A DNA stretch of 63,162 bases, filler included, from Lenisia limosa (GCA_001655205.1; 18 parts of 18 records of this genome joined end to end with filler, not necessarily neighbours in it), one strand, 5' to 3'. Shown: positions 1-63,162, counted from the whole stretch's first letter. The notes: generated by a model from the letters alone, not told the origin. Numbers and translations are program-made.

Positions 1-198
1 ACTATCTATAATATCAAAAAATAAGAACTGTAGTTAAACAATAAAAAGTGATAAAAATGGTATTTTCATGAAAAAGAATAAAACAATATAAGTTAGTACT
101 TTCACCTCGTATACTTACAAATACCAGGTAATTGGGTTTTTTTTTTGGTTGTTGTTTTTTTTGTTTCGTGTACATATCGATATGATTTGACTAACCAG

Positions 199-1006
199 GT
201 TTTCTACTCTCTTGTTCCTGAAGAAAAGAAAAAGCCTAAGAACCCTCGACACCCGTGTTACTACTGCCCTGTAAGCCACAATATGGTCTTTCACATTCTT
301 CCCCAATATTACTTACGTCTTCGCACCTTCCTCGACTACATCCCCCCCCCCCCCNNNNNNNNNNNNNNNNNNNNNNNNNNNNNNNNNNNNNNNNNNNNNN
401 NNNNNNNNNNNNNNNNNNNNNNNNNNNNNNNNNNNNNNNNNNNNNNNNNNNNNNNNNNNNNNNNNNNNNNNNNNNNNNNNNNNNNNNNNNNTTTATATCT
501 CATTTATACCCCAGGTCCGTTTTGAATGTGATCCGAGCAACCAAGGTGACATATGCCCCAAAACCTGTCCATACCTCGTGACATACAACGAGAAGCTGGA
601 GAAGCTACTGGAGAAGGAGGAACAGAGAAAGGTTTGTTGTTTATCAACCATTCTGCTTAGAATATTTTGCAATCTTGCGCCCCAATCTCTCTCTCAGTGC
701 ACCAACAAATTCCAATATTTCCCACCACACCAGCTCACAAAGTTGATTATGGACTACTTTTCGTTTCATAGGTTTTCTAATTTTACTGTACGCTGGAGTG
801 ATGGGATGTGGTGTTGCAGAATCGACTGGCCTGGGCTTTTGTTTTGTTGCTGTCAACCCTAACCCTCTTGTGTTTTCAGCCAACGGAGTTGATTTTGGGT
901 TTTTTGTTTCATTAATTTTCCAATTTACTCCCCCCCTCAGGTCATGCGACTGAAGCGCCAGCGTGAAGCCTCAGAATCTTCCGCAGAGAAGCGCCAGGCA
1001 ACCTAG
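199..1006 (+). CDS. Partial multi-exon gene, unknown Cys-containing/coiled-coil protein
   Basis: Exons 199-270 (VFYSLVPEEKKKPKNPRHPCYYCP), 515-631 (VRFECDPSNQGDICPKTCPYLVTYNEKLEKLLEKEEQRK) and 941-1006 (VMRLKRQRE...stop) have GT-AG boundaries. No family recognised. Confidence 0.5.
788..940 (+). repeat. Intron-terminal dispersed repeat (ITR), near full unit ending at the acceptor AG
   Basis: gtacgctggagtgatgggatg...cgactggcctgggcttttg...cagccaacggagttgattttggg...gtttcattaattttccaatttactccccccctcag. The same sequence recurs at many other introns in the window. Confidence 0.85.
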
Positions 1007-1861
1007 GAACCCCGGAACCCCGAAGAACTTAGCTGACCTCCCCCCTTACACTGCCGAGGTCCTGGACGTCGTGTTGATGNNNNNNNNNNNNNNNNNNNNN
1101 NNNNNNNNNNNNNNNNNNNNNNNNNNNNNNNNNNNNNNNNNNNNNNNNNNNNNNNNNNNNNNNNNNNNNNNNNNNNNNNNNNNNNNNNNNNNNATAGCAC
1201 TACGGTCATTGACTTGAAAAATCCGAATCTGATCAGAAAGCACTGGGTACTACAGGGTACTTTATATTAAACAAATGACTGCCCCCCGCGTGCATATGGG
1301 CTCCTGTTGGGGGGAGCTGGGTTCCAAACTGGTGTGATATGTATGAGCTTTTCAAACTGTCAGAATCCAAGATCTATGAACAAGAACCAAAATGCCACGT
1401 GACGGGACAAGCCCGGAAATAAATATATTCTCAGCTCACCAGGCAACCAACAAGTTTGTTCGGACAATCGGCGTTTTGCCCTATTCCAAAAAAAACGGCC
1501 CGAGGATAGGTTGGCGGCTTCAGAGTACAATTACATCAAGAGTAGACGNNNNNNNNNNNNNNNNNNNNNNNNNNNNNNNNNNNNNNNNNNNNNNNNNNNN
1601 NNNNNNNNNNNNNNNNNNNNNNNNNNNNNNNNNNNNNNNNNNNNNNNNNNNNNNNNNNNNNNNNNNNNNNNNNNNNNNNNNNNNNNNNNNNNNNNNNNNN
1701 NNNNNNNNNNNNNNNNNNNNNNNNNNNNNNNNNNNNNNNAAGGAATACTATTAGGGCTTCACTTCGGTTTGGCAACTGCTGTACAAGAGCACAAATTCAG
1801 GGCTTACTCTACTGTAATACTCTGGTATCACAGTACTCAATAACCTCCCAATCCCCCCGTA

Positions 1862-1906
1862 CAGTGGCTGAGATAAGTCTTGACCGGCAATCGGTCAAGA
1901 CTTATC
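1862..1906. mobile_element. CAGTG-TIR MITE (family C), internally deleted and cut by a gap
   Basis: TA|cagtggctgagataagtcttgaccg-gcaat-cggtcaagacttatc forms a hairpin and matches 28282-28359. Confidence 0.7.
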
Positions 1907-2006
1907 NNNNNNNNNNNNNNNNNNNNNNNNNNNNNNNNNNNNNNNNNNNNTTAATTAATTAANNNNNNNNNNNNNNNNNNNNNNNNNNNNNNNNNNNNNN
2001 NNNNNN
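1907..2006. other. Artificial contig-joining spacer (44N + TTAATTAATTAA + 44N)
   Basis: The identical 100-nt construct starts at 1907, 3561, 8062, 9436, 10606, 14474, 17796, 21278, 22461, 27455, 29190, 31594, 34439, 40858, 49179, 50658 and 55046. The 12-mer gives stops in all six frames. Confidence 0.95.
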
Positions 2007-2129
2007 GGCTTTGTTTGTTTTGTTATTATCAGCCATTGTGTGTTGTTAGCCAACATAATTGATTTTTGGCTTTTTTTTGCTTCATCAGCTATTCCATTCC
2101 CCCCCATCCAACACCCCTCTCCCTCGCAG

Positions 2130-3560
2130 CGATTTGACCAGATCAACACCGACTGGGTGACGCTGATGGAAGCTTTGTCGCAGGAAACCGTTGTGACTAA
2201 GGCGTGTGGACGGCCAAGATTGCTTCACGATCTTGAGAGCCTCCAGGTGCGAGAGAGGGGGGGGGGGTGGAATTCCGGGCAATTACTTTTTTGCACAAAC
2301 GTTTGTTTCTTTTGTCTTCCAATTCAATAGGGGGTAAATCTGTTTTGTTTCACTTCGGTTCGAAAAAAATGAATTTCTCGATAAATCCTCGAAACCTATC
2401 GATATTTTATCGGTCTTTTTCGAATAGGAGTGAAGCCCTTGATCTTCCAGGCCGGGCTGGATCTCTGTCAGAAGTCTCTGGCAGACTATTTGGAGACTAA
2501 GCGCCTTGCCTTCCCTCGGTTCTACTTCGTGTCGCCTGCTGATTTGGTTGGTGGTGATGGTATTATTGGAAGGGGACGATAACGTTTTTTTTCTGGCAGT
2601 AGTGGGCTCTTTGAACTGTTATTATTCCTTTGTTGTTTTTTCAATCATTATTTTCACCCTTTCACAACAGAGTTGATTTTGGGCTTCTTATTTTTTTCAT
2701 AAAGTTTTACCCCTTCGTTTTNNNNNNNNNNNNNNNNNNNNNNNNNNNNNNNNNNNNNNNNNNNNNNNNNNNNNNNNNNNNNNNNNNNNNNNNNNNNNNN
2801 NNNNNNNNNNNNNNNNNNNNNNNNNNNNNNNNNNNATACCATATTTATCCCCTCTCCAGTTGGACATTTTGGCGAAGGGCAACATTGCCTCGCGAGTCAA
2901 CCGTCATATGCCCAAGCTCTTCGCCGGTGTAAAGTGGGAAGGGAAGGGGGGAGGGATGAAAAACCTATTCGCTATGTGTATATAAGAATTAAGACCTTAT
3001 AAGCGTGATGATGTGGACGGCTTCGGCCAGATACTACCTTTTTTTATTTCTCATTTCTATATACGTATAACCTTTTAAACATGAACTAATCTTACAGGTG
3101 TCTTGACTTGGAAAAGGACGAAGATGGTAACGAGACCAATCTTGCACTTGGAATGTACAGCAGGTATGAGGGGCATTGAAGTCAGCATCAACAACAACAT
3201 CATCATCATCATCATAATTACCAACATCACCATCATCATCATTATCATCAGCATCATCACCACCACCACCATCATCATCAATATCATTATCATTATCACC
3301 ATCATCATCATTATCATTATCATTATCATCAACAACATAATCTTTACAATGGTAGTGTTGGCGATGAATACTGTGCTTTCAAAGAGCCACTTCTCTGTGA
3401 AGGACCTGTTGAAACATGGGTAAGCAGGAATACTATTCTTCTGGGAAAAAGATACAAGCGGAATAAATTAACACCGTTGTCTAAATAGTGTTTCCTTCAT
3501 TACTCCCCACATTGCTTCACATTTCTGACTTTGGCCAGCTTTTGAGCGTAGAAAAGATGA
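2130..3560 (+). CDS. Axonemal dynein heavy chain fragment, linker (DHC_N2) region
   Basis: In-phase exons 2130-2246, 2451-2546 ([32 protein letters not shown]), 2860-2933 ([24 protein letters not shown]), 3098-3163, 3356-3419 ([19 protein letters not shown]) and 3539-3560. YLETKRxAFPRFYF is a dynein heavy chain hallmark. Confidence 0.95.
2349..2438. mobile_element. GGGCTTCAC-TIR MITE (family A) in a dynein intron
   Basis: ttcacttcggttcgaaaa...tttttcgaataggagtgaagccc. It ends 12 nt before the acceptor at 2450. Confidence 0.85.
3008..3052 (+). repeat. GGC-TTCG-GCC hairpin repeat (family E), intronic
   Basis: gatgtggacggcttcggccagata...tatttctcat. Similar copies at ~28485 (+), 34705-34812 (-, tandem), ~58095 (-) and ~60715-60753 (-). 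Confidence 0.7.
3182..3335 (+). repeat. Imperfect (ATC)n microsatellite in a dynein intron
   Basis: Run of atc/att/acc triplets between exons 3163 and 3356. It explains the spurious Ile- and Met-rich ORFs. Confidence 0.9.
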
Positions 3561-3715
3561 NNNNNNNNNNNNNNNNNNNNNNNNNNNNNNNNNNNNNNNN
3601 NNNNTTAATTAATTAANNNNNNNNNNNNNNNNNNNNNNNNNNNNNNNNNNNNNNNNNNNNAAGTCATAAAAGAGTTCACCCCCTCCCCCACTTCATAAGT
3701 CTTAAAATGGTTCAC

Positions 3716-6700
3716 GTATTCGCGCATTGCGTCAGTGAAGAAGTAGCCGTCTCTCAAATTCTGATCTTGCAGCACCTTGGATATGTTGTCTGAGTGGTGA
3801 AAGGAATTATTGTTTCAATAGTGGCAGGGAGACAGGCTGAGGTCGGTTAGAGAGAGTGGGAAACAGAACAACCCTCCAACCTGTGGTTGATTTGAAGCTT
3901 GAAACTGCTGTTTTGAAAGTGGCACACTTCTCACAGTCTCGTCTCCAACACAGAGCTAAGTTGCAAAATTAGATGTCTGCAGAAACAAGCAAATCTTAAA
4001 AAAGAAACCTAAAGTGACCCACGAGTGTCCTTTCCTCCTGCAAATCCTGAAACAGCCTGTCCAAATCGCTCAACGTCAGCAGCCACAACTACATCATGAG
4101 TTAATTGAAGCCAGGATTCTCGAATACTTCTCGATTAATTAATAACGTCTTTTACACACTTATCCCCGGATTGGGTTTCTCTAAGATACCAAAGGCTGAA
4201 TTCATATGCAAAAACCAAATTCGCTAACTAACGAAAATGATTGAACCCCCTAATTCGTATTTTAGAAAACGTTCATCCACCACTACCCACCATCCCGGCC
4301 CTTATTCATGGTTTCAGCAGCAGGAATCACAAAGTTGACCTGGAAAAGTAAGAGAGAAAAAAACATTAAAAAGGAATTAAATCCACAAAACGAATTGGAA
4401 AAACTTCGCTTAAACCTCAAAATAGAGAAGAAAATAAGAGCAAGTGAGAGAAATAAATTTGGTGCCATGAACAAACCACCATTGCATTGTAACGAAAACA
4501 ACTTACCCCCCCACCTGTTTGCTAAAGGTTCTGAAGTGTCTCCGTGCTGACTCCATTTCCTCACTAAATATCAGATTTTGAATGTCTCTTGATCAGTACT
4601 GACATTTAGAATATAAAATGAATACCATAAAATTATATTGAAGTCTCAGCTGCTCTTTTCCATTGTTCCCCCACACACACACGCACACACGCGCGCGCGC
4701 CTAATGTGTTTTCACACTGCCTATGCAGGACAAACGGTCAAACTTTGACACTAATTAGTATTGGATTACCCCCCCCCCCCCNNNNNNNNNNNNNNNNNNN
4801 NNNNNNNNNNNNNNNNNNNNNNNNNNNNNNNNNNNNNNNNNNNNNNNNNNNNNNNNNNNNNNNNNNNNNNNNNNNNNNNNNNNNNNNNNNNNNNNNNNNN
4901 NNNNNNNNNNNNNNNNNNNNNNNNNNNNNNNNNNNNCTCTGAAACTTCAAACAAACAAAAAAGAGCAATAAAAAACTACGCTAAAATTAGACAAAAGCCA
5001 GCTGACAAAACACAAAAACAAAACAAGCCCGAGCCAGCCTTTGAAGAGTCCCACCACCGCTCGATCACTCAAACGTACCTGTTAGGCGTTAATGGAGTGG
5101 TAAAAATGGGAAAATGTCTGAAAACCCCCCTAAAATCAACTATGTTGGCTAAACACAAAAAGCCAAGGACCATCGCTTCCACTACATCAATAGAAATATA
5201 CAACATAATGAAAAATACACTCGTTCACAATCGCCGTTGTGATCATTTCCCAGACACTGTTCTTCAGGTTGTAGAGGTTCAAAAATCCACAAAAAAACTG
5301 ACTCCATATGCATCTACCTGGCTCTCCTCTTCAACTCCATCCCCATCCTCAACTCTGCTGATATGTTTATCACTCAAGTAGGGGGGGGGGGCTCTAATAC
5401 ATCGAAAATATGGGGGTCTTAGAGTAGTATTTCATTTTAGTTTATTATTGTGTCTTTTTTTCCTTACATTCTTGGCAACTCTTTTGGTTCTCTGTATTCT
5501 CATGGTCGATCTAATGTTTCCCTTTCTATAATTTTATTAATGTATTCCTATTATTTCATGGGGATGACATGAGCCAGGTGTAATACTCATTAGTTGTAGC
5601 CATTGATATTGTGGCTCTGGAAACGTTTCATTCCGGATTCAGTTTGTTTAGCAAATACCGCTGTAAAACCATGCATATCGCAAAACGAAATCCAAACTTT
5701 TCGGTCTACCCATTTTTTCAGACAATTTGTCACGGTCAGAAACACGTGAAAAATTTTGTACCCGTAGAAACACACTCATGGGTATTTAAAAATTATTAAA
5801 GAAACTCGGTTGATATTTCACTCCACATTACAACATAAAAGGAAAATGCCAAACATGTTACTGTTAGTTTCTCATCAAAGTATCTTTCCTGAGTTTTATT
5901 TCAATGTCATTCATACATATTTTGCTTAATCAATTCAAAAACAAAGCCCAACCCTACCAACCTTGTCTCCGGCTTCAAGGAAATGTAGAAACACTGGGGC
6001 TGAACGGATACAGGGGTGGGCAGCACATCTATTGGGGAATAATTCCGAGAAGACCCAAAAATGCAAATTATATGCCCTCTTTTTTTTGTGTCTTAGGGTA
6101 CATATATAAAACATTTATGAGAACCTTTATAGGGCAATGAGTTTTTTTCGAATTGCCTACCTTCTCAGAAAGAGTGCCAGCTGCTGACGGCGAAACTCAA
6201 TGAAAGACGCAGCAAAACGGCCTAAATGCATAAGATTATGAATAACGTATGCTAACCTTGAACAATAATATCATCAAATGATATGAAATGTATCTATTCT
6301 AATAATAATTGCTTGATATCATCATTATTTTGTGAATACCATGGTACAAATGTGTGGTATTTCAAATGAAAATGCAAAGGGAAATTTGCCGAGCCATCAG
6401 ATAGATAAAAAGGGGGAGTGATACGTCTGTGATAGGGGGTCACAATTATCACTTTACACCCCTTTCCTACCAGAAGACTGTTTGGGTGGAAGAGGAGGGA
6501 TTCCGATTGTCGAAAACTTCTGACACAACATAGACCGCAGCCAATCAAAGTGCTTGTAACGTCTTTCAACACAGAAGCCTTGGGGCTAGCGGGTGAGGTT
6601 GGGACCGAGTTTAGAAAAGGGAACAGGAAAAAATAAAGATGGTCAAGTTTGATTCGCGAAAACTATCTTTATTGGTTTTTAACAGAATTCAAATAATAAC

Positions 6701-8061
6701 GAATGGGAGACCAAAACTATCGTGTGTGTGTGGGGGGGGGGGGNNNNNNNNNNNNNNNNNNNNNNNNNNNNNNNNNNNNNNNNNNNNNNNNNNNNNNNNN
6801 NNNNNNNNNNNNNNNNNNNNNNNACGTACCTCAGTCTGGACCTCGTAGGAAATGAACTTTTTGACTCCACCGTACTTCTTCTTCTTATGTGGCTCCTGTG
6901 ATCCAATGAATACACTGTGGGTAGCAGCAAGTCCAGCAGTAAAATTCCAGATACATAGCGTATATATCATATCACACTATATCATATAACATATATGAAT
7001 AGCCAAACTTCACTTTAAATTCCAAAAAATAGTCTGGAATTTTGAAAGAGTATCAATCTTCGCATCTACTTTTTGTAGAAATGTAGCTTCAATACCTACC
7101 TGGACAACAATTGTGAACCGGGGTTCCTCATCAGTCCATCTCCTTGAGGCCTGAATATTTCAGTTAAATAAATAGAGAGAAAAAACATTGTGCTTTAATG
7201 GGTTCCAAAGCTTATCGCCCTACGCACATCAATGGGGTGCTTGATTGTGACTTCACCCTCATCAAAGTTCAGGTCATCGAAATTTGTAACTTCATCCCCA
7301 CCAGCAGCACCATCGTCGTCATCTTCATCAAAATCCTTTTTGGTTAACGATAAAAAAACTTTCCATAATAGACTATATCATATAGTAATATATCATATCA
7401 TATGCATATGATATAGTATAAGAATACATGGAATGTTCAATGTAGGCCAAGTTTAACTTTGAGACTTGTATGTATCAAAAAAATATCTGTTTTTTTCAAG
7501 ACGAGAGAATAGAAATACACCCCTCCCACATCAAACGCCATGGTTTTTCTGTTATCATTGGCCTTAGACTTTTGCTCTTCCACATCTGAAAAGGGGTAAT
7601 GATAACTCTCGCGTAAAATAAGATGTAATAATGCTAATGAATAAAAAGAGGTTGTATCGGGCCAGAACCATCCTATTNNNNNNNNNNNNNNNNNNNNNNN
7701 NNNNNNNNNNNNNNNNNNNNNNNNNNNNNNNNNNNNNNNNNNNNNNNNNNNNNNNNNNNNNNNNNNNNNNNNNNNNNNNNNNNNNNNNNNNNNNNNNNNN
7801 NNNNNNNNNNNNNNNNNNNNNNNNNNTCTCCAGAACGCCTTACAATTAGCAGGGTACCAGCCAGTTTTGCCATTGCAAGAGCCTTCGTTCCACCCGTCGT
7901 CGCCCTCAGTCACAAGCTCAATCGTGTCTCCTTGACTGCAAGTTGAGAACGATTAGCATGTGCTATTTCCAAGGACAGTCTATTTTGTGACAGATTCGCT
8001 GAAAATATATAACAGCCCCCACCTGAAATTTAGGTTATTACCATCATCGTCTTCAAAGTCG
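3716..8061 (-). CDS. SH3-PX-BAR sorting nexin (SNX9/18/33-like), partial
   Basis: SH3 exon 7844-7935 ([30 protein letters not shown]). PX exons: RFTIVVQ|[22 protein letters not shown]|, 6471-6585 [59 protein letters not shown] and [21 protein letters not shown]-like helical exons run to [25 protein letters not shown]. Domain order matches the SNX9 family. Confidence 0.85.
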
Positions 8062-8375
8062 NNNNNNNNNNNNNNNNNNNNNNNNNNNNNNNNNNNNNNN
8101 NNNNNTTAATTAATTAANNNNNNNNNNNNNNNNNNNNNNNNNNNNNNNNNNNNNNNNNNNNCAGATACAACCTTAGTTTTTATTTCAGTGCTATATATAA
8201 GTCAGTCAAAACATGGAATGGGTGTTTTGTGTATTCGAGTTTTTTTTTTTCCAAAGAGGGTGTTGCAAATTTCATTCATGAAGAAATGAAAGTCAGAATT
8301 GTTATGAAAAGAAAGTATTTTTAAGACACTACGTGTTTGTGTGTGGGGGTGATATTCAACAGTTGTACTTTCATC

Positions 8376-9217
8376 CATGTTTTCAAAAGTTCCTCAATTG
8401 CTCGTCAGCACAACCGTCGGATCTTTATGGTTTCAACGCAATAAAGATAAAAATAGGACTCAGCGCGTCAACAAAATTAGACAATAAAGTGTCTGAAATG
8501 GGGTTCTCGTTACTATATGTCCGACTTCAAATTGTACAATTAATTTAATTTCTCAATTAATTGCACGGGGCTAACTTTTATAGGAGTCTGGAGGTACGAA
8601 AAAGAAAAGAAAGCCAAAAAAGAGCTCCTCTCCCTCAACAGTGTGTACTTATCAAGCCGAAGATGAGCTGCCACAGGTGAGATTTTTTTTGCTTGCTACT
8701 TTCCTTATTTAGTATGGCTTTTCTGCCTACTTTCCTTTTTTGCTATAGTATTACTTTTCTGTCTAATTTCCCAATTTGTATAGGTAACATGACTTTATCT
8801 TTATGTCCTGCTCACCCGGACCAGATTGGCAAGTCAGTTCTACCGCACGTACTCATTAACCTCGGGGGCGTCATGATACCTGATGTTGATTCTGCCAACA
8901 GCCTTGTCGCTCTCGTGTCCTGTGGGAGGTGTTTGTATATAATGGGTATGACTTCCCTGCGGTCTGCAAAAGCTCGTTAAAACATTGATATTATCGAGGA
9001 TTCATCGAGAAATTCAGTCTTTTGTATAGGGAAGCCCTAGTAATGGGTGTATCTTTATTGATCTTTTGAGCTACAAATCTTGACTTGAAAGTCATCCACT
9101 GTGTTACTCTATTGACTATGTTGACATTACTCTATTGGCCATATAGACATTTCTCTATTGACTTGACAGACGCTCTGACGACACTACTCGAGCTAAACGC
9201 GATGTGGTTTGTCCGCT
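8376..9217 (+). CDS. Partial multi-exon gene, unknown product
   Basis: AG/GT-flanked segments such as CTYQAEDELPQ (~8641-8677) and IGKSVLPHVLINLGGVMIPDVDSANSLVAL (~8825-8914). No family recognised. Confidence 0.4.
8456..8571. mobile_element. GGGCTCCGTGCAATT-TIR element (family D), degenerate
   Basis: Core ctgaaatggggttctcg...cttcaaatt and right end aattgcacggggcta are shared with 40418-40504, 47501-47629 and ~23045-23146. Confidence 0.6.
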
Positions 9218-9535
9218 CTGACGCCCTCGGTTCAACCATGTCGTAGCCCCTGTTTCCTTTCCCCTTTCTTCTCTCCTGTGTCTCCCCTTTCAGCGCTTCT
9301 CCACCCTTCCTTTACCGAATTTATTGTTTTGACACACGTCTCTGATTTCTATCTTCTAATGTATAATTCTGTTCCAACGGGAATTGAATGGGAGGGGAGG
9401 GGGGGGGTGGTCACAGGATGCCAAATATCTGCGGCNNNNNNNNNNNNNNNNNNNNNNNNNNNNNNNNNNNNNNNNNNNNTTAATTAATTAANNNNNNNNN
9501 NNNNNNNNNNNNNNNNNNNNNNNNNNNNNNNNNNN

Positions 9536-10605
9536 CAGCATTGCATCCAGCGTAGTAAAGGGGAATTGTTATGCAAAAAAAAATAAAAAATAATAATAAT
9601 CAAACAAAGAAAAAAAAGAAGAAAAAAGGGAAAAAAAGACAGCTCCACCCTCTCACTTCAGATCTGTGGACATTTTGTACTTCCTCAGAAGCTTAACTGC
9701 ATCATTTACCTGGAAGGTTAGATACCCATGATATCACTCTTAGATCTTTTACACATATGAACGAACAGTTACACAGATATATATCCACTCTTGTGATAAA
9801 TGACCAACAAGCCACAATGATACTCTGATACACTCGGAATGAACCCTCGTGTTATCTTCTTTCACTTTAATAGTCGGTCATACGATCATACCACTAGTCT
9901 TATGAATGTCTATGTTCTATGGTTTCACTGAAAATATCGATAGTTTTCGAGGATTTATCAAGAAATTCAGTCTATTTTCGAACCAAAGTGAAGCTCTATT
10001 AATATCACTATAAGTATCTTCACCCCACTCCCCCCACAGGAAGCTTGAATTTGTAGAGTTCCTTGAAGTTGGCGTTTGCCTCGGCCTGGACCTCACTGGA
10101 AAACTCCGAGTCTGGCCGGGCGTGGGGGTCCGCGGCGGCAGGGGCAGGTTTTGTTGAGGGGACAGGAAGGACTCCTTGGTTGTCTGGGCGGGAGTGAAAT
10201 TGGAAAATGTATGAAACAAAAAAAAACCCATCGACTCTGAGTGAATGGAGTAAGAAAAAAAGAAAAAAAACCCAAAGCCACCACACAAGAATAGAAATGT
10301 AACTGCCATCAACTCTGTACTTGTTCACGTGCCACGATAATAATTGAAACACAGTGTATATGCACATCATATGTAGTAAGTAGTACATGGATGTCATTAA
10401 AACGTCATGAAAATGTTAAATAAACATATAATAAATGTAATAAATGTAATATTCCATATAATATGCAAAAACTACCAATATGCCACCAACTTTGCACTTG
10501 CTCGCGGGCCATAAGACGCGCAACGCTTGGGTTTCGCGCCACTACGCTCGACGCAGCCTCTTTGAGATTCTCCACCATGCTGGAGGGGAGGGACTTGGCC
10601 GCTGA
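9536..10605 (-). CDS. Partial multi-exon gene, unknown product
   Basis: Exons SAAKSLPSSMVENLKEAASSVVARNPSVARLMAREQVQS, DNQGVLPVPSTKPAPAAADPHARPDSEFSSEVQAEANANFKELYKFKLP and VNDAVKLLRKYKMSTDL have GT-AG boundaries. Confidence 0.55.
9921..9996. mobile_element. Family A MITE, internally deleted, reverse orientation
   Basis: ggtttcactgaaaatatcgatagttttcgaggatttatcaagaaattcagtctattttcgaaccaaagtgaagctc|ta. Confidence 0.8.
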
Positions 10606-10705
10606 NNNNNNNNNNNNNNNNNNNNNNNNNNNNNNNNNNNNNNNNNNNNTTAATTAATTAANNNNNNNNNNNNNNNNNNNNNNNNNNNNNNNNNNNNNNN
10701 NNNNN

Positions 10706-13700
10706 CTCAACTCCCTCTCTGGATGGGCCGGAGCTGCCGCTGGATTCATGCTTAACAACTCTCTCCTCATCGTTGCCGGTTCTATTGTTGGATCTTCTGG
10801 TGCTATCCTCTCAGTATGGGGGATAACACCGTGTTTCAATTGGCATTGTCTTGACTTTCATAACCTTTCTAGTATGTGATGTGTGCCTCCATGAACCGTC
10901 CTTTTATTAAGGTTATGGCTGGTGGCTTTGGTGCCAAAAAGGCTGTCGCTATTACTGGCGAGCATCGCGAGATCAACACTAGTGAACTTGCTAAGCGTGG
11001 GGGGGGGGGNNNNNNNNNNNNNNNNNNNNNNNNNNNNNNNNNNNNNNNNNNNNNNNNNNNNNNNNNNNNNNNNNNNNNNNNNNNNNNNNNNNNNNNNNNN
11101 NNNNNNNNNNNNNNNNNNNNNNNNNCACAGGTTGTAAAGATGCTGAGAAGACCATCTACATCATCCCCGGTTATGGCATGGCTGTCTCTAAGGTGTGTAA
11201 ACGGTTTTTGTGCTTTTGAAGCACCCGTATGGAGAATTGTATTCACCGTACAGGCTTCCTTTGTTATGTCTGACATTGCCCACTACCTCCGTGAATGTGG
11301 CAAGCGTGTCCTTTTCGGTATTCACCCCATTGCTGGACGGTAGGCCTTCACATTCATGTAACGGACTTAACCATTCAGTCTTCCCGGCCACATGAACATC
11401 CTCCTTGCTGACGCCAAGGTCCCATACACCTGGGCCGTCCCCCTCCCTCAGGTTCGTTTTCCCCGCNNNNNNNNNNNNNNNNNNNNNNNNNNNNNNNNNN
11501 NNNNNNNNNNNNNNNNNNNNNNNNNNNNNNNNNNNNNNNNNNNNNNNNNNNNNNNNNNNNNNNNNNNNNNTAACTTTAACCCCCCCCCCTCCCAGGTTAA
11601 CGCTGACATTGAAGAAGGAAAGGTCGAAATGTGCATCACTTGCGGCGCAAATGATACAAGTGGGAAGGACTACTCCAAAATAGTTGACATATTGAAGTGT
11701 ATCTTATGTATATATAAACAATATACTATGATATATATACACATGTAGTATATCGAATGAATATAATTATTTTATTATATATATAATACCAGTTTTTGTC
11801 TTCTTCTTAACACACTTAGTCAACCCCCTCACTCAAGACCCTACTTCTGCCATCGCTGGTATGGATGTCATCAAGGTGCGCTGGATTGCATATTTAATGG
11901 CTCTTTTTTTTGACAATCTCATCACTCAGGTGTGGGAGGCTCCCATTGCTGTTGTCATGAAGCGTTCAATGCGTACTGGATACTCTGGAACCAACAACCC
12001 TCTGTTTTTCGAGGTGAGCTGCGTTTTAATCATACTCCGCGTCTTCTATCGTCGCGATACTTATTCCCCCCTTAGACCAACACCTACATGTACCTCGGTG
12101 ACGCCAAGGCTCAGGGTGAGATGCTTCTTGAAGAAATTAAGGTTTGTAGAAGGATCCCATAAGATAAAATATTTTGGAACTGAATAGAAACGTTGTTATT
12201 ATTTGTGACCCCATTCCAGAAGACCATGAAACCCGCCAGCGCTGAAGGAGACAAGGTCGAAATGGCTGAGATCGACGTTGCTGTTGAGGAGGAGGAAGAA
12301 GAACTCCCCGAGGCCGTGAAGTGGCTCGGGTGTCCTTCTGAGGTAAGGTAGTCCGTTTCTGTGGTTCTTCATCTTTGTGTGGGTGATTGTTGTTGACTCC
12401 CCAGGTCTTCAAGGGTGAAACCCGTATTGCTGTCACTCCCAACACTGCTCGTGTCTTCCGCAAGAAGGGATGGGGTGTCTACGTTCAAGTGAGCTTTGTA
12501 TTCCTATTTGACCTTGCTTCATTCACTATAATTCTTATGTGTTTACCCTCATAGGCTGGAGCCGGTCTCCCTGCCAACTTCCATGATGTCGAATACACCG
12601 CTGCCGGCGCAACTGTTCTTCCTACCGCTGCTGAGGTTTGATTTGCTTGATTTTTTTCCTGACTATCTTTCCGTTCGCTTTAACACAAGCAGGTCTGGGA
12701 CAAGTCTTCCGTAATCCTGAAGGTCCGCCCACCCACAGACGATGGTGATGGCGACGAGTGCAGATTCCTTGACGAGACCAAGGTGGGAATGGAATGAGGG
12801 TTTTGTGTTCTTGGTTGCACTGCTTTGTTACAATAGTATGTTTTCTTTTTGTTTTTTTTCTTGAATGATTCTTTCACCATTATTCCGTGCTCCATTTCTT
12901 ACCCCACCCACCCTTAGACCATTCTTTCCTTTGTCTGGCCCGCCCAAAACGAGGAGCTTATCAAGCGCCTCACCGCTACCAAAGCTGCTGTCTTCGCAAT
13001 GGACATGGTTCCCCGTATTTCTCGCTCTCAGGTTAGCTATATTCTTTCGTTGTTATTCTTTCCTCCTCCCTATGCCATATTGTCGTTCGCTTTGTTCTTA
13101 CTTCCACCCTAGTGCATGGATGCACTCTCTTCTATGACCAAGACTGCCGGTTACCGTGCCATCGTTGAGGCTTCCAACTACTTCGGAAAGTTCTTCTCAG
13201 GTATGTTATCCCATGCTTATATTAAACACGTTCCCCCTTGTCCCTTCTTCCTTTCACAATATAGCCGAAATCACTGCTGCCGGTGACACCCCTCCCGCTA
13301 CTGTTCTCGTCATTGGTGCTGGTATCGCTGGTAGGTTGTGAATAATGAACAATAACTCTGTGTGTTATTTTTTTAAAAAAAAGAGAATCTGATAGACCTT
13401 TTTAGGAATGTCTGCAGTTTCTGTTGCCAAGAAGATGGGATGTGTTGTGCGTGCATTCGATTCTCGCCCTGCTGCTCGTGCTGAGGTTTGAACAACTTCT
13501 TTTTCTTTTTATACAAAAACCATAATTGCCAGATTTTTAATTAGTATTAATTAACTGATTTGTTGTGTTTTTTTTGTTTTTATTTTTGTTTTTCTTTATG
13601 TGCTCACCACCTAGGTGGAAACTCTTGGTGCTGAATTCCTTGAGGTTAAGATTGAAGAGGACGGAACTGGTGTCGGTGGATATGCCAAGGTGGGTTCCCT

Positions 13701-14473
13701 TTTTTAAAAAATCTAATCAGAGCCGAAACAATCCGGATTTCCTGACCTTTCATAGACCATGTCTCCCGAATTCATTGCTGCCGAGATGGAACTCTTCCGC
13801 CAGCAAGCCAAGACTGTTGATATTGTCGTTACCACTGCTCTCATTCCCGGACGCAAGGCACCCATCCTCTGGAAGTATGAAGCTCTCGACAACATGAAGT
13901 CTGGATCTGTCGTCGTGGATCTTGCTGCCGAGGCTGGAGGAAACTGTGATGCTACCAAGGTTGGTTCACCTGCCCATCGTGATTGAGTTTTTTTCTGTGT
14001 ATCTGGGATGAATGTTTTTTTTTTTTTTGTGATTCCCTTAATGCTGGCCTTATCCCCTTCTCCCAGCATGGAGAAGTTGTCAACTACAAGGGTGTTCACG
14101 TTATCGGCCATGGTGTTGGTGACTTGGTCGCAGCCATGCCTGCCCAAGCCTCCCAGATGTATTCCACTAATCTTGTCCACTGCCTCACCGAGTTCGGAAA
14201 CACTGAGGTCTGCAATCGAACTTTAGTTATTTAGTTTTGGGCAGACTTACCATATTTAGAACTGGAACGTCGACTTTGACTCCGTCATCATCCGTAACAT
14301 GTGCATTGCCAACAACGGCGAGGCCATGTACCCTCCTCCCAAGCTTACCCTTGCCCAACCCACTGCTAAAAAGGAAGTGAGGGGGGGGGAGCCGATATCA
14401 AGAGTTCAACTATATGATAAAAACCCTTTCCTAACTTTCCCAGGAGGCCATTGCTCCTATCCCTAACCTCAAG
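10706..14473 (+). CDS. NNT: Proton-translocating NAD(P) transhydrogenase, single-chain beta-alpha order, partial at both ends
   Basis: About 20 in-phase exons. d[38 protein letters not shown]|YVMCASMNR. d[52 protein letters not shown]. An acidic linker is followed by d[61 protein letters not shown] and ASQMYSTN. Confidence 0.97.
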
Positions 14474-14573
14474 NNNNNNNNNNNNNNNNNNNNNNNNNNN
14501 NNNNNNNNNNNNNNNNNTTAATTAATTAANNNNNNNNNNNNNNNNNNNNNNNNNNNNNNNNNNNNNNNNNNNN

Positions 14574-17500
14574 TCGGTTACATTGGAAACGGGTATGCTA
14601 CGCACAAGTGGCTCTCTGACTGCAGCGTCCAGGTCAAATGCCCCTTCAGCCTTTGGGGAGTCAGCGGTTACAATGGAAACAAAAACCCTAAAACTCAAAA
14701 AACAAGAAGTTTCAACCCTACCCGCATAATATAACTCCCAAACATAATACGATTAAACCCCCATATTCAGATATTGTCCTAACCATTGATTTGGGCTTTT
14801 TTTTTNNNNNNNNNNNNNNNNNNNNNNNNNNNNNNNNNNNNNNNNNNNNNNNNNNNNNNNNNNNNNNNNNNNNNNNNNNNNNNNNNNNNNNNNNNNNNNN
14901 NNNNNNNNNNNNNNNNNNNNNNNNNNNNNNNNNNNNNNNNNNNNNNNNNNNNNNNNNNNNNNATTTAGTGGTTTTTTTTCATAAATTATCTAATTCACCC
15001 CTCCCCCCCCACCTCCGGTGGCTCGACCTCGAGTTGAATCTGGTACCATACGGTCATGCCGTCCGGCCCGTTGAAACGAAGCTCGCCGGCTGCGTGGTGA
15101 GGGGTATGGGGGTATAGGAGGGATTGTACACTAGAAATGAGAAATAAGAAACAGTCCACGCCATCACGCCTGGCGGTATAAAATGAGAGAAGAAGGCACG
15201 ACATAGCCCCCGCACCAAAGTGTCCGGACAGTCTCGGTACAATGCTCAGACTGTACAGGCCGCCGCGGACGGGTTCGACCATTGTCGTGCTATCTCCGGA
15301 GGCCCAGGCCAGGCTGCATTGCACCTTCATCTCCGTGCTTGACTGGGGGGGGGGGGAGNNNNNNNNNNNNNNNNNNNNNNNNNNNNNNNNNNNNNNNNNN
15401 NNNNNNNNNNNNNNNNNNNNATTAACTCTGTTGGATGACAACACATGCGGGTTGATGACAACAAAACAAAGCCCAGGCCAGTGTCGCTTCTTCTGCACCT
15501 CATCCCATCACTCCAGCGTGCGTGATGATGAGATGGGCAACTTGATAAAAAAAAAACTGAGAGAACTGCTATAGTTTATATCCCCCCCCAAACAGTCACG
15601 CCCATGGAGGGAATTCTGAAGTTCTTATGAAGGACCTGTCTAGCCTTGCACGTTAGCGAAAGCTTCTCCTCTGCCAATGGTGGCAAGGCGGTTGCTGGGG
15701 AGTAAAAGGAAGGGAATTTATGAAACAAAAAAAAAAAACCCAAAAATCAACTACGTAAAACTCCAACATTCAAGGGGAGGGGGCTATTGGAAAATATATG
15801 AAACAAACTGATTTTGGAGTGGCTGGAGGGTGGGAAGAAGGATTTGAATATCAGGTATGAGTCCTAGGGATTTGGATACTGGGTATCTATGAGTCCTAGG
15901 GATTTGAATATCAGAGTTATAAACAAAAAAAAAAAAAACAACGTCACTCTCCACCAACTAAGTATCCTATAGATGATCTTGTCTCCGGAGCTAGCGTTCG
16001 TCAGCACCAATTCTCCCTTAACTTGCCCCTCTTTTCTTGGCATGAAGGTAACGGGGAACGTGCGGCTTGCACCAGCAGGAATCGTAATTTGTCTGGGAGT
16101 CAGTGGCCGTTTGGTTTTGCGGAATTATTTTTAAGATTTTCAAAAAAAAAGCGAGTAATGACGATGACGAGTGTGAGAGACATGACATAATCTAGCTGAC
16201 TTGTAAGGAAGGTAACCAACCTTGGAGCGTTAATNNNNNNNNNNNNNNNNNNNNNNNNNNNNNNNNNNNNNNNNNNNNNNNNNNNNNNNNNNNNNNNNNN
16301 NNNNNNNNNNNCTGCAAGGCACTGGCAAAGGACCAGTCCTGAGACGTCTGGTTGTGCAGCGGTATGTCCTGTGTGGAGGACTGTCGCACAGGCAGCGTGA
16401 AGTCCAACGACATGATCTTGGCTGCGGGGGTAAATTGGAAATTGATGAAACAACAACAAGAAGCCCAAAATAAACTCTGATAGCTGACAACACGCAAGGG
16501 TTGAGAACAACAAAACAAACAAAGCCCAGACAGTAAGGGGGGGGGGGTGATCACAATTTATATGGTTCAAATCAAAATAAAAACAGCAACAATAATAAAA
16601 CACAATACAATTTCCACCACCCCCTACGTGGCGCAGACGCATGGCCCTCGAGCGAAATTACACGCACATCCATAGGGGCCTTCAGGAGAATCTGGCTCGG
16701 ATACTTGCCTAAACAAGTAAGTAAAGAGGAAGTTGCCATATGAGGAAATCCGGTAACATACCCGGGTTTTTGGGGTGGAATTCGAGGGGGAGCTTCGGTC
16801 CGGTATATCTCCCGGGCTGCGGGGGTTAGTTTCTCGAAAAGGCAGTTGTCGATAATTGTCGATAAGTGAACGGTGTTTATCCGGCAAACTGATAATACCC
16901 AGGGCTTCCTAACAGTCTGAAAACCCCCGATAAAATATCGATATTTATCGAGGATTTAGTCTTTTTTGGGACCGTAGGGAAGCCCTACGGTGGAGTCTCT
17001 GATACCCGCCCACCACGGTAGAGTCGCGATTTTGTGACACAACTTCCCATTCACGCGGACCAAGGAAAAACTGTGACCCGTATTCCACCTGGAGACAATT
17101 ATGGATATTACAAAGACAAGAATTGAGAGAGCGAAATAATATCAATATATCTTGTCAAAAATCAAACAGTCAGAAGTTTTAAAATTTGATGTGAGGGGTA
17201 AAGTTGAAGGACTGACAACACAATTCTCTCAATAATCCAACAGCCCAATGTAACGTCCTTGTATTTCCAACCTTAAACACGGGGGCAAGCATGGCGTCCC
17301 TTGCCTGGTGCACCAAACGTCCGAGTAACGGACTCTGTTGAATAGCCTGTTCAGCCTGCCTCAGCCGCATCTTCAGCTGTTTATCCTTCACCAAAGCGGC
17401 TCCAACAACCCCCCATTCCGCCAGGGCTCGCTCCAGACCTAAGATGTGCGTGAAATCGACTATGGAACAAAAACAAGTCGAAATCAACTCTGTTATTGGG

Positions 17501-17795
17501 AGCGGGAGGAGGGACAACAAAAATGTAAAAAAAAAAACAATGTTGAAAAGTAAAACTCACCCGAATTTCTTGCGTTGACAGACAACTCACGCACAACAGT
17601 CGTGGCAGTTTCGGCTTGAATCTTGACCTAGTTGATTAGTTTAGCTAGAATGGAACTAAAAGGGTTGCACCTGCTAATTCAGTCGGATCTAGTGTTGGAA
17701 AAATGAGAAATTACCCCCCACTCTATCCGCAGGTTCGGGAAGGTCGGCCTTGGCGTTGACTTGGATAACAAACTCTCCGACTCGCTCATCGAAAA
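14574..17795 (-). CDS. CFAP47: CFAP47-like cilia/flagella protein (tandem Ig/ASH-like repeats), partial
   Basis: In-phase exons: DERVGEFVIQVNAKADLPEP; KLPLEFHPKNPG|KYPSQILLKAPMDVRVISLEG; LDFTLPVRQSSTQDIPLHNQTSQDW; TFPVTFMPRKEGQVKGELVLTN; PLAEEKLSLTCKARQ; YSLSIVPRLSGHF|AGELRFNGPDGMTVWYQIQLEVEPPE|AEGAFDLDAAVREPLVRSIPVSN. The pattern matches my recollection of the CFAP47 C-terminal half and was not confirmed by search. Confidence 0.72.
14964..15012 (+). repeat. ITR copy antisense to host gene, abutting the minus-strand donor
   Basis: ttttcataaattatctaattcacccctccccccccac|ctccgg. On the minus strand this reads exon|GTGGGGGGGGAGGGG. Confidence 0.75.
16422..16533 (-). repeat. ITR copy, sense to host gene, ending at the acceptor
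   Basis: Minus strand: ctgtctgggctttgtttgttttgttgttctcaacccttgcgtgttgtcagctatcagagtttattttgggc...tttacccccgcag|exon. Confidence 0.85.
16902..16985. mobile_element. GGGCTTCCCT-TIR MITE (family B)
   Basis: gggcttcct...taaaatatcgatatttatcgaggatttagtcttttttgggaccgtagggaagccc|ta. The core is shared with family A. Confidence 0.8.
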
Positions 17796-17913
17796 NNNNN
17801 NNNNNNNNNNNNNNNNNNNNNNNNNNNNNNNNNNNNNNNTTAATTAATTAANNNNNNNNNNNNNNNNNNNNNNNNNNNNNNNNNNNNNNNNNNNNCCCCC
17901 CCCCCCCCCACCT

Positions 17914-20900
17914 CAATACCACTCCCTGGCTGCAATGCAGCCAAGAGGCAGCTCGAAGCAACCAGGTCACTGGAGGGGACAAGAGCCGAAATCCGGTGGA
18001 ATATAACAGGGAACAGGGTCTGAACGGTGAGCTGATAGAATGACATTCAATGAAGGTTCTATTAGTTCAGAGTAGCAAGTACGAGGTATAACTGATATTT
18101 CCTCTTTTGTCACTAAGAAAAGAGGGATAACTGTTGCTTTTAGGAAGAAAACTGTTCCAATAGAGCCGCAGCCCCCCCCCCCCCTNNNNNNNNNNNNNNN
18201 NNNNNNNNNNNNNNNNNNNNNNNNNNNNNNNNNNNNNNNNNNNNNNNNNNNNNNNNNNNNNNNNNNNNNNNNNNNNNNNNNNNNNNNNNNNNNNNNNNNN
18301 NNNNNNNNNNNNNNNNNNNNNNNNNNNNNNNNNNNNNNNNNNNNNNNNNNNNNNNNNNNNNNNNNNNNNNNNNNNNNNNNNNNNNNNNNNNNNNNNNTGG
18401 GGGGTATGAACATATACACATATGATATTTATAAACAGATCATAAAGCCAAAGTATAACTTTATAACTTTGTTGAAGGGGGGAGCGTATGCGAGTGACAA
18501 GATATCTAGGTAATACTCTTTAGAACGTAAGAAAACCTTGTGAGATGGGAAGAAGGCATAACACCCACCAAGTCAGGAAGGGAGAATAGGAAATGACAAA
18601 GTTGAGTGACAGGTAGTTGCGATGCCGTATCACTGTTGGCGTGGGGGGATTTAGTTGAAGCCTCTCCGGATGAAAGCAGCGAAAGCTTGGTCAACGTGTC
18701 ATCGAGAGATGCCGAAAGCTTCTGTGATAGTTCTGAATCGTTAGGTACAACCTGGTCATTAAAAAGACAACTCAAGCCTCTCTACCACCAACTCAACATC
18801 AAGTGAAACCAAATCTTCCCACCTTTCAACTCAACAATGTCAGGATGTGCTGCGACAATATCACCGTATTTCGACCTTGAAAAAAATCAGATGAAAAACA
18901 ATAACACCATTCTTCCCTCATTTATTGTGACAATTTATCATATCCATCCCAGTGCATACACTACAGTAGCGTGAAGTTCTTGCCTCTTGAGATCAGCATT
19001 TTCCCTGAAAAAATTATGAGGTAACAAGGAGGGGAAGAACGGGCAGCAGTTGATTACCACCCACTGTGCTTGTCTGTTAATTTGACGGACATAAGACCGA
19101 TCGTGCTCCTTGAAGAGGGACTGTAGTCCCCTGTTATGGGACTGGGACATTTCTCAAGACTCAACGACAGTTTGCCATTTTCCTCCAGAAACTCGCTTGT
19201 GGTTGTGCTACTCACTCTCTTATTACATATAGGTTAGACAGACTAGACAAAAGACCTGATTTCAAATATCTTTTAAAATTGGGATTTATCTGGGGGTGAG
19301 GGCCTCCTCGGGTGAGGGGTGGGGGTCAGTGCTGGATGTGGGTTGTTATGTTGGTTAGGGGATTTGAGGGGGATGTCCATATTGTGCCCACACGCCCATA
19401 CGATTTTAAAATTCGGTACTACAGTACTCTGACAGTTCACTTGAAATTTAATAATAATAATACTTCCTGATATCTGACATAGTTCTCCAATGAAATCAAG
19501 AAAAAAATCCATAAACATTAGAACACAGATTAAATAGAAAAAGGAATTAGAAAAAAGAATCCATGGTAGCTCGAGCCTTCTTGGCTATATTGGGGTTGAT
19601 AGATGGGGGGAGTTGCGCCAGGAACCTGTAAATTAGAGTAAACGAGTTAAAACTTGGGTTCTAGAACGGGATAATACAGCAAACGATATTCAGTTATCAA
19701 ATAAATAATGCATAGATCACAAATAGTTCCCCACACCTGCGATATGAGAGCAATATGTCTATCCCCCACCTTCTGAGATACACCAGCCCCGATGTGAGGG
19801 TTCGGAGGCCGGGATTAGTGCCATGAAGAGCCAGAACCAATGAACTGAGGGAGAGGGTGAAGAAATAGAAACGGTAAAATCAAAAGAATGGGGAGGGATG
19901 AGGATGTTTGTTAGCCTTGAATATGAAGTCAATGTAACGTGAAATGTTATAATGCTGCGGCGAAGGAAGTAATAGCATATTACGAAGTAGGAAATGAGAC
20001 ATTACCAACGCCCACGTCGCGGCCGCCACACAGCCGTTTGCGGTGAGAGCCGCTACGGCCGCTGCCACGTGCTCCCTGCTGTCAGCGTCGGAACGGATCA
20101 GCTGACAAACGTTCTGACACAACACGTCCGAGGCAAGGTGCAGCGGCGTCTTCTTTTTGGTCAGATGAGACAGGGTCTCTTCACGTCGGTTTGCACATGT
20201 GATTAATAGCAGTATAAATAGAGCCCCTACTGTTAGTCCAAGCTGGGTGAGCTCTCCTGGAAGATATGGTACTGCAGTCTTGTTGACACTTGGTCTGGGA
20301 TGTGAGGTGGGGAGGGGGGGTAATTGGTATCATATAAATTTAAGGCTTTTGATTCAAAAAAAAACACCCCAGCCATGCCTTGTTAACTATCGATTTTTGA
20401 CTGGACATGTCAGTCGAAGTGNNNNNNNNNNNNNNNNNNNNNNNNNNNNNNNNNNNNNNNNNNNNNNNNNNNNNNNNNNNNNNNNNNNNNNNNNNNNNNN
20501 NNNAAAGGAGCCTCTCGGGCCTCAGCCCATGACAACAGCGCCAATGCACGCGCACTTTGCGCCACGGCTGCGCGGGACGATGACGCTCCGAAAATGAGCG
20601 CTTCGGCAATGGGAGCTTTTCGCGCCAAAAGGAGGAGGAGATTCTTCTCGGACTGAGAGGGTAATTGTCGGGGCCAGGTGGAAACAAAAGCAGGACAATG
20701 AAAGAAAACAACACTAACTAAAAAACCTGAAGCCCTTCAAACCTCTTCAGAGAGAACATGAGAAATAGCAGGGTTGTCGCGAGCCTCTATCGCGAGACTG
20801 CCAAGATTGATTTCAATAAGCCTGCGTGGTCAGTGTGAGAAGAAAAAAAAAATACATGAAACGACCAGAAGAGTGATAAAAGAATCAAGCACATTGAGAA

Positions 20901-21277
20901 GCGTACAGCGTCAGAACATCGTCCCAGTGAGAGCTGAGTTCAGTTTCAGGAACCTGAGAAGTCAGTGATGAATAGCACTGAATCTCCAATGACACTTGAC
21001 AACACAGGGTATCGGAGTTAGTTAAACATTGTAAAATTTAGGTGGTAATCAACATCATATCATGACAACTTGAGTACCCATCAGACCCCCCTATCCCCAG
21101 CGCCAACTGACCACATTGTGCCAGGCAAGCAGCCCAGTGATAAGGGCTCTGCACGCCTCGCGCGCAGTTGGCACGTCGTCCACGTCCTCGCCCTGCACGT
21201 TGTACTGGTTTTTGGCAAAAGGAGTCCGGGCTGGGATTGTCGGAAGTTTATCGGCAACAACCTCCGCTTTTTCGTTG
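17914..21277 (-). CDS. Partial multi-exon gene, unknown helical (Ala/Leu-rich) protein
   Basis: GT-AG exons such as NEKAEVVADKLPTIP...REACRALITGLLAWHN, VPETELSSHWDDVLTLYASQ, LIEINLGSLAIEARDNPAISHVLSEE, QLIRSDADSREHVAAAVAALTANGCVAAATWAL and DLVASSCLLAALQPGSGIE. Confidence 0.6.
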
Positions 21278-22560
21278 NNNNNNNNNNNNNNNNNNNNNNN
21301 NNNNNNNNNNNNNNNNNNNNNTTAATTAATTAANNNNNNNNNNNNNNNNNNNNNNNNNNNNNNNNNNNNNNNNNNNNGCACGGTAATTTGTTTATGGTAT
21401 CATGTATTTTTCCTAAATTTCTAATGTACATGTAATATATTATATTATTTCTCTTTCAGACCCATGATAAGTACCCCGCCCCCCAACGTCAGTTTTGTCC
21501 TCCTTTTTCTCTTCCTTTTTCTCTTCCTTGTCTTTCGGGTCTACTTTGGAGTTAGTTGGATCGTAATACAAAAGAAGATAGATTGGAAACGAAAACAAAG
21601 ATAAGACAGATAATTAAACGAAGGCAATAGAGAGCCTTCAAAAGAGACGACAGGTCAAAGGAATCAGAGAGATACAAAAAGATAAGAGACATATAAGTAT
21701 GATAAATTATCAGACTCCCACCTTTTTCGTTTCGACGAGGTTTGTCGTTTTTCCTCCGATCCTATAAAGATCAATTAAGGAAATATGAAGAAAGTACGAT
21801 ATAGCTGCAATAGTGTGGTTAAAATCGCTTTTATTCAAGATATGGGAATGTTAATACGGAGGCAAATAAGAATTGAGAGACCAAAGTGGCATAACTACTG
21901 TTTGGATTACGAAATATTTGAAAGTAAATTATTCAGAGTAGAGTGTCTCTTTTACATATAATTGAATCATTAAAGGTAAGCTCTTAGAAATGTAATCTGA
22001 AATATGTTCACAATTGACATTTTTGAGGTCTGAACAAGAATGTACATAATATCATAGAGATGAGAAAAAAAAAAACGTTAAAAAAAAAAAACGTATAGTA
22101 TCTGGCCATAGCCGCCCACACCATCCAGCTTATAAAAGATATTCGATTAGTACAATATTAATCCATCTAATCATTTGCCTTACAGCTCTGTGCACATAAT
22201 TTAATATTCTGAAATTACCCCTCCCCTCCCACCTTTTTCGGATCCTTCGTCTCTTTGTGGTCCTTCTTGCTCTCTTTTTCTTTGTCCCTCTTCTTTTTGA
22301 CTGGTTCCGGCTCCGGGGTGGGTGTGTCCTAAAAAGGACATTAGGCGCTTCCTTAAAAGGAAAGTAGGTGGTTCCTAAAAGGAGAATCACGTTATAATAT
22401 ATTAAAAAGGAAAGTAGTTTGATGTGACCTTATCTTAATACTTCAGTACCCCCCCCCCCCNNNNNNNNNNNNNNNNNNNNNNNNNNNNNNNNNNNNNNNN
22501 NNNNTTAATTAATTAANNNNNNNNNNNNNNNNNNNNNNNNNNNNNNNNNNNNNNNNNNNN

Positions 22561-25500
22561 GCTCATGGCAGCGGCGTTGACATAGGGTCTCGCATCCATG
22601 ATATGAAGACTCTCAGGAGAGCAGACAATCTGCAAACAATGAGATAAATGCTACCTCAATGTAGAGATGGGGGTTCGGCTTCACTTTCGTTCTTAAAAAG
22701 ACTGAATTCTTGAAAAATCATCTAAAAAATCGATATTTTACCAGTCTTTTTCGGACCGGCGGGAATNNNNNNNNNNNNNNNNNNNNNNNNNNNNNNNNNN
22801 NNNNNNNNNNNNNNNNNNNNNNNNNNNNNNNNNNNNNNNNNNNNNNNNNNNNNNNNNNNNNNNNNAATCCGTAGATCCTTTGTATTTGAAGATTCCTTCC
22901 CACCTCACACAACGTCAGGATTTTTAATAGGTTTTTTTAAACAAGAGAAATAATATACATTAGAAATCTAGGGAAACAAGCTTTTGGAGAAACAAGCAAT
23001 TCACCAAAATAACATATTGAAATCTTTCATATTTTATTAATTAAGTGCAAAATTTGAAGGCATTTTGTCATGAAAACTCCATTTCAGACACGTTCATTTC
23101 AAATTTTGTCAATTAATTTCTTCAAAAAAATAATTGCACAGAGCTCTACTATTATGTAGCAAACCCTTTCTCACATACTCATCTTTTCTCTCCCACACAC
23201 ACACACACAAACCTGTTGGCAAGCCGAGGGCGGAGTGAACCATCCGTCACTAGCAAACTTCCAGTGAAAAGTCTGAGATAAATCGTCCGAACTCGAAGAT
23301 AAGCGGATAGTTGGCAGCATTTCCTCCTCTTCCTCCTAAGCGTCAAATAAAGAAGTCCAAGTCTATTATGAACCAGACTACTGTCTGAATGAAAAATATG
23401 AGAGCTTCGCTTCCGTACAGATAAAAAAACACTTACTACGACACATGTATATGTATCGATAATAGAGGATTGATTGTACATGCCTGTCTACTAATGACAT
23501 GCGATATTAATGCATACAACACTTAATGCAGACAACACCAGGTACATAATAGATCTATGATGCCGCTCTACCTGTTCATTATCAGCATCATCATTGTCGT
23601 CATTAGCCGAAGTGAATAGCTCATTGGGATCTTTCTCGTCAGTATACTCGGGCTCAACTCTCACTGGAGGCTCTGAAGGATATCAGTATTTGCGTTTTTG
23701 GTTAAATGAGCAGAGTTGAGGTTTTATTAGGTACCCTGACGTTAGTTTGTAAAAGAATAGTGAAATTCATTACATATCATATGATATGATATGAGATAGT
23801 GATATTGAAATAGTTACCTTCGTGTCTAATATTACATCGAGATAATGATGTGTCTGTTTATCCTCATTTACTACTCTAAACAATCACGCTTTACCTTTGC
23901 CCGAGGTCGGCTCCATTCCAACACAATCGTCATCATCAGCATCACTGAGATCACTCAGATCGAATTTCGAGAAGCGATCCTTCGGCTGGCTCAGGTTAGG
24001 CAGGCCGGTTTTCTTCTTAGGCGGTGCAGATGAAGGAAGTCCCCGGGACGGGAGGGGTTTTGACGGCGGTTTGCCAAAAGGAGGGGGCTTGTTGGGTTTT
24101 CGAGGAGAAAGCGGAGTTGTCTTATTGGGAAGGGGAGGAGTTGCCTTATTAGGAAGGGGAGGAGTTGCCTTTTTGGGACAAGGCGGGAGGGCTTTTCCGG
24201 GCGGAGTGTTTGGAAGAGGGGCGGCGGGAGGCGAGCGAATTGGCGGCGTTGCGGAAGATTTCTCGGGGAGTTTCCGGGGTAATTTCTTCTCGCGAGCAAT
24301 AGCGGGGGAGACAGAAGGGACCCTGGGCCTTCGCGCTGAAATTGCCTTATGGAGAAGAACTCTCTGCTCGTCAGTTACTAAAAGGGGAGCGGGCGTGTAG
24401 GGCGAAATGGCACCATATTGCGAAATACGCTGCGACAGAGACACTTTTGGGGCACTTTCCTCTTTTGGGGCGGAAGCTGTCGCTGGACCTTCCTCTTTTG
24501 GCAATGCGTCATCCAGAAGCGGGGGAGAAGGAAGGCGAGGCGTATTGGGCGACGGTAATGGGTCACCCATGCCAGACTCAACCGACTTTTCCGACGGGTC
24601 GTTTCGGCGTGCTGACTGAAGCATCGACATTTTGAGGGCGAGCAAACCTGGGGTGTTGGAAGTGGGAAGGGGATATTAAACATATCATGCCATAAAGCAC
24701 AAAACAAACCAGAAAAACCGTAAAAAATCAAGAATTTATCATTAGCAGGAGAGGGAATATACGAATATACAAGGGGGGGATATGTAATATACCTGAAGTA
24801 CAATGAAGTGTACAATTAGGGATTCACTTCGGTTCAAAAAAAGACTGAATTCCTCGATAAATCCTCGAAAGCTATCAATATTTTCCCAGTCTTTATGTTA
24901 CCGAAGTGAAGTCCTATGTACAATTACCCATGCTGAAATAATTATGACTTCAGAGAAGACCTCCTCCCATAAAGTCAATGTAAAGCAACAAACAGAAAAG
25001 AGAATATGTCTAGTCCATGTACAAGACTTGAGTCATATTTTGTTAATCGATGCTTCTGCGGGTAGTCTGATTTCTGCAGGTAGTCTGATTATTTTTTCTG
25101 GGAAACTATTTCTTTAATACTGTACATCATGTTACCCAGTAAGTTGCCTAGTAAAATCTATCCATTCTTGTTTGAAGTCAAGGATATGGACTCTGTGTAA
25201 TGATATAACTTTTGCAACTTTCAAGAGTTTGGCGAGCTGTATTGTTTGGAATTACACGTGTCGGAACGTATTTCATTTTGGTAAGGTTTTCTAAAGGCAT
25301 CGTGGCCTAAAGCAGGAAGCGGTCTTCCATTTATCTTCAAGGATTATTTTTTATTCAAATTTCAAGTAGAATTATTGATCAAAAACGCCATTTCAGCTTT
25401 ACTTTGAACTGTTTCACTTAAACTGGTAAAAAAAAAGGAACAAAACGGTTTCAGACTTAGGTGAAGATCTGCGAGTTAGCGGGAAAGCAAACGGGGGACT

Positions 25501-27438
25501 AGGAGGAGCAGCCTTTCTCCGTTGAATTGGTAGAATCGCTTTTAACTTGCTTCAACTTGAACTATTACTCGCCTTCCTCCGTTATTATAGGATGAACATT
25601 TCGTTGTCTGACTTGGTTGTTTACAACTGTGACTCGAGTGAATTCAAATACACAGACTCCGAATCAAAACACTTTACAATAAAGTATGTATGTGGGGAGG
25701 CTAGCAAGAGAGAATTTTTTTGGGTTGACATTAATGAATGTTTAATACAAGCGAAAAATAGAAACGAAATAGAAAATAGAAGAGAAATGAAGAAAGGAAA
25801 ACAAACTAAAAGAGAGAGCACCGTAATTTACTAAACACTGACAGCTACGAAGCACAAACCTGAAGGGTCATCAAGAGTGGTATTGTCGTCATCGTCGTCG
25901 CTCTCCCGTCCGCCGGGGATACCGGGGACCATATCTACCTCAGGAAGCGGCTAAGGGGGGAGGTCATGGACGTGGCAAATGAAGCTTGATTCCCCTTCCT
26001 ATGCATTTTGATAAAATTATGCGTAATAGCAGGGATTCACTTCGGTTCGTAAAATGACTGAATTTATCAATAAATCCTCGAAAACTATCGACATTTTACC
26101 AGTCTTTTCGAAGTGAAGTCAAACATAATAGCATTGATACTCTTTAAAACATGCACAAGGTGTGTAGTTATTTAGGCTCACCCCACCCCCCAAGTCAAAA
26201 TGCCCCACTTCATCCTCAGGCGCCTGGTCATTATCCTCATCATGGTGGCGGCGTCGGAAGATGTGCTTGAACTTCCGCTTTTTCAGAACGTCAGCATCCT
26301 CATCGGAACTCAGGTCCAGTTCACTAACAACCACATCCGCCTCTTCAACAAACGCTGAAGACTCCTGATTTTTATCAGAAGAAAATATATTCACCTATGT
26401 ATGTAGCTATATGTATTTTGAAATACTTGAGTTCAGATGGGAGTTCAATTACCATCCTAGAAAGATAGAGAAATGTACATGAATACAACAGATCCCAAGT
26501 CAATCAGAAGCATTTGTTGATTTGTTCACTATGAATACTATTAGAAGTCAGAGGAAAGTGTTAAACAGCTTCTCAAGTTTATAACACCACAAACCGGAGG
26601 AGTATGTCCGCCATGTTTCTCAGCCCTCGCAAGACGATAGCTCTGAAATGTAACAGGAATATCCATGATGGTATTTGTTTTGAAATTCAAACATAGCACC
26701 CTCCTCTCCCAAAATTTCACCTTTTCACAAGTAGGGCTTCACTTCGGTTCGAAAAAAGACAGAATTTCTCGATAAATCCTCAAAAACTATTGATATTTTC
26801 CCGAGTTTTTTTAGAACCGAAGTGAAGCTCTACTTCCAACTCACTTCCAAAGCCTCCATGGTAGACTGCAGCGTAGCATCATCCAAGGATCCTTTGAGGG
26901 AATGCGGAGCCAGGCGCATGACTATCTCGAGAAACGCTTCATCTCCCGACGATCGTGCTCTTTTCAGACCCGGCAGTGGCTGGCTGCGAAGGGGGGGGGG
27001 GGGGATTGAAAATGNNNNNNNNNNNNNNNNNNNNNNNNNNNNNNNNNNNNNNNNNNNNNNNNNNNNNNNNNNNNNNNNNNNNNNNNNNNNNNNNNNNNNN
27101 NNNNACATATCAATGGAGATGAGCAAAATTGTAAGTGAACAATGAAACAAGAAAAAACTCAAAATCAACTCTGCTGGCAAAGTGGAAAACATAGAAGAGT
27201 TTGAACAAACCCAAAAAAACCCCACACAAAATCGCTACAAACAATAAAACAAAACAGCAAACCAGATCTCCAAAAATGATAATATAAGCCTCAACCCCTT
27301 AACCTTCATCTTTGTTAATCTTTAAAAAAAGACTGCCGCCGCCTCCAACCTAGACCTCAGTAAAGGCGCGCCATTTGGTGACAGATAAGTGAGGGCAGGA
27401 AACCGCTCACGAGACCTGAAGGCCGAACTTGCTTTTGC
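22561..27438 (-). CDS. Myotubularin-family phosphoinositide phosphatase, partial, with a very large low-complexity insert
   Basis: Exon 27350-27438 (AFRSRERFPALTYLSPNGAPLLRS) joins 26845-26983 (SQPLPGLKRARSSGDEAFLEIV). Exon 22561-22629 reads SLHIMDARPYVNAAAMS. These match the myotubularin FRSxxRxP, RxSQP and DARPxxNA motifs. Acidic and Pro-rich exons (23895-24647) lie between them. Confidence 0.78.
24819..24914. mobile_element. Family A MITE, full length (96 bp), TA-flanked
   Basis: TA|gggattcacttcggttc...ccgaagtgaagtcc|TA. Confidence 0.9.
26032..26120. mobile_element. Family A MITE
   Basis: gggattcacttcggttcg...cttttcgaagtgaagtc, in a myotubularin intron. Confidence 0.85.
26734..26830. mobile_element. 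Family A MITE, full length (97 bp), TA-flanked
   Basis: TA|gggcttcacttcggttcgaaaaaagac...ttagaaccgaagtgaagctc|TA, about 14 nt from the minus-strand donor at 26844. Confidence 0.9.
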
Positions 27439-27572
27439 CTGTGGGGGGGGGGGGNNNNNNNNNNNNNNNNNNNNNNNNNNNNNNNNNNNNNNNNNNNNTT
27501 AATTAATTAANNNNNNNNNNNNNNNNNNNNNNNNNNNNNNNNNNNNNNNNNNNNCCCCCCCCCCCCCTCCAG

Positions 27573-28622
27573 TTGGCTGCCGACTTTAGAACGCGTCATT
27601 GACAACATCGAATCCGACAAGGCCCACAGAGACTTCCGGCTCTGGCTGACTAGCAAGCCTTGGTGGGGTGTTATATTATGTATACCACATGAATATAGCA
27701 GCTGGGGCTTCACTTCGGTTCGAAAAAGACCGGTAAAATATCGGTAGTTTCCAAGGATTCATCGAGAATTCAATCATTTTTCGAACCGAAGTGAAGTCCA
27801 AATAGCAGAGGAGGAGTGTAAGTTAACCATGGTGGTGGGAGCCAAATCCTCTCAACAATGTCAGCTCCCCCCCCCCCCCCCCNNNNNNNNNNNNNNNNNN
27901 NNNNNNNNNNNNNNNNNNNNNNNNNNNNNNNNNNNNNNNNNNNNNNNNNNNNNNNNNNNNNNNNNNNNNNNNNNNNNNNNNNNNNNNNNNNNCTGTTTGT
28001 TGCTGTTTTTAGGAAATTTCGACCTCGCAGTTGCCAACAGAGTTGATTTTGGGCTTTTATTTGTTTTATAAATTTCCAATAATACCACCCCAGCTCCCCC
28101 CCCCCCTCTGTTTCATATATTTCCCAATTTACTCTCCAGTAAGCAGTTCCCGGTGTCAGTCTTGCAGAACAGTATCAAACTCACCAATGAACCGCCTAAG
28201 GGCATTCGAGCGAATATCCTCCAGGTTTGGGGTGGATGATGGATTAATTGAGCCTCGGTTAGGCTTACTTGCACACATGTACAGTGACCGGTATAAGTCT
28301 TGACCGATTTTCCTTGGGAAGTCATATAGCAAATTGATCAAGACTAATCCTGGTCACTGTATAAAGGACAACAAGAAACATGAAATAAAAATAGGCAGGC
28401 TTATAGCCAGTTATTACCAAGTGAAATGGTTTACAGCGTAAGTACCCATTAATAGTATACTATACTCCAATATCTTACAAGCTTGACGGCTTCGGCCAGA
28501 TAACCTTGTTTTAGTTCTCATCTTTTCGTATTTCCCATCAATCCATAGAGTCTTTTTGTGACGTTTTTCTTCAACAACTCAACCCTTAGGCCTACACCGC
28601 CATGGACGACAGCATTAATGAC
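27573..28622 (+). CDS. Dynein heavy chain fragment, AAA6 region
   Basis: Exons 27573-27662 (WLPTLERVIDNIESDKAHRDFRLWLTSKP), 28140-28224 (KQFPVSVLQNSIKLTNEPPKGIRANILQ) and 28590-28622 (AYTAMDDSIND). HxDFRLWLTS and TNEPPKG are dynein AAA6 motifs. Confidence 0.95.
27705..27799. mobile_element. Family A MITE, reverse orientation
   Basis: gggcttcacttcggttcgaaaaagaccggtaaaatatcg...tttttcgaaccgaagtgaagtcc. Confidence 0.9.
28282..28359. mobile_element. Family C MITE (78 bp), Tc1/mariner-like termini with TA flanks
   Basis: TA|cagtgaccggtataagtcttgaccgatt...aattgatcaagactaatcctggtcactg|TA. Confidence 0.85.
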
Positions 28623-29075
28623 GTAAGAGGGCCTTTCACAGACTTATTTGAAATCTGATTGATTTGTGTTTGTAAGTTCTTGTTAAGTTTTGGTTTTTTT
28701 TCTTTTTTTTTTTTTGTTGTTGTTTTGTTTTGTTTTTTTCGCTCTCTCTCTCTCTCTCTTCCGCCNNNNNNNNNNNNNNNNNNNNNNNNNNNNNNNNNNN
28801 NNNNNNNNNNNNNNNNNNNNNNNNNNNNNNNNNNNNNNNNNNNNNNNNNNNNNNNNNNNNNNNNNNNNNNNNNNNNNNNNNNNNNNNNNNNNNNNNNNNN
28901 NNNNNNNNNNNNNNNNNNNNNNNNNNNNNNNNNNNNNNNNNNNNNNNNNNNNNNNNNNNCTTTGATATTTCTATGATTACTCTTGTTATTGTTATTGTTA
29001 TTGTTAATTGCTGAACAGTTATTTTTGAGGATTTTTGGGTTCATCACCACACCCATATCACCCAAATAATAACTA

Positions 29076-29176
29076 GGGCTTCCCTACGATCCGAAAAAGA
29101 CCATTTAATATCAATATTTATCGAGGATTAATCGAGGATTTATCGAGATATTGGGACTTTTTTCGTAGGGAAGCCC
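29076..29176. mobile_element. Family B MITE (101 bp), TA-flanked
   Basis: TA|gggcttccctacg...cgtagggaagccc|TA. Confidence 0.9.
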
Positions 29177-29656
29177 TAATAATAACACANNNNNNNNNNN
29201 NNNNNNNNNNNNNNNNNNNNNNNNNNNNNNNNNTTAATTAATTAANNNNNNNNNNNNNNNNNNNNNNNNNNNNNNNNNNNNNNNNNNNNTCTATTGAAAC
29301 TAGGCTCATAAAGATAAAACTAAAATCATAAATAAAGTCTCTATTGAAAAGGAGTGGAGGGGTATAACTTCATCCCTCCACCCTATCGATTTTGGGCTTT
29401 TTAGGTTTCGAAAATTTTGCCTTATTATTTCTCTTGTTTTAAAAAAAACATAAAATACATTAGAAATCTAGGGAAAGAAAAAAAGAAAAAGGGATACCAT
29501 AAACAAATTGCCATGCCTCCGCGAATTTTATTCCCCCACCCCTATCACCCCTGCCGCCGCCTATCCCTTTCATTTATCCTACCCAACTTCTCTCCCCTCT
29601 AACTTTTCTTTTTATTGTTATTATTAATATTACAATCCCTTTTTGACCTGTTTTAG

Positions 29657-31551
29657 CCGATCTTGCTTTGACGTTGGAAGAAGGCACAGAAAACGAACAC
29701 TGTACGAAGAAGTTCGGTCCAACCAGTGGGGGGAGGGGCAATTTTGGTGATTAGTGTGGCATAATGAGGGGCTGGTGATAGTAGCATGATGGGCTGCGTG
29801 GGGGGAGGGGCGAGTGTATGAATGTTAGGAGGAGGGGGGTAATTCTGGCGTAACTTCAGAGGGAGATGATTCTAGGCATGATATGGCAGTATGTGTGGGG
29901 TAATAATGCTGAGAGTGAGGGGAGGAGAGGAGAGGAGAGGAGAGGAGANNNNNNNNNNNNNNNNNNNNNNNNNNNNNNNNNNNNNNNNNNNNNNNNNNNN
30001 NNNNNNNNNNNNNNNNNNNNNNNNNNNNNNNNNNNNNNNNNNNNNNNNNNNNNNNNNNNNNNNNNNNNNNNNNNNNNATCAAGAAAAGAAAATATATTGA
30101 AGAAATCCTCTGTATTTATTGATGATAGAAACATTAGTAATAGTGTTAGAGTTGGGGAGGGGCTGGAATAAGATGGTTGTGGTGACGAGTTCTTTAAGTA
30201 GCCACATCATCTTCAAACAAATGCACTGTTCACCCCTTTTCCCCCGTACAGATGCCTGCCTGACAGGAAGCAACCGTTTGGATGAAAGTGTTTTGGCCGT
30301 TGACGTTGCCCCAGGCACGTACACCCTCAATATCTATGAACCCATTGCACAGGTGGGGTATTCTTTTTAAACAAAAAGGGTGTGTTTGAAGGAGTATTGG
30401 ATGATTTTTCATGGCTGGCCTTTTTTTTTAATTCATTATTATGATATAAACAATTCAATATAGTTGTTATGGTTTGTATCTTGAGTGCACACCTGTAAAA
30501 TTAAACTGTTGTGACACACTTCTGCTTCTAAAACTATTTTTTTACATTTTGTTTTTGTTTTCAACCCTTGTGTGTTTCTCAAATCTTTAGCCTACAGAGT
30601 TGCTTCTGGGTTCNNNNNNNNNNNNNNNNNNNNNNNNNNNNNNNNNNNNNNNNNNNNNNNNNNNNNNNNNNNNNNNNNNNNNNNNNNNNNNNNNNNNNNN
30701 NNNNNNNNNNNNNNNNNNNNNNNNNNNNNNNNNNNNNNNNNNNNNNNNNNNNNNNNNNNNNNNNNNNNNNNNNNNNNNNNNNNNNNNNNNNNNNNNNNNN
30801 NNNTAACACAATCTCCAAATGTGCTGCGTTTGAGTTCGAAATGTCAGTGGAATATCGCGAGTTACCTCCCGACCTTTTCACTTGCCCTGCTCTGAGAATC
30901 CCGACTTCTTTTAATGATGAAGGTGGGGGGTGTATAGAATACAGTATATGCATATAGTAAAATATTATATGTATGATATATAATATCGTAGAAAAATGAT
31001 AAAAGAGGAGAAAGATGAAGGTGGGGTAAAGGTACAGTGACCGGGATCAGTTTTATTATATTTTCCTTGGGAAATCACATAGCAAATCGGTCAAGAATTT
31101 TCCTGGTCACTGTTTTATTGTTTGTCTGTTTCATAAATTCTTAATTTACCTTGACGCCAATATTCTTCATCCAAATTTCCTTCGTTTTACGCAGAAGTGA
31201 CTGGCCTGGGTTTTGTTTGTTATCAACCCTCGTATGTTGTCACAGAGTTGNNNNNNNNNNNNNNNNNNNNNNNNNNNNNNNNNNNNNNNNNNNNNNNNNN
31301 NNNNNNNNNNNNNNNNNNNNNNNNNNNNNNNNNNNNNNNNNNNNNNNNNNNNNNNNNNNNNNNNNNNNNNNNNNNNNNNNNNNNNNNNNNNNNNNNNNNN
31401 NNNNNNCAAGAAGGTGAAATGCACTTCCAGGAGGAGTTCTACGCTGATAGAGACTTAGAACTGAGCGTTGTTAAGTTTACTCTTAAAGTGGGAGTGGAGC
31501 TTTTTAGGAGTCTCCCAATTGGATAAACCAACGATCGATCTTCCTTCAAGC
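29657..31551 (+). CDS. Partial gene, probable extracellular beta-sandwich protein
   Basis: Exons DACLTGSNRLDESVLAVDVAPGTYTLNIYEPIAQ, CAAFEFEMSVEYRELPPDLFTCPALRIPTSFNDE and QEGEMHFQEEFYADRDLELSVVKFTLK have canonical donors. The product call is inference from composition. Confidence 0.55.
31035..31112. mobile_element. Family C MITE (78 bp)
   Basis: TA|cagtgaccgggatc...ttttccttgggaaatcacatagcaaatcggtcaagaattttcctggtcactg. Confidence 0.85.
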
Positions 31552-31861
31552 TCTTGGTTTATCCCTCCCCTTTGTTCTTAACCCTCGTGTGTTNNNNNNN
31601 NNNNNNNNNNNNNNNNNNNNNNNNNNNNNNNNNNNNNTTAATTAATTAANNNNNNNNNNNNNNNNNNNNNNNNNNNNNNNNNNNNNNNNNNNNGCCAGAT
31701 ACGCGGTCAAGGCCAAATACGCGGTCAAGGCCAAACTCGGCCACTTATATATAATATATACTTTTTATATATTATATATATGCATATTATATGATATAAT
31801 AGATACATACACATGCATATGATATATTATTATGATATAATATGTAAAACAAAAAATAAGA

Positions 31862-34410
31862 GCCACCTTCTTCTGCCTCAGTATTCTGCGCTCCTTCCGA
31901 CTTTGGTGCCTCTTATCTCGACTGTATCTCTCAACCCGGCTCTTTTCCTGAGGGGTCAAATTCCAAAATTTAATAAACAAAAGCCCAAAATCAACACTGG
32001 GGGGGGGGGGGTAANNNNNNNNNNNNNNNNNNNNNNNNNNNNNNNNNNNNNNNNNNNNNNNNNNNNNNNNNNNNNNNNNNNNNNNNNNNNNNNNNNNNNN
32101 NNNNNNNNNNNNNNNNNNNNNNNNNNNNNNNNNNNNNNNNNNNNNNNNNNNNNNNNNNNNNNNNNNNNNNNNNNNNNNNNNNNNNNNNNNNNNNNNNNNN
32201 NNNNNNNNNNNNNNNNNNNNNNNNNNNNNNNNNNNNNTGTTCATTTCAAAAAAAAAGTGATAATCACAAGACCAACAGAGCCCAGACCAACAGAGCCTAG
32301 ACCAACAGAGCCCAGACCAACAGAGCTCAGACCAACAGAGCCCAGACCAACCCCCCACTTCACCATGTTTGTTTGTTATTGTTTTTTTTGCTTGTTTGGA
32401 GTTTCAGATTATTTGGTTCGTGATTAGTACCTTTACACCAATATTCTTCGAAATTTCCTTCACCCCACCCTAGCCATGGCCGTGCGGCTTTGGTTTCTTC
32501 GATGTAAGAGGACAACGACGTCCTTAGGGGGGGCCTGGGCGTAGGTTGAAATATTATCTACACGGTTATTCTAAGCAAATAACGAGGGGAAATATCATGT
32601 TTAGTACAGCTCAAACTATTTTTCTATGACTCTGTGGAATTATTTTGAGAAATCAATTTCAAAATTGGAGTGGAATCTAAAATAAGTACAACCCCAAATC
32701 AGATACTAAAGTTTCAAATTTTGTCAATTCTCAACAAAATAATTACACAAAGTCCACAAGGGAAGAAATCTCAGTGATTAACCAAGAGACCCTCCCTTCC
32801 CACTCAGATTCCAGTCCTCTTTTTGGCCCAAAATGCCGACGTGAGTGCCTACTACCGTCCTGAGAGGTTACAGGGGGCTGAAGATCACAATCGCAATAAT
32901 ATAGACTTATCCCGGTCACTGTGCATATGAAATTGAAACTACTCCCTTTCTTGTAAATTGTAATACCCCACCCTTCCAACCATGCTCTGAGGGTACAATC
33001 GCGCGAACTCGTGATAATAATCCTGGGGGTGTAAGCCGTTCTGCATGATGCAGTGATTGTAGAGATGAGATATAAAAATAAAGTTTTATCTGGCNNNNNN
33101 NNNNNNNNNNNNNNNNNNNNNNNNNNNNNNNNNNNNNNNNNNNNNNNNNNNNNNNNNNNNNNNNNNNNNNNNNNNNNNNNNNNNNNNNNNNNNNNNNNNN
33201 NNNNNNNNNNNNNNNNNNNNNNNNNNNNNNNNNNNNNNNNNNNAGTAACTCTGAAAATGTAAGCAGATACACCATATGTTACGAAATTGTAAAAGCAAAA
33301 AAGAACCTCCCACTTTCCCCGAGTGGCAAAGCATATGGACGTGATAGGCTGCACGTGCGCGCGCCATCCCGCGCTCAAATAGAACTGCGGCTTTGGCGTA
33401 TCCTGTGGGGGGGGGGGNNNNNNNNNNNNNNNNNNNNNNNNNNNNNNNNNNNNNNNNNNNNNNNNNNNNNNNNNNNNNNNNNNNNNNNNNNNNNNNNNNN
33501 NNNAAAAAGACCGTGAATACCGACAGGTATCAAGGAATTATCGAGGAATTCGGTCAGTTTTGGGGACTAAAAGGAAGCTCTGGGTTATAAAAACACCACA
33601 TTTATTACTTCTTCTGTATTAACTAGAGACATCCCATTTTTAGAAGAGCCCAAACTTGGCTGACATCCCTCCATTGATGTTCTGAAATCTAATAGAGCAC
33701 TGTTGTCCTCAGCTAATAGAGCACTGTTTAGGTTCTGTGCAATTCCAACAAGTGAGCGGCTTACATCCATCTCAAAGGGGTCAATTTCGGGAACACTTGG
33801 GGCCTATGAAAGTTAGGCTGGAGGGGAGGCAAAGGAATATGGAAAATGAAACAGAAAAGCTCAAAATCAACTCGTAAGATGCAAATGATTGTTGATGAAA
33901 TATTAGGATTTTGGAACTCAATAAAAGCCAGGATGACAATATTGCATAGCCCAATGAATCGTTGCTGCAGCTGTGTTATTCAGATTTATTTTTATAAGTT
34001 GTAGCACATTTTAATCAATAATATACTCAATATTTCAAGCAAGCAAAATTTTCAGGGAGCTCACGAATTTGGGTGTGTGGTAGGGCTGGATCTTGCTTTT
34101 GGCAAAACGTTCAGTTCGACTCTGTTGCATTAGATACAGTAATTGCAGGGAGGGGGGGAGGAGGTGCAAAGAATGTTGACCACAAATTAACAGGCAACTT
34201 GATCGTGTGTGATCAAATTGACCTCAAATCAATAAGGCTAAGGAAGACTGGGGAGCTTGTTTTACTTGTTCCACAAGATTTGTAGTAATCTATTTCAATA
34301 GAAAAAGCCTACAGTCTGGTTCGTTTTCGGCTGTGGGAAGTTACTCAGCGTCCACACCCGCACATAGCCTAAAGCGTCGCCAGTTATCATGGTCGTGAAC
34401 CTGGGAGTGA
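31862..34410 (-). CDS. WD40-repeat protein, WDR49/WDR64-like C-terminal region, partial
   Basis: Exons FTTMITGDALGYVRVWTL, FYLSAGWRAHVQPITSICF, RIIITSSRDCTLRAW|TVVGTHVGILGQKEDWNL. The WT..G..VG..GQ...W.L tail resembles WDR49/64 (from memory). Confidence 0.7.
32270..32350 (+). repeat. 15-bp tandem repeat (agaccaacagagccc) x5
   Basis: Visible directly; intronic. Confidence 0.85.
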
Positions 34411-34915
34411 GAGAAGGAACGTTAATCTGGGTATCATGNNNNNNNNNNNNNNNNNNNNNNNNNNNNNNNNNNNNNNNNNNNNTTAATTAATTAANNNNNN
34501 NNNNNNNNNNNNNNNNNNNNNNNNNNNNNNNNNNNNNNTTCACAGTTTTGTCCCTGATTCACAGTTTTGTCCCGTGATTCATGTTTTGTCTATATATACA
34601 TATATGTCAAGACTTATCCTGGTCACTGTATGCCATATTGATATACTATGCTCTGAAGAAATGAAGAAAGACTCTCTGTCCAAACCGTCTACACTATCAC
34701 TTAGAGATGAGAAATCTGGCCGAAGCCGCCCACACCATCACAGATAGAAATATTGAATATGAGTAAATTGGAGTGATGAGAAATAGGATCTGGCCGAAGC
34801 CGTCCACACCATNNNNNNNNNNNNNNNNNNNNNNNNNNNNNNNNNNNNNNNNNNNNNNNNNNNNNNNNNNNNNNNNNNNNNNNNNNNNNNNNNNNNNNNN
34901 NNNNNCCTCCCCCAG

Positions 34916-37900
34916 GTACCACTTTGTCCTCAAAGTGACCAACTCATCTACAACGTCTTTCGAATGTGTCCAATGTAATGACGAGTGCGAGGGGATGTCA
35001 ATGTAATGATGAGTGTGAGGTAGGGTTTCACTTCGGTTCAAAAAAGACGGTAAAATATCGATAGTTTTCGAGGATTTATCGAAAATTTGTCTTGTTTCGA
35101 ACCTAAGTGAAGCCCTATGGATGGGGATGTCAATCATAAGGATAAAGTGATGTTGCAATATTATTCTAGAGTGGTAGGAGAGTATTTTTTAAAACAAATT
35201 ATAGCAGCACACACTCGAGAGGCTGGGAAAGACTTGACAGGTCGAGGTCCCTAGATATTCTACTACCCCATGCAAACTCCCTTCACTTTGTTCTAGTCAA
35301 CAGAGTTGATTTTGGGCTTTTATTATTATTATATATATCTATATATATAAATTGTTCAATTTCACTCTCCCCTATTTCACCCATTTTAGTGAATACAAGA
35401 GCACTCTCGGCCGAACTGGATGTATCTCCTGCGGGGACAATTCTGTTGGGAGGGGGGTAGACAACTATGATGGGAGGGGAGTAGACAACTCTGTGAACTG
35501 CCCAACAATTTAATTTCCTTTTAAGGTAACCAACACAACGGGGGCGACGTCAGCAGCATCTTGCTCGTGTCTCCCAGGCTATGCTGACAACCCAAATAAG
35601 GAAAGTGACTTTTCTGTCAACTGTGACTGTGCCCCGGGTTTCGGTTTTGATGATGAGAGGTACCCGGGGGTTTCAGGGGAAATGTCGTTTTTGGAAATGT
35701 CGTTTTGATTGTTGATTTTGGGCTTTCCCCATAAATTTTCCAATCTTACCTCCCCTCTCAGAGAAATTTGCGAGCCCTGTGATGTCGGGTTTTATCAGGA
35801 CAGCATCGCCAATGACGCGTGCGTGGTATGGGGGTTATGCAGTTTGAGATGATAGGAAGCCGAATCAAAAGGCTAAACCACAATCATGCGGTACTCAAAA
35901 CATACAAGGTCTACCGCCGTCTACTGCATCACGTGTTTGTTGTTGCTTGTTTTTATTTTCTATTTGCTTGGAGTTTCAGATTATTCGGTTCGTGATTAGT
36001 ACCTTTACGCCAATATTCTTCATCAAAATTTCCTTCATTTTACTATCGCCACAACCATCCCAATGATATGACACATATGTTTCGCAATGGAAAACAAACA
36101 ACAAGGTTGTCATCACGCTTTCGAGATATTGAATTATTTATACTAGTAATAGTATACATATAACCCCCCNNNNNNNNNNNNNNNNNNNNNNNNNNNNNNN
36201 NNNNNNNNNNNNNNNNNNNNNNNNNNNNNNNNNNNNNNNNNNNNNNNNNNNNNAGCTCTGCTCCTGTCTCAGCGGCTTCTACAGACCCCAGGGCGCGGCC
36301 GTGGGCGATGCTTGCCTGGTTGGTTGGGGGGAGGTATGCTTGCCTGGTTGGTTGGGGGGAGGTATGCTTACCTGGTTGGTTGGGGGGATTAGATGGTATT
36401 TGTTGATGTGATAATAAGCTATAGTAGTAGTATATCATATGTATCATTAGTGATTGGGATAAGTTTTGACCGATTGCTCTATGATTTACCAAGAAAAATC
36501 GGTCAAGACTTATCCTGGTCACTATATATGGCGAGGGGGGGACAAGAGAAATAATATATCGTATACATGCCTGATAAATTTCCATTTTACACCATCAGGA
36601 GTGCCCAGAAGGTGCCACGTGCGAGGGAGGTGATGAGTGGCCTGTTGCCGATAACGGCTTTTATATGGTATGTGTCGGATTACCTTCCATATTAGGCAAG
36701 TTACTACCATATTAAGTCACTTATCATAACTTACCATATTAGGCAGCTGATAATAGTGACATTTTCCTGGAGTGCACCTCGGAAGAGGCGTGTCTGCCTG
36801 GTAACACCTGCGGTTNNNNNNNNNNNNNNNNNNNNNNNNNNNNNNNNNNNNNNNNNNNNNNNNNNNNNNNNNNNNNNNNNNNNNNNNNNNNNNNNNNNNN
36901 NNNNNNNNNNNNNNNNNNNNNNNNNNNNNNNNNNNNNNNNNNNNNNNNNNNNNNNNNNNNNNNNNNNNNNNNNNNNNNNNNNNNNNNNNNNNNNNNNNNN
37001 NNNNNNNNNNNNNNNNNNNNNNNNNNNNNNNNNNNNNNTAAATTATCCCATTTTACTCCTTATCTCTCATTATTCAGGACTTGGCTATACTGGACATGTG
37101 TGCGCAGAGTGTGAGGAAGGGTACTACCGTCTTGATTCCCGCTGTCTCCAATGCAACAACAGCAATAAGTGGGTTATTTGAATACAGTCTATTGTAATCA
37201 GCATAAAGAGTAAAAGCTCTATTGTAATTAGAATCTTAAAGATCCAGAGGGGGGGGAGGGGCTGCATACCACCACCCTTCATTGTACCCCCCTCCCCAGG
37301 TACCTTATGGGGCCCTCGGGGGTTTAAGTGTTTACGTAAATTTAGCTGTATTTAAAAACTTAAATCCCGAGGCTGTCCTTTACCCCTATACGCTCTAAAC
37401 CCCCAGGTACCTGCTGCCGACCACGGCGATTTTAGTCGTTATTGTGGTGTTCGTGATCTACTTCATGAGCTACAGGTCTGGGGGTATGAAGAGTGTATTA
37501 TGACATATGCATATCATAATATATATCATATGATGATGATAAGTGATATGGGGCAAATATGAGCAAGGAGGGGGGGGGTAATAAAATTGGAAAACTAAAA
37601 GAAGAATGGTTGGCCTGTGGGGGGAGGTGAGTACGTCACAAGAAGTGTATTAATTGGTTGTGTTATTTATCTTTTCTCCTTTTGTAAAAAAGAATACTAC
37701 AACCCAATATCTCTAATGAGTGTGATGGTATGGAAGGCTTCGGTCATACGCTAGATTATATATTTTTTTATAATGTATTATTTCCTTGACACCCAGGGCA
37801 CAGTCAGACCCCCGATTTGGCGCTCTGCGTATCGTTTTCAACTTCCTTCAGGTATGCTGTTATTTTTTTTTTTGTGATGGTGGTGGTGGTGGTGGTGATG

Positions 37901-40793
37901 ATGTTGTTTTATTCGTCTTGTTGTTCCTTTGTTTCGTCTTGTTGTTCCTTTTTTCCTTCTCCCATCAAGAGGTACATACATATACATGTACATACATACA
38001 ATGTCACATTTCCCACCCACATACACATCAGAGTTGATTTTGGGCTTTTTGTTTTGTTTCATAACTTCCCATTCTCGGCTCATCTAAAAAAGGGGGTGGC
38101 AGCGTCTGTAATTAAATGAAGTGATTGAGTATTTTTATGAACAAAATTGCAATAGATAAAAGAGTTATTTAATTTGGCAAATACATAGACGTTTTTTTTA
38201 ACCCATTTTTAAACAAGCCCCATTTTCACCCCCAGATCACAGTGTACGCCAATATTCTTCGTTTTACTCCCCCAGATCACAGCGCTCTATGCTGAGTTCA
38301 ACGTCGCGTGGCCGTCAACCCTCCAGAACACCTTTGCAGCCTTCGGAGTCTTCAATATCAATTTACAGGTAATAAGAGATATAATTGGGGGTATTATGAT
38401 TTTGGAGTGAGGGCGTTCACACCCATTTTCAGGCTCATTGATTCACACACCTCCACCTTTGCTTTGTTTTTTGTAGTTTCTTCGTTTTACTCCAGATGCG
38501 GTGCTGCAGAAGCTGGCCTGGGCTTTGTTTGTTTTACCCCCCCCCCCCNNNNNNNNNNNNNNNNNNNNNNNNNNNNNNNNNNNNNNNNNNNNNNNNNNNN
38601 NNNNNNNNNNNNNNNNNNNNNNNNNNNNNNNNNTCCTCTTCGCCGCCAAAGTGCTGCTCCCCCTGGCGTTCGTTATCCTTGTGGGGGGGGGGTAATGGGT
38701 GTGTGTAAAGGTAAATATTAGACTTGTTTCGCCACCTAATTAACCGCGCATTTAATCGTTCACCAAAATGAGTTGATTTTGGGTTGTTTGTTGATAAATT
38801 TTTCAATTAATCCCCCCAGGTCGGTATTTTCTACTCCATTGTGCGGCTGCATACGATCATCCTCGAGGCTCTTGAGAGACGTGGTGGGGGGGGGGCAATT
38901 ACGGCTTCACTTCGGTTCGAAAATAGACTGAATTTGTCGATAAATCCTCGAAAATTATCGAGATTCCAACGGTCTTTTTCGGACCGTATACCCCACTCAT
39001 AGGTACAGTTTCGACATATACTAATGCCACCACCCCCTCCTCAAAATCTCCTTCGTTTTATATGCTGGAGTGATGGGATGCGGTGCTGCAGAAACGACTG
39101 GCCTGTGCTTTGTTTGTTTTGCTGTTATCACCCCTTGTGTGTTGTCAGCCAACAGAGTTGATTGGGGCTTTTTTGTTTCATAAATTATCCAATAATATCA
39201 CTGGCCTGTGCTTGTTTGTTTTGCTGTTATCACCCCTTGTGTGTTGTCAGCCAACAGAGTTGATTGGGGCTNNNNNNNNNNNNNNNNNNNNNNNNNNNNN
39301 NNNNNNNNNNNNNNNNNNNNNNNNNNNNNNNNNNNNNNNNNNNNNNNNNNNNNNNNNNNNNNNNNNNNNNNNNNNNNNNNNNNNNNNNNNNNNNNNNNNN
39401 NNNNNNNNNNNNNNNNNNNNNNNNNNNNNNNNNNNNNNNNNNNNNNNNNNNNNNNNNNNNCTTTCTGCTCTCCGCAGCTGCTTTTGCTCTGACTTGTTCC
39501 ATGATACGATGGCTACAGAAGCGACTGGCAACTTTGTATTTAACTACCTGTTTACAACCCTCTTATGTTTCTAGCAACAGAGTTGAATTTGGGCTTTTAT
39601 TTGTTTCATTCATCTCCCATCACTCTCCCATAGATTTGCAGGAACCCGTACGCTGCTCACCATCCTGGTTATCATATACCTTCCCCTGGCCACGACCACG
39701 CTGAAGTACTTCGACTGCACCAGCCAGCCGGATGGGTCGCTACTGCTTGACGCGGCCCCGAGCATAGAGTGGGTTTTTGGGCTTCACTTCGGTTCGTGAA
39801 TTTCTCGATAAATCCTCGAAAACTATCGATATTTTACCGGTCCTTTTCGAACCGAAGTGAAGCCCAAGTTGTATAGTTGGCTTTTTATCCCTTCCCGTTA
39901 AACCCTTCTTTGCCGATGGAGTGATGGGATGCGGTGCTGCAGAAGCGACTCTGTATTGTTTGTTTTGTTGTTCTCAACCCTCGTGTGTTTCTCTAACCAA
40001 CAGAGTTGATTGTGGCTTTTATTTTTTTTTCATCGCTTTTCATTTTCCACCGCTTTCTACATTTTCATTTACCCTCCCCCAGGTGCTACCAAGGTGACCA
40101 CATGAAATACCTGCCGATTGCGGTTCTAGCAACCCTTGTCCTCGTCTGCGGTATTCCGTACTTCATGTGGAAAGTCTTCAAAATCATCAAGGTGGGTTTT
40201 TAATTGTTTTTTTTTTGTTTTTTTTCTTTTTCTTTTTCTTTTTCTTTTTCGTATGTACACATACAAACCACTGTAGGAAAAAAAAAACATTTTCCAGGAA
40301 AACTGCAAGTAAAGTGGAACAATCCTGACTCAGGGGTTTTCTTATTATCAAAACATATTACAGAAACACAGCGCATTGTTGTTCATGATGGTTAACCCCC
40401 TCTTCTATTTCGAAATAGGGCTCCGTGCAATTTGACGGCCTGAAATGGGGTTCTCGTGACAGTGTTCCACTTCAAATTTTGCAATTTTTCAATCGTAAGA
40501 ACCCAATAACTCCCTAAGGATGAGCCAACCGACGAGTACTACTACGCCAAATACGGCTTCCTCTATGTCCGGTACAAGACCCGTGTTTATTGGTGGGGGC
40601 TTGGTTGTGTTTTTAATGTTTTTTTTTTGTTTTTGTTTTTTTGCAGTAAAGTCTCTATTGAAACTAGGACCATAAAGATCCTATTGGCGGGGAGGGGTAG
40701 ACAGTTGACGTTATCTTGTAATATTGCAGGTGGGAGCTGGTGATTTTGGCGCGCAAGCTTGGCATTGTCATCGTTTTTGTCTTCCTCACTAAG
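34916..40793 (+). CDS. Cys-rich repeat (GCC2/GCC3-like) multipass membrane protein, partial
   Basis: Ectodomain exons EICEPCDVGFYQDSIANDACV, ECPEGATCEGG and GYTGHVCAECEEGYYRLDSRCLQC. TM exons YLLPTTAILVVIVVFVIYF, ALRIVFNFLQ|ITALYAEFNVAWPSTL, YLPLATTTLKYFDCT, YLPIAVLATLVLVCGIPYF and YGFLYVRYKTRVYW|WELVILARKLGIVIVFVFL. Confidence 0.85.
35023..35115. mobile_element. Family A MITE, TA-flanked, reverse orientation
   Basis: TA|gggtttcacttcggttc...tttcgaacctaagtgaagccc|TA. Confidence 0.9.
36448..36524. mobile_element. Family C MITE, reverse orientation
   Basis: tagtgattgggataagttttgaccgatt...aatcggtcaagacttatcctggtcacta. Confidence 0.8.
38903..38986. mobile_element. Family A MITE, right end truncated
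   Basis: ggcttcacttcggttcgaaaatagactgaatttgtcgataaatcctcg...ggtctttttcggaccg. Confidence 0.8.
39062..39271 (+). repeat. ITR, tandem copies inside an intron
   Basis: atgctggagtgatgggatgcggtgctgcagaaacgactggcctgtg...gccaacagagttgattggggc, then actggcctgtg...gttgattggggct repeated. Confidence 0.85.
39779..39865. mobile_element. Family A MITE (87 bp) near the intron donor
   Basis: gggcttcacttcggttcg...cttttcgaaccgaagtgaagccc; perfect 18-bp TIR. Confidence 0.92.
40418..40504. mobile_element. Family D element
   Basis: TA|gggctccgtgcaatttgacggcctgaaatggggttctcg...cacttcaaattttgcaatt. Confidence 0.65.
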
Positions 40794-41220
40794 GTATGAG
40801 GGTTTAGAAAACATCTTTTTTGGATTATTTGGTTTGGCATTTACTTTTTTTATTAAANNNNNNNNNNNNNNNNNNNNNNNNNNNNNNNNNNNNNNNNNNN
40901 NTTAATTAATTAANNNNNNNNNNNNNNNNNNNNNNNNNNNNNNNNNNNNNNNNNNNNCAAACCTGTGGTGTGCTGCTCCTGTGCACAAAGTGGGTGAGGG
41001 TGCTCTTTTCACGATTAGTGTTCCTCATAAAAGTTGTCCGTATTCTCATTCCCTGTCACAGATTTTTCGGTTTGTAATTAGTGCCTTTTCACCAGTATTC
41101 TTCATTTCCTTCGTTTGCCCATGATACTCCCCCTATGTCCGGGCTTTTTTTTTTGTTGTTATCAGTTGATTTTGGGCTTTTTTATTTCATAAATTTTCCA
41201 ATTTTACCCCCCCCCCCCAG

Positions 41221-42568
41221 TGCTGACGGGCCTCTCTGCAATGTACCATCGTCATTCCGGCATGGCTGTTTGCTCTGAATGCCACCCAGTGAGGGGGGGT
41301 CGTATCTTGTCTGTGTGTGTGGGTGTGACAGGGAAGATATTCTTTTACTCTGTTCGTGGTTAGCACGTAACGATATTCTTCATCGTTTTTTCCTTCGTTT
41401 TTAATCAACCCTTTCGCAGACCTTCAGCACCAATGTTGGCATTTCAGTACCCTACAATAGCCTGGCTGAAGACGTCAAAACCCTGGTTCCCATTTTCGGC
41501 TCTCCTCAGGTCCGTTCCCGCTTGGTTGCTTCTTCGCTTTCCTTCTTTCTTTGCATTCTTTCTCTTTTTTTCTTCTTGCTTTGTTTTTCGTACTCTTTGT
41601 TTCTCCCCTTTCTCTTTATTATCCTCTCACCTATATTCTCCCTGCTCACGCTTTCAGGTCCATGAGCTCCTGACTNNNNNNNNNNNNNNNNNNNNNNNNN
41701 NNNNNNNNNNNNNNNNNNNNNNNNTTCATTATCTGTATGTGTGTTATGTATATGTGGGCAGGTAGTAAAAGCAGTGTATTTCTTCCTTCCCAACCTCATA
41801 ATATTTCCTATGATCTGAAAAAGACCGGTAAAATATCGCTATTTATCGAGAATTCAGCCACCCATAATTAACCTGGGCATTTGATTTCACTCTTCAGTCG
41901 GCCAAGATCACCCCCGTACCCAATATGATGGAGCGCCTGGCTGAGGACCTCACCGTCCCCTCCATTGTCAAGAGATGGCTTATGGGCCTCAGCGGTGGGA
42001 CATCTTCTTTGCTTTCGAGTTATTTGACCCGTGAATAGTCTTTAATCATTTGTTATCAACCCTTGTGTGTTGTCAGCCAACAGAGCTGATTGGGCTTTTT
42101 TGTTCCATAAATTTACAAATTTTANNNNNNNNNNNNNNNNNNNNNNNNNNNNNNNNNNNNNNNNNNNNNNNNNNNNNNNNNNNNNNNNNNNNNNNNNNNN
42201 NNNNNNNNNNNNNNNNNNNNNNNNNNNNNNNNNNNNNNNNNNNNNNNNTCCGTGGATTCCTTACTGCTCACCCGGAGCGTGAATAAGCCTTTCTGTGTAA
42301 TATATTGTCTCTGTTTATTTACTACCTTGATTAAAAGCCTCCCTCAATAAAAATCAATAGTTGGTCTAAGATTGTCGAGACACTGAAACTCAAGGCCTTC
42401 AAGTCCTAATAATATATGACATTCTTCCAACAACGAATTAAATAAACCTAAAAATACAACCTTCCCTTAGGCAACTTCCATATTTGGGGTGCCGCCCATC
42501 CACACATCGCCCCGGTCGTCACCAAATTCGAAATCGGCACTATCGTCAAGTCTTTGTCCGTATTCTGA
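41221..42568 (+). CDS. 3' part of an unknown gene
   Basis: Exons TFSTNVGISVPYNSLAEDVKTL, SAKITPVPNMMERLAEDLTVPSIVKRWLMGLS and RGFLTAHPER|NFHIWGAAHPHIAPVVTKFEIGTI have GT-AG boundaries. No family recognised. Confidence 0.55.
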
Positions 42569-42785
42569 AGGATGAAATAAAGGAAATAGCAAAAAAAAAA
42601 ACAATAAAAAAGGAGCCGTATGATGCGAATATAATGAGGAGAGTGATGATGGGTGGATATCATTGAGACGTATCAGTCACTTATCATAAGTGGATATGAA
42701 CTGTGGAAAATGATAGTTCACACTTGTGAAAATGACCCAAAGTAAGATGATAAGTTATGACACGATAAGATGAAAGAATACCCTC

Positions 42786-45700
42786 ATACCCGCTTCTCCT
42801 GTTGTGACATCTTCGAATTGCGAAAGGGCTGCTAAAGGCAAGCCACGACCTGTATAGTAAGCGATAGGACGGTCTCACCAATTGCTAACGTAATGATTCT
42901 CAACCCATCTTCCCATCTTGTTTTGTTGTTCTCAAACCATCTTCCCATCTTGTTTTGTTGTTCTCAACCCATCTTCCCATCTTGCTTTGTTGTTCTCAAC
43001 CCGTGTGTATTAAATTGATTTTGAGTTTTTTTTGTTTCCTAAATTATCCAATTGTACTCCCCCCCCCTCCCGTACCGGCTGAAGGCCGTTTGAGAATGGG
43101 CTCATAATCTGGTTCTGGTCCGGCATCATCCTTTAGGGGGAAATAAGNNNNNNNNNNNNNNNNNNNNNNNNNNNNNNNNNNNNNNNNNNNNNNNNNNNNN
43201 NNNNNNNNNNNNNNNNNNNNNNNNNNNNNNNNNNNNNNNNNNNNNNNNNNNNNNNNNNNNNNNNNNNNNNNNNNNNNNNNNNNNNNNNNNNNNNNNNNNN
43301 NNNNNNNNNNNNNNNGCCAAATTGCAACATCATATACTATGATATACTATATCCCATAGTAAGTCCCCAATTACTGTATACGAAGGGCCCATAGTAGCGA
43401 GACGATTGTTGCGTCTCCTTGCTGGCTTTGGGGCTGGGGGCTGAGGAGGTAAGGACAAATATGCAGTGATGTGATAAGTCCCGACACGATTGACTAAAGG
43501 TAAAGCTCAATATCTCTGTCATGACTTATCGGTCAATATGTAATTATATAAGTGGCTACAAAGGAAAGCTCTCGTCTTCGTTTTATTGTTTAGGGTGCCT
43601 AAAAGTATGGGGTTAGAGGTTGTTTGTCGAGCATGCCCATCACATTTATAGATACTATTGACGATAGTGTCTTAACACCAAGTTTATATCATGTTTCTCA
43701 GAGATCATGGATTATGTATTATTACAAACTCCACATGGTAACTCACCTCGACAGTCCTCGCGATTTCCTGTTGTTTCTTTACCTCCTCGAAGGGCGTGGC
43801 GTCATAAAGGTCTTCACCATCATCATCACCAAGCCAGTCCAGTCCACCTCCAAAGCCCCTTTCTGGGGGTAGTGTCAGATGCGTCTGTTATATCTTATAA
43901 TATATCACTCCAGTCATCAGAAATGCTGCAGTATTTCCTCCTCGCTTTATAGATTTACCGAAAATTTATGAGAGATTATTGGTTTACTGCGGATTAACTA
44001 GGTCTTACCGATATTAAGGATATCAAGGATTATCGAGGATTTATCGTTAATTGAGGATTTATCAGGATTCGAGGATTTATCGCGGTTTTGTCACACAACT
44101 TACTTTCCATTGCCGCAGGGGGTGACTGAGCCTTAGTCGGGGGCGAGGGGTCCTCCAAATGTGAGGCTGCAGTATCCATTGCGTCAGGGTCCCAGTCCTA
44201 AGGGGTTAGTGGAAACCTTCGATTTTGCTTCCTATCATTTATTGATGCATTGCTGACCCCTATCCCACATCGTCAAGACTGTCATCAGAGAGTGAGTGGC
44301 GGATGTTGATCGGCTTCTGCCGGACCAAGCCGCTTCCGATACTGTCCATAGAGCCGACCGCTTCAATACCGCCTTTGGGGGGTAAGGATAATGGGATATT
44401 CAGGGGGTTCTGTGAAACAGTTGAAAATAAAAATCAACTCTTAAGGCTAAAAAAACCCAACAAAAACCCAATAAAAAACCAATAAAAAACAAAAAACCAA
44501 CAAAAAAAAGAAAACCATGATGTAAATCACCTTTGCCACCCCCCAACCATGATGTAAATCATCATCACTTTCGTCCCAGCTGCCTCGCNNNNNNNNNNNN
44601 NNNNNNNNNNNNNNNNNNNNNNNNNNNNNNNNNNNNNNNNNNNNNNNNNNNNNNNNNNNNNNNNNNNNNNNNNNNNNNNNNNNNNNNNNNNNNNNNNNNN
44701 NNNNNNNNNNNNNNNNNNNNNNNNNGAGGGATTGTAAAATATCATAAGCTAAAAGCCCATACAGCACTGTTGGCTAAACATAGACAACACTGTAGCCCAT
44801 ACACAGCTCTGTTGGCTACACATAGTATCAACTTGATGCTGGTGGTGGAGAGTCATAAAGGAAGTTTTAAAACATAAAACAAAACTAACCAAAATCAACT
44901 CTGTTGGGAAAGGTGAGTTTTTGAGACCCCTCAAAAAAAAATAAAAAAAAAAAGAAAAAAAGAAAAAAAAAAAAANNNNNNNNNNNNNNNNNNNNNNNNN
45001 NNNNNNNNNNNNNNNNNNNNNNNNNNNNNNNNNNNNNNNNNNNNNNNNNNNNNNNNNNNNNNNNNNNNNNNNNNNNNNNNNNNNNNNNNNNNNNNNNNNN
45101 NNNNNNNNNNNNNNNNNNNNNNNNNNNNNNNNNNNNNNNNNNNNNNNNNNTGGCCGGGGCTGGGCGGAGTTAAAGTGGAAAATTTATGAAACAAAAAATA
45201 ATCAACTCTGTTGGCTGAAACACACGAGCTGAAATGAAATCATGAAAGGGGAGGAGGTGATAAGAGGGCTGAGGGAGTGATAAGAGGGCTGAGGGAGTGA
45301 GTATATAATGGGGTGGAAGCAACACTCTACTCTGAATGTTGATATGTGTGGGTACCCATCCATGCCTTCCGATCCCAAGTCCCTGTTTTTTTGTGTATTT
45401 CTTTTTCTTTAATAAATAAACATTTCTACACCTGCAAAAAGTAAGATTTGCGTCATAATAAACATGGTTGAAACGCCAGAGAACAAAACCCACCATCAAC
45501 GTCCCTTCGAGAATCCGAGAGGCGCAACGGGGAAATTGGGGGTGACATTGTTTCATCAGACCGACTCTGTAACAGACTAGGCCCCATACTAGAAGCTTGG
45601 GCCGCTGGTAGGTGGAAGGGTGAGGCGAAGGGAGTTTTAATGGTGGCTGAAAATGGAAATTTATTCGTTGGTGGGAAAATGGTAATAATGTCTTCTCAAT

Positions 45701-48700
45701 ACTATGTAGATATTTTGTCAAAATTTCCAAAGAAAAATAGTGATATCGATAAATTTCGACAAATTTCTTTAAAATCTAAGGCTGGATTAGGATCTCAGGT
45801 AGAGTCACAAACCTGGAGGAGACAAGGGCGGAGTGCTGGTTTTGATAACTACCGGGGCAACATACTGAGGGGGTGAGGCGTTTCAAACGGGAAAGTTGTT
45901 TCGGATATCCAAAGAAATCCGCAATCCATGCGGAATAGACGCTGTACTGAAGGTATCCACAGGTCTTATATTTAAAATTATCTATTAGAGTCTTGCTCTT
46001 CAAAAACAAACCTCGGGGGCCTCAACAGTGAGATGTGCTTCCGAAGGTTCCGACAAATGTTCCGACAAATCATCCGATAATTCATCGGACATGTCTGCCT
46101 CAATGCTGGCATCCAGAGCGTCAAAATCAATATCTGTGTTGAAACCTGGGGGTGTGATGATGAATATTGGCTTACGGGGGGAGGGGAATTTAGATGATGA
46201 TGAACCGGAGAATATTGTGAGGAAAACCAATAGAAAATTGCAGATTTTGTAATCACAGTAACCAGGAATAAGTAGGCACTTTACTTACCTACATCCCGTT
46301 GTGTCGGGGGCTTAGGGAGAAGTTGGGGGGACAAGGACGGTGATAGTGACCGCGAAAGGTCCTATGCAATTACAACAAGATTTACGGTAACACAAAACCC
46401 TCCAATCATAGACCGAAGCCATCCATATCATCAGGAACATCAACCACGGAATACTTAGCTTCAAGTCAAGGTTGATGGGAAGCACATTTTACGAAAGAAA
46501 AGCAGATATTTGAAGATAAGAAGCATCAGAAATTGCTCAATATCATCATTATATCCCCCTCACTTCATCAATTTGTGGACTTGGTGATAGGGGTTGCAGA
46601 GTTCGGATGTAAGGATCTGGCGAGGCTGAAAAGTTAAAATAATGAATCTCTGGTTATGAAATCTGATAATATTAGCCTAATAGTGTAAGACCAGCAGTGT
46701 CAAAGTCGATCTACCCCCCCTTCTATTTGGCCACATTCCACACACAATAAAAGCAGAGGATATTCGGTTTTTCAGAACCAGCCAAACCTTCTCGAAGCGG
46801 ACTGGTAGGCTCATTGTCGAGCGGACTCGGCTCGGATAACTGCGAAACTTCCGATGCTTCCGCTTCCGATGAAGTGAAACTTGGAATTTCGGTGTCAAAT
46901 GCCGGGGGTTCTGGAAGGGGGGGTTTGAATTCTGGGGAGGCAGATATATGATATATTATTGGAAAATGGTAATTCTACTGTGTAACAAACCTTCATGTTC
47001 TTGATGGACGGTTTCTTCCTTTTCGAGCGGATTTACTTGGGAATTAATGGCAGCAGCGTCAACTTCATTTAGTCCATCTGGCAGGTTTGTTGATGATTCT
47101 GAAGGGTGAAGATGCCTTCATTATTTTCTTTATTTTTATTCCTATCATTCCCCTATCACAGACCTAGTACAGACCATATCCCACCCCCCTTACCGTCACT
47201 CAGAGACAGATCCGGTAGTTCAGTGTTGAAAGCCTCGGGTTCTGGCGGGGAAGGTTCTCGCTAAATCCAGGTAAAAGATGGTGCTTCACTTCGGTTCGAA
47301 TATGATTTCTCGATAAATCCTCGAAAACTATCGATATTTTACCGGTATTTTTCGAACTGAAGTGAAGCCCTAGTTAAGAACTGGCCCTCTGTGATAGCAT
47401 TGAACGAAGCACCTTTAACTGTCCTTATCCTTAGCCAAATCCAAGCACTCGAATTTCTGTATAAGGCAATAACTGCTCTCAGTATTTTCTATGCCTTGTA
47501 GATCCGTGCAATTGTTATTTTTTGAGGGCAATAATTGACAAAGTGCGAAACCAATTTTCCTGAAATGTCTGCTAATAATATGTTCACTTCAAATTTTGCA
47601 AACGATTTCTCAATTATTACAAGGAGCCCTAGTCCTCGATATTTCTGGGGCTTTACAATAAAAAAAGAGTCCCGGCACCTACCTGAGGGGAGTCATCAAA
47701 ACGAGTGTCAACGTCATCATCATTTGTAGGCGATTTCCTAGGTATCAAAGGTGACGGAGTGGAAGGAACATCCAGCGATCCTGCTTCTTGCTCCAAACGA
47801 GCCTCGTCATTTCGGCCGTCTTCAATGGAGATTTTTGAGTCATCTGCAGTGTCATCCAATCCCGACACGCCCGCAAGGAGGTTCTCCATATCAATTGAGA
47901 CGTCAAAGCCAGCCATAAGACTTTGCTCAGAGGGACGCCGGGCTGTGGAGAGGGGGTAAGAATTGACAATTAATGAAACACCCTTTGTTCTTATAAAAAA
48001 CTATGTATTGAATACAACACAAGGAAAACAAGTCACATCAGGGCCACCCCCCTCCCCCAGAATTATCTCTGTTGGTCAAGCATTTTAGAAGCACATTTTG
48101 AAAAACAAAAAAAAACAAAGCAGAAGGGGGGGGATTTATTATAGCCTTCGGTGCAATAATATCTTACACTATCCTCTTTCAACACTCGTGTTTTTTTTTA
48201 GCTAACCTGATTTTGGGCTTTTTCGTTTCAAAAATTATCCAATTTTACCCCCCCCCCTCACCCTCTCTAACCCCCCCGGTGTGGGCGACAAAGCCAGACA
48301 CGGCGGCGGCAGCCAGAGATGACGCCATCGCAGCTCTCGCAATTGTTTCGGCATGGGTGTCGGCCGAGGCTAAGGCGGGTTAGAAGGCTACTGTACTAGA
48401 GTGTCGTGAAAATGGTATATTACGTCATATAGCTCCAAAACTGATGAAAGAGCTACTGGGTGGACCAGGGTTGGAATTGGAGCTCCGGGTAATTCATATT
48501 TTTTTAAATATGAATTGCCCGGGCTAATTTAGTGAGGCAATAGTAAGTGCACTGCTCTGATGAATCAGGGCAAAAATGCTCCTGGTAATATTCTGCGTCT
48601 GTTATCTATATGTAGTGGTTAAGGCTCTCATATATACAGTATGTGTGTTCATTATTGTTTTCTTTTACCTTATTAGTTGATTCCTTCCAACAGGCTTAAC

Positions 48701-49117
48701 CCCCCCCACAATCATAACCCGGGTGCTCCTGGGGTTCTTCCGCCTCAACGCCTTGGCCCGGACCGGCAACGTCTTCGGAAGGTTCCGACGCTTCTGATAG
48801 GGAAGATTGCCTGCTATATTGATCCTGGGGGATGGAGGGCGCGCTGCGATAGGATGGCTCGGAAGCGGGTTGTTCTGACGGGTCAATAGCGACTGTGCGG
48901 GACACGTGCCTGGATGGTGACGTCATCAGAAATCAGGGAATATGATACATAGCTCTATGTACAGTACAATCGAGTATAATACTAGTGTCATCTGATATGT
49001 CAAATCTCTCTTCCCCCCTCCCCCCAACGCGGGTCTTGACGGAGGGGTCTGTGCATCTGGCGGAATTGGACTGAGTGTTTGTGGGATGAACGACTGGCTT
49101 GGTGATCCCGGAGGTGT
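42786..49117 (-). CDS. Large acidic Ser/Pro/Asp/Glu-rich, probably disordered protein, partial
   Basis: Exons QTPPGSPSQSFIPQ..., SEASEPSEDVAGPGQGVEAEEPQ, AAMASSLAAAAVSGFVAHTGGVRE|ARRPSEQSLMAGFDVSIDMENLL, DIDFDALDASIEADMSDELSDDL, GGGLDWLGDDGEDLYDATPFEEV and DDAGPEPDYEPILKRPSA|GRGLPLAALSQF. Phases were checked at two junctions only. Confidence 0.65.
47283..47370. mobile_element. Family A MITE
   Basis: gcttcacttcggttcg...tttttcgaactgaagtgaagccc|TA. Confidence 0.9.
47501..47629. mobile_element. Family D element
   Basis: gatccgtgcaatt...cctgaaatg...cacttcaaattttgca...aattattacaaggagccc|TA. Confidence 0.65.
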
Positions 49118-49324
49118 CTGTGGGGGTGGGTGAGTAATATTAGAAATGTAAGAAACAAAAAAGCCCAAAATCAACTCTNNNNNNNNNNNNNNNNNNNNNN
49201 NNNNNNNNNNNNNNNNNNNNNNTTAATTAATTAANNNNNNNNNNNNNNNNNNNNNNNNNNNNNNNNNNNNNNNNNNNNGCTTTTTTTTTGTGTCATAAAT
49301 TTTCCAGTTTTACTCACCCCCCAG

Positions 49325-50569
49325 GCACAGCAAGCACAAGAGCAGCTCCGCCAAGCCCAATTTGCTGCCCATCAGCCACAGCCCCAGAGGGCCCCGCAGA
49401 GCCAACAACCCATCCACAATCCTCCCCAGGACCAAATATGCTACAACAACCAGACCGCTGCCGCAGTCCCGTCTGCCCCTCCCGCTCCTCCAGCCCGTGC
49501 CGTGGATCCAGAGATGGAGAGACGCCAACGTTTGGAGGAGTCGCGCAGACAACAGCGTGAATTGATGCAGCAGGCGTACCAGGAAGATAGTCCTCTTACT
49601 CAGCAGAATCAGGGAGATATGTACCCCCAGCAGCAGCAGTATAACCAGAATGCACCTCAATACCCGCCGGGTCAAAATATTCCCGGTTCCTCCGATCAGA
49701 ATACGCAGGACGGATACACCGGCTACAATGCGCCACAGCAAGGACAAAATGCCGGTTATAATCAGAACCAGGGTTATGCCCAGGGACAAGGCTATAATCA
49801 AGGACAGAGTTTCCAGCAAGGTAATCAAAGTAATCAAGGCCAAAATTATCAGCAGCAGCAGCAGCAAGGATACGATCAGAACGCCAACCAGCAACAAGCG
49901 TATCAGGACCCCCAGCAATCGTATCAGCCGAATGCGCCAAATCTGCAAGACGGACAAAGTCAGCAGCAGGGTTATTCGCAGTACAATCAGCAGAATGTTG
50001 CACAAGGTCAAGGCGATCAGAACTATCAGTCCAATCAACAGGGCTACCAGTACCAGGGTAATCAAAGTAATCAGCAAGGTTTTGGCCAGCAGCAATATCA
50101 ACAAGGCCAGAGCAACCAAGGTTACCAGCAACAGCCTAATCAAAGCAATCAAGGCAATCAGTATCAGCAGCAGTCTGGGCAGTACCAGCAACAGGATCAG
50201 TATAACGCCCAGTTTGGTCAGAATCAACAGTACCCCCAGAGTGCTCAGCAACAGCAGATGCAAAATAATCAAGTTGGGGGAGGGTTTATGCTGCAGACAT
50301 AATTAAAGTTGTATGCAAAATAAAGCAATTGATTTGGAAGGTTATTATTTTAAGTTCAATACTAAAATAAAAGGGTAAAACTCCTTTTTATTAATTCTCA
50401 TTTCTACACATGATATAAAAAATATTGTCCAATTTTTACTCTCTAGTACCCTCAGCAACAACAGGGACAAAACCAGGGCTACAACCAAGGCCAACAGAAC
50501 TACCAGCAGAACTACAATCAACAGCAGCAGCAGAATATGCCGCAACAACAAATGCAGCATAATGTTGAG
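49325..50569 (+). CDS. Q/N/Y/G-rich prion-like low-complexity protein, partial
   Basis: Open exon 49325-50272 (316 codons, e.g. QGYNQGQSFQQGNQSNQGQNYQQQQQQGY) and exon 50447-50569 (YPQQQQGQNQGYNQGQQNY...), joined in phase 0 with AG/GT boundaries. Confidence 0.85.
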
Positions 50570-51112
50570 GTAAGGGCACTCGTTAGAATTCTCATTATAT
50601 TTATTGAAATATTACTGGGGTAATGAAAGTGGAGAAAAAAATGGTCCAGATTCCCCCNNNNNNNNNNNNNNNNNNNNNNNNNNNNNNNNNNNNNNNNNNN
50701 NTTAATTAATTAANNNNNNNNNNNNNNNNNNNNNNNNNNNNNNNNNNNNNNNNNNNNATCATATTTTTTGTGTTACAACCATGGTTGCATGATGAATCTG
50801 ATGGTTTTAACCTCACTGGATTGTCAGTGGAGAAATGATAGCAGAGTCACTTATATGTGTTCTTTTGCGTTGTATTAGTCTTTTTTATTGTCTTTCTTCA
50901 CTTATCATCCCAAGAAAAGTAAATATTATGTGTATTACATAGTATAATATGATAGGTATTGCTCCATCTTCACACCCAGGCTAAGTATAAAACTGGCACG
51001 GGAAAGCACACGCGATCGGCTAAGCTCCACACGACGCTGCATATTCCGTTTAGGTTTCCCTCTTCTGGTTAGTTATGTTTTTGAGATCCCCCATGTCACT
51101 CATCCATTCATG

Positions 51113-54100
51113 AGCTTAGGATCTCCTTACGAAGGCAGTAATGCCGACCTCGAGGCATCTCACGGCAGCCATCGCCGCGGCATCAAGGGCATCGCCCGTG
51201 GCTGGAACAATAAGGACAAGGACTTCAGCAGCCGGCATGCCCGAGCCGAACGGACAATCGTGGGCCTTGACATAGGCAGAAAACTTGTCATCCCCAAGGG
51301 ACCTGGGATCCCGACACTGTCCTCAGTTTCGAAGGTTTATGACGAGACCACCATGTAGGGGGAGATAGCAAACAGGAGATTCTAGTGGTATGGAAATGCT
51401 AAAAGGCTATAGGAGAAATTGTCATGATTACTTAATTTATTTTATTGTTAATGTCTCAGAGCCATCCTCATGGAGTTCAAACTTCTCCCATCTCTGGCTT
51501 CCCTGCCATCAAAGAGAAAGAAGGCTCAGCTTGGGGCACCTTGGTGGGAGGATTGCAATAATTAATATGTGTAACGTTTTTTAAAAGGTCCAGCCTCCTT
51601 TTATTTCTCAATACATGGGGAAAATAATATGATATTACATGTTTTTTTTATTATCTGTATTAGAGTTAATTTCCTGTCTTTTTTATTGGTATTCTGACCT
51701 CTCAGTTCATTTCTTATCGACGACAAGCGCCAGCGCGTTCAAATTTGCCCAAGTAAATGGACACAAAAATAAAGTATCATAAATATTTCTGATAGATATT
51801 GTCTCATGATCTTACTGATGAACATAATAAGGCTGTATCCCTTTCCAGTTTTGTGTTTTTTTTCTCCATTTGTGTTGGAGATAAGTTCACAATTGACAAA
51901 TTTAGAACTCTTCTATTCAAGATTCTCCTCATCTGTCGTCACCCAGATGCTTCCAGGCATTTATGCCAGAAAGGCTAGGGCCTTGAATGGCAACATTGCC
52001 CATCTTGGAGAGGTGATACTCACGCTTGGTTTGTCGAAGCGATGCAATGGGACTTTTGAAGATAATGTAGGAAGGAAGTAACTTGTTTAGAGCATCAGCC
52101 GTATTTCTTTCTTTGTGCTTTTGAGGACTCCCAGAACATCGGATATGCCGTGGTTACACCGATGCATTTTGTGGAGGTTTGGTGTTCCCGTATTTTCTTT
52201 GGTGAATCTTATTCTATAATAAAGGTATCGACAATCGGGCTCATCAGTCGAACCGCGAACTCGGCTGTTGCCATTCCAACCCAGAAGGTGAGAACGGTCA
52301 CATTGCGTATCCTCTAATCTAATATCTTACCTCTCTAATTTCAAAAAAAGATCGCACGGGTGTTACCAAGTCAGCACTATCATCAAGATGGAACTTGTTT
52401 CGTTGTCCAGGAGGATGATGGGGCCACCACTGCTACGTGTGACACGAAGTTTCTGAAATTCCCAAGGCTTCCTGATCGGCTCAGGCTGTTTGACTTCGCA
52501 GGCTCTCCTGTTCATCGGAACGACTCTCACACTGTCAGTGATGATCACGATTCATACTTGTTTTTCTGCGCGTCTCTCAACTCACCTCCTAGAACATTCA
52601 CAGACGTTTTCGATTGCTTCGACTTCCCTTTGCCGATTGCAGCAGACCACAAGGCGGTTATACCTTTGCTGAGTGATGGTATGTTCCTTTAGATCAACCA
52701 ACCGAACCCACAGTACTTCCTTTTTATTATTATTTATTTATTGACATACCCCCTGTTCTGAAATTAATATCAGACACTGCTAAACATTTCGCTGATACCC
52801 AAGCCCGTGCCCACAAGCCCGTGCCGATACCCCAGGCGTTTATTGTTTTCGTTGCAGTTTTCTATTATTTTTTTCACTTGTTTTCTATTTTCTAATTGTC
52901 TATGTTGTTTCTGAATTCACAAAAAAAAAGGATAGTAAAATCTTTACTTCCAAAAAAAGATGGCTCATATGGGGTTCGCTTTGTATCTCGCCACACCAAA
53001 AAAAAAAAAAACATTCCCCAAAAAAACATTTCTATCAACCCTATTATGGACACATTTACATGATTCCAATAAGAGATGTCACCCACATCCCCGGTACTTC
53101 TGTTAAATTGTGAAGAGTATTCTCATTCTCACAAAAGCTCTCTGTGATAGAGGTTCATACTTCATTGTTTTCATCCTTAATATAAAACTGGTGGTTCTAC
53201 GTATTCTCACACTGTGTTTCACTTTTTCATATTGTGTACATTTTGCATAGAAAAATGTCAAGAGCTACAACAAAACCATTCCTTGTCCATCATGCCTATC
53301 ATACAATATTCGCATCTATTGTCGAGCTCTCTTGATAGACATGGAAAAATCAGTTTTAATGCGTCCGGAAGTTAACTCAGAAACTCGTAGTGCCACCAAC
53401 TCAGGATAGAATTGAGATTGCTCATCGTTTCTACAAAAATTAGTTCGCATTGATTGACATTGTTACTTTGTGGCTGTAATTTGTGGAGGCTACCACATAA
53501 TATTTGGATCAGGTAGCAAGTCAAAAAGCTCCACTCACAATTGTTCTTTGAAACTGATTATGGTTTGGACCTGGGCATCCTCCAAATAGGTAATCGCTTT
53601 AAATACCGCCATAGTGGTTGGTGTCCAATTGAGAGATGGAAACATATTTCCACGCCTTGAAAGGCAGACTTTCTAAAATTAATGAGCAAGTCAACTACAA
53701 ACCAGAAGCTGAAACTTGAATTCGGCAATTTCCGAAGGCTCTTCAAAATGTGCATCATTCACCATATTAATTTCAAAGTTCTTCAAAAAAAAATCAGATA
53801 AGGAGACAGCGTTATTAATTAGATCTTCCTTTAAAATGACGTTGACTTTACGAGCAACTTCATCAGCATACTAAGCAATAACAACAAAAAATATCCCAAC
53901 ATGTTTAGTTAAGTTAACCCCAGCTGGGTCAACCCCTTTTTGGGCAAGCTTCGACTTTAATAGCTCTTCTCTCTCAAAGCTAGATGAAAACTTCATGTTG
54001 GCAACATAATCCAACGCCATTTCTTGAGTAATAGCCTGGAATATCAACACCTAGAGAAACAGTGGCTAGTATTCCTCATGTTACAAACTAAAAGAAAACA

Positions 54101-54700
54101 GTGATATTTTTAGAGGCCAAGGAGGAGACAGAATACACTGGTCAATCGAATTATGTTAAAGCGTACACTTAAAATTTTCTTTGCCTCAGCAGTCCTAGTA
54201 GGTGGCTTTTTCAATTTCTCCAACTCAGTCACCAAGCTACGCTACAGTTAGTCAAAGTCTAAAGATGACTGTTTCTCTTTGTGCAGAAATAAACCAGGCA
54301 GCTTTCAACTAACAAGGAAACAGTTCTTATTTTAGCATACTCCTTCAAACAGCTGAAAATACCGGCAACAGTAGTTCCAGTCATCATGACTCCGTCATTA
54401 GCTGCGAGAAGAGCTGAGGCAGCAGCTCCCATTTCAACAAACTCTTTTTGAGGCAGACCAGCAGGGAGATGAAACTCGCGAGCATTACCATTCTGCTGAT
54501 TACCAATATTTTATACTCACAGAAGAAAAAAAAGTGATAAAAGATAGTGCAACGTAAAATAAAAATAAATACCTCCACAACACACCACGCCCTACATACA
54601 TGTACATCACCGAGGAAGTCAACACCACCTTGGTTGTTTGGCGCGTTCAGTTCACCTGCCTCGTCGTTTATGTCCTCCTCGATGCCTCCTCCTGGTAGTT
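51113..54700 (-). CDS. Multi-exon gene, unknown product
   Basis: Exons GGIEEDINDEAGELNAPNNQGGVDFLGD, REFHLPAGLPQKEFVEMGAAASALLAANDGVMMTG, VLIFQAITQEMALDYVANMKF...KLAQKGVDP, YADEVARKVNVILKEDLINN and DDKFSAYVKAHDCPFGSGMPAAEVLVLIVP...RRS*. The middle portion (51.4-52.7 kb) is ambiguous in strand. Confidence 0.5.
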
Positions 54701-57700
54701 GNNNNNNNNNNCATGGGCATTCATTACATTCGCAAGGAGTTGATCCATGGTGGCTTGTGATGGTAAAAAGTTATCGTTGCGCGTTAGTCTCCGGCCTTGA
54801 AGAAAACAATGGGGCACAAAGGGGGTTTTCTCAAAAGGAGAAGAGAATAAGGCCAGACAATACGAAATAAGAATAAGCTGAACTGAACTAAGTTCATCCA
54901 TTTTTTTAAATGAGGGAAAACATTTTATTATTGGTCCTCTTTGCAACCTTTTTGTTTCTTTTTTTTCAGCTTATTTCTTATTATTGCAGGATACAGGTGT
55001 TAAGAGGTATGTGTGGTGAATTTTTTTCTTTTCTTTTCATTCAACTCACACTTTACTCTCTTCTTNNNNNNNNNNNNNNNNNNNNNNNNNNNNNNNNNNN
55101 NNNNNNNNNTTAATTAATTAANNNNNNNNNNNNNNNNNNNNNNNNNNNNNNNNNNNNNNNNNNNNTGTTATGTTTCATAACAAAATGAAGGTAAGACAGC
55201 AGTTGGTACTGTTATGTTTCATAACCAATAAGCAAATTGCGCACTCACACCTTAACAATTGAGAAACTCTTTGACTCTTGAAGGTATAGGTTGAGGAAAG
55301 TGCGGAAGTATAGAATGGCTTCGTCTGTTTGCTCCTTGCTGGGGGGTTTGGTTGAATATAAGACAGTTTAGAGTCCAGATTTTCAAATAATTTTGATTAT
55401 TTTTTGAAAATTGAAATCAAGAATACAAATTTCATCTGAAAATAGAAGAATAAATGTGAATATTTCTGAAAATTTCAAAATAATTTCAAAATAATTGGAA
55501 ATTTGAAATTTATAATTGGAAATCCCGTGTACAAAGCTGTCTATAAACTAAATGAACATGAGTGATTATGTTATATTATGACATGAAATTAGGAAAGTTG
55601 ACAAAAGCTGTGTGAGAACTCCTGTCTGACCTCAAAAGCTCAATATAGTAGATGACATGAAGCAAGCAGCTGATTGGACAAGATTCTGGTAACTCCCAGC
55701 CATGTACTGATGGCTCCTATAACATGAAAGACCATTGAATGGGAAAATTATTAAGAGTCTGAAATGAAGATTTCCTTCCAGTGTGTCCAACTTCAAAATT
55801 CCAAATTTATAATGTAGAAATGGTAAAGAATGGACTACCTGGCCGAAGTAGTCCTTATCATGTTTCAGAGATATTGAATCTGTGATAATATTAATTATAT
55901 TAGAGCTGTGGACATTTATTCCTGCCACAAACCGTTGTATTGTATATATTGAGAAGTTGAGTGTTAGCCAAGAATTGAATATTGATTTACCAGAGAAAAA
56001 GATAATTCAGTCAATTAATTAAAAAATGTACAATTTTCAACCCTCTTACGAGGTTTGGAAAATACTGTGCAAGAACAACGGTTGATGTATTATCCAGTTC
56101 TTTTATTACCTAGTGATTTGTTAAATGATTGATGATAGTGATCAGTTTTAGGCAATCACTTCAAGAGGAACAGATTTAAAGTTACAACAAACAAGAAGTC
56201 ACATAAATATCAACGATTAACACTGGACGAAATTAAAACACAAAACATAAATTCACTCTTTTTGACACCGCAATAAAATAACCATCAACACACTGCAGAA
56301 TACTTGATGATTGAGATGGTAAAGTATCATCGGTGGAAAATAATAATAATAATCCTCAATTTCTTCAATAATGATACGGATGAAGTCCACCCACATCTGG
56401 ATAGTCGGTTTGGATAATCTTGAAGGCCGCCGGAATTTGCATTGATGTTATAAGGGCGATCAAATCTAAATGATTTAGCTTATATAATATGGGTAATTAA
56501 AGCAAGCCGCTTAACCAGAATAAAACCTCGGAGTGTAAGGATTTTCCTAAGGATTTGGAGTAGCGCTTTTGACTACTTTGGACCAAAATTCATGGATTTG
56601 GGGCTCGGTTAAGATTATCTAATGAATGGTTTAGCGGCCTGCTTCAATATGACATTGATGTACCAGACGTATTATCATTGGTTATAAGATGGGGTTAAAA
56701 TATAAAAGTCACAACTAAATCTGTTTAATGTTTACCTTTTCGTTTGGTGATAGATTCATTAACTCCTGTCAATTCTTGACGCCATTCTACAGGATAATTA
56801 TGAAGTGATCACTTTCAAGAAGTCCACTTCGATACAAAAAAGAACGGTAAACTACCGAAATATATCAAGGACTTATCAAGATCCTATTTTAGACCGAACA
56901 CAAACCAGCAAGGGTTATGTCATTGTTTTCCAATTTTTGGCAATTTTCTTCCGAGCTAAATCTGAAGAAATGAGACAAGACAAAGTGATATCGTAGTAGG
57001 ACTTGGCCGATTTTACTGAAGCGAAAATACTCATTCCACTCAATATTATCAATGGTCATTATACATTTGCGCATGGAATATATATATATATAATGTTCTA
57101 TGTGTATTATATGATCTAATGTTTTATGATTTACGCCCATCGCAATAATTATCATTTAGATAAACATACAATCAATTTTCTTATTTAATTGTTCAATTTA
57201 TTTCTCTTTGAAGGTACAGAATCCATTACCAACTTTTTTTCCCATTTCATTTCAGGGTACACAAATGGCACCTCCTCTTTCTGCGAGTCTATCACCTCTC
57301 TAAATTGTGACAATAAGAGCTTTCCTTCGGTTCGCAAAAGAGTTGATTTTTTCGATTAATCCTTGATAAATGTTTTTATTTTGATAGTGTTTTAATGATA
57401 TATTATGGTGTTTTTTTGAAATTTTGATCGTGTTTTCCGAATCTAAACCCTTCTTACTTGAGGGATTTCTTGAAGCCGTGATAAAACATAAACTCTGCTA
57501 CCATTGCACTGTATTGTAAAAGGGGAAATATTCTAAAATACAACCATGCAATTATAGATGTGCATATCAATATAAGAAAATAATCATATTTGTACAACGT
57601 TATTGTTAGCTATATACAGTTTACATAATTGTATATCACATAAAATAAATAGATAATATAATATGCAATAATATAATCATTTCACCGCGTACTGAAGTGC

Positions 57701-58216
57701 TAATTGTGTCTCAAGAGTGTCAGTTATCTCGTTCTTTTCTCGTAATCGCCTAGCTAAACATGGTTTCGAGTCGAATAGGAGGCTTTGATGGTGGCTAGTG
57801 GAGTTGCGCTTGAGCGACGGGACATTGAAGAAGGGGTCCTGCCGTAAATAAGTTGAGCTATGAGTATGGAAAATAGACTGAATTTTTCGATAAATCCTTG
57901 AAAACTATCGATATTTTACTTTTTCGAACCAAATTTTAGCCCTAACCATGAGTAGGGCTTCACTTCGGTAAAACAGATCGGTAAACTATCGCGCATTCAA
58001 TCAAAGTAAAACCATATGTATGAGTTGATGGCAAAGTGATGAATTTCGCGAAATTGTCCGTAACGTCAGCACAGCCCAAATATTGTATGATAAAAATGAT
58101 ATCTGGCCGAAGCCGTCCATGAACCAAACCTTTCCCCACCACATAATCTTCCTTTTTCACCAACCCACACTATTATTATTTCATCACCCATTTTGTACCC
58201 TAAATTTCCCCATATA

Positions 58217-61000
58217 CATAGCCAGGCTCGAACGCACGCTTGGCCTGAGCGAAACTGACGGTGACCTCTTCAGTGGTCATATTGTGCTCTTTCCCCTTGT
58301 CCTCATGCACCAACATCGTGACTGGTGGCTTGTTCTCGACTATTAGGTTAAAGCAGTCAGGATGCTAAACAGGAATGACATGTCTCCAGCCTCCTTGGAC
58401 TACAGTAGGTTATGTATGGTGCAATATTTGATCAAAATCAGTAAAATTCATGGATTTGGGGCGAGTGTTTGATCTCAACTATCAGGTTAAAATTGTTCCA
58501 AAAATCTCAAAGTTATTATTGAAAACTAGGTGCGAAAAGTAAGTACAAAGACAAATGAATTGAAGGCGAAATATTCACTGACAGGATAAGTTTTGACTGA
58601 TTATCGTTGAGAAAACATAGAAATCGGTCAAACTTATCCCGGTCACTGTATTTCATAAAACTGTGTCATTGACATGGCTACCCTGCTGTCTTCCGTATTG
58701 TTTGTGGCTTGGTTATATTAAAACTTTGTCATTTCTAGCATTTCAAAAACCGATTTTCACATGTTGTCCACAGGATGCAACAGCCAGGTCTGAAACAATA
58801 TCAAAAATTTCGACAATTTATCAAAAATACAAACAAATAGTCATATTTGGTTCGGAGTGAAGCCTGTTGGGTAACAGATATATGCTAGGTAGGACTGGCA
58901 ACCCATACAAATTGTAGAACCTGGCTTATTTTTTTATTTACTAGTGTCACCCCCGCCCTTTTTTCTAACACAGAACCCCATTTTATTAAATACTATGTCA
59001 ATATCCGTCCTACCAAGTGATTGGCTCTCAATAATGTTTGGAAACGTGTGGGGATCCTAAAAAGGTCAAATTGATACGTCATTGTAAAAGGTGAAAATGA
59101 AGGCTAAAAATAGGATGGAATTGTTTTAGCATTTGGAGCTACCAAATGACAAGTAATAAAAATGGTTATTTATGACAAACAAATTAAAAGGTCCATTTCC
59201 ATTTTTTTTCAAAAAAATTGCTATCAGTATGCAGGGGAGTGTACACACCTGTTGACCATGATCGTTCGGCCCTATAAGCCACATATTATTCCTGTCAAAC
59301 GTGGGGATTCGTTGGTGTAGAATGTTGTCTCTTCTTGCTGCTCTAGACGTACGGACATCAGAAATGAAACAAGGAGTTCTTACCACATAGACATAGTATA
59401 GCATTACAAATAACGAAATATCAGGCCGAATCCGTCCAGACCATCTTATTACAAGAGATATTGGATTGTTAAAAAGATACATAAGCCAAAAAACGATAAA
59501 CCGACAAACTCCGATATTTGTAAGGGCTGTGTATCTGGATAGTTCGGCCACTCTGGTCTTTTGGATTCTGAATCCTGGGTGTGTCAACGTTGACTAAGGC
59601 TTCATTGTGATCTGACTTTCCACAAATACCCGAACAATATCGATATTTTATCGGTCTTTTTCAAACCAGAGTAAAGCCCTATTGTTGACTCAGATCAAAA
59701 GCTTCGCTCAATTCCAAAACGAACCGGTAAAATATTGATTTGTCTTATACCGCCTCCCCCACAAGTTCGGTTGTCTTAGCTTTTTTGTGATTTCGAGCAG
59801 CCATGCGGATCTCAGACTGGTAATGAAGAGTTTCAGAAAGTCTCACTCTCTCTGAGGTTGTAATCTGAACTAGTTACCAAAGGGAAGCTTCGATCAATGT
59901 ATTTCAAACTCCCCACAAGGGTTATAAATATAATCAATCATTCCTTGGAAAGTTTAATGACCGCCAATAAACTGAACTGTTCTTCCGAACAAGTGCAACT
60001 TACCACCCCATTCATTTATCCCCTATCCCCCACCAGTCTTCCGTATTTTTTGTCATAGTCGAGTTGTTCTTCAAAGAGGTTGAAGGACTGTATGATGCTT
60101 GACTCCTTAACAATTTACAATTAACAATGGGTGAGCATATGTTTAATGACAAGGGACATACGGTCCGAAAAGGCCGGTTAATTATCTGCACCCCTCACAT
60201 GTGGTCTGTTGAATCGGTTGTTGTCAGGGTCGATTGCGTCTTCGAGGAAACGCTGGACTGCTTCCTCATCCTCTTCTAAAAATTTCATTGATATCTTTCA
60301 TTCCTTGTCTTCTTATATACATTTAGGGGAAATGGTGACGGGCTATCAGCATGATATTTTGTTTGAATATTATATGATATAGTTATTATGTATAATAGAC
60401 CCTATTCATTTATTTCTATTAATTATTGAAAGTTAAAATAAATAAGAGGAACTGGACAATCACCTTCTTAAATGATTCCGTTAAAGAGTAATTTGCAACA
60501 CTAAATAATATTGATTAAATATAATAGCCCATTTACCATGTTCTGTGGTAGTAGTGCTCATAAGGGTAACGGATGAAGAGGATCACCTGGGGGAAGATTA
60601 CATCAGAGTACGATTCAGAGTAAGAAACTATGTTTCCAGTTTTAACCAAGCTGTTTTTAAACATAACATTTATTTAATCAATGTGAATAGTATAACATAT
60701 ATCGATATATAGCAATGAGAAATAAATAATACGGTTGTATCTGGCCGAAGCCACGATTATAAGAGATATTTAATCAATGCAAACTCATTCGTTACACCAT
60801 TTGTGATGATTAGGAAGTAGGTCAGTGTTAGCAGTATTCTGGGGTGCTGTTCCAATTTAATCAATAATCGTCTATTCTTCCGTTTCACAGGACTACGGTG
60901 GAGGGTCTTGGGACAAGCTGGGGTGTATGATGAGGGGCTGAGGACCATGCAGAGGAGCTGCAGAAGGAGCTGGATGAAGTAGTTGCTTAAGTTGCCGCCA
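58217..61000 (-). CDS. Multi-exon gene, unknown product
   Basis: Exons VILFIRYPYEHYYHRTW, EEDEEAVQRFLEDAIDPDNNRFNRPH|ESSIIQSFNLFEEQLDYDKKYGRL and RDNILHQRIPTFDRNNMWLIGPNDHGQQ have GT donors. Extent uncertain. Confidence 0.45.
58576..58648. mobile_element. Family C MITE, degenerate
   Basis: cactgacaggataagttttgactgatt...aatcggtcaaacttatcccggtcactg|TA. Confidence 0.75.
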
Positions 61001-61361
61001 ACATGGCCAGGAAAACAAGTAGGCTAAACAATGTAGTAGGTAAATGAAAAGGAAAACAAGGGAGTTAAATGCGGTGTGGAAATAGGGTGGTGTTATGTTT
61101 TCATGTTTTATAGAAGTAGCTGTGTTGTATGAAATGAAGAATTGGGGCAAAGGATTGGAAGGCAGTTACTTCTTTTGGGATATACTGATGGAAATCATTG
61201 CGCCAACGAGGAGTGGCGGTGGCGTATATTAGTTTCAAAATTGGCAAATTGGCGAAAAAAAAAGATTTAATTATGTATAACTGCCAATTTGTGTAAGATA
61301 ACAAGCAAAGTTGAAAAGAGCGGAAGAAGAAGAAGACGATTTAGTTCCGTGGATCACTCCA

Positions 61362-62931
61362 ATGGAATGTAGCCTTCTAAGGCCTCTCCTGCCCTCATTG
61401 CTCTGTTTTGTCCTATGTCACATCCTTATATCCCCATGTAAGTCGTGCAGCATCGCTTTCCGCTCACCATTAGACCTCCTTGTCTCTGGTGAAGATTCCT
61501 CATATCTGATCCTCTCTTCAAACTACACAAACTCCACGTGTGCGCCGTGTGCGGAGGGAACTTATGCGTTTAATTCAAGTTGGTGATGGGATTATTGAAC
61601 GATTAGGCTATTTCATTGCTCTTCCCCCTTTTCTGTTAGTCAGTGGATCATCAATTGTGGAAGTAACACTGCTATCAACCAAACATCTTTCTGTTTCACC
61701 AACCTTAGCATCAACAGCTGTCTAACCTCTAGCCCACGCATCTTTTACCTCTTACTTACCAAACTCATCATCATCAAGGTTATTTCTCACCCATCTTAGC
61801 AACATCCCTTTCTCCCCATCTAAACAGCATTCCTCTCACCACACTTAACAAAATCTTTTACCCGTATCAGCAACATGTCTGTCCGATTGTGGGGTCGGGA
61901 CGGGGAACTGCACGGCGCCGAGCGGGTGTCTCCTTTGTCCGGAGGGCTCTGTGGCTATTTTAGAGGTGGGAGGTTATCATGAACAAATAATTGGGGGATG
62001 GGGGCTGATGTAGTTACGTTTTGGCCGCAACAATATTGGGCACACATCATCATTATCAACACTATCATCATCACAACCACCACCACCACGACCACCATCA
62101 TCATTATCAGTCATCACCACCATCATCATCACTCAGGGCTCGACACATTGCGAGGGGTGTCAGCCTGGATCCTACATGGTCAGCCAACGGGAGCCTTGTT
62201 CGACATGCCGGGCCGGGTTTTATCAAAACAGGTTGGGAGGCAATATTATATCATAGGTATATTTATCTGGGGAGGGGGTGTTCTAGATCTTGGGGTATGG
62301 GTTTCTCAAAATAGGTTNNNNNNNNNNNNNNNNNNNNNNNNNNNNNNNNNNNNNNNNNNNNNNNNNNNNNNNNNNNNNNNNNNNNNNNNNNNNNNNNNNN
62401 NNNNNNNNNNNNNNNNNNCATAGATAGAGTTTGTCATTATACATAATATCCTAACATAGATAGAGTTTGTCATTATACATAATATCCTACCATTAATAGG
62501 GAACTAATTTATAACCATCAATAGCATTTAATCACTAGCACTGCCATACTATCATTATCGTAATATTTCAGTCCCAATGTTGTAGTATATAGAGTCTTTA
62601 TAATTATTGATAGTATATCTATGACGTTAAACTTAATATCATCAAACATCCCTCTCATATTTATCCTGTCATATATCCACTGCTTATCATATTTTATGAA
62701 CATAAAACCAGAGATAAAACAATATCACCAACCATCTTAGTCCCANNNNNNNNNNNNNNNNNNNNNNNNNNNNNNNNNNNNNNNNNNNNNNNNNNNNNNN
62801 NNNNNNNNNNNNNNNNNNNNNNNNNNNNNNNNNNNNNNNNNNNNNNNNNNNNNNNNNNNNNNNNNNNNNCTTGCCATGCCTGTGCCGCCGGAACTTACAG
62901 CTCTCGGGGGTCCAGGACGTGTCAAGACTGT
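61362..62931 (+). CDS. Secreted or surface Cys-rich (GCC2/GCC3-like) protein, 5' part
   Basis: Hydrophobic start MECSLLRPLLPSLLCFVLCHILISP. Exons TCAPCAEGTYAFNS, CLLCPEGSVAILE, GSTHCEGCQPGSYM...CSTCRAGFYQN and CHACAAGTYSSRGSRTC show the CxxCxxGxY/F repeat. Confidence 0.8.
62044..62133 (+). repeat. Imperfect (CAT/CAC)n microsatellite, intronic
   Basis: Visible directly. Confidence 0.85.
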
Positions 62932-62966
62932 GGTCAAGGTTGGGGGAGTGGGGGTATCTATGGGCA

Positions 62967-63048
62967 GGGCTTCCCTATAGTCTGATAAAGATCGATATTT
63001 ATCGAGTTCATCGAGAAATTCAGTCTTTTTGGGACTGTAGGTAAGCCC
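62967..63048. mobile_element. Family B MITE
   Basis: gggcttccctatagtc...gggactgtaggtaagccc. Confidence 0.8.
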
Positions 63049-63162
63049 TGGGTATTGGTCGAGGAGGAGGTACGGGATATTGAGGAGGTTCCTAGAAAAT
63101 TTTGTTTCATAAATTATCTATTTTCACGTACGCATGAGTGATGGGACGCGCTGCAGCGACTG

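Follow-up and report, generated by a model that had tools for sequence, protein, structure and literature searches.

How new spliceosomal introns originate is a long-standing question, and introners are, to our knowledge, the only mechanism of intron gain that acts on a genomic scale. The fungal introner-like elements described by van der Burgt et al. in 2012 reportedly lie in sense orientation, lack terminal inverted repeats (TIRs) and target-site duplications (TSDs) and carry their own splice signals; they are said to be whole introns of rather constant length. The introners of Micromonas pusilla and Aureococcus anophagefferens are MITE-like DNA transposons with TIRs, in which a fixed 3-nt or 8-nt TSD gives the other splice site, the element and its TSD together making up the whole intron (PMC11282704). 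Classes 4 and 5 of the introner-like elements of Symbiodinium and Polarella carry inverted repeats together with a GHNN duplication of 4 nt, the first copy of which is the 5′ splice site, often with GA or GC donors (10.1101/2020.10.14.339549). In Amoebophrya, inverted repeats of 8-20 nt pair the intron ends, the splice sites are non-canonical and direct repeats of 3-5 nt lie over the boundaries (PMC7789003). Families of introners that have neither TIR nor TSD, or whose mechanism is unknown, also exist (PMC9860276); about 72% of families cannot be categorised, and most of those catalogued are mechanistically unclassified (PMC12130899). Membership in these surveys was defined by similarity from both intron ends or over whole annotated introns (PMC9860276; PMC12130899).

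Here we examine a predicted intron in a window of 63,162 nucleotides (filler included) from Lenisia limosa (GCA_001655205.1). An initial annotation had seen in it inverted copies of one repeat at both ends and had proposed a decayed TIR-type introner. On balance, we lean towards another reading, in which the two ends are oppositely oriented fragments of an abundant, non-autonomous, introner-like repeat and no TIR transposon is involved.

The predicted intron and its host gene

The predicted GT-AG intron occupies positions 47943..48261 on the minus strand (319 nt), from GTGAGG at 48261 to CACAG at 47943. On this strand it runs from GTGAGGGGGGGGGGTAAAATTGG at 48261 to CTTACCCCCTCTCCACAG at 47943, and its ends read at greater length are GTGAGGGGGGGGGGTAAAATTGGATAATTTTTGAAAC and GTTTCATTAATTGTCAATTCTTACCCCCTCTCCACAG. 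A repeat finder reports an inverted pair at 47941-47979 and 48225-48263 (39 nt, 74% complementary), and the ends can be described as imperfect inverted repeats of 37-39 nt at about 75%. When the 5′ half is aligned locally against the reverse-complemented 3′ half, the score is 30, a value that none of 500 shuffles attained (mean 16, maximum 24), and the match extends 23 nt past the homopolymer run at 79%. The RNA fold of the intron pairs its ends (z = -4.5). Both ends align with the consensus of a single family (5′ arm: 83 nt, score 91; 3′ arm: about 30 nt, score 36). No duplication of 3-8 nt is visible by eye at the boundaries.

Excision of the intron joins the ATG-initiated stretch 48328..48262 in frame with 47942..47683 (..HTGGVRE|ARRPSEQSLMAGFDV..). 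By translation, the predicted first coding exon (48262..48328, minus strand) would encode MASSLAAAAVSGFVAHTGGVRE followed by 1 nt, for a hypothetical product. The predicted second exon (47683..47942, minus strand) reads ..ARRPSEQSLMAGFDVS...DDSPQ before a donor GTAGGT, and only an inner ORF of it is recorded (P0001). The joined predicted peptide is MASSLAAAAVSGFVAHTGGVRE|ARRPSEQSLMAGFDVS..., and its frame runs on through more short acidic exons. The initial annotation thus holds for the imperfect inverted repeats, for their belonging to one family, for the reading frame kept by the predicted splicing and for the lack of a recognisable TSD.

Against a protein library of 1.8 billion representatives, the sole match of the second exon is its own 87-aa ORF P0001, and the predicted host protein has neither a relative nor a longer record there. 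The exon peptides of the piece of the window that holds the intron have no match in Pfam, and a search for homologues of a plus-strand gene fragment in the same piece was likewise empty. A search of sequencing runs found one that contains the sequence, and a poly-A metatranscriptome run that shares almost no words with it. Most probably, the 319 nt are a spliceosomal intron, and the minus-strand host gene is an orphan. If translation started instead at the alternative ATG at 47916, the predicted intron would be a 5′-UTR intron.

A repeat family anchored at its 3′ end and in contact with exons

The ENA assembly ERZ3820729 is 100% identical to the window in the overlap and added 124 kb from the same organism. 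Two of its stretches (L012 and L013) overlap the window and ten are further contig stretches (L014-L023), for a total, with the piece, of 131.9 kb; the additional DNA represents one assembly and probably one sample. A family peptide profile (A2) built from the open frame of the repeat toward its C-run (..VINPCVLSANRVDFGLFCFINFPILPPPP) matched 86 called ORFs, and every one that was looked up belongs to ERZ3820729. The extra contigs were reached via ORFs through sense copies, hence a bias in 10 index copies. A pattern scan of metagenome contigs with the repeat core was discarded, its 11 matches being chance ones, mostly at terminator-like sites in unrelated metagenomes. The supplements of PMC9860276 contain no sequence words of the repeat, and elsewhere in the searched literature such words occur in unrelated papers only; none of the papers searched cites the accession ERZ3820729.

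With an nhmmer profile of 135 positions, iterated from the reference copy L016:9999-10159, we found 60 copies of the family in the 131.9 kb (0.45 per kb), at unrelated loci on 11 separate stretches. The repeat is non-autonomous and about 135-165 nt long. Its 3′ end (..CCAATTTTAC followed by a C-run) is common, as 48 of the 60 copies extend to model position 130 or further. The 5′ end (position 2 or lower) is reached by 12 of the 60; starts are spread evenly over positions 1-100, and copies stop sharply at these variable points with no fading out. Median identity is 0.89 to the family consensus (local alignment) and 0.79 between copies. There are no near-identical copies among the 60, the best non-tandem pairs being about 91% identical, and a very recent burst of the family is not apparent in the sample. 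Partial head-to-tail tandems are frequent. Their junctions could be taken for intron-circle or lariat junctions from rolling-circle copying, an idea that found no support: the recurrent junction, which links position 124 with position 20-21 at two loci, indicates a subfamily with an internal tandem duplication.

The piece, which was not chosen for carrying copies, contains at least seven: copies A, B, C, E and F, and arms D and H of the predicted intron; the family profile gives seven matches in it. Arm D, the 5′ arm (48178..48261, plus strand, model positions 57-135; piece positions 7221-7297, E 1.5e-12), runs toward its C-run on the plus strand and is antisense to the host gene, where its tip reads GTGA + G10 + TAAAATTGG. 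Arm H, the 3′ arm (47943..47979, minus strand), is a sense fragment of about 30-37 nt that ends ..TTCTTACCCCCTCTCCACAG at the predicted acceptor; it falls below the threshold of the family profile and was identified by consensus alignment and by inverted pairing with arm D. Copy A (41164..41220, plus strand) ends ..TTTTAC + C12 + AG at the predicted acceptor of a plus-strand gene, and the exon join across its predicted intron is open. The C-run of copy B (42028..42124, plus strand) is lost in an assembly gap of Ns. Copy C (42984..43075, plus strand) is antisense to a minus-strand gene and is the second clear donor-side copy (..KRPSAG|GTACGGGA + G9 + AGTACAATTGG, frame read by hand). Copy E (45153..45232, minus strand) is sense and ends ..CTCCGCCCAG directly 5′ of an exon encoding PPATQGFDTNIDDFDYEDSNLEK; this exon sits in an N gap of the window, L013 fills 44977-45150, and the copy ends ..CCCAG. 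Finally, copy F (49119..49178, minus strand), also sense, ends ..CTCACCCACCCCCACAG at a predicted acceptor and runs off the piece, continuing in L012:1-28. In every assessable copy of the piece, the G/C-run tip abuts a predicted splice site and the remainder lies inside the intron: the tips of copies A, E, F and H are predicted acceptors of the form C-run(+AC)+AG, and on the gene strand those of C and D form predicted donors (GTACGGGA+G9 and GTGA+G10, respectively).

This contact with exons extends to the whole sample. Among the 48 copies with a complete 3′ end, AG directly follows the C-run in 16 (about 3 are expected by chance) and lies within 3-12 nt of it in 19 more, for a total of 35/48; the others are followed by another copy (3), a gap (1) or something else (9). 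Without the 10 index copies, AG lies within 12 nt in 26/38. The 60 nt past the run have a mean GC of 0.54 (82% of the flanks are at 0.5 or above, against 25% of random 60-mers), as compared with 0.39 for the 60 nt before the copy (Wilcoxon p = 5e-7). In being GC-rich, the DNA beyond the run resembles the exons of this genome.

Two acceptors are fixed by protein homology. In the galactokinase gene of L021 (..APGRVNLIG|EHVDY..), the last ~115 nt of a 284-nt intron are a family copy followed by C11 and AG. In the NEK-like kinase gene of L022 (..MCENRPYN|AKSDVWAMGCILYEM.., in short ..RPYN|AKSDVW..), a 230-nt intron runs from GTGGGGGGTAACC to a copy followed by C16 and GTAG. Continuous protein homology across these two junctions suggests, indirectly, that introns bearing the repeat are removed by splicing. 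All intron boundaries not fixed by homology were predicted from GT-AG dinucleotides, continuity of the frame and contrast in GC content. The TTTTAC just before the run, 10-20 nt distant from the AG, would match yUnAy as a branch motif, and the tip is probably used as a 3′ splice signal. The spacers vary, from 0 to 20 nt between the C-run and AG and from 0 to 8 nt between GT and the G-run; because of this, the splice dinucleotides may be those of the host and not of the element.

The donor side differs. Among the 31 G/C runs of at least 7 nt that carry a family arm, two are clear GT donors (copies C and D, both in the piece), a further two are ambiguous and all others have the acceptor arrangement; gene strand was set independently for a minority of copies. 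Strand assignment from the nearest open frame of at least 100 codons was abandoned, since a plus-strand exon of the kinase has a longer antisense frame, and codon log-odds were too weak to separate the strands. Seen from the donors, 2 of 42 GT[GA]0-3G7+ sites have a family arm and the other 40 continue into unique sequence.

The homopolymers themselves go well beyond the repeat. The 131.9 kb contain 143 runs of G or C of at least 7 nt, where base composition predicts about 4. Their polarity is strict, the GC-rich, exon-like side lying 5′ of the G strand in 107/126. GT(GA) precedes 42 of them and, on the opposite strand, AG lies within 12 nt after the run in 50-69. In the NEK-like kinase gene, five of the seven donors defined by homology are GT(GA)+G4-12. 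The family is present at only 31 of the 143 runs and a second small family at 6, while 87 runs are singletons. As 112 of the 143 lack the repeat, homopolymers mark intron ends in this organism beyond it, at a frequency of about one per kb. We rejected the view of G-runs as landing pads that several transposon families would use: a Tc1/mariner-like MITE adjoins a run at 3 of 16 ends. The TIR of this MITE itself begins GGG.

Origin of the repeat and of the inverted ends

In the reading that we favour, the repeat would usually lie sense to its host gene and form the extreme 3′ end of the intron, where its tip (..CCAATTTTAC + C(8-16) + AG) would serve as branch-point-like yUnAy, as poly-C pyrimidine tract and as acceptor AG. 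A rare reversed copy, the tip of which becomes GT(GA) + G-run + TAAAATTGG, would lie at a donor and would have given the 5′ arm of 48261..47943, its 3′ arm being an ordinary sense fragment. The inverted repeat would then be a by-product of two copies and not the two TIRs of one DNA transposon. We infer that the repeat is a mobile, introner-like element outside the classified kinds, that it may be RNA-mediated and that it would bring its own acceptor on landing. Anchoring at the 3′ end, the bias towards sense copies and the absence of TIR and TSD are hints of a route that is RNA-mediated or recombinational. Among the called genes of the fetched loci, neither a reverse transcriptase nor a transposase partner was seen. 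One repeat family at intron ends across the genome, with its tip at splice sites, is the hallmark of introner-type elements, and that the element creates introns is, with moderate confidence, our leading reading.

The 5′ boundary is where this reading meets its strongest competitor. Intron and repeat coincide at the 3′ boundary, but the intron starts are unrelated to one another, and insertion into older introns thus fits these mutually unrelated 5′ parts as well as intron creation does. An ordinary non-autonomous repeat, SINE-like or spread by recombination, may have entered existing introns beside G/C runs and created none; this is possible, although we think it rather unlikely. The acceptor-side sense copies would then persist because they are harmless or improve the pyrimidine tract, a suggestion to which we give the same limited credence. 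Besides the heterogeneous 5′ parts, the variable spacers from the runs to AG or GT are in line with such an entry, as are the C-runs that flank some full-length copies on both sides and the many runs without repeat, which indicate that the runs exist independently. A common 3′ end with variable 5′ truncation is also the pattern of target-primed reverse transcription and one feature of SINEs and non-LTR elements. The other features of these classes are missing from the copies: no flanking duplications were found, the tail is a C-run and not poly-A, no tRNA-like part was detected by ARAGORN, and no Pol III box was seen (A and B boxes checked by eye only). Moreover, copies in intron interiors or with low-GC flanks are few (about 4/46), so that a very precise target or strong selection would be needed, and in a third of the copies AG directly abuts the run.

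A second alternative takes the homopolymers as its starting point, and we consider it doubtful. Introns would be made or rebuilt by an undescribed mechanism in which G/C tracts link inserted or copied DNA to exons, with exon|GT-G(7-16)... and ...C(7-16)-AG|exon as the joined ends and the 143 runs in 132 kb as their traces. A 3′-anchored, RNA-mediated element would in addition spread acceptor-only ‘half introns’ without TIR or TSD, the module consisting of the branch-like TTTTAC, poly-C and AG.

The initial annotation had supposed that many introns of this genome may be relics of one TIR DNA transposon, with arms GT + G-run + TAAAATTGG.. and ..CCAATTTTA + C-run + AG, one of which had usually decayed. 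We now consider this unlikely. What speaks for it is that both arms are present in 48261..47943, that GT+G-run donors (42) and C-run+AG acceptors (53-69) are both very common and complementary except for the first base, and that some segments read GT+G-run ... C-run+AC on both strands. The well-kept 161-nt intron L016:9999-10159 also has a short inverted tip (GT + G12 + AGGTAATTG versus CCAATTTTACTCCC). However, the family consensus has no inverted self-match (word size 7), and hence no TIR. The longest common substrings between the flanks of copies are no longer than in the control, a comparison that does not reach duplications of 2-3 nt in decayed copies. The absence by eye of a 3-8 nt duplication, noted above for 48261..47943, applies as well to L016:9999-10159, the galactokinase intron of L021 and the kinase intron of L022. 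A decayed arm should fade out, and the copies instead have sharp, variable 5′ ends beside a fixed 3′ end; no decayed arm is seen in the unique sequence that follows 40 of the 42 G-run donors.

The pairing of arms points the same way. If about 33 introns carry an acceptor-side copy and a donor-side arm occurs in roughly 1% of introns, a rough calculation on unannotated introns gives a chance expectation of 0.3-0.4 two-armed introns. A single clear case (48261..47943) is found: by this rough estimate, two-armed introns are no commoner than chance. A G-run lies within 150 nt upstream of an acceptor-side copy in about 9/40, near the overall share of G-run donors, and G-run donors and C-run acceptors likewise pair no more than independence predicts (rough estimate). 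Counting the 30 G-run donor/C-run acceptor pairs found within 1.2 kb as two-ended introns was rejected, as it gives too high a number; the apparent pair in the piece consists of two introns around an exon. These rough figures give no support to an original two-armed state. As donor-side arms are rare, the loss of one arm is not the natural reading, and the usual copy never had a second one. The inverted pair at 48261..47943 is exceptional within the family. Altogether, what stands from the initial annotation is a family of intron-terminal repeats whose tips coincide with splice sites; its derivation from a TIR element is not supported, and the proposed mapping of copy orientation by profile places the copies mostly on the acceptor side.

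Two further explanations carry little weight. A conserved functional RNA hosted by introns, for example a snoRNA or regulatory hairpin, in place of a mobile element would fit the fixed location of the repeat near intron 3′ ends but is very improbable in view of 0.45 copies per kb, variable truncation and partial tandems; at gathering score, Rfam matched only a 5S rRNA gene on L016 and L018 (19 copies), and inspection of the sense strand showed no C/D or H/ACA boxes. A chance or low-complexity match of G/C runs and A/T-rich intron sequence, which both arms do contain, is scarcely credible against the shuffles, the similarity past the run and the profile match of the 5′ arm.

Significance and comparison with described introners

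A repeat that occurs about once per 2-3 kb, ends in an acceptor, is co-oriented with its host gene and is anchored at its 3′ end without TIR or TSD is relevant to the origin of introns in either case. If it creates introns, this suggests a route other than cut-and-paste, possibly an RNA-based one; if it only colonises old introns, intron-terminal repeats alone are no proof of an introner origin. G/C homopolymers at about one intron end per kb, with strict polarity, are unusual in themselves, and a G-run after GT and poly-C as pyrimidine tract have a bearing on splice-site recognition. The N gaps of the window are located at G/C runs, and the runs thus bear on genome assembly as well.

Among described systems, the Micromonas and Aureococcus introners resemble the present family in that one repeat is common to many introns of a genome and an element end supplies a splice site. 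They differ from it in that the family has neither TIR nor TSD and that its introns have no more than their 3′ part in common. With the dinoflagellate introners it has in common that one end of the element lies at a splice site (10.1101/2020.10.14.339549), whereas the donors here are GT, the ends are G/C homopolymers and no 4-nt duplication is present at four well-defined introns. As in Amoebophrya, inverted repeats pair the two ends of 48261..47943; here, however, the splice sites are canonical GT-AG, direct repeats are absent and the inverted pair is an exception in the family. The non-LTR retroposons and SINEs come close through their constant 3′ end by a homopolymer, their 5′ truncation and their non-autonomous copies. 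The present copies depart from them by a tail of C and not A, the lack of flanking duplications, a placement tied to splice sites and, with respect to SINEs, the lack of a tRNA-, 5S- or 7SL-like head. The fungal introner-like elements are similar in sense orientation, in the absence of TIR and TSD and in having their own splice signals, but are without the 3′ anchoring with variable 5′ ends and without homopolymer tips. Finally, the family resembles the uncategorised introners as a repeated intron sequence without the hallmarks of a known transposon class (PMC9860276; PMC12130899), and it differs from them in being anchored at one end, among predicted introns.

G/C homopolymer runs at intron ends

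Runs of at least seven G or C number 143 in 132 kb, an over-representation of about 40-fold, and they lie immediately within the ends of introns. Their polarity is strict: exon|GT-G-run at donors and C-run-AG|exon at acceptors. Most of these runs bear no repeat. The pattern was seen across all loci, including the window (for example at 41289-41299, 43057-43071, 46911-46925 and 47183-47193), and in the conserved kinase gene of the contig L022, five of the seven donors are of the G-run type.

A third small repeat family begins immediately after a G-run (G11-15 followed by TAAAACGAAGGAAATTTCGATGAAGAATATTGGCGTAAAGG..) and was located at L015:116, L015:13677, L018:11226, L020:10268, L021:4856 and, on the minus strand, L021 position 2453; in L021 this family is found some 45 nt within an intron, away from the splice site. 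We also observed a 32-nt unit, TTCTCAACCCATCTTCCCATCTTGTTTTGTTG, in three tandem copies at window 42897-43002. This array directly adjoins a copy of the intron-terminal repeat (42984-43075, plus strand), both being within one predicted intron.

Gene content and assembly gaps

At L020 ~7700-8100 and ~9750-10150, adjacent repeat-bearing introns have alike upstream exon-like flanks (..TTTTAGCCTGCCCCAAGCAC.TACTC..), and this similarity suggests that an exon-intron unit was tandemly duplicated within one gene. Successive exons of the orphan acidic protein, predicted on the minus strand between 47260 and 45150 of the window, carry one recurring short motif (PEAFNTELPDL, PPAFDTEIPSF, PPGFNTDIDFDAL and ATQGFDTNIDDFDY); a Pfam search gave no match and a homologue search no homologue for this protein. 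Two RNA genes are located among protein-coding genes: one for tRNA-Gly(TCC) at L015:15600-15671 and one for 5S rRNA, matched by Rfam at 73.5 bits, at L016:4516-4634.

Assembly gaps of the window, among them the N runs at 42125 and 44977-45150, adjoin homopolymer or poly-A tracts. The SPAdes contig L013 spans the gap at 44977-45150 with about 103 nt, one whole exon included, and the gap length in the window is therefore overstated.

A Tc1/mariner-like MITE within introns

A second repeat found within introns, unrelated to the intron-terminal family, is a Tc1/mariner-like MITE at window 47281-47372, with partial relatives at 41817-41854 and 44020-44080 and further loci in L016-L020 and L022. Its termini are inverted repeats of about 18 nt, in the layout TA|GGGCTTCACTTCGGTTCGAA...TTCGAACTGAAGTGAAGCCC|TA, its core is ATCGATA/TCGAGGATTTATCG, and 16 such ends were counted in 121 kb. 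This MITE is a true TIR element, whereas the intron-terminal family is not.
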